Source of the DNA: an uncultured Nitrososphaeraceae archaeon
GTDB lineage: Archaea; Thermoproteota; Nitrososphaeria; Nitrososphaerales; Nitrososphaeraceae
Assembly: GCA_963729045.1 (NCBI GenBank)
Contig: CAVSMN010000014.1
Span: 60,338 to 124,337, forward strand
Length of the DNA: 64,000 bases
Direction of reading: 5' to 3'
The position numbers were made by a program, and so were the translations under genes. A model generated the notes under the pieces. It saw only the letters and a program-made list of their open reading frames with translations. It had not been told where the DNA came from and did not search any database. Numbering within the stretch: the stretch's first letter is position 1; the number at the start of each line of letters is the position of its first letter. Below, one piece after another: positions 1 through 64,000 of this stretch.

Positions 1-424
1 AATTATCATTAACATAGTTTGACAATTGCTTTAGTACTTCTATGGCATTTCCTTCAATTATTTCTATTATGTCACTGACTCCAGCATTCTTAAAATTTGT
101 TGTTGCTTTCTTAGTCTTTAGTGGATTATTGTCTATGGTAGTGATATTTCCTTTTGGCGGGTGAGAGTTTTCTTCATTCTGATAAAACGAATATGCTAAC
201 CACAGTGTCGAGTATCCAACAGAAGTACCTACTTCTAATATCTTTTTGGCATTCATTGATGATAGTAAGATACTAAAAAATTTTCCAGTGTCACCGGTAA
301 TCGCAAGCATCGAATCCTCATGGGATACCTCTGCTAAGCCTGATCTTTCTAATGTTGATTGTTTTTCCAGCTCGGTTAAGACTTTAATGATTCTCGAACA
401 AGTATTAAGATCCAAGTCTGACAT
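1..424 (-). CDS. O-methyltransferase (class I SAM-dependent), 3' end beyond window start
   Basis: Manual translation from ATG at 424: MSDLDLNTC...MLAITGDTGKFFSILLSSMNAKKILEVGTSVGYSTLWLA, with the LEVGTxxGYS SAM motif. Not in the ORF track because it is truncated. Confidence 0.85.
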   Translation of the reverse strand, partial: MSDLDLNTCSRIIKVLTELEKQSTLERSGLAEVSHEDSMLAITGDTGKFFSILLSSMNAKKILEVGTSVGYSTLWLAYSFYQNEENSHPPKGNITTIDNNPLKTKKATTNFKNAGVSDIIEIIEGNAIEVLKQLSNYVNDN

Positions 425-1139
425 TTTCTCGTACCGTGATTATTTGGTTATCCTAATATTAAAACGATATTTCTCGCATTCTAAATTGATAGAATTAAAG
501 ATTATAGTTAATTTTTGCCTTTTCTCCGATATTATAATAGAAAAGACAAAAATCATGAATTTGGAGTCTGATCTTGATATTTTGACCTAATACATGAATG
601 ATACTAAAACCCCGATAAATGCCCGGAATAAACTTCAACACGCAGTCAATATGTTAACCGTCAACCGAGGTGACCTGTTATAATTTAGCTGATCAGAATG
701 ATTTACTTTATGATAACAAGAGAATAGCAATCTAATGCTATCAAAGATAGGGTACAGAATCTAGGATTTAAAGAAAAAACTGAAGATAAACCTTCAGAAA
801 ATATACCAGTGTTCTAGTGAGAGAGATTGTAAAAGTACCTGTCTATTTCGAGAAATAGAAATTTCGGGTTTGATTAGTCTTTTTATTAGCTATGATTAAC
901 GTTACTCAATTTAGGGAATGAAAATAGCTTGCATTTAGTAAAATTTGATTAGTGTCATTCTAAAAAAATATTTATTTTCAATCTCTGATCAAAAAATTGA
1001 TAATATTTCTACTTTTGGCATTTTGTTTCTAATGTTATCATAATTTTCCAGTATTCAATTATTATTAATTGCTAAATCCAAAAAAGATAAAAAAATTGCA
1101 AATATTTTTAATAAAGTTCATCTTACAATAAGTTATAGA

Positions 1140-1814
1140 ATGAAAACCCTTCAAATTGCTACCTTTGGTGACGATGATCAAGATGGAATTGCACTAGGGA
1201 TTCGAAATTTTCCAATTCATCAACTCATATTGATATGCTACTCAAGTGATGAATCCAAAGCTATCGAATATTCAAAGAAGATTGAAACAATAATCGGTAT
1301 CGGTTCAGAAATAATTCTTGTTGAGAAGGAAAACGTCGTAAAGGATACAATTGAAAGAGTTAATGAAGTATTGTTAAAGAAAAGTATGGAATATCATCAG
1401 ATACTTATGAATGTAAGTTCTGGGGATAAATTAATCAGTTGTGCTGCACTCTCATCAGCATTCATTAATGGAATAAAGGCTTTTGCAATGGACCATGCTC
1501 ACACTGTACCTCTGTTATTACCGGTACTAAAGTTCAGTTACAGCGAAATCATATCAGATACCAAAATAAAAATACTAAAAAGTATTGATAGCATAGGCGG
1601 CATGGTAAGCAGCTTGGAAGAACTAGAACAAATTTCGGGTTACGGAAAACCTCTTTTGAGCTATCATGTTCAAGGCGGTAAGGAAAATAAAGGATTGGCA
1701 GATTTGGGGTTGGTAGAAGTAGACAAAGGTGACAGAGGTAAAACAGTAATTAACATTACTACTTTGGGCAAACTAATGGTTACATCCAACCTCGTAAATT
1801 CTTCTCAGCATTAA
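1140..1814 (+). CDS. DUF6293/HFX_2341-type (CARF-like Rossmann + winged HTH) transcriptional regulator
   Basis: N-terminal domain with NVSSGDKL..CAAL..AF; C-terminal wHTH (SLEELEQISGYGKPLLSYHV...LADLGLVEV...ITTLGKL). Confidence 0.7.
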   Translation: MKTLQIATFGDDDQDGIALGIRNFPIHQLILICYSSDESKAIEYSKKIETIIGIGSEIILVEKENVVKDTIERVNEVLLKKSMEYHQILMNVSSGDKLISCAALSSAFINGIKAFAMDHAHTVPLLLPVLKFSYSEIISDTKIKILKSIDSIGGMVSSLEELEQISGYGKPLLSYHVQGGKENKGLADLGLVEVDKGDRGKTVINITTLGKLMVTSNLVNSSQH

Positions 1815-1859
1815 TATTATGTTAATCTTAAAAAATATAATAATCTGAGAGTGTCAGAT

Positions 1860-1957
1860 GGGCTCGTAGCGCAGACTTTGGATAATCAAAGGTGCATAAT
1901 GGATAGCGCGGACGCCTCCTAAGCGTCAGGCCGAGGGTTCAAATCCCTCCGGGCCCG
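1860..1957 (+). tRNA. tRNA-Arg(CCT) with a 23-nt intron in the D-loop (position 15/16, 1875-1897)
   Basis: Acceptor stem GGGCTCG/CGGGCCC; anticodon arm GACGC-CTCCTAA-GCGTC; T-arm GAGGG-TTCAAAT-CCCTC; BHB formed by GCGC/GTGC helix with AGA and ATA bulges. Confidence 0.93.
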
Positions 1958-2213
1958 TTACGATAAAGATTGTTTTAATTTACATGTCCTGTCCAAATCA
2001 TTTGAACGAAATAGTCTCTAATCTCAGTAATATTGGGATTAGTAATCTTTAAAGCTTGATATGTTTATTGAAATAGAAATCCAATCATAAAGTGTTAGTA
2101 AAACGAATCCACGTTGAATATCGGATTTATCGATTATTTTTTTTAAGAAAAACCATAACATCCAAGACACTAACAAAGGAGGTTTCTTAATTGGTCCATC
2201 ATAGCAAAATTAA

Positions 2214-2426
2214 TTATTCTAAAATTGTCCAGCCTATGAAGGTCATATGTAAATGCTCTTGACAATAATAGGCCGAACACGGAACACACCTGGATATCGG
2301 CTTACCAGAACAATGATGTACAGAACAACAAATTGTATTTTCATGGGTTGTGGATGATTCGATATTTAAATGCTCAGATGAAATATTGTTTAATGAATCA
2401 AAATAATCTGTGGACATTTCAAACAA
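2214..2426 (-). CDS. Small Cys/His zinc-finger protein (B-box-like), probably frameshifted near the 3' end
   Basis: CxxxxC...PISRCxxCxxYYCxxH; paralog of 63118..63324. An alternate frame gives HRLDNFRII, matching HSMDNFEIL of the paralog. Confidence 0.65.
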   Translation of the reverse strand: MFEMSTDYFDSLNNISSEHLNIESSTTHENTICCSVHHCSGKPISRCVPCSAYYCQEHLHMTFIGWTILE

Positions 2427-2840
2427 TACTATGAGGAAAAGAATCTAGATAAGCATTCGAGACGATATAATCTATTTACTCTTATATCATGACAGATGGA
2501 TTTACTTATTTCTGCGGTTAAATTACCTATTATTATTTGATATGTAGTAATCTACTAGAATCTATTTAAAGAACTGATATCAGTCGTAAGCCCTTCGGGT
2601 CCTTTTTATTTATTCTAAATAATAGTATTTATAAAAAAAGTAAAAGGTAGAGTTCCAAATTTGGTAGAACGAGAATTAGAGATCCAACTGCCAACACTTA
2701 GTATTCTAGATAACTTGACCGTCTCACTTCTCAAATTAGTTTAAATAAATAATTGAAACTAATTGGTTGATTTGGCCTCAAAGGAAGAAATCGCTTATTG
2801 CCACTTGCTATAAATATGAGAAAATATTTGTTTTTCAGAT

Positions 2841-3440
2841 TTATGCTGGGTACGAACTTTCGCTTTTCCCATTCTTATTGATGATCAAAATATCTATACC
2901 ATCACCACTTGCAGAATCCCTTTGAATGGATGATCGAATGGATCTTAATGCTAGATTTGTTGCCTTCTCCTCATCTAGGTTTTCATTGAACTCTGCATCC
3001 ATTACTCCCAATGCCATTTCAGCTCCAGTTCCTACTGCAGCATATCTATCTGGTAAAACCGAACCTAGTGGATCGAGAGTATAAATTTCTGGTTTTCCAG
3101 TTGTAACACCTCCCACCACAACCTGAGTCAATAAGGGAAAGTATCTCCTTTCAAACATTATGACGGACATCAATTTTGCAACCGAATTTGGTTCGACGTT
3201 ACGTCGGGTTTCCAATTTCCTGATTTTTGATAGAGCGCTTACCTGGCGTACAAGAACCTGCATGTCAGCAACCATACCTGCACAGGCGGCACCCACATGA
3301 TCAGTAACATTAAATGTTTTTTTAGTATTTTTATTAACTACGAAATTGCCATATGAAACTCTCTTTTCAGCAGCCAAAAGTACTCCATCATTGTAAGTAA
3401 TCCCAACTGCTGTTGCTCCGGGCATAAATTGAAAAGCCAT
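2841..3440 (-). CDS. psmB: Proteasome subunit beta
   Basis: GATAVGI..DGVLLAAEKR, AGMVADMQ, DPLGS, AVGTGA, RDSASGDG. Confidence 0.95.
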   Translation of the reverse strand: MAFQFMPGATAVGITYNDGVLLAAEKRVSYGNFVVNKNTKKTFNVTDHVGAACAGMVADMQVLVRQVSALSKIRKLETRRNVEPNSVAKLMSVIMFERRYFPLLTQVVVGGVTTGKPEIYTLDPLGSVLPDRYAAVGTGAEMALGVMDAEFNENLDEEKATNLALRSIRSSIQRDSASGDGIDILIINKNGKSESSYPA

Positions 3441-3489
3441 TTAATAATTAAAAAAAAAGAGTTAGATTTAGTCGTTTCTATATTGATGC

Positions 3490-5269
3490 CTACTTTTTCA
3501 ACATTGAGTAGTCATGAATCTTGATTGCTTCGGATATTAGCTTATTTTGAATTTCTAGAATGTCCTTTGCCTCTGGATACTTTGATCCAACCACCACCTC
3601 TGCAACAATATTTGTTATGTGTCTGAATAGGAATTCATCTCCTCTTTGAGCCTCTACCTTATAGGTGGAATGAGCCTTATTTACAAAGACAATATTTTCA
3701 TTTGTAAAACTGTATCTCGGATCAGTTTCATCCTCGTAGGGGATCACCTTGTATCCTATTTTTTTTAGCGTGAAAGTTTTTTTGAGAATAGGCTTTCTAA
3801 CCGTTTTTCTAATCATCCCGTTGTTGCCAGTAGCGAGGTTGTCGTTGTAATTATTATTTGAAATCTGTGTTAAAGAAGCACTCTCTCTGTTGGTAGAATC
3901 GTTAAGAGCAAATTCATTTGCTGAATTTGAGATTTCAGAATTGTTTAAAATTTTGTCTCTATTGTCTGTATAATTGTCTGATGAAGAGGTTTTTGTAGCT
4001 TTCTTTGCATTCAAATCATCAAAATTTGAATCGGAATTTCGTTTGCTGTTTTCATCACCGATATCTAAATCATTGTTCCCATCTACCTGTGTTAAGGTAA
4101 AAGATACATTATCGTTTTTATTATTTTCATAACCTTGAATTGAATTTGAATCGCCTGTCAGACTATCTTTTGTGTGACTCGAGCCATCTGTTCCGTTCTC
4201 GCCAGCTGGGGATGAAACCTCGACCGATTCGAATCCTTGAATTTCTTCTACTGGTTCAAGGGTTTCCAAAACAGCTTGACCCATGACTTTATCTATTTCC
4301 TTATAAATTTTTGATTCTTCCCTTGTAATGAGAACGTCTTCATATTCTGTTAGGCTCGGAAGCACTTGATCAATTATGAATGTTTTTACATTTTGATTGA
4401 AAGCGTTATAGGTATCATTCTCAATCAAAGCCGATTTATCTGCAAACCTGGATGTAAGTTCGTCGCATTTTACATATCCTGTAACTCGGCTCAGCTTGTT
4501 GTCAAATCCAAATGTGCTCCTCAAAACCACGTGATTACCTACCATTATTGCTATTCCTTTCTCATCTTGCCCCAAAGGCCTTCTCGCAATGGTTATTTCA
4601 CCGGTGGTTCTTGGATTATCTAAATTTACTTCTAACTTGTAACCTTGAATATCTGGCGAGTGTATTACTTGGGAATTAGACATATCCCATTCTTTAATAT
4701 TGTTAGCAGATTTGATATACACCTCAAAGAGTGGATATTTTAGAATAGAGAGTTTCTTAATCTCTTTGGAAAGTTTGTTTATGTCAATGCTAATTTTAGA
4801 TCCTATCAACAATATTTCAGTACCATTTCTGCTGAGTTTCGGTTCTTTTATCTCACGTAATTTTGCTCTTCCAGTAATAAGCTCTTCTAATGTATTCCCA
4901 TCAATAGCTAATGGTTTTGCTAAAATCGTCCAGCCGAGTTTTGATTTTCATTTGATTAAACGAAGTCAAAAAGGATAATCGTCCAGTACCATATCTTCCC
5001 GTTCTTAACCTTTTCAATTTTGGTGAAAGAGTTTCTTCAGCTTTATGGGGTGAGCCTAATATCAAAAACTTGTCCATTGAATTGGAGTTCATCCCTGCGT
5101 TATCTTCAATTACCACGTTGCCGTTTTCTAATACTGTTACGAGAACATTCGTTGCATCCTCGTCAAAGGCGTTTTCAATTAGTTCTCTCACTATTTCGTA
5201 GGGAGATATCCACGTTTTCGTGGCAAACTCTCTAAAAAATGATGGATGAACCTTTAATTCCATAGTCAA
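3490..5269 (-). CDS. GHKL (Hsp90/MORC-like) ATPase domain protein, split by an apparent +1 frameshift near 4912
   Basis: ORF 4901..5269 has RELIENAFD, IEDNAGM and GRYGTG. The second frame continues LAIDGNTLEEL...NGTEILLIG into ORF 3490..4812, which contains a long acidic/Asn-rich insert. Confidence 0.75.
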
Positions 5270-5364
5270 TATATTTTAGTTTTTAGGAGAAGATTATTTA
5301 AATAAATATTAAAAATTAGTTGACTAAATTCCTAATTTTTTTTCACAAGCTCAGGGCTGTGATT

Positions 5365-5562
5365 CTATGTTGATACAGTGTGGGTAAAGCCAAGTATTAT
5401 GGCCTTCGGAATTAAATCTACTAAACCTAACGTTATTTTAGGCGGATGAGTTTCGATGAATGGATGTACCGTCGTATAATAAATTAACAAAACTGGAACT
5501 GCAGCGCATCCTGCTATAGTTAAAAGGATTAGCCAAGTAGCTGTCATCTTTCCCGTAAGCAT
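5365..5562 (-). CDS. Small membrane protein
   Basis: 65 aa with one N-terminal hydrophobic helix; TATA-like element upstream. Confidence 0.5.
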   Translation of the reverse strand: MLTGKMTATWLILLTIAGCAAVPVLLIYYTTVHPFIETHPPKITLGLVDLIPKAIILGFTHTVST

Positions 5563-5624
5563 GTCATTTTAAAAATGGTTTGGATATATAAAGATAAAGC
5601 TCTCATACGTCATATTATTTAATC

Positions 5625-6116
5625 TCATAATCGAAAGGAAATTTCCTTAAAAGCATTCCAGAATTTATCACCGACATAGTGCAGATTATTTATAATCTGT
5701 CCCTTTTGTAATTCTTTGGCGTTAATGCTGTCCTCAAGTGCTATACCGACAGATAAATATTTTCCATATTTTTCCTCCTTTGCTACAACTATGTCATTTT
5801 TCTTGAATTGACTAAACTCTACAATACCTGGACGCAATATCTTTGCTCCATTACATATGAACTTTATAGAACCCGAGTCCACAATTATCGAAGGGAATTT
5901 TTCCAGGACTTCGGTTCTGCCCAAAAAAGGCAGTATAATCTCCTCAGAAATGAAAACTGCAACAAGGGAATCGATAACCAAGATACTCTTATTCTCTTCA
6001 ATTTCAAAAACTTTAATATTCTTAGTTTTGGGAATCGATATCTTCTCCTCCCAGCCATTGACTATTGTTTTGAGTATTTTCTCCGTATCTTTCTTGGAGA
6101 TCACATACGTCTTCAA
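5625..6116 (-). CDS. PUA-domain RNA-binding protein (DUF1947/MCT-1-like)
   Basis: VDSGSIKFICNGAKILRPGI...KGQIINNLHYVGDKFW. Confidence 0.88.
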   Translation of the reverse strand: MKTYVISKKDTEKILKTIVNGWEEKISIPKTKNIKVFEIEENKSILVIDSLVAVFISEEIILPFLGRTEVLEKFPSIIVDSGSIKFICNGAKILRPGIVEFSQFKKNDIVVAKEEKYGKYLSVGIALEDSINAKELQKGQIINNLHYVGDKFWNAFKEISFRL

Positions 6117-6346
6117 ACAGCTTATTCAATTCGTCATAGATAATAAAGATGTATAATTATTGATCATCTAATAGTGATTATTGGTTATTGCTTATTATAG
6201 CTCATGCAGATATCGACATATTTAGCGAATCTAAAATCAAAAATCTTGTAGTCTATGTGTCTCTTTTTTTATACACTTTATCTTAATCCTCAAATTGGAA
6301 AAAAAATTTTTATAAATAATTAGACCATACATTAAATCTAATTGAG

Positions 6347-6637
6347 ATGAGTGAATCGCCCGATACGAAATATGAGGTTCCAATAAAGCAAGTGGAAAAA
6401 ACATTGAAAATAAGTGATAGAGCCAAAGCTGAGTTAAAAAGCTCAGGGATGATGGATGATAAAGGTAAACTAAAACTAAAGGGTGTCAGTCCAAAAATGT
6501 TAAAGAGAATGAAGTTAGAATCTATAGATTGTCCTGTGTTCAAACAGGAACTTGGCTTTGTAGAATGCTACGTTTGTAGCAATTTTCATAGTAGAATTAG
6601 TGGTGTGGTTTATTGCAAGGGTGACCCTTTAGAGTAG
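6347..6637 (+). CDS. Hypothetical protein with Cys-rich C-terminus
   Basis: Clean ORF; CPV...ECYVCSNF...VYCKG. Confidence 0.7.
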   Translation: MSESPDTKYEVPIKQVEKTLKISDRAKAELKSSGMMDDKGKLKLKGVSPKMLKRMKLESIDCPVFKQELGFVECYVCSNFHSRISGVVYCKGDPLE

Positions 6638-6716
6638 TCTAGTTATTTCTTTTTATTGCGCCGGTAATAACAGCATAAGCTTCATAAATAGAAATCCATA
6701 GCTATCTTTTGATTAA

Positions 6717-8201
6717 TTGGACCAGAAAATCAGTAAGGAATTCGGTATTAGTGTGAAAAAAGATGAAAACTTTAGCGAGTGGTATTCTCAAATAATTGAA
6801 AAAACAGGGTTGGCGGATTATATATCTGCAAAAGGTTTCATTGTCCTGCGGCCATATGGTTTTGCTATCTGGGACCTCATCAAGACCTATTTAGATCAGA
6901 AATTCAAAGAGACAGGACACCTAAACGGATTCTTACCTTGCTTGATACCTGAAAGTCTGTTGAACAAGGAGGAAAAACATTTCAAGGGATTTAATCCAGA
7001 GGTCTTTTGGGTAACGTCGTCTGGTGATTCTTTGTTGAATGAAAAATTAGCGTTGAGGCCCACCTCTGAGGCTCTACTTTATTCAATATTTCCGAAATGG
7101 ATATCCAGTTATCGAGATCTTCCACTTAAAATGAATTTTTGGAACACCGCTTTGAGGGCTGAGATAAAGTCAACAAAACCCTTCATACGAAATTCGGAAT
7201 TCTTATGGCAAGAGGGTCATACAGCTCACGCCGACAAAAAAGAGGCAGAGGACGAAGTAATGACAATTTTGCATCTCTACAAACACTTTATTGAAAAAGT
7301 CCTTTTAATTCCTACGATATCTGGCTATAAAAGCAACAAAGAGAAATTTGTTGGCGCAGATTATACTACTGCATTGGAGGGGATGATGCCTGATGGAAAA
7401 GCACTACAACTTGGTACTTCCCATAACTTGGGTTTTAATTTTTCACAACCATTTGAAATTAAATTTTTGAACAAAAACAATAATGAAGATTTTGTTTGCC
7501 AAACTTCTTGGGGGATATCTTGGAGATTGATTGGAGCGTTAATAATGGTTCATGGAGATGACAAAGGTTTGATATTACCTCCAATCGTTGCCCCAATCCA
7601 AATTATTATTATTCCAATTTACAAAAATGTAAATGAACATTTAGTTAAAGACCATGCTAATAGACTAAAAGATAGTTTGGTAGCTTTAGGCTATAGGGTT
7701 TTTGTAGATGAAAGAGATGAGTTTACCGCTGGATGGAAATATAATGAATGGGAAATGAAAGGGGTCCCTGTCCGAATAAATATTGGACAGAGAGATATTG
7801 AAAGAAATAATGTAGAGGTAGTGAGAAGAGATAATAGACAAAAAAGTATTGTCCCTATGGAGAATTTGAGTAAAGAAATCGAGAAAATTTTTCAAAGTTT
7901 GCAATCTGATTTGTACTGCAAAGCCGAAACATATCTTAAAGAGAAAACAAAAATCATAACAAATTTTGACGATTTCAAGAGGAATTTGGATTGTTATTCA
8001 GGCTTTATGGTGACAGGTTGGTGTGGTAATGAAGACTGTGAAGTCAGAGTAAAGGAGGATACTGGAGCAGACATTAGGGTAATCCCGTTTGATTCAAAAG
8101 ACCTCCCAACCGAACTCAATACGACATATGACGTAATTAAGGATTGTATTTATTGCGGAAAAAAGGCAAATAAGACAGTTATCTTTGCAAAAGCATATTG
8201 A
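6717..8201 (+). CDS. proS: Proline--tRNA ligase (archaeal/eukaryotic type)
   Basis: LRPTSE, FLWQEGHT, QTSWGISWRLIGA, C-terminal FAKAY. Confidence 0.97.
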   Translation: MDQKISKEFGISVKKDENFSEWYSQIIEKTGLADYISAKGFIVLRPYGFAIWDLIKTYLDQKFKETGHLNGFLPCLIPESLLNKEEKHFKGFNPEVFWVTSSGDSLLNEKLALRPTSEALLYSIFPKWISSYRDLPLKMNFWNTALRAEIKSTKPFIRNSEFLWQEGHTAHADKKEAEDEVMTILHLYKHFIEKVLLIPTISGYKSNKEKFVGADYTTALEGMMPDGKALQLGTSHNLGFNFSQPFEIKFLNKNNNEDFVCQTSWGISWRLIGALIMVHGDDKGLILPPIVAPIQIIIIPIYKNVNEHLVKDHANRLKDSLVALGYRVFVDERDEFTAGWKYNEWEMKGVPVRINIGQRDIERNNVEVVRRDNRQKSIVPMENLSKEIEKIFQSLQSDLYCKAETYLKEKTKIITNFDDFKRNLDCYSGFMVTGWCGNEDCEVRVKEDTGADIRVIPFDSKDLPTELNTTYDVIKDCIYCGKKANKTVIFAKAY

Positions 8202-8307
8202 TAAAATACTTTTATTTTGAATTACTCAACGGGGATGAAATAAGAGATAATTAAAATTTAAACAGAATGTTTATGTAAGGTTTAAAATCCAAATTATTTA
8301 TTACAAG

Positions 8308-8928
8308 TTGTCAAAAAAGAACAAGGATAACAAGAGGAAAGATATAAAGATAATCATAATCATTGTTGTAGTATTTGCTATAGCATTTATTTCTATTAGG
8401 ACTCTATTGGCCGACTCTAATCCGTTTTATGTAGTGGCAAGTGGTAGCATGATCCCTGTACTCAACATAAATGATTTGATAATAGTTTGGGAAAAGGACA
8501 ATAGCACTTTTGCTAATGCGAACATAGGTGATATCATCGTTTTTAAAGCCCCGGATCCAGCGGAAGAAAATAAGACCATTGTGCACCGGGTATCAGCCAT
8601 CATTGAGAAAGGGAATAATTTGACAGGAAACGTGATCCTTTGTGCTCCTATTGCCATAAATGAAGTCATACAGGAAAAAACAATTTTGACAAAAGGAGAT
8701 GCAAACGAATGTTCCATTCCTGGAATAGATTTTCCGATAACAAAGGAGAACTATGTAGGGAAAGTTATCTATACAATCCCACAGGTGGGTATCATACCTC
8801 AGGTTTTGAAACCCCCTGTAAACTATATTATAATGGCTATAATTGCTGGATTATTGATATATTCATTCATTCGTGGAGGTAAAAAGGATAAACAGGAAGA
8901 GGAGAAAGAAAAATTAAAAGATGAGTGA
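8308..8928 (+). CDS. Signal peptidase I (Sec11/S26B type)
   Basis: VVASGSMIP, IVHRV, TKGDAN; flanking TM helices. Confidence 0.92.
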   Translation: MSKKNKDNKRKDIKIIIIIVVVFAIAFISIRTLLADSNPFYVVASGSMIPVLNINDLIIVWEKDNSTFANANIGDIIVFKAPDPAEENKTIVHRVSAIIEKGNNLTGNVILCAPIAINEVIQEKTILTKGDANECSIPGIDFPITKENYVGKVIYTIPQVGIIPQVLKPPVNYIIMAIIAGLLIYSFIRGGKKDKQEEEKEKLKDE

Positions 8929-9451
8929 ATCCCGTGCGATACCTTTAGAATTGGCTGTACTAATGTATAGGCAGGATGATCCAAACAAGTGTACAGCATC
9001 ACGACTTGTTAAATTTAAGATGGTTAAGGAAGTAAGGAGGGTTCCTACCACATTTTTGGTACTCAACCCTTTCGCTGAAAAAATGGTTATCCCTAATGAT
9101 ATGAAAAAATTTAGAGGCATTTGCGCTATTGATTGCTCTTGGAAATTAGCACCTCAGGTAATTAATACGTCAAAAAAATTCTTTAATAATAGAAAGCTTC
9201 CTGCTTTATTGGCCGGAAATCCTACCAATTATGCCAAATTAGGAATGCTTTCAACAGTTGAAGCCATATCCGCAGCATTGTATATTTTGAATTACAAAGA
9301 AATGTCTAGAGAAATTTTAAATAAATTTAAGTGGGGGCATACATTTTTGGATTTAAACTCCGAAATCTTGGAGGATTATTCTCATGCACTAGGACAAGAT
9401 GAGATCATAACGATAGAAAAGGATTACTTTCCACACATTTTCAACTCCTAA
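8921..9451 (+). CDS. tsr3: rRNA aminocarboxypropyltransferase Tsr3 (DUF367)
   Basis: QDDPNKCTA, IDCSW, LPALLAGNPTNYAK, LSTVEA, FKWGHTFL. Confidence 0.92.
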   Translation: MSESRAIPLELAVLMYRQDDPNKCTASRLVKFKMVKEVRRVPTTFLVLNPFAEKMVIPNDMKKFRGICAIDCSWKLAPQVINTSKKFFNNRKLPALLAGNPTNYAKLGMLSTVEAISAALYILNYKEMSREILNKFKWGHTFLDLNSEILEDYSHALGQDEIITIEKDYFPHIFNS

Positions 9452-9669
9452 CAACAAATTCTACGAAAAGTACTGCATTAAAAATCAAATTACACTGGAA
9501 GGATAATTTCGTTAATACAAGTTAATTGATATATTCAAAAATATTTCAATATCAATCTTTTTGGACTTGGAAAAGAGTATTAATTATATCTTCAACTAGA
9601 AAGAATATTCAAAAAACGACTAGTAAATGAGAAAGTTAATAACTTTAGAGTTTCATTTTTACTTGTGAG

Positions 9670-9954
9670 CTAGCGAGCAAGTTACTTCTAGCAATATATA
9701 ACGAAGAGGAAACTCCTCCCTCACTACGGGCACCTGAATTAGCGATAATTAGAAGGAGACTTCTGGCAACGAAATAGAAAAGGATCCAGTTGAGATCAAA
9801 GGCAATGATGATTAATAATCTGAGTGATTTCAACCTTGGAGTGAAACTGTCGACCTAGGTGGAGAAAGGCCAAACAGAGTTAGGAACCCGTACATACACT
9901 CAGGTAGGCTGCTTAGCTAAATCTTGCTTAAAACAAAAGGAGGGTTACTACTAG
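9670..9954 (+). ncRNA. rnpB: RNase P RNA
   Basis: P4 signatures GAGGAAACTCCTCC (about 9706) and AAACAAAAGGAGGGTTACT (about 9931); GAGCAAG/CTTGCTT P2-like pairing; terminal CTAG/CTAG; about 285 nt and GC-richer than flanks. Ends approximate. Confidence 0.88.
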
Positions 9955-10076
9955 GACACACGATGTGGGATTCATAAGGGAAACTTTTCCATTTTGAATC
10001 CCATACTATTTATCTTCGAATAAACTTCGAAAATCTATTAATTCTAATTGTCACTACTGATAAATTGTAGTATAGA

Positions 10077-11213
10077 ATGGATGATAATTTAGACTGTCCA
10101 GTGCTCCTAACGGGTAACGATCATTCGAGGTTCCTATCAAAAAGATATGGATATAAAGAGTGGATGATATCTAGATTTCTAAATTTTATTCCTTATCCTG
10201 AAAAGATGCTAGATTATATCCATAATAGTAAAAACTTGCATTATTATATAAGAGTAAATACGCTAAGAACTAATCCACAAGAACTAAAAAGGCGACTCAA
10301 TGAGAAGGGCTATCACTTAAGCGAAACAATTCTAAAAGAAGTATTTGAGATAAAGAACCCTGGGTTCGGGGGTATTCAAATTAAGGACGCTGGGATTACA
10401 ATTGATAATAAAAATAGTGATGATAACCATGACAATAAGGACGCTGTTACCATGCAAAAAGATTATGATTTGCAGTCTAGCAAAGATAGTGACCTTAGGT
10501 CCAAACAGCCTAGTATAGGTTCAACGATTGAATATTTGAAAGGATACTATTACATTCAGGATTTGAGCTCGTGCATTGCAGTAGAGGAATTAGAAATTCA
10601 TGCTGGATCCGATTTGGTTGTATTAGATATGGCTGCGGCACCTGGGGGCAAGACAACTCATATCGCTCAAAAACTAAATAATAAGGGAGCAATTTTCGCA
10701 TGCGAATTAAACTCTAACAGACTTGCACCTCTACTTTTTAACTTGTCACGTTGTTTTGTGCAAAATACAATAGTGCTTAATATTAATGCAGAAGAGATAA
10801 ACGAACTTGAATTACATTTTGATAGGGTACTGCTTGATGCTCCTTGTACCTGTGAAGGGGTTATTATGAAAGACAATTCTAGAAAGAAAAGTCGTAATTT
10901 AGTAGATTTGGAAACCTGCAGTAACAGGCAGAAAAAAATGATAGTATCTGGTTTTAATGTTTTGAAACCAAACGGACTTTTGATATATTGCACTTGTTCC
11001 TTTGCCCCAGAAGAAAATGAGATGATAATACAACATCTCCTAAACAATCACAAAAATGCAATACTCGAGCCATTAAATTATGGAATGAATGGTTTGACAA
11101 ACTTTTCAAAGTACCAATTCGACGAGAAAATGGTATTTACCAAAAGGTTCTATCCTCATATCCATTCAACCAACGGATTTTTTATAGCAAAAATAAGGAA
11201 GAAACCGAACTAA
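10077..11213 (+). CDS. RsmB/NOL1/NOP2 family RNA m5C methyltransferase
   Basis: YYIQDLSS, LDMAAAPGGKTT, LLDAPCTCEG, YCTCSFAPEENE, GFFIAKI. Confidence 0.93.
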   Translation: MDDNLDCPVLLTGNDHSRFLSKRYGYKEWMISRFLNFIPYPEKMLDYIHNSKNLHYYIRVNTLRTNPQELKRRLNEKGYHLSETILKEVFEIKNPGFGGIQIKDAGITIDNKNSDDNHDNKDAVTMQKDYDLQSSKDSDLRSKQPSIGSTIEYLKGYYYIQDLSSCIAVEELEIHAGSDLVVLDMAAAPGGKTTHIAQKLNNKGAIFACELNSNRLAPLLFNLSRCFVQNTIVLNINAEEINELELHFDRVLLDAPCTCEGVIMKDNSRKKSRNLVDLETCSNRQKKMIVSGFNVLKPNGLLIYCTCSFAPEENEMIIQHLLNNHKNAILEPLNYGMNGLTNFSKYQFDEKMVFTKRFYPHIHSTNGFFIAKIRKKPN

Positions 11214-11214
11214 A

Positions 11215-11991
11215 ATGACTTTTAGAAATTTGACTAATGTTGAAGAAACGATTTTAAAAAGATCCTTTAATAATTGGGGAATTTTTGAAATTTTTGGAAC
11301 ACTAAGAATATTAATCCGAACCTTGACTTTAGATACCGCTATTAGTGATCAAAAGACAAACATTTCAAAACATGATGCCATCCCAAACAAAATTCTGCGT
11401 AACCATTCAAGTGGTAATAGTAGTAATGCAGTTGGAAAATATAACGACAATAATCAGGGACGAATTCATGCCTTAGCATTAGGGTACTCAAATGGTATTG
11501 AATTCGCTGAGTCGGAAATAAAAATAAAGAGAACCGAAGAAGTTTTCGTTCATTCCAACGTTAAATATAACGATATGCTGTTTAAAAAATTAATTCCTAT
11601 TAGTATCGGTATGAAAATCGGTACTATTAAGAACAAGAAATTTTCTCCCGGATTAAATTTTGCCGAATTCGTAGTCAAACACAACAAAAATATGGATTAT
11701 CCTCATGTTATCATCAATACTAAGGCTGAAAATCTAATAGTTTTTGGTAGGGACATAATGGGAAGTTCAATTCTTTCGTTTTTCAAAGATATAAAAGAAA
11801 ATCAACAAGTTATAATATTAAACCATAATAAGGAGGTTATTGGATTCGGTAAATCTAGATATTCGGGGAGCTTGATTATTCAACCTAATATAATAACGAT
11901 AGATACTACTCAGGATATTGGTACATACTATCTAAAAAGTGAAAATAGACTATCTAAATCTGTTGACAAAAATATAGACCATTTACTATAA
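11215..11991 (+). CDS. NIP7-like PUA-domain ribosome biogenesis protein
   Basis: MTFRNL N-terminus; AENLIVFGRDI and DIGTYYL; directly downstream of the NOP2-family gene. Confidence 0.7.
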   Translation: MTFRNLTNVEETILKRSFNNWGIFEIFGTLRILIRTLTLDTAISDQKTNISKHDAIPNKILRNHSSGNSSNAVGKYNDNNQGRIHALALGYSNGIEFAESEIKIKRTEEVFVHSNVKYNDMLFKKLIPISIGMKIGTIKNKKFSPGLNFAEFVVKHNKNMDYPHVIINTKAENLIVFGRDIMGSSILSFFKDIKENQQVIILNHNKEVIGFGKSRYSGSLIIQPNIITIDTTQDIGTYYLKSENRLSKSVDKNIDHLL

Positions 11992-12026
11992 ATACAAACA
12001 ACAAAAAAATTATTAAATTCTATTGA

Positions 12027-13082
12027 TTATTTCCTTGCTTTTACTAGTACTAGGACTGCCACTCCTGCCATCATCGCTCCAAATATCAATATGACTTGTA
12101 AGGGAAAGCTACCCGAAGATGTAGCCACACCTTTGGGTGCTACGGATGATACAAGGAGATATTCTTTATCTCCTGATTGTTGAACTTGAGCGAATCCACC
12201 TATCTGCATTTGTCCACTTACAGGGGCTGTTAAACCATCAACTTCAACATTTACTCCATCAATATCGGCTGAAGCAGAAGTTTCCTTAACTGTGTGTGTT
12301 CCTTCTCTGAAACTGCTCTCACCCAAAGAATATATCGAAACTATCTTTGATCCTCCCTCAGTGACAGAAAACCCAAAGTTCGCTGCACCTGCTTGAGCAC
12401 CAGTTGCGTCAAACAAAAAGTGCCAGTTATTCATTGTCACCCCAAAATCTGCAAAATCTAAAATAGGGGTTTCAAATGCAGGAGATAGAGTTGTATTTTG
12501 AATTTTAGTAGCTACCTCTGGAGCTAGTTTTTCCAAACCTCCTATAGGATGATTAATGTCAATCTGACCATATTCTTCAGTATTTACTATCAATGGCTCT
12601 TCTAATGCAATACTTCTCCAATCTACATCCAAAATAGATGAAGTAGATCCGTTTGATCCAGTTACAAGATTAGTAATAATTGGATGCAATTCCACCTGGT
12701 ACGAAACAGTTGAAGTTGTGGGTCCTCCATTTAGGGTTGCTTTATAATCTAGTGTGGCGTTTTCAAATTTTACCAAACTTTGTTTTTGAGAAAGTAATTG
12801 ATTGTTTATTTTATCCAAAATCTCAGATACACCATTACCACTATCTGAAGAATTCAATGAAAATGAGATTGATGTTTTATTTCCATCTAAGATTTGTGAC
12901 ATAGTGCTATTAGCGGGATACTTTAAAGTAAGAATTCTATCACCTGTAAAGGAAGCGTCCGCCGTATTTAATGCAGGTGAGACTCCTGATTCCATTTGTA
13001 TAGCAAAGCTTTGATTAATAATCCCGCTAAAAAAAACAACAGCCAATAATACTATTACATAATCTAAAGACCTTAATTTCAA
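12027..13082 (-). CDS. Secreted, C-terminally membrane-anchored hypothetical protein
   Basis: N-terminal signal peptide; C-terminal TM helix with basic tail (VLVKARK). Confidence 0.75.
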   Translation of the reverse strand: MKLRSLDYVIVLLAVVFFSGIINQSFAIQMESGVSPALNTADASFTGDRILTLKYPANSTMSQILDGNKTSISFSLNSSDSGNGVSEILDKINNQLLSQKQSLVKFENATLDYKATLNGGPTTSTVSYQVELHPIITNLVTGSNGSTSSILDVDWRSIALEEPLIVNTEEYGQIDINHPIGGLEKLAPEVATKIQNTTLSPAFETPILDFADFGVTMNNWHFLFDATGAQAGAANFGFSVTEGGSKIVSIYSLGESSFREGTHTVKETSASADIDGVNVEVDGLTAPVSGQMQIGGFAQVQQSGDKEYLLVSSVAPKGVATSSGSFPLQVILIFGAMMAGVAVLVLVKARK

Positions 13083-13269
13083 TATTTTTGAATTCCATTT
13101 TCCTTGTTTATAAGCTTATTGAAATATCTTTACTTGAGGTGAATTCAAATTGAATACTGCATATTTAGAATTAAAAATTATATTTTATCTAGTCTAAAAG
13201 TAAAAAAATCATAACATAACAAACAGAAAAAAACAAAGAATAAAAAAAGAAAAAAATAGAACTGTAATA

Positions 13270-14196
13270 TTGATTACCATTTTAGCTGGGGGAACCGGTT
13301 CTGTTAAATTAGTTAGAGGAATGTATAAGGAATCAGAAAACATTACAATTATTTCAAATGTCGCAGATAACTTTTGGCATTATGGGCTCTACATTTGTCC
13401 CGATATCGATACGATCATCTATGGACTCAGTAATAATTTGGACAAAAAGAAGGGCTGGGGGGTAAAAAGAGATTCATTTAATTTCTTAAAATATATGAAT
13501 ACTCTTGGAACTGAAACATGGTTTAACCTCGGAGATAAAGATTTGACAACCCATGTTTTGAGAACGCAGCTATTAAAAGAGGGGCGGAGTTTAACTGAAA
13601 TCACCAAATTCTTTACTGACAAATATGGTCTATCACTACTAGTAGCTCCTGCCTCTGATACTCATTATGAATCAAACATGGTGGTTGAAGGCAACAAACG
13701 AATTCATTTACAAGAATACTGGATAAAATACAAAGGTTCGGTGCCGGTGCATGACATTATTTACAATAACATTGAAAAAGCCAGGGTTACTTTACAAGCT
13801 CAAAAAACACTTGAAGAATCAAGATTAATCTTATTTGCTCCCGGAAATCCGATCACCAGCATTGGGCCAATAATAAGCATACCTGGTATGAAAAACCTTT
13901 TGAAGAAGTTAAAAAATAAAATTGTTATGATTTCTCCCCTTATCTCTAATAGAGCAGTCAGTGGCCCATGTGAAATTTATATGAAGGCGAAGAATATCTC
14001 TCCTAATTTGAGGGGGTTAATTGACTTTTATTCAGAAATTGCTAATACAATGATCTTCGATAAACTTGATGAATCTGAAATTGAAAATAAACTAAAAAAC
14101 GATTATCCTGAAATAAACTTTTGTTATTCTGACATCCTTATGACGAATTTAAGAAAAGAAACATCACTGGCGCGGTATATAATTTCTAATTTTTAA
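13270..14196 (+). CDS. cofD: 2-phospho-L-lactate transferase (F420 biosynthesis)
   Basis: LAGGTG, GLYICPDIDT, WFNLGDKDL, HLQEYW, PGNPITSIGPI. Confidence 0.95.
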   Translation: MITILAGGTGSVKLVRGMYKESENITIISNVADNFWHYGLYICPDIDTIIYGLSNNLDKKKGWGVKRDSFNFLKYMNTLGTETWFNLGDKDLTTHVLRTQLLKEGRSLTEITKFFTDKYGLSLLVAPASDTHYESNMVVEGNKRIHLQEYWIKYKGSVPVHDIIYNNIEKARVTLQAQKTLEESRLILFAPGNPITSIGPIISIPGMKNLLKKLKNKIVMISPLISNRAVSGPCEIYMKAKNISPNLRGLIDFYSEIANTMIFDKLDESEIENKLKNDYPEINFCYSDILMTNLRKETSLARYIISNF

Positions 14197-14216
14197 GAAT
14201 AGACTAGGGTTATTTT

Positions 14217-14942
14217 TTGAGCAACACAAGAACTGCAATAATTATTCCGATAAAAAGATTTGAAAAGAGTAAGACACGGTTGAGCGGATTTCTTAGCCAA
14301 GAACAAAGAGCCTGGCTTTGTAATCTTATGGTAAATGATTTGATTGAAAAAATGTCCGAGTTAGAAGAATGTAATATGATTTTGGTTACAAATGAAATTA
14401 TTAAGATACCGGCGAAATCAAGAGAAAAAGCAGTAGTGTTATCTGAAGGTCGGAGCAACGGAGTAAATGATGCTGTTAAAATTGCAGATTATTATATAAA
14501 GAAAAACAAATTTGATAGCTCGATTGTGATCCCAATAGATATACCACTGCTAACGCTAAAAGAAATAAGAGAGATCATTTCTTTCGCACATGACTTTAAA
14601 GAAATTATTAGTATGGTTCCTTCAAATAGATTCGATGGAACCAACATATTGTTGAGAAAACCGCATTCGATAATAGATACGAGCTTTGATAATAACAGTT
14701 TTTTCAACCATTTTAGAAAAGCTCTAGATAATGGAGTCTCGCTGAAAATATTTTACCACGAGAATTTGAAGCTGGATATAGATACTATCGATGATGTGAT
14801 GCTGGCTTTGAAAAAATATCATCTAGCTAAATCTACTATCGAAATGAGAGCCTCAGAACAAAAAGAAGTGCACAAGGATGAAAATAAATCGATAGAATAT
14901 CTATTGAAAGTATTTCAGAACAGGGATGAACTTGGTTATTAA
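14217..14942 (+). CDS. cofC: 2-phospho-L-lactate guanylyltransferase (F420 biosynthesis)
   Basis: IIPIKRFEKSKTRLS, DIPLL, DGTN, LDIDT; adjacent to cofD. Confidence 0.92.
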   Translation: MSNTRTAIIIPIKRFEKSKTRLSGFLSQEQRAWLCNLMVNDLIEKMSELEECNMILVTNEIIKIPAKSREKAVVLSEGRSNGVNDAVKIADYYIKKNKFDSSIVIPIDIPLLTLKEIREIISFAHDFKEIISMVPSNRFDGTNILLRKPHSIIDTSFDNNSFFNHFRKALDNGVSLKIFYHENLKLDIDTIDDVMLALKKYHLAKSTIEMRASEQKEVHKDENKSIEYLLKVFQNRDELGY

Positions 14943-15063
14943 GTACTATGGGTTTCAATTTAGCACTTTGTAATATTGTGCTTTAAGAAAAATGTAAGTA
15001 GTTAGACAGGAAAAATTCTTTCATTCAAGATATTTATTGGTAGTATAACAATAATTAACGTAC

Positions 15064-15444
15064 TTGCTACATAATATCATTGCTATCATAGCCATTTCAT
15101 TCATAGTAGTTGGTGGTTTATGGGGCATTGGTAATTTATTAAATACTCCTCAGGAAAAAAATATTCAAAAGTCAAATGATTCAATTCTATTAATAGCTCA
15201 AAATAATGCCTTTAACCAGACCAATCCAACTTTATATGTGAATGCAAGTCAACCTACTAGACTAATAATTCTTAATAAAGACTTTGTGAAACATGATTTC
15301 ATTTCTGAGGAACTAGGCATCAATACCGCCTACTTGACAACTGAGCAAGATTTTATAACAGGAATTGCAAGTAATAAAACAGGCAACTACACATATTATT
15401 GCTCTTTTCATCCCGAAATGAAGGGAGAAATTGTTGTAAGATGA
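15064..15444 (+). CDS. Membrane-anchored cupredoxin (blue copper) domain protein
   Basis: KHDF...GNYTYYCSFHPEMKG provides H, C, H, M type-1 Cu ligands; N-terminal TM. Confidence 0.85.
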   Translation: MLHNIIAIIAISFIVVGGLWGIGNLLNTPQEKNIQKSNDSILLIAQNNAFNQTNPTLYVNASQPTRLIILNKDFVKHDFISEELGINTAYLTTEQDFITGIASNKTGNYTYYCSFHPEMKGEIVVR

Positions 15445-15570
15445 TCAAAAATATGATATAACATAAAATCACAAATATATTCAAAGAACGATTTTCACTT
15501 AACCCTGTTTTAAACTCGATAAAGTGAATTTTCTGTTAAAATATTATTAAATAACTGTTTATCTTTTTAC

Positions 15571-16140
15571 TTGCTAAGCGATTACTACATGTACAGCCCT
15601 TCAGAGGATACTTATTTTATGGAGGATATTCTCTCAAATTATAGAGGTAAAATTGCCCTTGAGGTCGGTATCGGATCTGGATACTTAACCAGATTATTAT
15701 GTACAAACTTTGAGTTTGTTGTAGGAACTGATATTGATGTTAATTCTATCTTGTATGCCAAAAATAATACTCTGGCAAATATTGGGAACAAACTGTTGGT
15801 TTGCTCTGATTTGAGTCTACCATTAAAATGTAAATTTGATTTGATTATTAGCAATCCACCGTATTTACCAACGGATTTCGGTAATCTTGATGATACTACC
15901 GTTTATGGAGGAAAAAAAGGTATCGAATTGACTATTCGATTATTGAGATCAGTTCAATTGCAACTTAGCGAAAGGGGGAAAATTGTGATAATGAGATCAA
16001 CCTTATCTGATCTCAAAAAAATGGATGATTTCATTAATAAATTGTTTTCAAACACCAAAATAATCGCAAAAAAAACGTTCTTTTTTGAATCTTTAGAAAT
16101 ATTGGAACTCTCTGGCGTAAGATATAGTTCTGTGATTTGA
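15571..16140 (+). CDS. HemK2/PrmC-like methyltransferase
   Basis: YSPSEDT, LEVGIGSG, SNPPYL, GGKKG. Confidence 0.85.
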   Translation: MLSDYYMYSPSEDTYFMEDILSNYRGKIALEVGIGSGYLTRLLCTNFEFVVGTDIDVNSILYAKNNTLANIGNKLLVCSDLSLPLKCKFDLIISNPPYLPTDFGNLDDTTVYGGKKGIELTIRLLRSVQLQLSERGKIVIMRSTLSDLKKMDDFINKLFSNTKIIAKKTFFFESLEILELSGVRYSSVI

Positions 16141-16243
16141 TTATCTCAAGTAAAAAGAAAAGATATATGATCAAAACTAGGACAATAAAAGGAAAAACGC
16201 AAACACAAAAGGGATCAGTTGATTTTAGTAATAGATTTTGTGA

Positions 16244-17269
16244 TTACTTTTTGATTAATGCTGCTGACCTTTGAGCAATTGCCTCTGCCATTTTTGATAA
16301 TGACGATGATCCACCCAGATCGTATGTCAAAAACTTTCCCTCATCAATCGTTTGTTCAGTGGCTTTGAAAATTGCTTCTGAAATATGCTTCTCTCCCAAG
16401 TATTCGACCATCCAAGCACCTGACAATATGGTTGCCACTGGATTTACCTTGTCTTGCCTAGCATGCTTTGGAGCGCTCCCATGAGCAGGTTCAAACATTG
16501 CATATGTATCACCATAATTTCCAGAATAAACATTGCCAATGGACCCTACATGTCCTGATGCACATTCAGAGATTATATCCATAAATAAATTTGTACTAAG
16601 TAGTAAACTATTGTTGAATCTTTCTGGATTCTTGACTAGTTGTTGAGTCATGTTATCGATATAATATTCTTCGACTTCGATGTCTGGATATGTTTTGTTT
16701 GTTTCCACTACTGCATTCCAAAAAATCCCGTCGGTTTCCTTCAAAATATTTCGTTTAGTTATTGCAAATATTTTTTTAAATCCTTTTTCTTTAGCTAGTT
16801 CAAAGCCCTTTTTGACTACCCTCCTGCAACCCTTTCCAGTGGTTTTTCTAATTGCTATGGCCGAATCATCACTTGTCTTAAACTCAATACCTGCATACAG
16901 CCCTTCTGTTGATTCTCTTACACAAATAAAATTTAGCTGTAATTTCGAAATCTTGTATGTTTTGATCGGGCGGATGTTTGCGTAAAGTTGAAATTTTTGT
17001 CTTATGCTTACGGCAACACTTCTAGGTGCATCGGGATTTGGGACTGTAGTGGTAGGACCTTTAAAACAAGCATCAGATGATTTTAGAGTGTCCCATACCT
17101 CATTTGAGATATAAGAATTACCCCCATTTTTTTCCCACCATTCAGAGCCAGCGTCACATGGTATTAATTCAACGTCAGTATTACATGATTTTAAAACTTT
17201 AATCATCGCATTAACTAATTCAGGACCAGTACCGTCACCATTTATTACAGCAGCTTTTTTATTGCTCAA
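16244..17269 (-). CDS. Isocitrate/isopropylmalate/homoisocitrate dehydrogenase family protein
   Basis: GDGTGPE, YANIRP, RESTEGLY, FEPAHGSAP, TYDLGG; substrate not resolvable. Confidence 0.92.
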   Translation of the reverse strand: MSNKKAAVINGDGTGPELVNAMIKVLKSCNTDVELIPCDAGSEWWEKNGGNSYISNEVWDTLKSSDACFKGPTTTVPNPDAPRSVAVSIRQKFQLYANIRPIKTYKISKLQLNFICVRESTEGLYAGIEFKTSDDSAIAIRKTTGKGCRRVVKKGFELAKEKGFKKIFAITKRNILKETDGIFWNAVVETNKTYPDIEVEEYYIDNMTQQLVKNPERFNNSLLLSTNLFMDIISECASGHVGSIGNVYSGNYGDTYAMFEPAHGSAPKHARQDKVNPVATILSGAWMVEYLGEKHISEAIFKATEQTIDEGKFLTYDLGGSSSLSKMAEAIAQRSAALIKK

Positions 17270-17314
17270 ATGAACTCAAAAAATGTTTGACTATATTCAT
17301 ATTTATTTTTTCAG

Positions 17315-17890
17315 TTACTTTGGGATAAAATCAATCCTCCCAAAAAAAGCATTGGAAAATGGTGGGAACTCGGTATTATTTACAATTTTAGTAAACTCTC
17401 CTTTGTCTGAATAATACGAATATTGGATGTCATAATCGGCAAGTTCTAGAGTGCTATTTACATATTTGCCAGTTGAATTATCTACCAAATTTACAGTTTT
17501 ATTATCATATGAATAGATTTTCATCAAGTCGGGTAAGGACAAATGAACCGGTCTGATATATTGAACATGAAGAGTATCACCTATCGAATCAGTATGAATT
17601 GGTTTTAAACATTCCTTCCCTTCTACGAGTTGCCTGCCTACGTTATCAGGAAACAAATATTGTTTATTGTCTACAAACAATTGGACCCTTGGATAAACAT
17701 TGTAACTATCCAATGAATGTGCTTTGAGGCAGACGCTCAATATTTCTGGAGGGGGAACAATCTGTGTAAATACAAGTCCAAATAATACAGCTACCCCTAT
17801 GATTATCGGAGGCAAAAGTAAATCCTTTTTACCCATTTTTTGGAAAAAATTCTTTCGTGGGGTCCCCTCTTTTAACTTTCTCTTGGGCAC
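17315..17890 (-). CDS. Hypothetical membrane protein
   Basis: Basic N-terminus and one TM helix; CLKPIHTD motif. Confidence 0.7.
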   Translation of the reverse strand: MPKRKLKEGTPRKNFFQKMGKKDLLLPPIIIGVAVLFGLVFTQIVPPPEILSVCLKAHSLDSYNVYPRVQLFVDNKQYLFPDNVGRQLVEGKECLKPIHTDSIGDTLHVQYIRPVHLSLPDLMKIYSYDNKTVNLVDNSTGKYVNSTLELADYDIQYSYYSDKGEFTKIVNNTEFPPFSNAFFGRIDFIPK

Positions 17891-18010
17891 AAATTCAGTA
17901 TTCTTCTAACAATATAAATTCTTTAGAAATGATGACATAATATAATACCTTTTATCTTTATGATAAAAAATAAAAAAAATAAATGTAAACTAGTTTTTTA
18001 ATAATAGTAG

Positions 18011-18424
18011 TTGTTGGACGTACATATTGATGGTGCAAGTAGAGGAAACCCTGGATTATCTGCAATAGGCATCATGATAAAAAATGACGACAAAATAATA
18101 AAAGAACACTGTGAATTTATAGGTATCCGGACCAATAATCAAGCAGAATATGAAGCATTACGGCGAGCACTTGAAATCTGTACAGACATGGATGGTGAAG
18201 TAAATATTCTATCAGATAGTGAATTATTAATAAATCAGAGAAACTTAAAGTACAGAATACGAAGTCAGGAACTAAAAATAATTTCCAGAGAAATTTCAAA
18301 TCTAGAAAAAAACTATGATAAGATTACTTACAAGCATATTCCTAGAACTAAAAATAGTCGTGCGGATTATCTTGCAAACAAAGCTCTTGATAAATACGTT
18401 GGTGCAAACTCAAAGAAGGCATGA
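18011..18424 (+). CDS. rnhA: Ribonuclease HI
   Basis: IDGASRGNPG, TNNQAEYEAL, SDSELL, HIPRTKNSRADYLAN. Confidence 0.93.
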   Translation: MLDVHIDGASRGNPGLSAIGIMIKNDDKIIKEHCEFIGIRTNNQAEYEALRRALEICTDMDGEVNILSDSELLINQRNLKYRIRSQELKIISREISNLEKNYDKITYKHIPRTKNSRADYLANKALDKYVGANSKKA

Positions 18425-18559
18425 CCATTATTAATCAAAAATTTGTCGCAGGTTATGAAACCAGTATTTGTAAATACTTTAACGTATGAACGTAACTAAT
18501 GCATAGTACACTTTAGAATCGAAAAATCAAATAATCGGTAGATAATATACAGATGCGTA

Positions 18560-18625
18560 GGCGGCTATGAGGAATCAGAGTTATCACGTATACAATATGA
18601 AGAGAAGGCATTTGACTGAGCCGCC
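18560..18625 (+). ncRNA. C/D-box guide sRNA (likely targets 23S rRNA H69-H71)
   Basis: Terminal stem GGCGGC/GCCGCC; C box ATGAGGA (18567), degenerate D' CGTA, C' ATGAAGA, D box CTGA (18616); two 12-13 nt guides. Confidence 0.8.
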
Positions 18626-18639
18626 AAAACATTTGGTAT

Positions 18640-19761
18640 TTAAAGAGCATTTATTTTCTTTACGATTGTAAGGACATCTTCATCAATAATTTTGTGTTCT
18701 AAGCCTACCTTTTGACCTCCAAATTTTACGCTTTTGCCCCATACCTGAGCGAACTTAAAGTCTCTGACCATGTTTCTGTGAATCTTGTTACAAATATTCT
18801 GGACAGTACTATTCCGAGGCATAATTAGAGGCTCTTCCAAATCGGCATCTTGTCCCTTGGGTTTCATATATATTCGAACAAAGTCTAATTTATTGTAGAT
18901 TTCCCGTTTAAGAAGTTCTATGTTCTTGTTTGTGTCTGCCGACACAGCTGTATATGGAATTTTAAGTTTAGAAGTTGCCATCTTGAGATATTCTGTATCA
19001 ACCAAATCTATTTTATTTATAACTGCTAACGAAGGGATGTAAACCCGATTCCCGGATAAAACATCTATTAACTGGTCAATCGTAAGACCTCTTTCTCGTA
19101 TGGTGATACGACCGTTGTGGATCCCGTTTATTCGCATCACATTTCTGATAAAATTTTCATCAGCTTGTATTGGAACCTGAATATTTACCGAAATACCTCC
19201 AGTAGCAGTCTTTTCTACAATAATATCAGGAGGCTTTTCATCAACCTTGACTCCTATTTCCGATAGTTCCTTTTTTAAGACCTCAAGATGATTGATCTGG
19301 AATACATCTAGGACAATCAAAACTAAATCTGCATTTCTGGCAACAGATAATACTCTTTTTCCCAAACCTTTGCCCGCAGCAGCACCTTCAATTATACCTG
19401 GTAAATCCAAAATCTGGATCCGTGCACCATTGTAGTCTAACATACCTGGCACAGCAGTTAATGTAGTAAATGAGTATGCTGCTGTTTTAGATTTTGCGTT
19501 TGTTAATGCATTTAATAAAGTCGATTTCCCTACACTGGGAAATCCTATCAAGACGACAGTGCCATCGCCGGCTTTTCTAACGTCAAAGCCCGCACTGCCT
19601 CCTCCAGTAGCGACGGTCTTTCCATGGGTATTTTCCTCTTGTTCTTTCTTTAACTTTGCTATCTTGGCCTTTAGAATGCCTACGTGGAACTCAGTCGCTT
19701 TGTTTATCTGAGTTTTGTGTATCTCATCTTGAATGGCCTGGATTTTCTCTGGTATTCCCAT
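18640..19761 (-). CDS. DRG-family GTPase with TGS domain
   Basis: GFPSVGKST, YSFTTLT, LDLPGIIEGA, NKID, WGKSVKFGGQKVG. Confidence 0.95.
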   Translation of the reverse strand: MGIPEKIQAIQDEIHKTQINKATEFHVGILKAKIAKLKKEQEENTHGKTVATGGGSAGFDVRKAGDGTVVLIGFPSVGKSTLLNALTNAKSKTAAYSFTTLTAVPGMLDYNGARIQILDLPGIIEGAAAGKGLGKRVLSVARNADLVLIVLDVFQINHLEVLKKELSEIGVKVDEKPPDIIVEKTATGGISVNIQVPIQADENFIRNVMRINGIHNGRITIRERGLTIDQLIDVLSGNRVYIPSLAVINKIDLVDTEYLKMATSKLKIPYTAVSADTNKNIELLKREIYNKLDFVRIYMKPKGQDADLEEPLIMPRNSTVQNICNKIHRNMVRDFKFAQVWGKSVKFGGQKVGLEHKIIDEDVLTIVKKINAL

Positions 19762-19831
19762 TGGTTTTAATATTAGTCTATAAAAATAACAATAAAAATT
19801 TTGTTAATAGTGTCTTAGTTGTCCCCCTTAG

Positions 19832-20287
19832 TTATTTCAATACCATAAAAAATTTCAGACCGTATACTACTGCAACGGTGGTAATGAATCCTAGCATTCC
19901 TAACCATGGCAATGCCGGAATTTTGGGGGTTTTTATTTTTATTTGATGATCTTCTACAATATTTGTGATGTAATCCTTGACAATTGAATGCCATAATTGA
20001 TATTCGATACGGTGTTTTTTTAAGATGGTCTCAATTTCATATACCACAGGAACTCTTACTGATTTTATATGCTGTAAATAATTTCTAGAGATTTCGACCT
20101 CCGCATGGATTCCAATCAAACCTTGATTAAAATCTAGGAGTCTTACATGCATTTCCCATGGTTTTTTTAGTTTTTTTGAGAACCCACTACCAATTTGAGT
20201 AGGCTTTTTATGTTCAAATTTTACCATTTTAAACCCTTCAGAAACTAATGTATTGACAATTTCATCTTTTCTTATTTTAACCATCAA
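19832..20287 (-). CDS. Hypothetical protein with C-terminal TM helix
   Basis: Clean ORF; PWEMHVR and HAEVEISRNYLQH motifs. Confidence 0.7.
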   Translation of the reverse strand: MMVKIRKDEIVNTLVSEGFKMVKFEHKKPTQIGSGFSKKLKKPWEMHVRLLDFNQGLIGIHAEVEISRNYLQHIKSVRVPVVYEIETILKKHRIEYQLWHSIVKDYITNIVEDHQIKIKTPKIPALPWLGMLGFITTVAVVYGLKFFMVLK

Positions 20288-20457
20288 AAATAAATAATCT
20301 CAGCTCGACCTCTTCTCTTTTAATAAGGTTCTGAATCCCTTGTAGAAGATTCATTCTTCTAGGATATAATGTAGAAAATTCAGCCATGAACAGTTTTCTC
20401 CAATTACAATTGATATAATATTGTTTGACTATTTATAATTTAAAAAATTAAAACTTT

Positions 20458-21309
20458 TCAAATATATGATGGAGCTGTTCTCTTTGAAAGTCCTCGTACA
20501 TAAATGTCAAATTTGCTATCCATGTTCAAGGTATCACTCGAGACAGGATTGTCAGTCATCTTAATATTTAATCCCCTTATTATTATGACTGGAGTCGACG
20601 CGTCAGATTCTCCCATTATCATCGTCCCGAGGGAAGCCAGACAATCGGCAAGATTTTGAGATGTATATTTTAGAACATTTCCAAAAAGATCAAAAGTCCC
20701 TTTCAGGTCTATTACTGGTTCAAACCCGCAGCAAGCTAATGCAACGCCTACTGTACCTTTTCTCATAGGTAAGATTCTACTATCCGACAATACTATCCCG
20801 ACCCTTTTCAAGGAATTTACCAAAAATTTCTGTTTGAGGATCTCTATGGAGTGGTACGGATATTTTGGATACAAAACAACACTACCTTTGGGCACGTTTG
20901 ACTTATCAATGCCTGCATTAGGCGCCAACACTTTATGAATAGATGTTAGAACAAAGCCATATAGTCCACCAAAAATTTCATCAGACTCCCTGAGAATTAG
21001 TTCCATCATTTTTGGATCTATGTGATAAAGTTTAGATGCTTGAATAGCCTGACTACTTGGTTTTATCCTAGTTAATTTCTTGATCCTACCTTCACTTATC
21101 GAAAGATATTTGCTTGATATAACAAGCACATCGTTATCTTCGATGTTTATTTTTCCTATGTTCTTGCTAATTTTATCATACAAATCAAATTCTGATGATT
21201 CTCTATCTAGGTGGATGGGAATAACTTCCAAATTATGGTATTTCTCAAAGCAATCTATATAATTAATTTTATTCTGATTGACTTTAAATTCTTCAAAAGC
21301 TAAATTCAA
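20458..21309 (-). CDS. cofE: Coenzyme F420-0:L-glutamate ligase
   Basis: VISSKYLSISEGR, PNAGIDKSN, DLFGNVL, MGESDASTPV. Confidence 0.92.
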   Translation of the reverse strand: MNLAFEEFKVNQNKINYIDCFEKYHNLEVIPIHLDRESSEFDLYDKISKNIGKINIEDNDVLVISSKYLSISEGRIKKLTRIKPSSQAIQASKLYHIDPKMMELILRESDEIFGGLYGFVLTSIHKVLAPNAGIDKSNVPKGSVVLYPKYPYHSIEILKQKFLVNSLKRVGIVLSDSRILPMRKGTVGVALACCGFEPVIDLKGTFDLFGNVLKYTSQNLADCLASLGTMIMGESDASTPVIIIRGLNIKMTDNPVSSDTLNMDSKFDIYVRGLSKRTAPSYI

Positions 21310-21349
21310 AAAGTATTAATCATTAGCAGTCATATTTAATAATATTACT

Positions 21350-22627
21350 ATGGGAATGACATTAACCGAAAAAATCCTAGCTCATTCCTCAAATTCTAAA
21401 GCGGTTACTCCTGGAGACATCATCTTTTCCAACGTTGATAAAGCGATGATTCATGATGTATCAGGTCCTGGAGTTATCAAGGTGTTTAAGGAATTGGAAA
21501 AAAAGGGCTATAAATTGGAAAAATTATGGGACCCTGATAAAGTATGGATTTCTGAAGATCACTTTGTTCCAGCCTCCGATAGAATTTCTGCTGACAATGT
21601 GATACAATTAACAAAATGGGCTCAAAAATATGGTATTAAGAAACACTTCAAGTATGGAATGGGACAATATGGCATTTGTCATACGATTTCTCATGAAGAG
21701 GGGTTAGTGTTACCTGGAGAAGTTTATGTTGGTGGAGATTCACATACTAATACTACAGGTGCAATTGGTGCTTTTAGTGCAGGGCTTGGTCATACAGATA
21801 TTGCCTATGTCTTAAAACATGGCAAAATTTGGTTTAAGGTACCAGAAACTATGATGTTTAAGGTAACAGGAAAAAAACCAGATTATATTATGGCCAAAGA
21901 TATTATCTTGAATATTATTTCTGATATAGGGACTGATGGGGCAAATTACAAGGCGATGCAATTTAGTGGTAGTGTTATAGATGGTATGGAAATGGAGGAA
22001 AGATTTACTTTAACTAATATGACAACTGAGGCAGGTGCAAAAAACGGAATAATTGAACCAGATAGCACTACTGTAGATTATTTAAGGACAAGACTCGGGG
22101 CATTAGACTTTAACCTAATTAAAGGAGATCCAAATGCCGAATTTAGTGAAATATTTGATTATGATTGCGAAAAAATGGAACCTTCTGTGGCAAAACCATA
22201 CTCGCCGGAGAATGTTGTCCCCGTAAGAGAGGTTCAAGGCACAGAAATAGACAAAGCCTATATAGGATCTTGTACTGGTGCAAAGCTTTCTGACCTCAGA
22301 TCTGCAGCCAAGATCTTGGAAGGAAAAAAAGTTAAAGTACGAACCGAGGTGCTCCCTGCTGCTCAATCAATCTATATGAAGGCTATTAAAGAGGGCTTGG
22401 TTACCATTTTTATGGAGTCTGGGGCAGTTATTGGTCCACCTACATGTGGAGCTTGTTGCGGTGCTCATATGGGTGTTTTAGGAAAGGATGAAATTTGTGC
22501 AAGCACGACTAACAGAAATTTTCCAGGTAGAATGGGAGATGTAACGTCGCAAACATATCTTGCCTCCCCGATGGTTGTAGCTGCGTCAGCGATTACCGGA
22601 AAATTAACGGACCCGAGGGATTTATGA
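21350..22627 (+). CDS. Homoaconitase/3-isopropylmalate dehydratase family, large subunit
   Basis: GMTLTEKIL, GDSHT, IGSCTG, PTCGACCG, STTNRNFPGRMG. Confidence 0.93.
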   Translation: MGMTLTEKILAHSSNSKAVTPGDIIFSNVDKAMIHDVSGPGVIKVFKELEKKGYKLEKLWDPDKVWISEDHFVPASDRISADNVIQLTKWAQKYGIKKHFKYGMGQYGICHTISHEEGLVLPGEVYVGGDSHTNTTGAIGAFSAGLGHTDIAYVLKHGKIWFKVPETMMFKVTGKKPDYIMAKDIILNIISDIGTDGANYKAMQFSGSVIDGMEMEERFTLTNMTTEAGAKNGIIEPDSTTVDYLRTRLGALDFNLIKGDPNAEFSEIFDYDCEKMEPSVAKPYSPENVVPVREVQGTEIDKAYIGSCTGAKLSDLRSAAKILEGKKVKVRTEVLPAAQSIYMKAIKEGLVTIFMESGAVIGPPTCGACCGAHMGVLGKDEICASTTNRNFPGRMGDVTSQTYLASPMVVAASAITGKLTDPRDL

Positions 22628-23118
22628 TGGTTTTAAAAGGTACTGTGCATAAATACAATAGGCCGAATATAGACACGGATGTTATAATTCCAGGTCCGTA
22701 TCTAAAAATTCATGATCATGACGAACTTGCAAAACATGCCATGGAAGGATTAGATGCTAATTTTATAAACAAAGTTTCAAAAGGTGATTTTCTCTTGGTG
22801 GGTCATAATTTTGGGTGTGGATCTAGTAGGGAACATGCTCCAATTGCTCTATCAAAAACGGGTATTAAAGCTATTTTGTCTCCATCTTTTGCAAGAATCT
22901 TCTACAGAAATTCTATAGATGGTGGTTATTTACTACCAATTGAAATTGAAGAAAATATTTTGGAAAAAATAGATGATAAGGATGAAATAGAAATTAATTT
23001 AGACACGAATACCGTTTTCAACGTTACTAAAAAAGAATCTTATCCAATCAAACCATTTAGTAAAATAATTTCTGATATCATAGAAGCCGGTGGGCTTTTT
23101 AACTATCAAATCCCTTGA
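22624..23118 (+). CDS. Homoaconitase/3-isopropylmalate dehydratase family, small subunit
   Basis: NIDTDVIIPG, NFGCGSSREHA, SFARIFYRN. Confidence 0.93.
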   Translation: MMVLKGTVHKYNRPNIDTDVIIPGPYLKIHDHDELAKHAMEGLDANFINKVSKGDFLLVGHNFGCGSSREHAPIALSKTGIKAILSPSFARIFYRNSIDGGYLLPIEIEENILEKIDDKDEIEINLDTNTVFNVTKKESYPIKPFSKIISDIIEAGGLFNYQIP

Positions 23119-23179
23119 AAAATATCAAAGCATTCAATTAAAAATGAATACTTTTTAATTTTCACAAAATTCAAAGAAG

Positions 23180-23653
23180 CTAGTCGGGATGTACTTTACT
23201 AATGTAGGAATTTGATGATTGCAATATGCTTGCAGGATTTAGGTACTCAAAATCTAATTTATTTTGAGAATGATAAAACATAATCTGTTTCTTTCTTTCC
23301 TCGTCTATAACATCTGAGTTAGAGTAGTATACTACGAGCTCAAATAAATCCAACTCTTCGAATCGTTTTACATGGGCCATCTGTATATCCCCGTGTTTAA
23401 AACACATTGAATGTGCCAAGGCACATGCAAATTCAAAATTCTTTCCCCTGAAATTTTCGATTACAAGATTCGAGGATATCGTTTCAAGCAATTCGATTCT
23501 ATTTGATTGATGGCTGATATCGTAATTATTTTGCATGGTTTCGCCTACTATTTTGTTCTCAAATAATATTTTTATTTCGCATTTATTAAAAAACGATTCC
23601 ATCAGATATTGCCGGCTCCGTCTCATTAAAGAATGATGCAGTCTCCAACTCAT
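23180..23653 (-). CDS. Hypothetical protein
   Basis: 157-aa ORF with no recognised motif. Confidence 0.5.
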   Translation of the reverse strand: MSWRLHHSLMRRSRQYLMESFFNKCEIKILFENKIVGETMQNNYDISHQSNRIELLETISSNLVIENFRGKNFEFACALAHSMCFKHGDIQMAHVKRFEELDLFELVVYYSNSDVIDEERKKQIMFYHSQNKLDFEYLNPASILQSSNSYISKVHPD

Positions 23654-23807
23654 TTATCTTGTGGAATTATTTACTAGTCTTCTTGAATAGTCTTTTAACA
23701 CTTAATATGAAATAGCTTTAATGCAAGAAAAAAATATTTTAGGTTGAATAATCTCGCAAAAAACCGGTTCTAATCGAATCCGATTGAAATTTCTCATACT
23801 TTATTTG

Positions 23808-24419
23808 TCACGAGTAGGTTCCAGTCAAGTCTCTATATACCTCAAGTGCACTTTCTATATTATTATTTATAATAGAATGAAATACTTTTCCACTAAAAGA
23901 ATAACTAACCAAAAAAGGTTCATTTGTTATAATACGCAATCCATTCCCAGAGAACTGGACACTACCGGTGTTTTTGGGCTCGTCAAGCAGATTAGTTGGA
24001 ATTACCGCAGTATCGTTAATAGGAAATGTATATAGTGTTCCAAATTGGACAGGCAGTTTCAAGCTATTATTTATAGTCAATATATTCAACGATTGTATTT
24101 GTACGGGTTTACTCGAAGTAAAAGTCAATACTCCTGAATAAGTAGTGCTTTCATTTTTGACTGGGAAAATAAAAAATGATTGTTCAAGCCCTGAATTGTG
24201 AAAGACATCAGGATTTGAGGATACTGTTCCACTAAAAGAAACGTCCTGAGATCCTTGACTGGTATTATTCATGCTAACTGTGGCGAAAACAGAAAGTGAA
24301 AAACCTGGTGTTACATAAATAAAAAAAATTACTAATAGTACAATTAGAGTGAGCCTTGGCATCCTAAAAAATGAACTGCATTGGCACTTGTTGCTGTTAT
24401 AGATTGATACTTTGATCAT
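23808..24419 (-). CDS. Secreted hypothetical protein
   Basis: Signal peptide (likely start MPRLTL); YSGVLTFTSSKPVQI; many N-x-S/T sequons. Confidence 0.7.
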   Translation of the reverse strand: MIKVSIYNSNKCQCSSFFRMPRLTLIVLLVIFFIYVTPGFSLSVFATVSMNNTSQGSQDVSFSGTVSSNPDVFHNSGLEQSFFIFPVKNESTTYSGVLTFTSSKPVQIQSLNILTINNSLKLPVQFGTLYTFPINDTAVIPTNLLDEPKNTGSVQFSGNGLRIITNEPFLVSYSFSGKVFHSIINNNIESALEVYRDLTGTYS

Positions 24420-24470
24420 TGGACTAATTAAATATTTGATTCTATGGTTGATAATTAAAACTATTAGAAT

Positions 24471-24659
24471 TTATTGAGTTAAATCAACAATGCTCTTCTG
24501 AATTACTTGCTTGGCTTCATTTGAAATATTATAACAATCAAGTATTTTTTTTGGGCTCCTAATCAGTCGTTTCCTGAATTCGGGTTCACTGGCTGCCTTA
24601 AGTAAAATCTCGCTTATAACTTCAGCTTCTATATTGATAGAACTCAAGTAGTTCCTCAA
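24471..24659 (-). CDS. Os1348/NHLP-clan (nitrile-hydratase-leader-like) small protein
   Basis: EILLKAASEPEFRKRLIRSPKKILDCYNIS fits the I..rA..DpeFR..Ll.dP..aL..y.l pattern; divergent from ycaO. Confidence 0.7.
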   Translation of the reverse strand: MRNYLSSINIEAEVISEILLKAASEPEFRKRLIRSPKKILDCYNISNEAKQVIQKSIVDLTQ

Positions 24660-24806
24660 GAGGAATTATATTATATATACTTTTACTATTCCCCTCTGCT
24701 TTTTATGAACCATTAATCCATCTATGCCCTTTGATTTAGCATTAACATCATAGTCAATCCAATAATTAAAATAATATCTTATAGAAATGATGAATGTAAA
24801 TTCTTA

Positions 24807-26151
24807 TTGAAAACTACATCTCAATTATTATTGAAATCTCAAAAAAAATGGAATGCGATGGGTACATCTAGAATCCAGCCAGTAGAACAAACTTTGGAAA
24901 AAGTAAATTCCTTGATTCAGGAGATTGGGATTACAAGAATTGCAGATATTACAAATATGGATAGGCTTAAAATACCTAATTTTTCAGCCGTATTACCAGG
25001 AACTGAAGACTACATCTGGGTATATAGTGGAAAGGGTCCGACGAAAAACCATGCAAGGGCTAGTGTTATCATGGAAAGCATTGAAAGGTTTTCATCATTA
25101 CCTGCAAATTTCGACGGAAAAATTCAAAGGGGCACTTTTAAAGAATTATCTCAAAGTTATACTGTTCTAAAATATGATGAAGTAGTGGAACCAGTTTCAT
25201 TCCACTTGAATGAAGAAATGATAATGGATTATTGTATCGGTTATGATTTATTAAATAACACAGAAGTATTGGTGCCTGCGCCATTAACAATTTTCAGATA
25301 TACTCCGTCGCCACCATCCATAAATCCTTACTCCTTCTTCCATACAAATGGATTGGCTTCTGGGAATGTAATCGAAGAAGCAATTTGTCATGCCCTATGC
25401 GAAGTTGTAGAAAGGGATGCAGTGAGTTTGGCGGAATTCACTTCTAGTGCATTTCAGTATCATATCTTGAAAACTGTTGAAAATTCGCTTGTAAAGAAGG
25501 GGTTTTCAATTAAAGTCATTTGACTCAAAGAACTTTATGGATGATGATTCTATTTATCCCGAAATTGATCTGAACAGTATCGAACACGTTCCTATTAAGA
25601 GAGTCGTTAATAGGTTTAGGAGTTCTCAAATATCCTTGACAGTAAAGGATATTACATCCGACCTCGGAATTCCAACTTTCATAGCAAGTAGTGCCGAGTG
25701 GGTTAATCATGAATATGGATATTTGGTAGAAGGTCATGGAACTCATCCAGATGCACGAATTGCACTTATGAGGGCAATAACAGAAGTATCCCAATCAAGA
25801 GCAGCTAATATTCAAGGTTCGAGGGATGATCTAAGAAAGATGAAATATGATCCTGAAAATAGTGATGAAAACAGATCATGGCAATTCATAAAGTCAAAAG
25901 AAAAAAAATCATTTTCAGATGTTCACACATTTACCTATGATGATATACTAGATGACATAAAACTTATACTGAGTAGTTTAAAAGCAAAAGGTCTAAAGAA
26001 AGCTATCGTGGTAAACTTGACTAATTCAAAATTAAATATACCAGTTATTAGAGTCATTGTCCCTGGATTGGAAACATTCAAAATAAATAAAGCAGTTATC
26101 GGTCAAAGAGCCAAGGAAAGTGTTAAAAAATGGTTAGGTCCAAACCTGTAA
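24807..26151 (+). CDS. ycaO: YcaO-family protein (TfuA-associated, thioamide-forming type), split by an apparent +1 frameshift near 25513
   Basis: GITRIADITNMDRL, SGKG, MESIERFS, TNGLASGN, ALCEVVERDA; second ORF has RAITEVSQSR, GSRDD, IPVIRVIVPGLE. Joined length about 447 aa. Confidence 0.9.
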
Positions 26152-26791
26152 TATTTTTAGGACCGTCTCTATCAAGGGAGAAAGCAAGAAAAATTCTAGA
26201 CGCAGATTACCGACTACCTGCTAAAAAAGGGGACCTGCTTCAGTTGATACTAAAAGAAGTTGATATTGTTGGATTGGTTGACGGATATTTTCTTCAGGAT
26301 TATCCCCCTACCCCAATTGAGGTATATAATTTAGTCCGAAAAAGGAATGTAAAGGTTTTTGGATCATCGAGTTTGGGTGCACTTCGGGCAGTCGAACTTG
26401 GTAAATACGGGATGATAGGAATAGGAAAAATTTTTAGACTTTTTAGGGATGGAATCTTGGAGTCTGATGATGAAGTAGCTGTGACGTTTACGGATTATAC
26501 AAATTACAAATCAGAAGCATTGATTGATATTAGATACAATTTGTTTTTGGCTCAAGAAATACAAGATCATAGACAATAGAGACCGGAAGATCGATCCTTA
26601 AAGTATCAAAACAGACCTATTTTCCTTATAGGACTTACGAAGATATTTTGGACAAATGTAAATTAAAGTATCCTGAAATCAATTCTCAGGTTGAAAGTTT
26701 TAGAGGTTATATCTTGAATAATAAAAAGAGTTTGAAGGAAAGAGATGCTGTGCGATTATTAAAGCACATCAAGAGTATCAATGAACCATGA
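26130..26791 (+). CDS. tfuA: TfuA-like protein, frameshifted near 26555-26580
   Basis: VIFLGPSL, PAKKGDL, LVDGYF, GSSSLGALRAVEL, GMIGIG, DDEVAV, SEALIDIR. The downstream frame continues KQTYFPYRTY...SLKERDAVRLL to TGA at 26789-26791. Confidence 0.88.
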
Positions 26792-26843
26792 CATCAATAA
26801 AGTTAATTTTATATTCGCTACAATTTAACTAACAGTACTGCTC

Positions 26844-27424
26844 ATGAATAATATGTTGACCAATTTTTTTCATAGTATTGATTCACGTTTTATTTACATA
26901 GTATTTTTCTATTTTTCAGCATTTATGATGCTGTATATAACAATGTTTGGAATGTATTGGAGTTGGGTGGAATATGATAAAACCGGTGCATTAAATATAG
27001 GCGAAACAATCGTAAAGAACGATTTAATCTTTGATGGATCTGGCAAATTGGTTACTTATCTTGCAATTTTCTCAGTTATCACATGGTTTTGTGTTACCAA
27101 AATCGGTTATAGCAGAGTACAAGAATACACCTAAAATAGTTCGATCAGTATTATCTGTATTATGCAATTATCTTGATAGTCGTTGCAGCTTATGAATTTA
27201 CTTACAATTTTACGGTGTGGGGAGCGTTGATTACTGTACATACAATCAATAACTCTTTGAATTTTGATGAAATCAATATAAGTTATCCTAACCCTGAAAC
27301 ACCATGGAATTTAGTTTTCGCAACTAAAATGACTCTTGCGGCTCTTATAATTTCTTGCCATGCTTTTTACATCATTCAAAGATCAGACAAGAAATCATCT
27401 ATTTACGTGAAAGAACAGTCCTGA
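26844..27424 (+). CDS. Multi-pass membrane protein, split into two ORFs by a probable frameshift
   Basis: ORFs 26844..27134 and 27173..27424 are both hydrophobic and contiguous; YPNPETPWNLVFATKM. Confidence 0.6.
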
Positions 27425-27432
27425 AGTACTGC

Positions 27433-27503
27433 GCTCATCTCAATCTCCATCCTCAATCTATCCTCATCTCATCCTCAATCTCCATCCTCCAATCTCCACC
27501 TCC
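27433..27503. repeat. Pyrimidine-rich degenerate short tandem repeat (CTCAATCTCCATC-like)
   Basis: ctcatctcaatctccatcctcaatctatcctcatctcatcctcaatctccatcctccaatctccacctcc. Confidence 0.6.
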
Positions 27504-27684
27504 AAAACTCCTCTGTTGGGGCACATGTAGATAAAACCTGGATTCTATTGAAAAAATAAATCAAAATTTATGAACTTGAGAAATCAAAAGTATTTGGAAA
27601 TTGCTATCCACAGAACACTAGAACTGCTTAACGTGTACTACATTTCAATATTTTGATACTTGGTATTTTTAAGTTGTTTCTTGA

Positions 27685-28308
27685 ATGTTTTCTTTCCTGG
27701 TGTCACTTAAGAAAATCACAAGATTTTTTATGATGATTAGAAAACTATTGATAGTGAAAATCGGCGTAATCTCAGATACCCACGATGATATTGAAAATAC
27801 TGAAAAAGCAATAAATATTTTTAACTTGATGAAGGTAAATCATGTTTTTCATGCAGGTGATTACGTTTATCCCGGGATGATTAGTTTATTCAAGAAATTA
27901 GACAAAGAAACAAAATTTTATGGGGTTCGGGGGAACAATGATGGGGAATTAATGGGTATCACAAGACAGTTCGATGAAATTGAAAATGCTCTATTTCTAA
28001 ACGAATTTGGAAAACTCTTGATTTCATCAAAAAAAATAGGCATATATCATGGAACAAACTCTGACTTGTCAGAATCCTTAGTGGAAAGTCAATTATTCGA
28101 CATTTTAATACTCGGTCATACCCATATCAAAAGAATTGAAAAAATGGGAAAAACCCTTGTGTTAAACCCCGGAGCTTTGAACAGGAATTTCTTTTCTAAA
28201 AAAACTACTGACGATCCTTGTGTAATCGTCTATGATGAAAAACGGAAATTGGCCGAATTTATAAACATTAATAGTACCAAGAACACAGAGTATGACTTTG
28301 GAAAATGA
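27685..28308 (+). CDS. YfcE/MJ0936-family metallophosphoesterase (true start probably GTG near 27754)
   Basis: ISDTHD, HAGD, RGNND, YHG, GHTH, NPG. Confidence 0.9.
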   Translation: MFSFLVSLKKITRFFMMIRKLLIVKIGVISDTHDDIENTEKAINIFNLMKVNHVFHAGDYVYPGMISLFKKLDKETKFYGVRGNNDGELMGITRQFDEIENALFLNEFGKLLISSKKIGIYHGTNSDLSESLVESQLFDILILGHTHIKRIEKMGKTLVLNPGALNRNFFSKKTTDDPCVIVYDEKRKLAEFININSTKNTEYDFGK

Positions 28309-28481
28309 TTTGAACTTTGCACTTTGATTCCTTATATATCAGCTCAAATGAGTTTTCCATAGTAGATTCATAGTGCAAAACGCAAGAACAACAACAACGA
28401 AAAAAATATTAGTTGATACTAGTTACTTCTACGATTAAATCACTCAAGGTAAATAATATATAAAATCATTGATATGGTACT

Positions 28482-28835
28482 TTGTTATCACATGAACCGA
28501 GGGAAAAAGTGGAATTGAACGAAACAAGTTCTGATAAAAACAGTAACATCGATAATACTATAAAAGTAAATGATGATCAAACTACTCAAGTTAAAAATCA
28601 AACTAGTCATGATATTAAAGCCAATGAGGAAATTTCGGATGAGACACTTGCTGCCAAAGGTCCAACGAATCTTGATAAGGAAAATCTCACCAGTGCTGAT
28701 CTGAAGACAAAGTTAACTTCAAACTATTTTTGCTTCGATTGCGGAGCGGTGTTGACTACCTTAGAAGACAAAAAACAACACGAATTATTCGAAATTGAAA
28801 GAAAGGATCGAAATGATTTAGAGAATGGTGATTAA
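28482..28835 (+). CDS. Acidic hypothetical protein with C-terminal CxxC zinc-finger-like motif
   Basis: YFCFDCGAVLTTLEDKKQH. Confidence 0.65.
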   Translation: MLSHEPREKVELNETSSDKNSNIDNTIKVNDDQTTQVKNQTSHDIKANEEISDETLAAKGPTNLDKENLTSADLKTKLTSNYFCFDCGAVLTTLEDKKQHELFEIERKDRNDLENGD

Positions 28836-28938
28836 CTAAGAAAAAGGAATGAAGCAAATACTGTAATACATTATTGTTTTTGTTCACTGTAATATTTAGG
28901 GACCAGGCCCTTCTTTTTTGATTGTTATGATATATTAG

Positions 28939-29271
28939 TTAGGTATCATTATGTTCATATCTTTGAATATCTATAACTACTTTATCCCCAACCTTGATCT
29001 TTAGATCGTCATATTCTTTCATGGTTACTTTGAAAGTAGGGGCATCGCTTACTGCGCCTCCACCAAACATATTAGAGATATTTGACATGGCTTTAGGCAG
29101 ATTCTTCATAAGGTCTTCAGGAGAAGTAAAAGCCATTACATTGGAACCAAAAGGATTCATTTGCTTATCACCAGATTTTAAATATTCATTTGGATCCTTG
29201 AATGATACGTATATATAAGGAGAACCATCAGTGGATGCTTCAATTTTGGCAACTATGAATTCTTTTTTCAT
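28939..29271 (-). CDS. Hypothetical protein, arcadin-1-like
   Basis: DGSPYIYV...AFTS..LMKNL...FGGG...T..EYDDLKIKVGDKVVIDI resembles the crenarchaeal arcadin-1 pattern (from memory). Confidence 0.55.
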   Translation of the reverse strand: MKKEFIVAKIEASTDGSPYIYVSFKDPNEYLKSGDKQMNPFGSNVMAFTSPEDLMKNLPKAMSNISNMFGGGAVSDAPTFKVTMKEYDDLKIKVGDKVVIDIQRYEHNDT

Positions 29272-29320
29272 TTATACTTATTAGTGATAATCGATATAAT
29301 AAATATTTAATTCTAAAAAA

Positions 29321-30559
29321 TTAAGAGATTTTATATATACTTCCACTTTCTAAGGAAACGATATATATATCTCCATCTGGACCTGTTTGAATGTCAGTAA
29401 TGCTGCCAAACCCTGTTCCTAAAATGTAACTATTTAATTCTTCCTCTGAATCAATAATAGCGTCCTGTATTTCCAATCCGTCTCTTTGGTCATTTAATTT
29501 AAAAAAATACAGGTTACCATTATTATTATCTCCTACTAAAATATTGTTGGTGTAGTCAGGTCCTAGGTTGGTACTATTGATGAATTCTATGTCTGTGATC
29601 GCAGTGGGTTCAAGCCAACTTATCTCTGGATCTGAATAGTTAGAATTGGGTGAAAGGAAGACAAGATCTTTTATTTCGTCAGCTGATGCAGCTGGACCCA
29701 TTATTGATCTCCAACCGCTATTAAATCCAGGCTCGACCAGATTTATTTCATCAGAAAAGGATGGACCATTCTCTGTGTCCCAGACATCTCCGGTAATCGG
29801 ATCTACAGTAAGACCAAAGGAATTTCTAATACCGTATGCAAAAGTTTTATCAATATTAGGAACATCGCTCCCTACAAAGGGATTATCGACAGGTGCAGAA
29901 CCTGTATGTGGATCAATCCTGTAAATAGAACCAGTATAGTCTGGATCTCCTCCATTCTCAAAATTCTGTAATTTAGTTCTGTGGTTTAAATCCCCTATTA
30001 TGGCGTAAAGATTGTTGTCTTTGCCTAGAGTTATCTTACCACCATTGTGATTTGGTCCAGGTATGGCGGGCAAATCTAAGATCAACTTTTGATTAGTAAG
30101 ATCAGTACCATCCCATTCAAAACTATACACTCTATTACGCAAGTTCTCATTGGGGTCTGTCACGGTTTGATCAGCGTCGTTTTCGGTAACATAAAAGAAA
30201 ACTAGTGTGGTGTTATTTTCCTTCATTACTTCCACTCCTAATAAACCGCGTTCACTTTCAAAATTGACGTCAAATTGCTTCAACGGAGTATCCTGTAATA
30301 TGCCATCTGAAATTAATTTTACGTTACCTTTTTTTTCAATTACTATGATATCCTTTCCAGAATCGTCAAGAAATGCCATTCCTGTAGGCGACGTAAAACC
30401 CCTGTAGACTGGTTGCAAACTGAGGTTCGGATCTTTTATAGTCTGAGCACTAATCAATCCAATATCAAGTGACTTGGACTGGGTGATCAATAAAATCAAC
30501 AAGCAGGTCCACACGGTCAATAGGCCAGTACAGCATAAAGACCTAAGTTTTAAAGCCAT
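29321..30559 (-). CDS. PQQ-dependent glucose/sorbosone dehydrogenase family beta-propeller
   Basis: ERGLLG, NHNGG, FAYGIRNSFG, WDTENGP..DEIN, GPDG; signal peptide. Confidence 0.92.
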   Translation of the reverse strand: MALKLRSLCCTGLLTVWTCLLILLITQSKSLDIGLISAQTIKDPNLSLQPVYRGFTSPTGMAFLDDSGKDIIVIEKKGNVKLISDGILQDTPLKQFDVNFESERGLLGVEVMKENNTTLVFFYVTENDADQTVTDPNENLRNRVYSFEWDGTDLTNQKLILDLPAIPGPNHNGGKITLGKDNNLYAIIGDLNHRTKLQNFENGGDPDYTGSIYRIDPHTGSAPVDNPFVGSDVPNIDKTFAYGIRNSFGLTVDPITGDVWDTENGPSFSDEINLVEPGFNSGWRSIMGPAASADEIKDLVFLSPNSNYSDPEISWLEPTAITDIEFINSTNLGPDYTNNILVGDNNNGNLYFFKLNDQRDGLEIQDAIIDSEEELNSYILGTGFGSITDIQTGPDGDIYIVSLESGSIYKIS

Positions 30560-30671
30560 TGGGATAATATTTAGAACATTTGATATAAATTAGTATTATT
30601 TTTCATTCAAAATCGTAGAATGAGTCCGGTTATTTATGAATCCTTTAGTGATTTTCGACCAAATAAATCAT

Positions 30672-31943
30672 CTAGGTTTTTGGTCTTAACGCTTCTATAG
30701 GGCTTACCTTCGATGCTTTCCAAGCTGGCAACAATCCTGCTATTACACTTAGGACAACAGAGATTATCCATACAGTAATCATGTCGCTCATAAAAAAAAG
30801 GGGAATGAGTGGAGGATCACCTTCATTTCTGGGGGTAGCTTGAGACAGTGCATAACCACCCCCTACACCTCCAATTAAGCCCAGAGTTGCACCCAGCATA
30901 CCTATTATCAAAGCTTCAAAAACGAACATTGTTAAAATGTTAGAGCTTTGTGCACCTATTGCTTTTAACGTACCTATTTCTCTGATTCTTTCAATCACGG
31001 AAGTATATAATGTGGTAATTATACCTACTGCACCAACTATTAATGAGATAATGGCTATGCTCAACAAGAAGGATGTAATCCCCCCTGTAAATTGCTCAAT
31101 GGTCTTGAGTATGGCTTTTACTGTTGTTACCCCTATATCATTTCCATACAATTTCTTAATTTCGCTTTCAACAACATCAACTAACTCATTGGATGATGCT
31201 ACTACAAATAAAGAATCATACTTGCCTGATTTTTGAAATAGGGAATCGCCAGCATCCAGGTTAATGACTGCTGCATTGTCTATTGTTGGATTGCCTGTTG
31301 ATTCCATTATTGCGGTAACCAAAAAATTCTTAGTTATTGTGTCTTGTTTGCCAGTTGTGTCATCAATAAATGAATATTCTAATTCTATTGTCTCACCCAA
31401 TGTTACAAATGGGTTGTCTTCTCCAGGAGGTTTGGCAATATTTTCTGCTATTACAATTGCGGATGGATCATTTTGTTTTATTTGAGAACCCTCTTGTAAA
31501 TCAAGGGTCGGTGCAATCACAAATAATTTATTTGGATCTATAGATAGTGCTGCATTTGTTTTTTCTTCACCCTTAGATTTGATCAATACCTGAGACTGAT
31601 AAGATGGTATAACTTCCTCGATAAAGGGCAATGAATTAATTCTGTTTATGACTGCCGCATTTAGTGTTATCTTGGAACCCGCAGAGCCTCCTCCGCCTCC
31701 TCCACCTCCACCGCCGGAGCCAACAGTACCTGAGCCCTGTTCTTGACCACTTGTAACAAACAAAATGTTAGGAGCTAAATTACTAAACTGTTTATTAAAG
31801 AATTCAGTAAACCCTGCTCCTACACCATTTACTGCTACTAGTAGACTGGTTCCCGCCATAACCATTAGAATGGTCAGAAGAGACCTGATTTTTCTCTCTT
31901 TTAGTGCCTGAAATGATAGGACAAATATTTCCTTAATGTCCAT
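30672..31943 (-). CDS. ABC transporter permease (MacB/FtsX type)
   Basis: RSLLTIL, SVIERIREIGTLKAIGA, PAWKAS..PIEALR; Gly-rich insert. Confidence 0.93.
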   Translation of the reverse strand: MDIKEIFVLSFQALKERKIRSLLTILMVMAGTSLLVAVNGVGAGFTEFFNKQFSNLAPNILFVTSGQEQGSGTVGSGGGGGGGGGGSAGSKITLNAAVINRINSLPFIEEVIPSYQSQVLIKSKGEEKTNAALSIDPNKLFVIAPTLDLQEGSQIKQNDPSAIVIAENIAKPPGEDNPFVTLGETIELEYSFIDDTTGKQDTITKNFLVTAIMESTGNPTIDNAAVINLDAGDSLFQKSGKYDSLFVVASSNELVDVVESEIKKLYGNDIGVTTVKAILKTIEQFTGGITSFLLSIAIISLIVGAVGIITTLYTSVIERIREIGTLKAIGAQSSNILTMFVFEALIIGMLGATLGLIGGVGGGYALSQATPRNEGDPPLIPLFFMSDMITVWIISVVLSVIAGLLPAWKASKVSPIEALRPKT

Positions 31944-32304
31944 TGACTCTATCCCTACTTACTACTCGTTCATAACTAGATCCAAACCTTAATTGTGGTG
32001 GTGAACTACCAGGACCGCATCTCAAAACTTTAAAGTATAACATCATGAAAAAATTGGTATTTAGGATTAAACCGAAATTGAACTTACACAATAGAAGGAT
32101 TCTATCTGTAATTAATGTGGATTTATAAATTTGATGATTCTTTCTTGTCTTTATATTTTGTGTCACCAGAGCTTTTATCCGTGTTATCGTAATCATCACA
32201 ATAATTGCTATTATATACAACAAAATAGACTTAAAGTTATCTAAGATATGATGAAAAAATGTAGATTTGCTTAGCTACATGACTGAATTCACAAGAAAAA
32301 TATT

Positions 32305-33018
32305 TCAGGTAACTATGTTTTCTTCCCGTTCTATTTCCCCATCCTTGAGATATATTATACGATCGGTTTTAATTGCCAACTCCGGATTATGCGTGACCAT
32401 TATTATGGTCCTATCGTACTTATTAGACAACATCTTGAGCAAATTAAATACTTCATTACCCGTTTTAGTATCTAAGTTACCGGTAGGTTCATCAGCCAAA
32501 ATTATGGAGGGATTATTCATTAGTGCTCTAGCGATTGCAACTCGTTGTTGTTGACCACCACTTAAATTGAATGGTTTGAAACTACCTTTGTCCTCAATTC
32601 CGAGCAATCCCATGATTTTTGAAGCCCTTTCTAACCGCTCCTTTTTATTTAATCCTGATATTATACATGGGATTTCAATGTTCTTTAAAACAGAAGCCCT
32701 GTTAATTAAATTATAAGACTGAAAAATAAATCCAATCGCATTGTTTCTCAAATAAGCCAGATCATGATCATTTAAAGAAAATACATCTACACCATTGATA
32801 TAAATATCTCCAGATGTCGGTCGATCTAAAGTCCCTAGTATGTTTAGAAGTGTAGATTTACCGCTACCGGAGGGACCTACAATAGCCACAAATTCTCCCT
32901 TTTTAACATCAAAATCGATATTTTTTAATATCGGTGTTTCTCCGGCTGTCGAAGCATAACTTTTGTAAATTCGATCAACTTTAAGGATTGGATCAGAAGA
33001 AGGAGATGAAGACGCCAT
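32305..33018 (-). CDS. ABC transporter ATP-binding protein (LolD/MacB type)
   Basis: GPSGSGKST, LSGGQQQRVAIARAL, ADEPTGNLD, VTH. Confidence 0.95.
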   Translation of the reverse strand: MASSSPSSDPILKVDRIYKSYASTAGETPILKNIDFDVKKGEFVAIVGPSGSGKSTLLNILGTLDRPTSGDIYINGVDVFSLNDHDLAYLRNNAIGFIFQSYNLINRASVLKNIEIPCIISGLNKKERLERASKIMGLLGIEDKGSFKPFNLSGGQQQRVAIARALMNNPSIILADEPTGNLDTKTGNEVFNLLKMLSNKYDRTIIMVTHNPELAIKTDRIIYLKDGEIEREENIVT

Positions 33019-33496
33019 TTAAGATTTCAATTCTATATTATTACTCATATAGCTATATAAAAATTGAAAACAGTTAGATTTATCAAAGGATCTTTCTACT
33101 GAATTATTCACATTACAAAAATTGTGGTTTTCATATGTGAAACGAAATGTATTACTTTTTTCCTCTGAGTGAGGGACAAATCATCAAAATCCCATTAATT
33201 GAACAAATAAAACGATTCATTTCTATCGACTCGACCTGACCTTAGGTTTTATACATAAGATAACGGATAACAGGATGAATTGATGGATCGATGGATAATA
33301 ATTGTACGGATCCTACAATAAACCAAATTAGTCTTGTTTACTCGTGGTAGATTAGGAATCTAAAGTGTCTGCATCTTTTCTTTTCTTGAATCAAAACAAG
33401 ATTAGTTTTTGTGGAGATATGCCCAGATTTGACAGTTGCTTCAAAGCAATAGTCAAAATTTAAATATTGTATAGTAAAATATAATATAATATTCTT

Positions 33497-33703
33497 ATGA
33501 AAAAAATTAATTTAATAATATTATCTACTTTTATCTTAGGAGGAATATTATTAAATTTCGAAAGAGACATTATGTCTTATGCCCAAGAGAATGTTGATAG
33601 AAACATAATACCGTTGCTTATTCCTCCATATCAGATGATTAAGGATCTTGGGTCATCAGATTTAAATAGGATTAATGTAACCTATGTCAATAATATTCCA
33701 TAA
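33497..33703 (+). CDS. Small putatively secreted protein
   Basis: MKK plus hydrophobic stretch and YAQ cleavage-like site. Confidence 0.45.
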   Translation: MKKINLIILSTFILGGILLNFERDIMSYAQENVDRNIIPLLIPPYQMIKDLGSSDLNRINVTYVNNIP

Positions 33704-33804
33704 CAAATAGATAGTTTATGGTACCGCATAAATTTCTAAATTAATAATATAGAAATATTTATCAAAATCCATTAATATGTAAATCTAATAATTCAATTAG
33801 ACAT

Positions 33805-34237
33805 ATGAATCGTGGATTGAATTTTTATGCTATTATACTTGTGACGATAGCTACTCTAGTTTTTTCTGTTAATGAATTTGGAGTGGTTCATGCAACTACT
33901 GGTATTGATCTAGGTAATAATCCCTCTCAATCTAATCAAGTACCTGATTTAAAATCTGATCCAAATGACAACGACGACAACAATAACGACAAGAGCAGCA
34001 ATAACAACAATAACAATAATGACGACAACAATAACGACAAGAGCAGCAATAACGACAATAACAATAATGACAATAACAATAATGACGACAACAATAACGA
34101 CAAGAGCAGCAGCAGTCACCACCACCACTACTACTACCAGCAAGGACGATGTGCCTATGGCTTTACCATTTAATTCAAATATGGCCGATGAATCTGATGA
34201 TGAGAAGGATTATTCAAGTGTAATCCCTTTCCCATGA
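33805..34237 (+). CDS. Secreted Asn/Asp-rich low-complexity protein ending ...LPF...IPFP (probable +1 frameshift near 34116)
   Basis: Signal peptide (VVHA); three copies of GACGACAACAATAACGACAAGAGCAGC; alternate frame gives STTTTTTTSKDDVPMALPF...VIPFP. Confidence 0.6.
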
Positions 34238-34279
34238 TTTTAAAAATATCCGTTTTAATGTGTTAGCCGATTCTATGTC

Positions 34280-35812
34280 TTATTCATTCATTACGTGATT
34301 ATTCGATCCTATAAATTTCCCATGTCCTAAATTTTCAGGAAGTACCATTCCATTTTCCATAATTATTTTTCCCCTTGATATGGTTGTGATGGGCCAGCCT
34401 TGCAATTTAATCCCGTCATATATTGTGTAGTCTGAGGAAGATTGCAAGAGGTCTGGGGTTACTTTTTGTACCAAATTCACATCTATAATGACTAGATCTG
34501 CATCTGAGCCCTTTTGTATTGTGCCTTTTTTAGGAAACATTCCAAATATCTTTGAAGTATTGTAACTGGTTAATTCTACCAAGCGCTGTATTGGCAGTTG
34601 TCTTAGATTTACTCCATAATGTAGTAAGACGGGTAACATAGTGGCCACTCCAGGAAACCCTGCTAGTGCGGTCCAGATGTCATTATTTTCCCCGGACTTT
34701 AAACTCAAGGTATTCGCAACGTGATCGGTTCCTATAGTATCAATTACTCCGTTTTTTATAGCACTCCATAAACTAGCTATATCATTCTTGGAGCGTAAAG
34801 GTGGTACAACCTTGCCCCTTAAATCACCAAAATCTACTGAGTGAGTCAAATAATGCGGACAGGTTTCAATGTAGGCATTACAGCCTCCAATTTGCCTCTC
34901 AGTTAGTATAGCATCCAATGCACCATTTGATCCTATATGAACAAAGTAAATATTGGATCCAAATTGTCTAGCCATGTTCATTATCTTTTTTATGGCTATT
35001 ACTTCGCTCTCGGGAGGTCTACATTTAGACCATATGTCAAGTGGATTATCCTTGCTAGGGTTTGTTGGATTATTTTTTATATTTTCTGCACCTGCATCTA
35101 AAGAACTGCTATCTGTTCTTGACTTTTCTAATTTCTTCTCCTCAATGAGATTCGCACACGTATTATGGTCTTCTGCGTGTACGAGAACAACCGAATTCTT
35201 AAATGTTGAAGACTTGCCGACGACGCTATTACAGAGTTCATCTGAAATGAACACATTTTTCGGTAGACGTAAATTTCTATGAGGGTACATATCCATCAAT
35301 ATCCTATTATCTGTCGAACCTAGATTCATGTAGAGTTTGAATGAATGTATCCCACTTTGATACAAATAAGAAATATCATTAATTTGATCAGAATTTAGTA
35401 TCGATGCATGTATGCCATAGTCTATGAAATGGTTCCTTGCACTAGCTTCTAGATGCTTGGATATTTCATCTTTATATGATTCGTATACTCTAAGCATCCG
35501 CATAATGGTGGTCACCCCACCAACCGCAGCAGATTTGGATTCGGTTGCTGCAGCCTTTTCAATAGGTGAAAATACCCCATAATGTACGTGGGGATCGATT
35601 AATCCCGGTAATACATACTTATCATTTGCATTTATTGATTTTGAATAATTTACACTAGCTGATGAATTCGTCAGTTCTTTAATTTTTCCATTTTCTATGA
35701 GTATGTTTGTTCTAAGAACTCCTACTTTAGGTATCACAACATTTGCATTCTTTATTATTAGATCGCAGCTATTACTATTGATATGATCATAATCGTTACT
35801 CATTAATATCAC
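34280..35812 (-). CDS. Dihydroorotase/dihydropyrimidinase-family amidohydrolase
   Basis: LPGLIDPHVH, SFKLYM, VHAED, ETCPHYL, PPLR, IGTDH, GSDADLV. Confidence 0.9.
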   Translation of the reverse strand: MILMSNDYDHINSNSCDLIIKNANVVIPKVGVLRTNILIENGKIKELTNSSASVNYSKSINANDKYVLPGLIDPHVHYGVFSPIEKAAATESKSAAVGGVTTIMRMLRVYESYKDEISKHLEASARNHFIDYGIHASILNSDQINDISYLYQSGIHSFKLYMNLGSTDNRILMDMYPHRNLRLPKNVFISDELCNSVVGKSSTFKNSVVLVHAEDHNTCANLIEEKKLEKSRTDSSSLDAGAENIKNNPTNPSKDNPLDIWSKCRPPESEVIAIKKIMNMARQFGSNIYFVHIGSNGALDAILTERQIGGCNAYIETCPHYLTHSVDFGDLRGKVVPPLRSKNDIASLWSAIKNGVIDTIGTDHVANTLSLKSGENNDIWTALAGFPGVATMLPVLLHYGVNLRQLPIQRLVELTSYNTSKIFGMFPKKGTIQKGSDADLVIIDVNLVQKVTPDLLQSSSDYTIYDGIKLQGWPITTISRGKIIMENGMVLPENLGHGKFIGSNNHVMNE

Positions 35813-35835
35813 CTGATGAGCGAAAAAGATTGCGT

Positions 35836-36573
35836 CTAGCCAAGTTCTCTGGTCAGATTCGGGGGATTTTCATAGACTTTGTATCGGTCATTCTCGAGGG
35901 CACAATAACAAACATTTGCAGGTTGTACAAAGAACCCAGTCTCAATAATCCCTGGTATTTTCTTTAGTTCTGTATCCAATTGAAGAACATTAGAATAATC
36001 ATTAAACATGACGTCTAGAATAAGATTTCCATTTTCTGTTATATAGGGATAACCCCTCTCCAAAGTTCTGAGTATTGGGACACCATTTAATTTATCCAAA
36101 AAAGGTATCGTTGCAGTTCTCCCAAATGGGAGGATTTCCAGAGGCACTGATCTTGAAAAACGCGGCACAAATTTTGAGATGTCTCCAACAATTATTGTTT
36201 TTTTAGACGAGTAGTATAAGATCTTTTCACGGAATAAAGCTCCACCACCACCTTTTATCATAAAGAACTTGCTATCGATTTGATCTGCTCCGTCTATTAC
36301 AATATCTAAAAAAGGGATTAATGATTCATCCACTACGCTTAATTTTTTCCTCTCGGCTTCAATTTTTATTTGTAATGAGGTACAAATAAATTTACACTTT
36401 TCTATTATTGAAGGTGGTAACAGATTTACAATTTTAGCTGAGGCCCGCCCACTACCTAATCCAATAATACGCGGTTTATTGGATAAATGATTTTCAATGA
36501 TGTGTTGGGCAATATTTTCAAAGCTTTTATCTAAAGGGACATTATTTTGAGAACTGGAAGTGGGAGAAGACAT
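35836..36573 (-). CDS. rpiA: Ribose-5-phosphate isomerase A
   Basis: IGLGSG, IDGADQ, IKGGGGALFREKI, TENGNLILD, PGIIETG. Confidence 0.95.
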   Translation of the reverse strand: MSSPTSSSQNNVPLDKSFENIAQHIIENHLSNKPRIIGLGSGRASAKIVNLLPPSIIEKCKFICTSLQIKIEAERKKLSVVDESLIPFLDIVIDGADQIDSKFFMIKGGGGALFREKILYYSSKKTIIVGDISKFVPRFSRSVPLEILPFGRTATIPFLDKLNGVPILRTLERGYPYITENGNLILDVMFNDYSNVLQLDTELKKIPGIIETGFFVQPANVCYCALENDRYKVYENPPNLTRELG

Positions 36574-36689
36574 AATTCTTTATAGTGAAAATGATGAAAG
36601 TATATTTAAATCGATTGAAACAGCGCGAAGCACTTACAACTGTCGTAGTCAAGATACTATTGCAATTCCTATGTTCGTATTGTGCTTAT

Positions 36690-37487
36690 TTATGAATCCC
36701 CTAACCTTTTTAATGTTTTAAGAATGTCTTTTTGTATTTTGTCAATCTCGTTTAAGTCAATGTTTCTATTCGTGGATTGCTTCGAATCCGGTGGAACCGG
36801 TGAAACCGATGATGTTCCTATATCTTCATTGATTTGAGAATACTCTTTATTCATATCATTAATTGATCCTCCTGTTTCTTCCAATCCTTCTATACCAAAT
36901 CCTAGTTCTCTCTTGTTGTCGCTATCACTATAACTATCATTACCCCTACCAATCTGTGAAAATGATTCATTCTTTTTCTTGTTACCCGATTTTATTGTTT
37001 TAATCTTATCTAGTATCAAGGTAGGTTGTTTGAGGTATGCATCTAAATGGGTTTTATCCTTATCCTTATCCTTAAAATTTTGTTCATTATTATCTAATCC
37101 CAAACTTGTTAGCTTCGTATCTATTTTTTTAACATAATCTGATAAAATTGAATTTAACTGATTTCTATACTCGTATATTTCCTGTACCTCTAGTATTGGG
37201 TTAAGCTGAAAGACCCGTTTATCATACTCTTCTAACAGATTGATATATTTATGCGATAGTCTGTCCCTTTCATACTCGTCTATTTTTTTTTCATCAAAAT
37301 GCTGGTTAATCTTGTTTAAAGCTTCTAAAGCAACTGATTTTTCAAAGTAAAGACTGCTTAACTCATACTTTACATTGCCGAGAATTTTTGACCGACTCTC
37401 TCTTCTTATTTTAATAATTTGGAAGACAAAAAGGGCACAAATTATGCCTAACATGGTTGAACTGGCAACTATGAGTATCTCTATCAT
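36690..37487 (-). CDS. N-terminally anchored coiled-coil hypothetical protein
   Basis: TM at residues 3-24, helical region, disordered linker, C-terminal EIDKIQKDILKTLKRLG. Confidence 0.75.
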   Translation of the reverse strand: MIEILIVASSTMLGIICALFVFQIIKIRRESRSKILGNVKYELSSLYFEKSVALEALNKINQHFDEKKIDEYERDRLSHKYINLLEEYDKRVFQLNPILEVQEIYEYRNQLNSILSDYVKKIDTKLTSLGLDNNEQNFKDKDKDKTHLDAYLKQPTLILDKIKTIKSGNKKKNESFSQIGRGNDSYSDSDNKRELGFGIEGLEETGGSINDMNKEYSQINEDIGTSSVSPVPPDSKQSTNRNIDLNEIDKIQKDILKTLKRLGDS

Positions 37488-37558
37488 GTTAATGCTAATT
37501 ATAATGACATGTTGGTTTATAAAAATAAAATAATGTTAAATAAGTAAAAATTAGAAGG

Positions 37559-37729
37559 TTATTTTACTCGCCTTTTTATCCATTTATATTTTCTGAGCTT
37601 TGGATCGGGATATCCACATTTTGAACAGGTTTTGCCACGTTTGTGAAATGAATTATGTCCGCATCTTCTACATCTAATATGTGTCTTCTTGCGGGTAAAT
37701 TTACCCATAGATGTTGTTCCTTTTGTCAA
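37559..37729 (-). CDS. rpl37e: 50S ribosomal protein L37e
   Basis: Manual translation from [53 protein letters not shown]; follows the Lsm gene. Confidence 0.95.
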
Positions 37730-37756
37730 TTCCTTTTACCTCAAAATTAGTTGTAG

Positions 37757-37990
37757 TTATTTGAACTGAGGGGGAGAAATTATAACCACATTATCTCCTC
37801 TCACAACGATATTTCCAATTTCATCTGTCTTTCCTTCTTCTAAAATTTCCACAGAACTTTCTAATAATAAATTCATATGTTGATCAAAACCTTGTAAGTT
37901 TCCTCTAATAACCTTACCACCCTTCAATTTTATCAAAACATCCCTACCGAGGCTTTCATCGAGGACTTTAACTGCCATATCTACTGACAA
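37757..37990 (-). CDS. Lsm/Sm-like RNA-binding protein (SmAP)
   Basis: VLIKLKGG..RGNLQGFDQHMNL...VVRGDNV. Confidence 0.95.
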   Translation of the reverse strand: MSVDMAVKVLDESLGRDVLIKLKGGKVIRGNLQGFDQHMNLLLESSVEILEEGKTDEIGNIVVRGDNVVIISPPQFK

Positions 37991-38069
37991 CTTTATCTAA
38001 CCTATTTTCTATCAAATGGATGTCCTATATTAAATTTAGTTTTTTCTTATTTTATACAAACATAAAGAA

Positions 38070-38801
38070 TTACCTATAGTTGGGGTCTGTAATTAGAGAC
38101 GAAATTTTTTCTATTACCTGGGAAAGCATTTTATTTCCTACTGTGGAATTGGCATTTAAGGGATTTCCCCATATTCCATTTTTAGTAAATTTCGTAAATC
38201 CTGCTGGATTGTTAATTGACATGTTTGTACCCAATTTATACAAAGAGCCGATTTCATGATCTTTTGTATCCAATCCTGCCTTTGCAAGATCCATATTAAC
38301 AAGATTTGGATGTATAGCCATCATGAGGGAAGTTTCTACCTCTCCTGCATGATCAAATCCTGTTTCAAGCATTTGCCAATAGTTAATAAAGTAGAAAAAG
38401 TCTGAATTTATGGCATATTTTGATAATAAATTCTGTCCGACATATTGTAAAAGGCCAATATTACCATGATGTCCATTGATTACAAATATACGTTTGATAC
38501 CGTGCTTTGATAGGGACTGACAAATACAAGAGATAAAGTCAACTAATATGTTATAGTCTATTGAGATGTTAAAGAGTGGTTCATGTTCATAAGATACGCC
38601 ATAGAAAAGAGAAGGAAGCAATAATACTTTCGATTTGATTGATACAATGTTTGAGATATGTTCTACAATAAGGGTATCTGTCGAAAATGGTAAATGATCT
38701 CCGTGCTGTTCTATGGAACCAAGAGGTAAAATGGCCGACTCGAAATTGAAATCTTTTATCAAGCTGGAAAATTTGTTTTGATTGATATTCTTGATTTCCA
38801 T
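38070..38801 (-). CDS. Creatininase family amidohydrolase
   Basis: PLGSIEQHGDHLP, NGHHGN, DHAGEVETS, GIWGNP. Confidence 0.9.
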   Translation of the reverse strand: MEIKNINQNKFSSLIKDFNFESAILPLGSIEQHGDHLPFSTDTLIVEHISNIVSIKSKVLLLPSLFYGVSYEHEPLFNISIDYNILVDFISCICQSLSKHGIKRIFVINGHHGNIGLLQYVGQNLLSKYAINSDFFYFINYWQMLETGFDHAGEVETSLMMAIHPNLVNMDLAKAGLDTKDHEIGSLYKLGTNMSINNPAGFTKFTKNGIWGNPLNANSTVGNKMLSQVIEKISSLITDPNYR

Positions 38802-38848
38802 TATTAATTTAATTAGGATCGTTGCGCTATGCTATAAAACATATTTGA

Positions 38849-39727
38849 TTATTTATAACTGACTTTGCCCCAATAGACCTCTAATTTATCTTCTAAAAAC
38901 AGCTTTACTGCTTCAAGCAGTGCAAGAGCTTCAGCAATTTGACCTTTTATCTTGATAGATTCCAATGTGTCTTCTGTCAAAACCTTAAACGATTCTTGAA
39001 TAATTATGGGACCTTGATCTAGATCTTCTGTTACAAAGTGTGCGGTACATCCAATTATTTTTGCACCTCTTTCATAAGCTTGTACATAGGCAAAAGCTCC
39101 GGGAAAAGCAGGCAATAAGGATGGATGGATATTTATGATTCTATTTGGATAGCGCCATACAAAATTAGGCGTTAGTATTCTCATATACCTTGCCAAAACT
39201 ATAAGGTCAATGTCGAAATTTTCAACTAGTTGTAAAATTTCATTTTCTGCAACACTTTGTTCCACGTGGTTTACAAAATGAAATGGTATGGAAAAGGAAT
39301 CTGCAATTGATTTTAGCTTTTCATCTGAGCCAATTATCAAAGAGATATTGCAATTTATTTCTCCAGAGGCGCGAGAATTTAGAATTTTCAATAAGCAATG
39401 GTCTTCTCTGCTTACTAGGATTGCGACATTCTTGACTTTGTTCTCTTCATGAAAGTGTACCTTCACTTCCATGGCTAGTTTTCTGCCCAGCTCATCCAAT
39501 TCCATTTGCATCTTTGATTTATCAATCGTTGGAAATGACGCCTCAAGATGCATTCCAAAGAGTCCTTTTACTACATTCTGGTTTATCTTTTCAATGTTTC
39601 CACCGTTTCTAAATATGTAGTTAGTTGTATCTGCTACTATTCCTTCTTTATCTTTACCTACAATAGTAACTTCAATATGTGTTTTAGTATTTTTTGAATC
39701 TGTGATATTTGTACCGGTATCTCCCAT
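38849..39727 (-). CDS. purU: Formyltetrahydrofolate deformylase
   Basis: N-terminal ACT domain, VLARYMRIL, INIHPSLLPAFPG, HFVTEDLDQGPII. Confidence 0.92.
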   Translation of the reverse strand: MGDTGTNITDSKNTKTHIEVTIVGKDKEGIVADTTNYIFRNGGNIEKINQNVVKGLFGMHLEASFPTIDKSKMQMELDELGRKLAMEVKVHFHEENKVKNVAILVSREDHCLLKILNSRASGEINCNISLIIGSDEKLKSIADSFSIPFHFVNHVEQSVAENEILQLVENFDIDLIVLARYMRILTPNFVWRYPNRIINIHPSLLPAFPGAFAYVQAYERGAKIIGCTAHFVTEDLDQGPIIIQESFKVLTEDTLESIKIKGQIAEALALLEAVKLFLEDKLEVYWGKVSYK

Positions 39728-39763
39728 TTATGATGAAAGATATTAATTATCCGAGATAAATGT

Positions 39764-39945
39764 GATGCATCTAAACACGTGTGTAAACATACAGTTTGCT
39801 ATTGTGTCTATGGCAGACTGCTTAAATTTGATGCATTGCTGCCCGTCTTGCTTACTTGCCAAATTGCTTGCGCCACAAACCAAATGACCTAACGATAGTG
39901 GAGGGTGTGTGTGCGAAAGGAAGAAGCAAACCATATTTCAAGACA
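39764..39945 (+). ncRNA. Candidate structured RNA (two hairpins; the second H/ACA-like)
   Basis: CAGTTTGCTAT/ATGGCAGACTG stem within ATGCATC/GATGCAT; second hairpin GTCTTG/CAAGAC with internal loop, TTGCTT/AAGCAA and a 3' ACA. Confidence 0.35.
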
Positions 39946-40100
39946 ATAGAGTTTTAATGCTTCAATTATCACATCAGGTGACAGATTCGGGATGAGCTTT
40001 GACAATAAATATAATAGTTTTTTATTTAGTAAAAATTTGATATAAGATGGTAGTATATTTATTTTAAGAACTATACATATTATACACATTACCTTAACTT

Positions 40101-40712
40101 ATGATGTTTACATTAAACAATAAAAAACCACATATTTTAGCTGTGGTTGCAGTGGTGACCTTTGCACTATTTTTGAGTCCCACTTTAGCTGTGAATGACG
40201 TTTTGGCTACAGACAAGAAAAACAAAGGAAATGATTCTGATCAAGACATCGATCAAGGTCAATCTTCACGACAAAATGCACAATGTGTCTCTGGTGAAGA
40301 TGTGATAGCATCTTGTAACAATTTGAGCGTCCAAGACCAGGACAATGATGGAAATAACGCAGCAGGGCAACAAAATGGAAAAGGTAAAGGAAATGACGGA
40401 GATCAAGACATCGATCAAGATCAAGAAAGCAAACAGAACAGTCAGTGTGTAGCAGGAGGTAGTATTGCTGCATCTTGTAACAATTTGAGCTTCAAAGACC
40501 AGGACAATGATGGAAATAACGCAGCAGGACAACAAAATGGTGGAGATAACAAAAAAGGCAAAGGAAATGACGGAGATCAAGACATCGATCAAGATCAAGA
40601 CAACAAACAACATGCACAGTGTGTTTCTGGTGAAGATGCAATCGTATCTTGTAACAATTTGAGCTTCCAAGAACAAATCAACAGCGGAAATAATGCATTA
40701 GGCCAAGACTAA
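40101..40712 (+). CDS. Secreted Q/N/D-rich protein with three 54-58 aa repeats, each with a Cx9C pair
   Basis: Signal peptide, then 3x KGNDxDQDIDQxQxxxQxxQCVxGxxxxxSCNNLSxxxQxNxGNNAxGQ. Confidence 0.85.
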   Translation: MMFTLNNKKPHILAVVAVVTFALFLSPTLAVNDVLATDKKNKGNDSDQDIDQGQSSRQNAQCVSGEDVIASCNNLSVQDQDNDGNNAAGQQNGKGKGNDGDQDIDQDQESKQNSQCVAGGSIAASCNNLSFKDQDNDGNNAAGQQNGGDNKKGKGNDGDQDIDQDQDNKQHAQCVSGEDAIVSCNNLSFQEQINSGNNALGQD

Positions 40713-40997
40713 CTAATCTCTTCCTTCAATTTTTTCATTTCATTATCTGATTTTTGCTTTCAATTTTTTTTTCTTATATTCTATAGGATTAAGTTGTATT
40801 CCATCTTTGAATTTATTATGAAACAATCAATATCGTTTTCATCTATTCATCTGTCGGTCTACTATCTGTCTTCTGTTTCTTTTAAAGAAATTACCTTTTA
40901 AATAATTAATTTGAAATTATTTAGGTAAAAATTTTATATCCTTTTACAAAGGATCAATTTAATTTATTAAAAGGTTGAATTTATTACTAATTATAAA

Positions 40998-41168
40998 ATG
41001 GGTAGTAGAAAGAGAAAAACTGCAAGACCAGTACGAAAAACAAAGTCTACTGAGGGACGATGTCCAAAATGTAAGACCATAGTAAGATTCAATGTTTCTG
41101 GCCAAGTGGGCAGCGAGATCTATGAATGCATAGGTTGTACTACAAAGTTCAAAATTGATGAGCTGTAA
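40998..41168 (+). CDS. Small zinc-ribbon protein (56 aa)
   Basis: Manual translation MGSRKRKTARPVRKTKSTEGRCPKCKTIVRFNVSGQVGSEIYECIGCTTKFKIDEL; below the ORF-track cutoff. Confidence 0.75.
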   Translation: MGSRKRKTARPVRKTKSTEGRCPKCKTIVRFNVSGQVGSEIYECIGCTTKFKIDEL

Positions 41169-41218
41169 TTAAAAATAGAACAGTTTGATGACAGAATACC
41201 TGAAGTTATATCACGGTA

Positions 41219-41512
41219 ATGTTTTTTTATTGCAAAATTTTTAGGTATTTAGTGTCTAATAGAATAGAATATACCGATAAAGTCTATCTATACAGCAGCG
41301 GGATGCCTGCAGAATTGATAGATAGAAGTAAAGAAAAATTAAATGAACATGGCGTTAATCTTAATGATTTGATAGTAATTGAATCACCAGAAAATGTTCC
41401 TGAAGGAGCAATTATGATAACTCTCTGGCCACACTATTTGTCAGTCGCAAAAGTAAAGAGAGTCAGAGAAGGGTCTATCTATGCACCTCAGTTATTTAAT
41501 ATAGATTTGTAG
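41219..41512 (+). CDS. Hypothetical protein (true start probably GTG near 41252)
   Basis: Ordered-looking ORF ending REGSIYAPQLFNIDL. Confidence 0.6.
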   Translation: MFFYCKIFRYLVSNRIEYTDKVYLYSSGMPAELIDRSKEKLNEHGVNLNDLIVIESPENVPEGAIMITLWPHYLSVAKVKRVREGSIYAPQLFNIDL

Positions 41513-41526
41513 CTTTACACTACAGC

Positions 41527-41712
41527 ATGTTTTTAACCTTTTTTTGCAAAAGAGACAAACATAAAGAATGTCCGGGTAATTGGCCGATTGACGAGACTTG
41601 TGGTCCAGACGAAGATTGCTCCTTTGACATGAAAATGGCAAGGTGCGAATGTGACTGTCATGATACAAATACATCTAGCTCAAATAGAGTAGACATTAAG
41701 AAAAAAACCTAG
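41527..41712 (+). CDS. Small Cys-rich protein (CxxxxHxxC...CxCxCH)
   Basis: CKRDKHKECP...CGPDEDC...RCECDCH. Confidence 0.65.
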   Translation: MFLTFFCKRDKHKECPGNWPIDETCGPDEDCSFDMKMARCECDCHDTNTSSSNRVDIKKKT

Positions 41713-41911
41713 TCTTTGCTTGACTCTAAAAAGTGGTTGTGCCGACCATGTTGGTAAGCACCTTGTGTAGTAGATTAACCACTAAACTCGTCGAACAAAT
41801 TTTTTTCATAAAATCGAATGTTGAATAATGTCTTAATTTTTATCTCATTATTGGCAAAAAACAAGAAATAATAATGCGTTTTAAAGCAATACAATTACAA
41901 CTGTATTAACG

Positions 41912-42310
41912 ATGGAAAATAAATATAATAATCATCCAAGTAGATCTGTTTATCATGACAAGTGTATCGCATTTTTGAATATTTCTGAAAAGATTCGCTA
42001 TGTTGGAATAATAAATAGATTTGGTAGAACATTATCAGGCAAGCTGCGAAAGAATGTGAAACCATTGTTATCTCCCGAACAGGCTAGAGATGAACACTTT
42101 ATCGAATCTATGAGACAACAACTCCGAATTTCCTTTGAGTCATCGATTGGAAAAACCATATTCTCTATTACAAAAAATGAACTTGTTACTCTATTATTAG
42201 TTCCATCTAAAACTAGTGATGATGTTATATATTATGTAACTATAGACAAGGACGTTTCACTTGACGAAGTCAACGACATCATAAATAAAGTAACTGAAAT
42301 AGAAGGATAA
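41912..42310 (+). CDS. DUF6659 family (roadblock-like) protein
   Basis: IRYVGIINRFGRTLSGKLRKNVKPLL...FESSIGK. Confidence 0.75.
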   Translation: MENKYNNHPSRSVYHDKCIAFLNISEKIRYVGIINRFGRTLSGKLRKNVKPLLSPEQARDEHFIESMRQQLRISFESSIGKTIFSITKNELVTLLLVPSKTSDDVIYYVTIDKDVSLDEVNDIINKVTEIEG

Positions 42311-42341
42311 AAAGAAAAAAATAATTTTACTACTAATCTAA

Positions 42342-42794
42342 TTAGTTAAAATTTATTCTACTTCTCATTTCTTTATCCTTTATGATAGCTGGGTGATTTG
42401 TATCTACTAATATTACTTCAAACCAAGAATACATTCCGTCTTGATAAAGCAAATATGATCCCATCACTCTTAAATTCAGGTATTTTTCATTGACACGTCT
42501 TTCGGCTACCCTTTTCATACTAATACTTTGTTTGATGTGAACTACACCAATGTGTTTTGGCCTTCTGCCTGATACAGGACGTTGTTTTCTCATTCCTCCT
42601 CTGCCAACACGAATTCTTACCACAATTATGCCTTGTTTAGCCTTGTAACCTAATGCTCTTGCCCTATCTATGCGACTTGGGTGTTCTATCTTATGTATTG
42701 TGGGTTCTCTTCTCCATACATACGCTTTATTCTTTATTTCTGGAGATCTCGTTTTCAACATTGTCTTCCATGTTTCCGCAATATGGCTGTACAT
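42342..42794 (-). CDS. rpl15e: 50S ribosomal protein L15e
   Basis: RARALGYKAKQG, VAERRV, FEVILVD. Confidence 0.95.
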   Translation of the reverse strand: MYSHIAETWKTMLKTRSPEIKNKAYVWRREPTIHKIEHPSRIDRARALGYKAKQGIIVVRIRVGRGGMRKQRPVSGRRPKHIGVVHIKQSISMKRVAERRVNEKYLNLRVMGSYLLYQDGMYSWFEVILVDTNHPAIIKDKEMRSRINFN

Positions 42795-42928
42795 GTTTTT
42801 GCTTTGTTTTTACCCATTAATATTTTATTTGGGTAAAAAACAATCAAGAAAAGATGATATTGGTTAAATAATAAACTTGATTAATTAAATAAAATTTAGA
42901 AAAAACAGAGAAGGGCAGGCAGGATTAT

Positions 42929-43108
42929 TTAGCGTCTATGCATTCTTTCTGGCTTTTTCTGTCCTGGTTGAATCCTTTTTTCAAATCTTTTTACGAAATT
43001 ATTCTTATTCCTAACTTTAGATGAAGGGCTAGTTCTTTCACGTGCTTGTATTTTGGGAGTTTGACCTCTAACCTTTCCAGCTTTAGTTAATGATCCGTGA
43101 GTCGGCAT
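42929..43108 (-). CDS. rps30e: 30S ribosomal protein S30e
   Basis: Manual translation [25 protein letters not shown]...; below the ORF-track cutoff. Confidence 0.95.
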
Positions 43109-43250
43109 GAGCTATTAATATTGAAACTCATATTTATTATATGCATTTTGAAATTAGAATATTATAGGCAACAATTACCCGCATAGAAATATTCATGGCA
43201 ATCAAATACTAAATCACTATTATTTAAATTGAAGAATATCATAATTTGTT

Positions 43251-44210
43251 ATGCAAGTAATGTCAGTATTGAAACTAGAATACGCGGAAGAAATTCAAAG
43301 ACTAAAGAAAGAAAAAAATGCAATAATTCTGTCGCATAACTACCAAATTTCTGAAGTTCAAGATATATCTGACTTTATTGGAGATTCTCTTAAACTATCT
43401 AGATTAGCTGGGGAAACAGATGCTTCAATTATTGTATTTTGTGGCGTCCATTTCATGGCTGAAACAGCTTCAATAATAAGTCCACACAAGAAAGTCTTGA
43501 TACCTGATTTGGAAGCTGGATGTTCACTTGCTTCTTCTATTAATCCACAAGAACTCTTAAAATGGAAAGGGGAAAATCCGGATGCTATGGTTGTAAGCTA
43601 TGTGAATACATCTGCAGAGATAAAAGCTTTATCGGATTATTGCTGTACTTCTTCTAATGCAGTAAAGGTAGTACAGAGTATTCCAAAGGAGATTCCCGTC
43701 CTGTTCTTGCCCGACATGTTTTTGGGAGCTTATGTTGCAGAAGTAACGAAAAGGGATAATATCAAGATATGGCCCGGTGAATGCCATGTACATGCTGGTA
43801 TTACAGACAAAGATATCAATTTAATGTTGAAAAAGTATTCAAAAGCCGAATTTTTGGTCCACCCTGAATGTAGCTGTACTTCCTCTACACTATACCACGT
43901 GTCTAAAGGGGATATCAACAGAGATTGTAAAATATTATCAACAGAAGGAATGATGAAAGAGGCTAGCTCATCAAAAAATGATCAGTTTCTAATAGCTACA
44001 GAAGTAGGAATACTTCATAGGATGCAGGAAGAAAATCCATCTAAAGAATTTATCCCTGTAAAAAAAGACGCAATATGCAAATATATGAAAAAAATAACAA
44101 TCGAAAAAGTATACAATTCACTCCTTAATGATGTTCATGAGGTAAAAGTTCCTGAAAATATTGCAAAAAAAGCCATAATACCGATAGAAAGAATGTTGGC
44201 AATTTCTTGA
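43251..44210 (+). CDS. nadA: Quinolinate synthase
   Basis: SHNYQ, FCGVHFMAETA, AGCSLA, YVNTSA, CHVH, HPEC, CKYMK. Confidence 0.96.
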   Translation: MQVMSVLKLEYAEEIQRLKKEKNAIILSHNYQISEVQDISDFIGDSLKLSRLAGETDASIIVFCGVHFMAETASIISPHKKVLIPDLEAGCSLASSINPQELLKWKGENPDAMVVSYVNTSAEIKALSDYCCTSSNAVKVVQSIPKEIPVLFLPDMFLGAYVAEVTKRDNIKIWPGECHVHAGITDKDINLMLKKYSKAEFLVHPECSCTSSTLYHVSKGDINRDCKILSTEGMMKEASSSKNDQFLIATEVGILHRMQEENPSKEFIPVKKDAICKYMKKITIEKVYNSLLNDVHEVKVPENIAKKAIIPIERMLAIS

Positions 44211-44552
44211 CCGGGGCCTACCATACCCAACTCTCTATCACTCTACCACCAACCTTCTTGTTTGCTTTCTCCCTAGTCATCTAGGTTACATCCTTACATC
44301 ATTTACCATATCCATCTACGATATATTATTAAGGTTGGAGGAATCAACTGCTGCCATACAAAAACTGCAAACCTAAACATGATACGTTCCAATATCTAAT
44401 TACAACAAGAACACCTATTAATAATACTGCTACCACTATTAATACTGCTACTGATATTAACAACACGACTTTTAGTACAATTAATTTTATCTTATATCTT
44501 GATAAGATTGTAAAAAATTAATTGAACTGATATTCAATCTGTAAATGTAGTA

Positions 44553-45515
44553 TTATCCGGGAATTTCAAGACTGAAATCTATTGCTTGAACTGAATGAGT
44601 TAACGATCCAATAGAGATAACATCTGGTTTAGCAATGGCATAGTCATAAATATTATCCAAATTTATGCCCCCAGATACTTCGATAATGATTTTATCGCGT
44701 AAGCCTAGTTTCCTAACTCTGTCTAATGACTCTTTGACATCTTCTGGTTTAAAATTGTCCAGCATTACTATGTCGGCCCCTGATTTTATTGCTTCCAGTA
44801 TACCACTAAAATCATTTACCTCGCATTCTATTTTTCTTTTATTTCCATACACAGACTTGGCCTTCTCAATAGCTTTTTTCACAGAACCAACAACTGCGAT
44901 ATGATTGTCCTTTATTAGTATCAGTTGATCAAGTCTTACCCTGTGGGATATGCCGCCCCCGATGACTACGGCCTTTTTATCAAAATACCTTAGTCCCGGA
45001 ACAGTTTTTCTTGTTGAAGAAATCCTCACAGTTTTTGACAATTCTCCTAATTTTTCGATAAACTGGTTAGTCCGGGTAGATATTCCACTCATACGCATCA
45101 AAAGATTAAGTGCTGTTCTTTCTCCCTTTAGAATCGATCTTGATGATCCGTCTACTGCCAGCACATCTGTACCTTTTGCTATTTTTGCTCCATCATCAAC
45201 CAGAAGGGTTGCTTCGCACCCGCAAATATCAAAAATAATTTTTGCCTCTGAAAGTCCGCTAACTATTATGTTTTTTCCGGCGTTCTTACAAACTATTGCT
45301 CCTTTAGAAACAGTCTCCTCTGGAATCAGTAAATTGCTTGTAATGTCTCCAGTGCCAATATCCTCATTTAAGAAGCCGACCAGTGTGGCTCTTTTTTCTA
45401 CCTCTGATTGGAATGGAACACCATGTTCTTCCTGCTCCCGCTCCTCTCGCCCTTGCCCTTGCCCTTGATCTAAATCTCTTAAGTTTGAATTATAAAAATT
45501 GTTATAATTTTTCAA
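44553..45515 (-). CDS. nadC: Nicotinate-nucleotide diphosphorylase (carboxylating)
   Basis: EDIGTGDITS, GERTALN, TRKTVPG, LIKDNH, MLDN, EVSGGI, GSLTHS. Confidence 0.96.
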   Translation of the reverse strand: MKNYNNFYNSNLRDLDQGQGQGREEREQEEHGVPFQSEVEKRATLVGFLNEDIGTGDITSNLLIPEETVSKGAIVCKNAGKNIIVSGLSEAKIIFDICGCEATLLVDDGAKIAKGTDVLAVDGSSRSILKGERTALNLLMRMSGISTRTNQFIEKLGELSKTVRISSTRKTVPGLRYFDKKAVVIGGGISHRVRLDQLILIKDNHIAVVGSVKKAIEKAKSVYGNKRKIECEVNDFSGILEAIKSGADIVMLDNFKPEDVKESLDRVRKLGLRDKIIIEVSGGINLDNIYDYAIAKPDVISIGSLTHSVQAIDFSLEIPG

Positions 45516-45525
45516 TTCAAAAATG

Positions 45526-45723
45526 TTATGTAACTTTTAAAGCATATTTGTGAGGAACAGATATTTCCAATGTAGCTGCGACCTTTGATTTTTCTGGATG
45601 AAGTATCAACATAATTCCAAACCAGTCTTTGGATAATTCAGTAGACTTACAAACTGGACACATTTTCCCAGTGGTTAAAGCCTTGCATTTTTTACAGGCG
45701 TATTCTCTTGCCAACAATATCAC
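45526..45723 (-). CDS. spt4: Transcription elongation factor Spt4 (RpoE'')
   Basis: ACKKCKAL...CPVC...SKDWFG...YALKV. Confidence 0.92.
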   Translation of the reverse strand: MILLAREYACKKCKALTTGKMCPVCKSTELSKDWFGIMLILHPEKSKVAATLEISVPHKYALKVT

Positions 45724-45738
45724 TACTCGGTATAATTT

Positions 45739-46389
45739 TTATCTCTTGTCTTTTTTTGCATCTCTGGCATGTGCACTCTCTGCGCCTTTTTTGTCTGCAT
45801 TGTTATCCTTACTGTTGGAATTTTCTCCACTTGCTCCCCCTTGGGCACGTCGTATCTCCTTTTCCACCCATTCTAATGCACCTAGAAATGGTTGTCTACA
45901 TGTGATTCCTATCTTGCCCATTGATGCACTCTTTCCTAAGCTAATTGCTGTGATTCTTGCACGTATTTTGGAGCTTATTCGTAATGTTTTTTCAGATTGA
46001 TTTGATAATATCAAACCTTGTTTAACATCACTTTTTAAGTAATCATCCGTGATCTGAGATAAGTGCAAGAGAGCGTCAGTTGGACCTATTCTAACAAATG
46101 CACCAAAATCTGTAATTTCTACTACCTCACCCTCTACGACTTCGTGAAGTTTAGGATAAAACGTTAAAGCTGTAAAATTTACTTTGTGATATGTAGCTCC
46201 ATCCCCAGCAATAACCTTGCCTATAGCGTTGGTTTCTGCATCTATGATCAAAATAACATAACCTAAATCTGAACTGACCATACTTTCATATTTTTCTTTT
46301 AGGATACCAATTGCAGTTAACTTTAGAGAATTAGTTAGCTTACTAGGTGGAATTCTTACTACATCGGACATATGTGCTATAGCAAACAT
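45739..46389 (-). CDS. rpo7: RNA polymerase subunit Rpo7 (E')
   Basis: VRIPP, GDGATY, EVVEGEV..DFGAFVRIGPTDALLH, TCRQPFLG. Confidence 0.95.
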   Translation of the reverse strand: MFAIAHMSDVVRIPPSKLTNSLKLTAIGILKEKYESMVSSDLGYVILIIDAETNAIGKVIAGDGATYHKVNFTALTFYPKLHEVVEGEVVEITDFGAFVRIGPTDALLHLSQITDDYLKSDVKQGLILSNQSEKTLRISSKIRARITAISLGKSASMGKIGITCRQPFLGALEWVEKEIRRAQGGASGENSNSKDNNADKKGAESAHARDAKKDKR

Positions 46390-46553
46390 AATAAAGATAA
46401 AAGATATCCAGAACTATCAGTTTATGAACTTTATGTTTAATTTTGATTAATTGTGTGAGAAGATCCATCCTTAATTACTGTTTTGACTATTTTCATTCTT
46501 GCTTTTGAGAATGAATGATTTAAATAGAATAATAACTCGATTTTTATATCGTC

Positions 46554-47714
46554 ATGGTTACTGTAGATAAAGTCATTAGTGCCTTAAAGACTGTCAAAGA
46601 TCCTGAATTACACAAAGATATAGTTTCTATGGGTATGATAAAAGATATTACCATTAATGAAGATAAACTTGCTTTTACATTGGAATTAACTACCCCTGCC
46701 TGTCCATTTAATAGCGAAATTGAACAGGATGTGCGAAATACTATATCAAATTTGGGAATCAAAGATTTGGATCTTAAAGTCACGGCTAGAGTGATGGAGG
46801 GCAGGACAATAACTATGGATCAGATTCTGCCTGGAGTAAAAAATATAATGGCTGTTGCAAGTGGAAAGGGGGGTGTTGGAAAAACCACTGTTTCGGTGAA
46901 TTTGGCCGTAGCTCTTGCAAAAACCGGTGCTAAAGTTGGCATATTAGATGCTGACGTTTATGGGCCCAGTGTACCTTTGATGTTGGGACTAAAAGAGGTC
47001 CCAGAGGTTTTCGAAGGTAAGATTCAACCTCCTATTACTGAAAATGTTAAGGTAATGTCCATGGGATTCTTTTATGAACAGTCTCAACAAGCTGGAATAT
47101 ACCGTGGTCCTATTATTGCAGGTATAGTAAAACAGTTCATAACAGACGTAAACTGGGGCGAACTTGATTATCTTATTATTGATTTGCCGCCTGGTACTGG
47201 TGATGCTCCCCTTACCATGGCACAAACAATACCGATTACTGGAATCCTTATTGTGACAACCCCTCAAGAAGTCGCTATGAATGTAGCCGTTAAATCAATC
47301 GGTATGTTCAACAAATTAAACATACCTATAATCGGTGTGATAGAAAATATGAGCTATCTAAAATGTCCTAATTGTGATGAAAAAATACATATTTTTGGAG
47401 AAGGCGGAGGAATTAAGATTAGTGAACAGTTCAAAATTCCTTTCATTGGTGAGATACCTTTAACAACCCAAATTATGAAAGGAAGTGATAGCGGAGTATC
47501 TGTCATAATTTCTGAACCTACATCTGAATATGCTCAGGCTTTTAATAAAATCTCGAAAATAACCGCTGGAAGAATAAGCGTTATTGCATCAGAATTGATG
47601 GACCAAGAAAAAACAAAGAACAACAAAAAGAACAACAAAAAGAACAACAAAAAGAACAACAAAAAGAACAACAAAAAGAACAACAAAAATCATAGAGTTT
47701 TGGCTAATAATTAA
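46554..47714 (+). CDS. Mrp/NBP35 (ApbC) Fe-S cluster carrier ATPase with N-terminal DUF59
   Basis: VKDPEL, TTPACP, SGKGGVGKTT, DLPPGTGD, ENMSYLKCPNC. Confidence 0.93.
   Translation: MVTVDKVISALKTVKDPELHKDIVSMGMIKDITINEDKLAFTLELTTPACPFNSEIEQDVRNTISNLGIKDLDLKVTARVMEGRTITMDQILPGVKNIMAVASGKGGVGKTTVSVNLAVALAKTGAKVGILDADVYGPSVPLMLGLKEVPEVFEGKIQPPITENVKVMSMGFFYEQSQQAGIYRGPIIAGIVKQFITDVNWGELDYLIIDLPPGTGDAPLTMAQTIPITGILIVTTPQEVAMNVAVKSIGMFNKLNIPIIGVIENMSYLKCPNCDEKIHIFGEGGGIKISEQFKIPFIGEIPLTTQIMKGSDSGVSVIISEPTSEYAQAFNKISKITAGRISVIASELMDQEKTKNNKKNNKKNNKKNNKKNNKKNNKNHRVLANN
47616..47687. repeat. Perfect 12-nt tandem repeat (AAGAACAACAAA)x6 at the 3' end of the Mrp gene
   Basis: Read directly from the sequence. 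Confidence 0.9.
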
Positions 47715-47792
47715 TAATTCTTTACACCAAACCTTGAGAGAAAAGAAACAAAAAAGAAACCTTTCTAAAAATTTTAAAGGAGAGACAAGAAT

Positions 47793-48302
47793 TTGAAAAT
47801 CAATCAATCCCAATTGAGTCTTTTGAAGGAGCCTTTTGGGGTGTTAATTAAGGACGATAATATCGATAAAGAATCTTTAGACCGAGAAATTGGAGGAGCA
47901 CACAAGATAATAACAGTAGGAGATACTACTACTGAAAAATTGGTGCGTTTAGGTTATATTCCTGACATCTCGGTTGTAGATGGAAAAGAAAAAAGGATAA
48001 AAAAACACAAGATATTTGAATATCCCACTGATAAAATTTTACATTTCGAGAATAAGCCAGGAGAGCTCGATGAACATTTAATTACAGAAATACTGCAGTT
48101 AACTCAAAGCAAATTAGAAAGCAAAATCCAATTCATTATTGAAGGCGAGGAAGATTTGGTTGCACTTCCGTTTCTCATGTTTTCGCCAGATGATTGGGTC
48201 GTATGTTATGGACAACCATATCACGGCTTGGTAATAGTACATGTAAACGAAGATTCTAGAAGCCGGGCCAAGTTAATATTTAATAAAGTCTTTAACATTT
48301 AA
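47793..48302 (+). CDS. GTP-dependent dephospho-CoA kinase (DUF359)
   Basis: LKEPFG, TVGD, VDGKEKR, NKPG, GEEDL, YGQP. Confidence 0.9.
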   Translation: MKINQSQLSLLKEPFGVLIKDDNIDKESLDREIGGAHKIITVGDTTTEKLVRLGYIPDISVVDGKEKRIKKHKIFEYPTDKILHFENKPGELDEHLITEILQLTQSKLESKIQFIIEGEEDLVALPFLMFSPDDWVVCYGQPYHGLVIVHVNEDSRSRAKLIFNKVFNI

Positions 48303-48314
48303 AGTTCAACAATA

Positions 48315-48389
48315 CAGGGTATGATGATACGGTGGCTGTATGAATATACAATAAAAGAGATGATTTGATTTTACCATTTACTGACCCTG
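48315..48389 (+). ncRNA. C/D-box guide sRNA
   Basis: Terminal stem CAGGG/CCCTG; perfect C box ATGATGA (48321), D' ATGA (48340), C' GAGATGA (48357), D box CTGA (48381). Confidence 0.72.
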
Positions 48390-48494
48390 AATTTGTTTTT
48401 TGTTATTTTTGATTTACTTTTTTAGGTTTGTACTTTTTTCATCTTCATTTCTATATCTATAGCGATTCTGACTATTTTCTTCTTCTGCTTCTCG

Positions 48495-48626
48495 TCAGCA
48501 ATCACATCCACAACCATCTCTGCTATTATCAAAAGTACCAATGCCATATTTCTTCATACATACATTGCATACACTCTCAGATTCATTAATTGTAGCAATA
48601 TTACAAAACGAACATACTTTCGTCAT
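48495..48626 (-). CDS. 43-aa Cys-rich microprotein
   Basis: Manual translation MTKVCSFCNIATINESESVCNVCMKKYGIGTFDNSRDGCGCDC; T-rich TATA-like element shortly upstream. Confidence 0.65.
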   Translation of the reverse strand: MTKVCSFCNIATINESESVCNVCMKKYGIGTFDNSRDGCGCDC

Positions 48627-48728
48627 ATGTGTAACTCTATGGAGATCAAAAATAAATCCTTATCTAAAATTGACATTTTCTTCTTTTGTTAATGTCTAGA
48701 GTTTAAACATGAACCACCGCGTAGTTAC

Positions 48729-49640
48729 TTAGGCGCGATTCAGGTAAAGTTTGTATATCGATCCTGTTTCGTCACTGATATAGTTCCAGTTTTCAGGATT
48801 GATGTCTACAACAGAAAAATATTCTTGTTCCTCTTTTGAAAGTACATCATAAATTAACTGGCCCACTACTATGTGGTTAACTTTAGCATAAGTAGTCATT
48901 TTGGTAGCAATACTTATGGTGTATCCTAGTATGTCGTAAGACGGTTTCTTATCTGATATCAATTCACTAGTTTTTTGAATGGTTTTATAATCATACTGTG
49001 TTAGGTCGTTTACATTATCTACATATGGATAGTATTTTACTATTACATTTTCACCGTAATCAATACCAATTCTAACACCGATCTCAGGATAATCATATTG
49101 ACTAAATACTGGATTGAATCCTTGATTGATAACTTTAATCATGGTACGGGCGCAATTTATTGCATTAATACAAAGGGTATACAAATGGTCGGAACTAACA
49201 TTAAAAAAACCAATTATTCCATCACCAATGTATTTCAAAACATATCCTCCATAGAGACGGATGATTTTGGTCATTTCTTGACTGAAGGTTTGAATTATTT
49301 TAGACACCCTTTCTATCGGGAGATTCATTGACAATTTCGTAGACCCTACTATATCGATATTTAGAATTATCAGTTTAATTTTTTCATTATAATAACTGCT
49401 GAGAACCTGTTGAGTTTCTTCAAAAGGGGCTGTAAAAATGGGATCTGAACGTAAAGCCTTCCACATACTTGATTGGGAAGCGGTAATAATTTTTTGGATA
49501 TCTATCAGAGCATCTACGTAAAAGACAGAGGCATTATCTACCATATTGTTGCCTATCAATCTGTTATTTTCATGATCTTTTTTTTCATTTAGATTCTTGA
49601 TGACCTCATCAACTTCCTCTAAATCAATATCTAACTGCAA
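48729..49640 (-). CDS. Class III adenylate/guanylate cyclase domain protein (frame open upstream to about 49790)
   Basis: LNIDIVGST, LKYIGDGII, VRIGIDYG, YDILGYTISIATKM. Confidence 0.88.
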   Translation of the reverse strand: MQLDIDLEEVDEVIKNLNEKKDHENNRLIGNNMVDNASVFYVDALIDIQKIITASQSSMWKALRSDPIFTAPFEETQQVLSSYYNEKIKLIILNIDIVGSTKLSMNLPIERVSKIIQTFSQEMTKIIRLYGGYVLKYIGDGIIGFFNVSSDHLYTLCINAINCARTMIKVINQGFNPVFSQYDYPEIGVRIGIDYGENVIVKYYPYVDNVNDLTQYDYKTIQKTSELISDKKPSYDILGYTISIATKMTTYAKVNHIVVGQLIYDVLSKEEQEYFSVVDINPENWNYISDETGSIYKLYLNRA

Positions 49641-49912
49641 TGCGATTATCTCTGGAGAAATTCCGGAATCAAAGAGATTTACAATCGTTTGATGTTGCTC
49701 ATATTTGGCAATTTTCTTTATTGTTTGACCCTTTTCTAAGTTGTTATCATCTGATTGAGAAATTCTCTTTTCACCTTCAATAATGATAAATCATGGTTAA
49801 AAGTCTATAGCAGATTATCATTTATAATTTTTGCCAATATCGTATTGGTTAATTTGGATAATGATTCTAGATTTTTTAATAAATTGCATAAAAAACCACT
49901 TTCTAATTGACT

Positions 49913-50709
49913 TTAGTCAATGTTTTTGACCTTCCTGTCGGACTTTTTTGCTGTCGGGTAAATGAAATCTTCTCTACTGCTATCACCATAACCATCTACA
50001 TCATTATCACCACCCAATCTTTTGAGGGCGGTTAAAATTTCCTTCTCTATTTTATCTATTTCTGGGTTTGAATTTTTTTCAATGGGGAGATCATTATCAG
50101 CGAAGCTTTTGGTGTTTGTGGATTCCTTACTGTTCTGCACAAAGTCTGTTGTTGTGTCCTTAGAAGCATCATCACTACGTTTGTTGCTTGTCGATATTTC
50201 TGAAAATGAATGATGATTAGAAGTAGGGGATGATGATGTGGTTGTAATCGCGGGTTCTGATTTTGATGGGGAAAAGGATGATGTTTCTATTGCTGGTATA
50301 GGTCGAGTTTCTGAGTCTTTTGGTACAGTTGCAGTTTGTCTTGTATTCTGCTATTCTAGAGTCCCATTGAATTTTGACCATATAGAATAGTATCTTTAAA
50401 TAGACTTTGAGAATCTGATTCCTCAGTAGTGGGAACACTAGTTCGGTAATAAGTCGATGGATTGAGAGAAGATTTGGTATAGTTGAATTTATCTTGATTA
50501 GCGGAGATTACTAAAACTTGGTTGTATAAATAGGATAATTTTGATTCAACTCTGTCAAGTTTTTCATCTATTTTCTCATGTAAATCAATATTTTTATAAT
50601 GAATTTTTTTTATTTTAAAGTAAATAGTCAATATTATTAATGAAATAGCAATTGTTTGAGCAAAAATTGCAACTATCAATAAATCAGAGGTAATTTCAAA
50701 ACCAAACAT
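49913..50709 (-). CDS. N-terminally anchored coiled-coil/disordered protein, probably one gene split by frameshifts
   Basis: ORF 50356..50709 (TM plus coiled coil) and ORF 49913..50140 (EIDKIEKEILTALKRLGG); same layout as 36690..37487. Confidence 0.5.
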
Positions 50710-50893
50710 TTCAATAAGAAACGGTAAATTTTTTCTCGCTTTTAAGTCTAATTATTTAATTGATTGTGTGGGATGGTGTGGGTGAGTCGGCCAACGATGT
50801 TTTTCCTCTCATTCACAGAGATGGGTATCTAAAAAGAAGGTAGGAAGAGATGAAGGGGGATTGGAATGGGAAGGATAAGAAAGAAAGAAAGAT

Positions 50894-51304
50894 CTATGCA
50901 TTCCATCGAATTGAATCTGTATTTCGAATAAGATATGAAATTCGTTTAAAGACACTTTTTGTATCATCTCCACATCCATATTGGGAATAAAAATTGTTTC
51001 TGATATAGCAGGATTTGGAAAATTTCTGATCGACTAATTGCACATTCTTATATTTTATCAAGCCTAGGTTAATTTTTATCAAATCTGTGATTACTTGTAC
51101 CAAGCCTTTTCTTGAAGCATATGCTTTGTCTCTCTTTACATACCAAAACATCCTAGTTGGGTCTTTGGAATAATTACTAAATACTAATTCCTTTAGTTCG
51201 GTGGACCTTTCAATATCAAAGTGTCCCAAAATTTCTATCTTTTTTTTCGATAGGTGGTAAATGATATTGGGCAAATTTGGAGCAAGAAGAACAATAATTA
51301 TCAT
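50894..51304 (-). CDS. Hypothetical protein or fragment
   Basis: 136-aa ORF with no recognised motif. Confidence 0.3.
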   Translation of the reverse strand: MIIIVLLAPNLPNIIYHLSKKKIEILGHFDIERSTELKELVFSNYSKDPTRMFWYVKRDKAYASRKGLVQVITDLIKINLGLIKYKNVQLVDQKFSKSCYIRNNFYSQYGCGDDTKSVFKRISYLIRNTDSIRWNA

Positions 51305-51646
51305 ATATTAAAACCGGAAAATGAAACTTTACGTCCTTTTTTTCCATACTTGTTATTATGCATCCTAACTTTTATCTTATTAACAAGAATTTTGAATGTC
51401 TATTCTAAAGCACTCATTTTATCATAGAGTCGTGTAATATGCAGATATATACATTGTTCTATTGAATCTTAATAAGGATAAAATATCTTGTCTATTTGAT
51501 GACATCTGAAAATTATCTTTGTATTCAGAGATTTGATATGAATAGAATCATCTTGTCCAGAATAATAGAGAATGAATACAGAAGTTTGATCTATCAAAGA
51601 TCTATCAGAGACATATCGTTCATGTCGTCTGTCAGTCATTCTAACA

Positions 51647-51723
51647 GTGATCTATCAGTCATCTATCGGTCATCTACCCGTCATCTATCAGTCATCTACC
51701 CGTCATCTACCCGTCATCTGGGT
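51647..51723. repeat. 11-nt tandem repeat (GTCATCTAYCM-like), about 7 copies
   Basis: gtgatctatca gtcatctatcg gtcatctaccc gtcatctatca gtcatctaccc gtcatctaccc gtcatctg. Confidence 0.85.
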
Positions 51724-51788
51724 CAATCTAATATTGTGAGGGATTCTGCAGGTTGATTTCTTATATATAAACTTTTTGAATATTATAT

Positions 51789-52355
51789 TTGTATATAATG
51801 TCTAGAAGAATTCCACATTCAATAAAGATCGAAGTATTAAAACAATGGCTAAAAGCGGTATCCCGGGACAAAATTGCCAAAAATAACGATATTGCCTTCG
51901 GTTCTGTATCTAACATAATCCAAGAGGTCAGAGATAAGGATATTCCAGATATCGATCTACTTAGGGAAGTAGCTGTAGCATTAAAAGAGGAAGGTTTGGA
52001 GCCGATTCAGTTCGCTCGTTCTATGAGGTTAAATAAGTCATTAGATAATCTTGGATATCCGAAGAGCAAATTGAAAATTTCTTAGAACATTTAAGCGTCT
52101 TCTTTTACAAGAATGATGATAGAGACATCGAGAATTTTCTGATAGCAATTGAATCAGTTTCTGATATGGTTAAGGGTCTTGATATTTCCATTTATGATAT
52201 TCAAGAATATATTACTGATAAGCGGGCCAGAGTTAGATTCACTAATCATTGATATAATACAAATCAAATTACGAATTGAACAAGCGAAATCTGAATTCAT
52301 AGATACCGTAAAGAATACTGAGAAATATCGGGCGGCACGTATGTATGGAGCATGA
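51789..52355 (+). pseudogene. Fragmented HTH/coiled-coil protein
   Basis: HTH-like KQWLKAVSRDKIAKNNDIAFGSVSNII; coding continues in shifted frames and ends early. Confidence 0.5.
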
Positions 52356-52625
52356 ACCCCAAACTAAGTCTGGTTTTGTAGTACTTGGATTCAGTTTTGA
52401 TTGTCAAAATTAAATTTATGTCAATCTGAAATAACAATTGTAACATCCATAAATTTTCAAAATTTAATCAATATACCTAATCAGGACCTGCAAAATCGAT
52501 TTTGGTTCACAAAAATCGAGTCCGTAAGGGTGTTGCTATTCCGTTTTGATACATTTGTACTAAAAAAAGGTGATTCCTTCTAATCGATAAAGTGAACATC
52601 TGAATATTAGAAGAAAATATTTAAA

Positions 52626-53600
52626 TTGAAAAAAACATTTCAGGGTAATGTGTGGAAGATTTTAATTCCAAAAAAAATCGCATATGGGGAAAATGCCGCA
52701 AAGGAATTTGATTACCCTGAAAATGCATTAATAATAACAACCACAGAGAGCAAAATTTATGAAAAATGGATTGACTATATGGGAATAAAAAATTATCACA
52801 TTTATGATAAAGTCACTCCTGATCCAGCTATTGAATCCATTGAAACCATAAAAAATGAATTTGATGGAAAAAATGTGTCTTGTTATATCGGGTTGGGTGG
52901 AGGTAGCTCACTTGATGTGTGTAAATACTTGAGCAAGATGACTGGTGTCCCAAAAATTCTAATACCTACTACATTTGGAACAGGTGCCGAGATGACTACT
53001 TATGCTGTGATTAGTTTTGATCATAAGAAGAAACTACTACAGGATGAGGCTTTCTTGGCTGATGCTGCTGTTATTGATCCATACTTTTTGCCTGGGACTC
53101 CATTTAATATCATGCGTAATTCTGCATGTGATGCTGCAGCACAAGCCTCCGAGGGATACGACAGCAAGTTGGCAAATCCTCTAACAAAACTGTTTTGTAG
53201 AGAGGCATTTGATATTCTGGAAGACGCTATAATCAACGATAAACCTGATTTATTGCCTTATGGGGCAATGCTTTCAGGAATAGGCTTTGGCAACTCATCA
53301 ACTACCTTAGGACATGCCTTATCATACGTTTTTTCTAACGAGGGCGTGCCACACGGATATTCTTTATCTTCATGCACAACTATTGCCCACAAATTCAACA
53401 ATTCTGTCTATTATGATAGATTCAAGAAAATATGCCAAAAACTAAAATTTGAGCCCTTAAAACTTAACCAACCTCTGGATGCCGCAGCAGATGTTATTAT
53501 GCCTGATAGGGGGCATTTAGATAACAATCCGATACAAGTTACAAAACAGGACATTATAAAGTGTCTTGACGAGATTGTAAACAGTAATCCCCTTGCATAA
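52626..53600 (+). CDS. Fe-containing alcohol dehydrogenase, malonic semialdehyde reductase type (3HP/4HB cycle)
   Basis: GLGGGSSLDV, IPTTFGTGAEMTTY, STTLGHALSYVFSNEGVPHGYSLSSCTT; closely resembles N. maritimus Nmar_1110 as recalled. Confidence 0.85.
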   Translation: MKKTFQGNVWKILIPKKIAYGENAAKEFDYPENALIITTTESKIYEKWIDYMGIKNYHIYDKVTPDPAIESIETIKNEFDGKNVSCYIGLGGGSSLDVCKYLSKMTGVPKILIPTTFGTGAEMTTYAVISFDHKKKLLQDEAFLADAAVIDPYFLPGTPFNIMRNSACDAAAQASEGYDSKLANPLTKLFCREAFDILEDAIINDKPDLLPYGAMLSGIGFGNSSTTLGHALSYVFSNEGVPHGYSLSSCTTIAHKFNNSVYYDRFKKICQKLKFEPLKLNQPLDAAADVIMPDRGHLDNNPIQVTKQDIIKCLDEIVNSNPLA

Positions 53601-53670
53601 AAACCCTATTTTTTTATTTTTTGACTAGGAAAAACTATAAATTCATATTAATTATTTATCAAGTTATCTT

Positions 53671-54273
53671 ATGACTACCATTAGTAAGAGTATGGATATT
53701 GCTGCTCCATTGAGCGAAGTTTTCACTTATTTTGCAAGACCTGAACACATGGCAGATCAATTTCCAGAAAATATGGGTCTAAACGTAATTCCATTAGAAG
53801 TCAAAAACGGATTTGGAGTAGGTACAATTTTTAGAATTAGCGGTGATTTTGATGGCAAAAAATTAGAATGGGATTGTGAAACCATTGATTACATTCCACA
53901 TAAAAAAATAGTTGCAAAAATGATTGAAGGACCATTTAAACATTGGCAGATTACTGTTGATTTTGATGAATTAGAAGAGAAAAAAACAAAGACAACATTA
54001 ACAGTAGAGTACGATATGCCTATGGGACCTCTTGGAGGCTTAATTGATAAAGTTAAGCTAAAGAAGATAGCTGAAAGAGGAATGGAAAATGGGTTGTATA
54101 GAGTAAAAGCATTGTTGGAAGGTACCGGCTCAATTCCAGTCTATATAACTCTAGAAGCTTATAGAAAGGTCTTAAAAGAGAAAGAGAGGTTGAAATGCTC
54201 AGTTTCTGAGGCAATTGTTGATATCATCAATCAGAATCAACAACAAGCTACAACCGCCAAACCAATCCAATAA
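53671..54273 (+). CDS. SRPBCC (cyclase/dehydrase) family protein
   Basis: SMDIAAPLSEVF, EGPFKHW, VEYDMPMGPLGG. Confidence 0.85.
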   Translation: MTTISKSMDIAAPLSEVFTYFARPEHMADQFPENMGLNVIPLEVKNGFGVGTIFRISGDFDGKKLEWDCETIDYIPHKKIVAKMIEGPFKHWQITVDFDELEEKKTKTTLTVEYDMPMGPLGGLIDKVKLKKIAERGMENGLYRVKALLEGTGSIPVYITLEAYRKVLKEKERLKCSVSEAIVDIINQNQQQATTAKPIQ

Positions 54274-54321
54274 TTTTTTGAAACCATTATATTAATAAAA
54301 CAGATAATCTCCTTAGTTTAG

Positions 54322-54329
54322 TTTAAATA
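54322..54329 (+). promoter_or_regulatory. TATA box of tRNA-Lys
   Basis: TTTAAATA about 27 nt upstream of the tRNA 5' end. Confidence 0.5.
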
Positions 54330-54356
54330 GTGTTCAGCTAATTTCATTTAAACGTA

Positions 54357-54445
54357 GGGTTCGTAGCTCAGCCAGGTAGAGCGTCTGGCTCTTAACCAGA
54401 TCGAAAGAGGTTAAAATGTCGTGGGTCCGAATCCCACCGAACCCG
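54357..54445 (+). tRNA. tRNA-Lys(CTT) with a 15-nt intron at position 42/43 (54400-54414)
   Basis: Acceptor stem GGGTTCG/CGAACCC; TCTGG-CTCTTAA-CCAGA; BHB formed by AACC/GGTT with AGA and AAA bulges; T-arm GTGGG-TCCGAAT-CCCAC. Confidence 0.92.
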
Positions 54446-54474
54446 CTTAGAAATACACACTAATATAGCTTAAT

Positions 54475-55712
54475 TTGGACTACAACTATTGTAAGTTGTG
54501 GTTAGCAGAGACAACTCCATTTCAAAATTTCACATATGCTTTAAAGTCTAAGGATGTTAAAAGACAATATCCCGCTATGCTCATGAGGTTTTTAAATTTC
54601 ACAAATGCAGCCGGAGAAACTATTGAGGAAAAATGTGCTTCATCTATACGAATTTTTCACAGAAGATTGAAAATCGTAAAGCTTTAGAATCAGAGCTAAT
54701 GCGCTATATGCAATTTCAACAAGGTAGAGTTGAAAGCAAGGAGATTAATCCTGGTACCTTCGGAATTACATAAAAGCCATAAAACATTTCTTCACTATGA
54801 ATGACATCCTTGTGAATTGGGATAAGATAAAGAAGGGAATGCCTTCTGCTAACCAAACTTCAAATGATAGAATTCCTGAAATCGATGAAATAAAAACTCT
54901 GTTATGTTATACTGACATTCGAATTAAACCAATAGTTTTAACAATGCTTTCATCTGGAATTCGTGTTGGTGCATGGAATTGGCTAAAATGGAAGAACATA
55001 ATTCCAATAGAAAAAGATGGTGTCAAAAATTGCGCCAAACTCATTGTTTATCATGGCGAACCTGAGCAGTATTTCTCATTCATAACTCGAGAAGCATACT
55101 TGTCTTTAAAAGCTTATATGGATTTTAGAGAACTCCACGGGGAGAAAGTTAACGGTGAGAGTTGGTTAATGAGGGATCAATGGCAAAAAATAAGTAAAAC
55201 TCATGGCCATAGGATAGGTCAAGCTGGTAAGCCAAAGAAATTCGATTCTGAAGGTATTAGAAGATTAATTTATGATTCCTGGAAGATACAGGGGGTATTG
55301 AAAGTCAATGTTCGCACCTCCGGATAAAAAAACATCCATTCAAATCGTCTCATGGTTTTAGAAAGTTTTTTCAAACTCAATGTGAACTTGTCATGAAATC
55401 GAGGACGTCGAGATTTTAATGGGACATGGGTTTTCAAGTCGGGGATTAAAGGCTAACTATTATCGGCCCACCGAAACGTATCTTCTTGGACAATACCTAA
55501 AGGCCGTCGACTTGTTGACAGTTAGCGATGATAATAAACTTAACAATCACATTATAACATTAGAAGCAAGAGAAAAACAGAATCATGAAATAATTACTAA
55601 GAAACTACAGGAAAAGGATGACGCCCTAACTTCTTTATCGGACCAGGTAATGAAGCTGATTGAGAAAGTAGAGTACCTCGAGAATACTACGAGACTTCCC
55701 ATATCTAAATAA
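54475..55712 (+). pseudogene. Tyrosine recombinase/integrase, split into at least 3 frames
   Basis: LTMLSSGIRVG (catalytic R), SHGFRKFF near 55348 (HxxR), LMGH...NYY (H, Y) across consecutive ORFs. Confidence 0.85.
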
Positions 55713-55943
55713 TTCTTCATAAGTACTAATCATGGTAGATGATGCTTTAATGCGTACATGTACTTCTTGTCTTCTGATAGGATATCACTTGTAGGGTTAG
55801 AAAATAGTCCACATGTTTGAGGTATATGATATCGTAACTTAGTAAGAAAATCTATCACTCGTTCATTGTATTTATCCATAAAGGCGTTTTTGATTCCGTC
55901 AATTACCTTTGTATCACTCCTAGTTTGTACATATAAATAATCT

Positions 55944-56813
55944 TTAGTTGGAAAAAATATCGAACTCCTGGATTATTGTTCCATGCTGTCTAAGAACGGC
56001 CTTCATTTCCACTTCTAGTATGGTTAATTTTGCATTATTTGACAAATCTTCTGAGTTTATTATCTCTATAATATTTTCGTCTTTGTCCACTTCTATTCTC
56101 AAATGCTCGGTGTCATTCCATTTCAAAGACAGATGATAAGAAAAACTTTATCTTTCTTCTATATCATCAGATTGCTTGTTTGCATTTCTAGACCAACTAA
56201 AAATCTGTCTCATCAAAAATCCATAGTTTGAAACAGCCTTGTTTCCATTAATATTGTTAAGCAATTTTACACTATATAGTATGTCTTTACCGACCATCGT
56301 TAAGTAATTTTGAATGAATGAGTAAAATAATATATCATAATTTATCGTATCTATTGTTTTTTTGCTTATCACCGGAAACAAAAAAAGTTTGAAAAGCAAA
56401 TTCGTTCCATAATATTTTTGTAAATCTCTAATGAGAGCAATAGAAGCAGTCATGTCTCTAGTATTAAATATAAGGTAAAGGATACCTGATAATGATAATC
56501 TACAGGGGTTATTTTTGGTATTTTTTGATTTACGTTCCAAAGGCACCGTAGAAATCCTTAGTAAACCATTCTCAACTAAGATACCAATATTATTATAAGC
56601 TTTTCTCTTTAGTGCATCTGTTTTATATCCAGAATCAGTACAGTAATCGTAAGATATATTGTTAGGATGTCGCAAAAAGTAATTCAAAATTGGAATATAT
56701 TTCAGAAATGACCTTTTCAATAATTTGTCATTCCTCAAGATATCACTATCAAGAAGAATGCAGTCTAAATCATCAGTGCTAATAATATAGCCGGATTCAT
56801 CGACTATTGACAT
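55944..56813 (-). CDS. Hypothetical wHTH-containing protein, probably frameshift-split
   Basis: KAYNNIGILVENGLL...CRLSLSGILYL; the adjacent ORF 55944..56126 continues it. Confidence 0.5.
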
Positions 56814-56869
56814 TTTATTATTTTTTTTATCAATACCGACTCTTATACTTTATATAAATTACAGTAATT

Positions 56870-57253
56870 ATGGATTATTTCATAAATAATGAAACGACTT
56901 CTCTTAAGGAATTTAGGAAGGTCCAAGGATTAGTAGGTGATTCATCTTTTTCAATCGTCTTACCTAAATCCTACGCAGTTGATTTGAGTATTGGTAAAGG
57001 TGACTTTGTAATGGTTACCAAGATTGATAAAACAGTATACTTGATCCCAGAAGGCTTGACTGAAATGGCAATTGAATTATTTACTCCAATTGTAACAAGG
57101 GAATATTTACCAACTTTGTTGTCAGGTAACATATCTATTAACTATTCGGTCCAAAAATACAAAGAAAGAAATTACCACTCTAAATCAAGTGTAAAAAGAC
57201 TATTAGAAAAAAGCAAGGTCGTCCAATGTAGCAGCATTAGACGACTACAATAA
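56870..57253 (+). CDS. AbrB/MazE/SpoVT-family DNA-binding protein (3' part may be a separate or fused fragment)
   Basis: EFRKVQGLVGDSSFSIVLPKSYAVDLSIGKGDFV. Confidence 0.75.
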   Translation: MDYFINNETTSLKEFRKVQGLVGDSSFSIVLPKSYAVDLSIGKGDFVMVTKIDKTVYLIPEGLTEMAIELFTPIVTREYLPTLLSGNISINYSVQKYKERNYHSKSSVKRLLEKSKVVQCSSIRRLQ

Positions 57254-57946
57254 AAGGAGTTAGAAATGACTATGGATACATCGACAACTCCTTACGAGCA
57301 ATGCGAGGAAGACGATAATAAATATTCCTGCACGATTTGAGACTGCGAAAGAAGAGGCCAATGAACAATCAGATTTACCATTCGGAGAATATGGAGGTAC
57401 ATATTTTTCCTTTGCAAGGAATGTAAGGAAATGATTGAAAATATGGGGAATAGTTGAATTGGCTAAATCCACGATTTACAAATATTTAGAAGCCCAATAC
57501 AAATCGTTAACGATAGTCAATGGAATGAATAAACCAAATATAGCAGAAAAAAGTAGCAGCAAATTTTCTGCTACTATGTCTAACCTGAGAGTATAAAGAT
57601 GATATTTAATCGATTTAGAGAAAATTTTATTTATGAAGAAAGTGCGGCGGATGATGTTTACAAAGAATAAGAAGGGGGGAAATTCGATGAAAACTTACAA
57701 TCTATTTCTTACGTAAACACCATTGAAGAAGTATAAAACCACAATTCAAGTGATGAATCACAATCAGAATTACAAAAAGTAGCAGAAAAGGTTGGAAGAG
57801 GTCACCAATCCTGTAACCAGCATAGAGACTCCTTCTAATTCTATGCTGGTATTAGAAAACACGGATAATCCTCAGATACTAATTAGGGATTTAGAAACTC
57901 GTTTCGTAGCAACAAAAAACTATTTTCGAAAAGACAATTACGAATA

Positions 57947-58869
57947 TTGGAATTAGCAGCTTCTATTCATATTTGTGAAAAAAGAGGGATTACTGTTAAT
58001 GATTTAGAAAAATTAGACTACAAGAAAGACAATGCAGAAAAAATTATTCAAGATGCTAAAAAAGCGGGGTTACTTACACCCCTAGAGAAAAGAATAGTTA
58101 AGCATAAACAATATGCATTGTCAAATTACAAATTTGTATTAGACAAAAAAGGAAGTAGAGAAAAAGAAAAGAGATACCATTAAACGATGTTATTCTAGTA
58201 TTGTTAAAATTACTTTTGGACAAAAATAGAAGAGGACCATGATTTTGTAATAGAAACTAGCCTTAATTATCCAAAAAAGGATTATAATGCTATAGCAGGA
58301 GAGATTTTAAGTGAGAAAAATAAACAAAAAACTGGAATCATTCCCTTATCTACAACACGTAGTTGCAGTTATACAGTATCACCAAATGGAACTATTATGC
58401 TCTTTATTGAATGTACTTTAGAGCCCTTTGATTTGCATTCATATCGCGGTGTGGCTGACTTTTTTGCAACCTGCGGTCAGATTTATTCATTTTTTCAGAC
58501 TGAAACTAAAAGAAGAGCAAAAGTGATTCCTTATGTCCATGATTGGTACCTGAAGGAATTTGAATATAACAAAGATTTAGTAATAGAAGAATTAGAGAGT
58601 AACTGTCCTATGGTCAGATGGACTGCGAAAGGATTAATAAAACTAAAGATACCCTAGGACATTTATTTCAAATATATCAAAAACCCATGCCGCTCATAGG
58701 TAACTGTTTAAGAATCGAAGGTCGACATTCGGAAAAAGCAGATAAGAATTTAGTTGAACAAATAGAAAAATTACCTATAGAGGAAAACCACTTATTCGTA
58801 ACAGCTGAAGAAATGTTACAGAAACATCTAAAGGACCAATACGATAATTCTTCCTCAACTATGCTCTAA
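57947..58869 (+). pseudogene. Fragmented HTH plus possible replication-initiator-like protein
   Basis: GITVNDL...AKKAGLL; HDFVIET; YTVSPNGT..IECT..PFDL; WYLKEFEYNKD; QIYQK; LRIEG across at least 4 frame segments. Confidence 0.45.
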
Positions 58870-59173
58870 ACTGTACATCAAACACGGACTTACCATAATT
58901 ACTAAGGTTTAATAAAGACTGGATAATTGTTAAGGCTTCTATCTTTTTATACACGGAGTTTACACACATTATCAAGTTGGTAGATATAGAAAGAGGCTCG
59001 GTCGTTATCAATAAATTGGAAAAATACTAGGGTTAAGCACCGTATACGCGACGTATGTTTGATTTAGCGTGAGAAGTAATAGTCTTCACTTCCTAATGTC
59101 ACCTTTTCAACTGGAAGATTAGAAGCTCTGGCTATACCTTCAGCAATTCTAAACGCCAATGTAGAAATGGTTA

Positions 59174-59637
59174 ATGAAGGGGACAAATACTGTGATAAGT
59201 GCAGATACTATAAAACTTAAATCTCTAAAAGAACCTACAGAACAATCCGATGGCCTTAGAATTCTGATTGCCAGATACAGACCACGATATCTGCGTAAGG
59301 AAGACGAGAATTGGAATGTCTGGTGGAAGGACGTTAGCCCCAGTAAATCGCTTTGGAAAGAGTATCTCAAAGACAAGAAAATAGATTGGGATGAATACTC
59401 TCGTAGATATAAATTGGAAACATAAACAATCCTTTAGCATTAAAGACCTTACAAAACTTGGCTTCGCTGGATAGGACTACTATTAGTCCAAATACAAACC
59501 AGGAAGAACAACAGCAGCCTTCGCCCCACTGCTCTGACATATTATCAAAATTTGATACCGTCACACTCCTCTGTCATTGCAAAGATGAAAATCATTGTCA
59601 CAGGTCTTTGGTTAAACAAATGGTGAAAGAAATATGA
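59174..59637 (+). pseudogene. DUF488 family protein, frameshifted near 59420
   Basis: DGLRILIARYRPRYL...SPSKSL; the shifted frame gives VTLLCHCKDENHCHRSLV to TGA at 59635-59637. Confidence 0.75.
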
Positions 59638-59787
59638 TGGTCTGAGTATGGACCGAGTCTTTCGTGTCTACAAAATAAGTGCAAAATAATTAGATTTGAA
59701 CTACAAGTATATCCTAGGATTGAATGGTATGGTGATTGTGTTTCTCTATAGCTTCATAATTTAGTAGTAAGATTTTACTAATTCCTT

Positions 59788-60009
59788 ATGAGTTTTTTAC
59801 TGCAAACTAGTATCATGGTTTCTCCAAACCATGATAATTATATTAACTTGTTGCCTGACGGCACGTACAAAATTAAACATCGAATCATAGTCAAACGTGA
59901 TTATGAGGATTCTACTAGAGTCTTGACGGCTGTTCCTGTTATAAATACTGAATCAAAAGAGTTAGTGGCCTTTATAGATATAAAATGGGAGAAAGATGAT
60001 TATATATAG
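59788..60009 (+). CDS. Small hypothetical protein
   Basis: ORF only. Confidence 0.35.
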   Translation: MSFLLQTSIMVSPNHDNYINLLPDGTYKIKHRIIVKRDYEDSTRVLTAVPVINTESKELVAFIDIKWEKDDYI

Positions 60010-60104
60010 AAAAATATCATAAATCTAAATTGGTCTAATTTCTTTTAGAAAGATACTAGACTTCACGCTCATTAAAAAAATATATTATTCCAAATGACGA
60101 CACT

Positions 60105-60416
60105 ATGAGGCGCATCTTTACCCTATCAATGCTTAAATGTGATATTTTTGGTTATCTAGTAATGTCTTCATTTGATAGTGTAGACTGGAGTCAAGTGTTA
60201 AAAAAAGAAGCTAGAGGAATAGAGAATGCTGATTTAGGCGAAGTACAAGAGATTCGTCAAGAAAATGTCATAACTAAAGTTGGGTTAATAGATAAAGTAA
60301 CATACAGTATCCCAAAGAGCTTTGTTGATACATTTGACGGCCATACTTTACGATTCAAACTAACAAAAGAAGAAGCAGAAGCCCGATTTAAAACAAAAGA
60401 TGAAGTATGGGTTTAA
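60105..60416 (+). CDS. Small PRC-barrel-like hypothetical protein (start probably ATG near 60162)
   Basis: VLKKEARGIENADLGEVQE...YSIPKSFVDTFDG. Confidence 0.6.
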   Translation: MRRIFTLSMLKCDIFGYLVMSSFDSVDWSQVLKKEARGIENADLGEVQEIRQENVITKVGLIDKVTYSIPKSFVDTFDGHTLRFKLTKEEAEARFKTKDEVWV

Positions 60417-60682
60417 AGAAGTGTTTGGTTTAGCTTTTTCATTTTTTTCATTTTGGATTTCTTAGATTGATTAGGTAATCAAACTAAAAAATGAAATCAA
60501 AATAAATATTGTATTACTTCCTCTTGTAAAATCCCGTGTCTAAATTTATCGATTCTATCTCTATGATTAGAATAACTGGAGAATACGATTGCAAGAAGAT
60601 ATTGGTATGGCGTGAATGTTAGAATAGCTGAAAGAAGATAAGGAGATAAGCATGAATTTGAAATCTTAAACCTATGAATATG

Positions 60683-61101
60683 ATGAAATGCAAAAAAGAA
60701 ATACATGTAGTTTGTGGAATTTTGTTTATTTTTGGAACAATATTGATAGATACAACAGGCCCTTGGGGATTCAGTGTATGGTCAGACTAATCACATAAAC
60801 CAACCAGCAACCTAGCTGTTATATTTAATGCTAAGTACTCCAGCAATAAAATATCGACACAACAAATTCAACAGCAAACCAAACCAGCGCCCCAACCGCT
60901 GCTAATAGTACCATTACAACAACGGCACAACAAGAAGCATCTAATTCTATAAAGGGAGCTATTACTGAGACTGGAGAATTCCTAAGCAATGCAACTCAAA
61001 AAGTGACAACTTCAAAATCAGCAGCAGCACTTCTTAATTATACTTCAAACGAATTAGGCAACGCCTATGTTGAGACTCAAAAGTTCTTTAGTCCGAACTA
61101 G
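60683..61101 (+). pseudogene. Disrupted secreted protein gene
   Basis: Signal-peptide-like start, frameshifted VYGQT, intact C-terminal part ...GEFLSNATQKV...VETQKFFSPN. Confidence 0.4.
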
Positions 61102-61241
61102 TTAGTTTTTTTACTAACTATTATACATATGTATACTAAACATGGATCTGTATGTCAAATGATATATATGTTTTAAACCACTCATTTTCCCATGTTTGCA
61201 TTGAAATAATTTTAAAATAATATTCACCGTAAAATTCACGA

Positions 61242-61490
61242 ATGTTATTTAAAAGGTCATGCTATTTCTTACCCTGTTCTGAAAAAACAAAAATAGTCCG
61301 CACACCAAAGAAAAATATGGTAAACTTATCGAATGGAGATAGGAAAAAAGAGAACGAAAATTTTCAATTTTCTGAACCACCACCCACTCCGGAGCCCTAT
61401 CGAAGCCCTGACCCACAATCACAACCTACACCTGAACCTGTTCCTGAGCCCACGCCGGAACCGAATCCCGAACCAGAACCGTACCAATAA
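61242..61490 (+). CDS. Small Pro/Glu-rich protein
   Basis: PTPEP/PVPEP/PNPEP repeats. Confidence 0.4.
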   Translation: MLFKRSCYFLPCSEKTKIVRTPKKNMVNLSNGDRKKENENFQFSEPPPTPEPYRSPDPQSQPTPEPVPEPTPEPNPEPEPYQ

Positions 61491-61546
61491 ACACGTTAAT
61501 ATTTTTGTTTCTATGAATTCGACTGTTCTCTTCATATCATTCTATT

Positions 61547-61819
61547 TTACATAGGAACTTCAGGCACTACGTCAGTTGCATTTTCAGCTGGAAGAGTTTT
61601 ATTTAACATTTGAATGGTCGAATTTGTTTCGTTAATTGTAGTCATTGGTAAATCTGACGCTGTAGGAGTTTGCCCCTGTGTCGAACTTGTCATGACCCCT
61701 ATCAAAGTAATAATTGATATTGCAACAGCAATTACGATTAGATACATAATATTCATGATATTCTTGGTATCACATAATATGTTATATAATATACAGCATG
61801 GGAAGATAATATTATACAT
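61547..61819 (-). CDS. Small secreted or membrane protein
   Basis: Hydrophobic helix followed by a Thr/Asn-rich tail with sequons. Confidence 0.45.
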   Translation of the reverse strand: MYNIIFPCCILYNILCDTKNIMNIMYLIVIAVAISIITLIGVMTSSTQGQTPTASDLPMTTINETNSTIQMLNKTLPAENATDVVPEVPM

Positions 61820-62091
61820 TCAAAGAATAGAAAACGGAAAAAGGCGAATGGTTATCTACCTATCAAACTATTTTCTTTCCTTATTGACATCAATCATTGT
61901 TACTGGCAACGTTTATTCATATCAAATATCCATTGGCCTATTGAAAATCTAAGATAGATAATTGGTAAGATGCCTGTGGCACAAAATTGGTTCAATTAAT
62001 AAAATATGAATGCCTTTCTGCCCATAAGCCTGTCAATATGCGAAGTTAAAATATAATGATGACATTTTACTGAAGTAGAAGAAAAAATATA

Positions 62092-62886
62092 ATGAAACCA
62101 TCTTTTGATTTCCAACTTGTACGATAGAAAAAATAAAATTTGAAGGGACTGACGTAATGTCTTTTAGGTTTAATCAGATTCTTAATAAATTAGAAAAATA
62201 TCAAACACCCCATTTATTTGAGTATACTGCAGGTCAATATGCCTATTTTAATTTAGATAATGTTGTAAGAGACTAAAAAGTGTCCAGTTAGTACATTCTC
62301 CACTATTTCTTCATCCCCTACAGAGAATTTTATGATGCTAAGTACCAAAATAAGAGATTCGCCATACAAACAGAGACTTTCAACCTTAGAAGTGGGAGAT
62401 AAGGTTAACGTGAGTGGACCTGAAGGTGAATTTGTTTTACCTGAAGATTATTCAAAACCTATAATATTTTTGTCTGGAGGTATAGGGGTAACACCATTTC
62501 GAAGTATGATAAATTACGCGACAGACAAACAGCTACCATTAAAAATAATAATGTTTGATTGAAACAAGAATGAGCAAAATATACTCTTTAAGAAAGAGTT
62601 TGATGACTGGACATCTTTAAATAAAAATATACAAATAATCTATACCCTTAGTGACGATAACTTTCAAAGGAATAACGTTTCTGGCACCGAGGAATGGAAA
62701 GGAGAGAAAGGCAGAATACATATAAGTAAATGATTTTAAAATATGTTGATAACAATATGTTGAATAATTCAATATTCTAGTGTAAGTGGCCCTCCAGATA
62801 TGCTGAAGTCGATGCAATCACTACTAGAAAAAGAATTGGAAATTCCGAAAGAAAGAATAAAGGTTGAGGAGTTTACAGGGTATTAA
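62092..62886 (+). pseudogene. FAD/NAD(P)-binding oxidoreductase (FNR-like) pseudogene
   Basis: EYTAGQY, GPEGEF, LSGGIGVTPFRSM, GPPDM, C-terminal EEFTGY; interrupted by stops (for example TGA at 62560) and frameshifts. Confidence 0.8.
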
Positions 62887-63117
62887 TCAAACCTGCTTGT
62901 AATGTCATCTCAACTATTATATTTGATTATTTGACGTTAATAATACTTAATATTTTCGAATCAATATGATTTTCTGACTTTCATATCAATTGACCAAACA
63001 GTGTTACAATAAACCCAACTAAAAACTGCTGCCTAACTTTATTTTGGTACCCTCTTTTTATGAAATATTTTTATAGTATTCTTATTACATTTACAAAAGT
63101 TATGATAACAACATCAG

Positions 63118-63324
63118 ATGTTTGCCAAAAATCTCCCACAGCCGTTACTACACACCCCCAATTTGGAAAATAACACAAATGATAGAAATCATGACGCCGT
63201 TTGTAATACTGTAGACTGTATATTCAAACCAATCTCAAGATGCTCCATATGCTCAAAATATTATTGTTATTTGCATGCTAACAAACATACTCACTCGATG
63301 GATAATTTTGAAATCCTAAAATAA
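63118..63324 (+). CDS. Small Cys/His zinc-finger protein (paralog of 2214..2426)
   Basis: CNTVDC..KPISRCSICSKYYCYLH...HSMDNFEILK. Confidence 0.7.
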   Translation: MFAKNLPQPLLHTPNLENNTNDRNHDAVCNTVDCIFKPISRCSICSKYYCYLHANKHTHSMDNFEILK

Positions 63325-63571
63325 TTTCTATTTATACATTTGTCGGATATTGCCAACCAAACAAAATCAATACATTCTATGGGAAATTGTTAGCATATAC
63401 GATTTATAACCTGAATGAATTTTGAGATATCCTATAGATACTTTTTTTGTAAACTATGACCGCGCCAAGACCGTAATGCTTGGTTATGGCTTAATAGATT
63501 TTTTGAATTACAATGGGTCTGAGTCTTATAAATAGAGTAATAACCCAGTTGACATACATCTGGACAACTGA

Positions 63572-64000
63572 TTAATTTTTTAGTACCGACTTTAGCTTTG
63601 ACATCCTAAAAGGTATCGCGAGGACATCCTTATCCTATATTCCTGCAGTTTTTAAGCATTCTTGTTGTAAATTTTCTTTTGGACTTGTTGTTATCAATAC
63701 CAGTTTTTGGTCAGGTTTTTGTGAGCGGATTTTTTTAGCAACATCAAGACCAGAGGGATTTAGCAAATTTGTATCCAACACTATAGCGTCATATGGCCTC
63801 TCATTCTCTTCACTAATAACGAATTGCTCTATAGCTTCGTGTCCACTGCTAGCTGTTTCTATCTTCATACCTAATGAAGACAGATACTCTCTAAATAGCG
63901 TAAGTAAATCACTTTCAGACTCTGCAATTAAAATTTGTAGTTGCTCTTTTACTTTATTTAGCGAATGAGCATCTTCTAATTGCTTATCTTGAAGGATATC
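63572..64000 (-). pseudogene. Response-regulator receiver domain with internal TAG; 5' end beyond window
   Basis: LQILIAESESDLL...YDAIVLDTNL..SGLDVAKKIR; after TAG (63635-63637) the same frame continues DKDVLAIPFRMSKL to TAA. Confidence 0.7.

Follow-up and report, generated by a model that had tools for sequence, protein, structure and literature searches.

The window, a 64,000-nucleotide stretch of DNA, derives from Candidatus Nitrosocosmicus, a soil ammonia-oxidizing archaeon, and holds a ycaO gene and a tfuA gene overlapping by 22 nt, together with a small gene that starts 147 nt away on the opposite strand. The open reading frame (ORF) list reproduced all coordinates given for this arrangement in the original prediction, an earlier reading of the same DNA. 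The motifs named there were likewise present in the translations, namely SGKG, MESIERFS, TNGLASGN, EVVERD and RAITEVSQSR..GSRDD in YcaO and GPSL, GALRAVEL and DDEVAV in TfuA, and YcaO ends in ...KKWLGPNL without a Pro-rich C-terminus, as had been remarked. The small gene encodes a 62-aa mini-protein from a TTG at 24659, and public annotations of its orthologues begin at the next TTG and give 58 aa. Alignment of the intergenic region revealed two AT-rich boxes kept across seven Nitrosocosmicus sequences, which presumably represent two putative promoters, one for the mini-protein gene and one for ycaO. Neighboring genes encode LeuC/LeuD-like proteins (read from translations), hypothetical proteins, a YfcE phosphodiesterase and a membrane protein with no Pfam or NCBIfam family; the latter was matched by tblastn in 22 of 80 loci carrying the mini-protein gene, all of the Nitrosocosmicus type. 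Pfam and NCBIfam scans found no ThiS, ThiF or protease gene beside the locus, in agreement with the earlier reading, and none of the thioamitide-type extras (tailoring enzymes, protease, exporter) next to the YcaO-TfuA pair. The features are listed in Table 1.

Table 1. Features of the ycaO-tfuA locus, in window positions.
Feature	Position	Strand	Basis and remarks
Mini-protein gene (NHLP-type three-helix)	24471..24659	-	ORF list; intact in assembly
Divergent intergenic region, 147 nt	24660..24806	.	Alignment block, seven Nitrosocosmicus sequences
ycaO, ATP-dependent backbone amide-activating enzyme	24807..26151	+	Pfam/NCBIfam; split by extra base at 25496
ycaO N-half ORF, 238 aa	24807-25523	+	ORF list
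Segment coding YcaO ~216-247, predicted docking surface	25452..25548	+	Model interface; contains frameshift 25496
ycaO C-half ORF, 204 aa, other frame	25537-26151	+	ORF list
tfuA	26130..26791	+	Pfam/NCBIfam; split by extra bases at 26556, 26580
tfuA main ORF, 149 aa	26130-26579	+	ORF list
tfuA C-terminal piece, 47 aa, third frame	26648-26791	+	ORF list
Predicted membrane protein gene, 3′ of tfuA	26844..27424	+	Split by extra bases at 27121, 27164

As assembled, ycaO and tfuA are interrupted by three single-base insertions, which alignment placed at 25496, 26556 and 26580, near the frameshifts (about 25513 and 26555-26580) that the original prediction had suspected to be sequencing errors. These extra bases are private to this assembly. 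They were missing from all six close relatives aligned and from short-read Logan contigs of near-identical strains in three DNA metagenomes of three studies; one such contig, with a single other difference over 261 nt, lacks the base at 25496-25499. Upon removal of the extra bases, both frames carried terminal stops only, and codon changes relative to the related genome G022 amounted to 45 synonymous and 12 non-synonymous in ycaO and to 23 and 6 in tfuA. Furthermore, intact ycaO orthologues with open frames of 427-502 aa were present in all 24 genomes searched from the genus, and the tfuA frames of the other 45 genomes with a match spanned 215-315 aa versus 150 aa in the source genome. Close relatives thus retain intact copies, the opposite of what would have spoken against the module, and the breaks are very probably assembly or sequencing errors, as had been proposed. 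Programmed frameshifting and an alternative genetic code were rejected because every relative keeps one open frame without the extra bases.

We also considered whether ycaO, tfuA and two neighboring genes are true pseudogenes in this strain, with the module in decay, and judged this improbable. Seven of the 12 single-base insertions in long conserved ORFs, counted over a 49-kb aligned stretch, cluster at 23620-27164, which could mirror a local loss of constraint. Eight extra bases in all were placed in this part of the window, at about 23621, 23677, 24754, 25496, 26556, 26580, 27121 and 27164. However, all seven events in the cluster are insertions, the single-base deletion at 23239 lying just upstream, whereas decay in prokaryotes is usually deletion-biased. 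ORF-breaking single-base insertions also occur elsewhere in the window (4908, 20301, 50346, 50366 and 51269), and on a different contig a moaD-like gene is broken across two frames in the same way. The region is 95% identical to G022, compared with 92.7% across the longer alignment, and the genome is 87% complete although it lies in only 22 contigs. Three further observations argue against decay: the extra bases are missing from the contigs of near-identical strains in three DNA runs, each of a different study; no premature stop is left after correction; and changes fall mostly at third codon positions.

Both halves of YcaO matched the Pfam YcaO family (PF02624; E 1.2e-31 and 1.4e-35 over profile positions 1-147 and 153-325), and with 110.7 and 123.6 bits (cut-off 25.7) they place the protein in this superfamily; TfuA matched PF07812 at E 3.2e-27 (95.1 bits, cut-off 30). 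Scoring against NCBIfam relied on an intact orthologue from genome G004, with 94.6% DNA identity to the window genes, which reached 197.9 bits with TIGR00702 (cut-off 75.65). For both enzymes the best NCBIfam models were those of the McrA-glycine thioamidation pair, TIGR03266 and NF033432. With these models, the intact YcaO scored 291.8 bits, below the equivalog cut-off of 365 (window halves, 158.2 and 138.8), and the intact TfuA scored 206.7 bits, below the equivalog cut-off of 235.2. The closest solved structures were MJ1094 (6pe3, E 1.6e-36) for YcaO and 6xp8 (E 1.6e-31, full-length match) for TfuA. Among 36 YcaO orthologues, the residues of SGKG...E..E.R and E..ERD were invariant; we take these to bind ATP and Mg. 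A search of the source genome (87% complete) with MCR alpha (PF02249) gave no match, while both control methanogens were positive. These scores, together with the PF02249 result, support the earlier proposal of a YcaO-TfuA thioamidation pair in an ammonia oxidizer that lacks MCR.

According to PMC13063428, TfuA is a hydrolase that hands on sulfide equivalents together with a ThiS-type carrier protein in its thiocarboxylated form. Candidates for such a sulfur relay are encoded elsewhere in the genome, where PF02597 was matched three times and PF00899 (ThiF-type E1) once, strongly; two small ThiS/MoaD-like ORFs end in ...HGG and ...SGG, so that both a candidate Gly-Gly carrier and an E1 were found. 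The presence of the pair in ammonia-oxidizing archaea is already published (PMC5589413, PMC8120280): records of it go back to 2017 and name no target (PMC5589413), and genome mining counted eight TfuA-related clusters in Thaumarchaeota (PMC8120280).

The small divergent gene had been described as NHLP-like. Searched alone, the 62-aa ORF gave weak, sub-threshold matches to NHLP-clan models (PF14407, E 4.6e-4; TIGR03793, E 5.2e-4; NF038399, E 2e-3), and TIGR03793 reached 19.8 bits, short of the family cut-off of 50.9, with 3-32 of its 77 positions covered. When nine orthologues were combined into a profile, by comparison, nitrile hydratase alpha was matched with E-values from 3.5e-9 to 4e-4 and the solved NHLP leader 9cjx at E 1.4e-3, which supports clan membership. 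The AF2 model was all helical (pLDDT 86.5). Judged from these profiles, the mini-protein is a real relative of nitrile hydratase alpha and of NHLP leaders, predicted to consist of the three-helix bundle alone. A Foldseek search with the 62-residue model returned no match at E <= 0.001; its best look-alike, the DesB LigA-like domain (prob 0.96, TMq 0.64), and the proteusin 8tb1 at rank 7 (35% identity over 34 columns) serve as leads only. In the ESM Atlas the first match was the mini-protein's own archaeal cluster (0.89), and bacterial Os1348 NHLP-clan and Franean1_4349 clusters scored 0.80-0.83; because all of these lie below 0.9, they too are leads.

The further idea that this NHLP-type protein is the precursor of a ribosomally synthesized peptide (RiPP) was not supported in that form. 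Neither the orthologue alignments nor the model contained a disordered LxxxxL leader, a Gly-Gly site or a C-terminal core. All orthologues end a few residues past helix 3, as in ...SIVDLTQ, and no real C-terminal extension was seen among 29 representative clusters at E <= 1e-10, six longer representatives having the look of miscalled frames or tandem domains. The protein is conserved over its full length and single-copy, and its identity is 53-64% when Nitrosocosmicus is compared with the other genera in the family (YcaO, 54-59%). Because it has no Gly-Gly site and no core, the mini-protein is not a classical RiPP precursor. True NHLP proteusin precursors (8tb1, 9cjx; anatomy from PMC10858898) share the homologous N-terminal helical bundle, but the mini-protein lacks their two beta-strands, Pro-rich linker, disordered leader, cleavage site and core, and its sequence is highly conserved instead of variable.

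Subsequently, the distribution of the three genes was quantified in one sample of the order comprising 151 genomes. The mini-protein occurred in 42 genomes, with one copy in each; YcaO was detected in 47 (one of them under the cut-off), 46 had TfuA, and 41 of the 42 genomes positive for the mini-protein also encoded YcaO. A head-to-head ycaO, upstream on the other strand, was found in 43 of the 80 mini-protein loci, at a median of 148 nt between hit ends, and all but one of these 43 included tfuA. This linkage extends over three families, and co-conservation, a point on which the original prediction had made itself refutable, was supported, with the mini-protein tracking ycaO-tfuA; as the three families are related, few independent events underlie the pattern. 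In Nitrososphaera and two further genera, the mini-protein gene and ycaO are not linked. No ycaO lay within at least 2.5 kb upstream in 23 of the 80 loci, and ycaO was located elsewhere in the genome in each of five checked genomes with an unlinked gene.

We found no other gene co-conserved with ycaO-tfuA across the three families. As candidate partners, the membrane protein, a 203-aa secreted-looking protein and a 134/157-aa protein were dismissed, being family-less and not kept beyond the genus. A bile-acid:sodium-symporter-type transporter lies between the mini-protein gene and ycaO in one family only, a TldD/PmbA protease pair adjoins the unlinked gene in one genus only, and oligopeptide-permease-like ORFs (translations only) stand 3′ of tfuA in two loci of other families and are not general.

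Relative to MJ1094, YcaO carries about 35 additional residues after the EVVERD helix, with a helix at 217-229 in the AF2 model. The same insert is missing from the YcaO of one further family of the order, f12, and appears from sequence comparison to be found only in this archaeal YcaO clade. The mini-protein was detected in none of ten f12 genomes, whose YcaO-TfuA pairs are without the insert (seen in one). Modeling of the YcaO-mini-protein complex, a check that the original prediction had suggested, was positive, with an ipSAE of 0.84 versus 0.00 for the best of three controls; 116 of 157 solved complexes attain this mark, as do 2 of 215 mismatched pairs, counts that are only rough for this model because the analysis used its own alignments. 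The runs shared at least 97% of contacts, with a partner pLDDT of at least 86. The predicted interface comprises YcaO residues 216-247, 438 and 442, that is, the insert and the C-terminal helix, against which mini-protein residues 8-34 and 48-61, almost the whole protein, are buried; no contact with the YcaO catalytic motifs is listed in the model. The mini-protein thus probably docks on the YcaO insert, as predicted by the model.

Our leading interpretation, to which we assign a probability of roughly 0.45, is that the three genes form a backbone-thioamidation module, unbroken in the natural population, and that the mini-protein is its substrate, docking on the clade-specific insert. YcaO would activate a peptide-bond carbonyl with ATP, TfuA and a thiocarboxylated ThiS-type carrier would supply sulfide, and the divergently transcribed, stand-alone NHLP-type bundle would dock on the insert. 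We infer that a thioamide would then be installed on this small folded substrate, possibly in the loop at 35-47 or in the short tail that forms its C-terminus. The substrate assignment is weakened by several observations: no thioamide has been seen on any substrate, both enzymes score under the methanogen equivalog cut-offs, and there is no core, Gly-Gly site, nearby protease or exporter. Moreover, a permanent subunit would yield an identical docking picture.

Such a subunit, serving as a lid on YcaO or as a permanent leader provided in trans, might activate the enzyme or aim it at another cellular protein, in the manner of MCR or uL16 thioamidation, a role that we regard as rather unlikely, if worth keeping in view. 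It would account for a partner that is almost entirely buried on the insert and nowhere at the catalytic motifs in the model, that occurs once per genome and that is conserved over its full length at about the rate of the enzymes. The best structural look-alike, the DesB LigA-like domain, points the same way; in nitrile hydratase, too, this fold is involved in contacts between subunits. We know of no NHLP-clan protein that serves as a non-substrate subunit, however, and the pair has no other co-conserved gene across the three families. The literature bears on both sides: known YcaO protein substrates are recognized as folded proteins (PMC13063428), which we count in favor of a subunit, and the structured NHLP domains reported to contact YcaO cyclodehydratases (bioRxiv 10.64898/2026.10.04.756588) belong to substrates, which counts against it. 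Another possibility, in which the small gene has no functional tie to the pair or simply encodes a small regulator of it on the divergent strand, seems very improbable. The head-to-head layout is typical of regulators, and the gene stands apart from ycaO in three genera; nevertheless, its homology is to NHLP and nitrile hydratase alpha and not to a DNA-binding family, its presence and absence track YcaO-TfuA across the order, and the complex model passes its controls.

Compared with known systems, the locus most resembles McrA-glycine thioamidation in methanogens and ANME, with which it shares the best-scoring models, the best solved relatives and the overlapping ycaO-tfuA order; ammonia-oxidizer YcaOs fall in the same clade as methanogen YcaOs in a published tree (PMC5589413). 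It differs in that the pair scores below both equivalog cut-offs, the 87%-complete genome gave no match to MCR alpha, and YcaO has its extra residues and a dedicated mini-protein partner. The action of E. coli YcaO on uL16 (PMC13063428) is similar in that YcaO binds or acts on a folded protein and not on a linear peptide, but no TfuA takes part, and that YcaO type is distant (NF040716, 38 bits here versus a cut-off of 700). Thioamitide and other bacterial TfuA-related RiPP clusters also have adjacent YcaO-TfuA pairs, whereas this locus has no tailoring enzymes, protease, exporter or variable core.

If the substrate interpretation is true, the NHLP domain works here as a free-standing protein instead of heading a RiPP precursor, and the mini-protein may be the long-sought target of the archaeal YcaO-TfuA pair. 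MCR and the ribosomal protein uL16 are the only two natural proteins for which a backbone thioamide is known (PMC13063428). A bolder version, which we consider doubtful, is that the 58-62-residue protein is itself the end product and a third natural class of thioamidated protein, recognized by a methanogen-type YcaO-TfuA through a purpose-built insert, and that, in soil and thermophilic ammonia oxidizers, it owes a separate function to the thioamide. The energy metabolism of ammonia oxidizers is copper-dependent, and soft-metal (copper) handling, suggested by known thioamide chemistry, is one example of such a function, offered as pure speculation. Subscription journals and the supplements of two genome-mining papers aside, we found no published link between the YcaO of these archaea and a small NHLP-like protein. 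With a single conserved, dockable candidate partner, the question of the target is reduced to a simple co-expression and mass-spectrometry experiment, and relatives are in culture, among them Ca. Nitrosocosmicus franklandus and Nitrososphaera viennensis.

One metatranscriptome run contained contigs on parts of ycaO and tfuA, which, as RNA-library contigs, are no proof of transcription, and it had no cover over 24510-24811, which takes in most of the mini-protein gene, a gap that likewise proves nothing.

The candidate module in the window comprises ycaO and tfuA, each divided between two open frames, and a divergent mini-protein gene. Every YcaO and TfuA motif quoted in the original prediction was found in the translations, and YcaO does end without a Pro-rich C-terminus, as stated there. 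The top NCBIfam models for the pair were the YcaO and TfuA of methanogen McrA-glycine thioamidation; an intact YcaO orthologue scored 291.8 bits on TIGR03266, below its cut-off of 365, and an intact TfuA orthologue 206.7 bits on NF033432, below its cut-off of 235.2. The pair is close kin to the methanogen system but does not belong to it. By the public names of its nearest relatives, the genome is assigned to Candidatus Nitrosocosmicus, family Nitrososphaeraceae; its 2.85 Mb in 22 contigs (87% completeness) hold a single ycaO locus and a single tfuA locus, and no MCR alpha subunit was found in them. A YcaO-TfuA pair in ammonia oxidisers was already known, since the excerpted texts of PMC5589413 and PMC8120280 respectively group their YcaO homologues in the methanogen clade and count eight TfuA-type clusters in Thaumarchaeota. 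Beyond the known pair stand the profile-level NHLP homology, the missing core, the counts over the order and the predicted docking on an insert.

Features of the ycaO-tfuA locus in window positions
Feature	Position	Strand	Evidence
mini-protein gene, 62 codons, 147 nt from ycaO	24471-24659	-	ORF
ycaO, first piece	24807-25523	+	ORF; Pfam, first half of YcaO domain
extra G within A-run, ycaO	25496		private to window in alignment with six relatives
ycaO, second piece, other frame	25537-26151	+	ORF; Pfam, second half of YcaO domain
tfuA, first piece, overlapping ycaO	26130-26579	+	ORF; Pfam TfuA
extra G within A-run, tfuA	26556		private to window in alignment with six relatives
one extra base, tfuA	26580		private to window in alignment with six relatives
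tfuA, second piece, other frame	26648-26791	+	ORF

Alignment of the region with six relatives (90-95% DNA identity) traced the breaks to three single-base insertions private to the window. These bases were absent from Logan contigs of near-identical strains (~95-99.6% alike to the window) in three DNA metagenomes of three studies: the base at 25496-25499 in both covering runs, including a contig with a single other difference in 261 letters; that at 26553-26556 in all three DNA runs; and that at 26578-26580 in one run among the matches listed, with one gap in each of two short contigs of another run. Removal of the three bases left ycaO and tfuA frames with terminal stops only, and codon changes against the close relative G022 were then mostly synonymous (45 versus 12 non-synonymous in ycaO, 23 versus 6 in tfuA). 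Moreover, YcaO is a single frame of 427-502 aa in all 24 genomes of the genus, with an internal TAA in one, and the TfuA open frame measures 150 aa in the window versus 215-315 aa in the 45 other matching genomes. On another contig of this genome (C13, locus L120, about 1383-1656), a moaD-like gene ending in PPISGG beside a MoaE-like ORF is split across two frames, a probable further frameshift error of the assembly. Collectively, the private position of the bases, their absence from Logan contigs, the restored frames, the codon changes, the intact relatives and the moaD split make assembly errors very probable, as the original prediction had suspected; true decay of the locus, which would be very recent, is the far less likely explanation.

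The assembly also looks prone to insertion errors in general. A 49-kb alignment with one relative showed, inside that relative's long ORFs, single bases inserted at 12 sites and deleted at 4; seven of the insertions sit at 23620-27164, breaking, besides ycaO and tfuA, an adjoining 157-aa hypothetical gene (23180-23653) and a membrane-protein gene (26844-27424). Whole alignments gave 49 single-base insertions versus 28 deletions in the window against the close relative G004, and 28 versus 10 against G022. Against close relatives, the indel cluster at 23239-27164 comprises seven insertions and one deletion, all single-base and in ORFs conserved in the relatives; other single-base insertions inside ORFs occur at 4908, 20301, 50346, 50366 and 51269. 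In a Nitrososphaera sp. genome (L117, G041:C1:852784-853831), ycaO likewise falls into separate open frames, one of 242 aa and one of 237 aa.

Searches for each of the three proteins in turn covered a single set of 151 genomes from the order. The mini-protein occurred as one copy per genome in 42, confined to three families (f1, 23/23; f4, 8/9; f9, 10/11), with none found in the 17 other families. YcaO was found in 47 genomes (46 over the cut-off), comprising the same three families, 3/10 genomes of family f12 and one weak match, and TfuA in 46 (f1, 23/23; f4, 9/9; f9, 10/11; f12, 3/10). Co-conservation was borne out, with YcaO present in 41 of the 42 mini-protein-positive genomes; the lone exception is 67% complete, and the two genomes of these families with YcaO but no mini-protein carry YcaO at contig edges. 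Because the lineages are kin, few independent gains or losses lie behind this co-occurrence. Synteny held in part: among 80 mini-protein loci of species-representative genomes, 43 have ycaO upstream on the opposite strand (median 148 nt between match ends), 42 of these with tfuA, whereas 23 have no ycaO in upstream DNA that spans 2.5 kb or more; in the other 14 the flank was too short to judge. Loci without a nearby ycaO belong chiefly to Nitrososphaera, and all five such genomes examined carry ycaO elsewhere. The head-to-head order recurs in the other two mini-protein families, with the genes directly adjacent in 7/7 loci compared in one and separated by one gene in most loci of the second. 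In one other family, at L026:6496-7464, a transporter gene of the bile-acid:sodium-symporter type (PF01758) separates ycaO from the mini-protein gene. In genus g37 of another family (L138:3012-6002), where ycaO is not linked to the mini-protein gene, the latter stands head-to-head with a TldD/PmbA metalloprotease pair, an arrangement seen in that genus only; a protease of this type matures microcin B17.

A single mini-protein sequence gave weak matches to NHLP-clan models, and a nine-orthologue profile reached alpha subunits of nitrile hydratase at E 3.5e-9 to 4e-4, as well as the solved NHLP leader 9cjx (E 1.4e-3). Its AlphaFold2 model, built from 41 orthologues, is all-helical (pLDDT 86.5). 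Foldseek returned no match at E <= 0.001; among the rows above that value, DesB's LigA-like domain stood at the top and the proteusin precursor 8tb1 ranked seventh. True NHLP precursors, as described in the excerpt of PMC10858898, have about 60 structured residues forming three helices and two strands; the linker that comes next is Pro-rich, the leader is disordered and carries LxxxxL, and a Gly-Gly site and core complete the chain. The archaeal protein, by contrast, is the helical bundle alone and stops a few residues past the last helix. Its sequence is almost invariant in Nitrososphaeraceae (...KAASEPEFR...SIIDLTQ), with a tail that varies from family to family. When 1.84 billion representatives were searched with the profile, 195 clusters matched at E <= 0.001, of which 29 reached E <= 1e-10; the majority of the 29 stop where the match stops, and six longer ones inspected appear to be miscalled frames or tandem-domain proteins. 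With the protein ending after its bundle and no real extension seen among the 29 clusters, it does not qualify as a leader-core precursor: the proposed NHLP kinship stands at the profile level, whereas the linker, leader, Gly-Gly site and core of a RiPP precursor are missing.

Complex prediction with intact YcaO (36-row alignment) and the mini-protein (41 rows) gave an ipSAE of 0.84, compared with 0.00 for the highest-scoring of three controls; of 157 solved complexes, 116 reach this mark, as do 2 of 215 mismatched pairs, counts that apply only roughly because we used our own alignments. The runs share at least 97% of contacts, with partner pLDDT of at least 86, and the model thus supports binding of the mini-protein to YcaO. 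The predicted interface joins YcaO residues 216-247, 438 and 442 to mini-protein residues 8-34 and 48-61, including the invariant AAxxPEFR face. The YcaO stretch holding residues 216-247 is longer by ~34 residues than in M. jannaschii MJ1094 and by ~35 than in the one f12 YcaO compared, from a family in which none of ten genomes yielded a mini-protein. In the AlphaFold2 model of YcaO alone (pLDDT 85.3), this insert opens with helix 217-229, right after the EVVERD helix, which would bring the docked mini-protein near the active-site mouth. Such recognition has precedent, since a recent preprint, in its excerpted text, reports contacts between NHLP structured domains and YcaO cyclodehydratases (bioRxiv 10.64898/2026.10.04.756588).

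Most likely, ycaO, tfuA and the mini-protein gene form a three-part module, in which YcaO would activate a backbone carbonyl with ATP, sulfur would come from TfuA with a ThiS-type thiocarboxylate, and the mini-protein would dock on the clade-specific insert of YcaO. To our knowledge, NHLP-clan proteins are substrates in all known cases, and for this reason we lean, at roughly 45%, towards the mini-protein as the substrate, bearing a putative thioamide. A permanent leader-like subunit serving another target is a less probable but serious alternative; it would agree with the absence of a core, with conservation along the whole length and with a model that places no contacts on catalytic residues. 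According to the excerpt of PMC13063428, MCR and uL16 were the sole known thioamidated proteins in March 2026, and a thiocarboxylated ThiS-type carrier with TfuA is a tendency of organisms outside high-sulfide habitats. Elsewhere in the genome lie ThiS/MoaD-like genes with Gly-Gly ends and a ThiF-type E1. A 461-aa single open frame (L122/L123, contig C9:94522-95373, minus strand) has a ThiS-like stretch (PF02597 positions 39-76) immediately before a full ThiF E1 domain and may be a carrier-E1 fusion.

Adjoining the mini-protein gene, a 203-aa ORF (23808-24419, minus strand) has a hydrophobic N-terminus and belongs to no known family; its identity is 77-84% in close Nitrosocosmicus relatives, it is 27-61% identical or absent in more distant ones, and it had no match outside Nitrosocosmicus. 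A second kind of YcaO-TfuA pair, carried by 3 of the 10 f12 genomes and seen at L145:4934-7691, has a 414-aa YcaO that lacks the insert; its Pfam score is higher and it comes without a mini-protein. Its neighbours at L145 are a 380-aa ORF and a radical-SAM-like one, both read from translations only.
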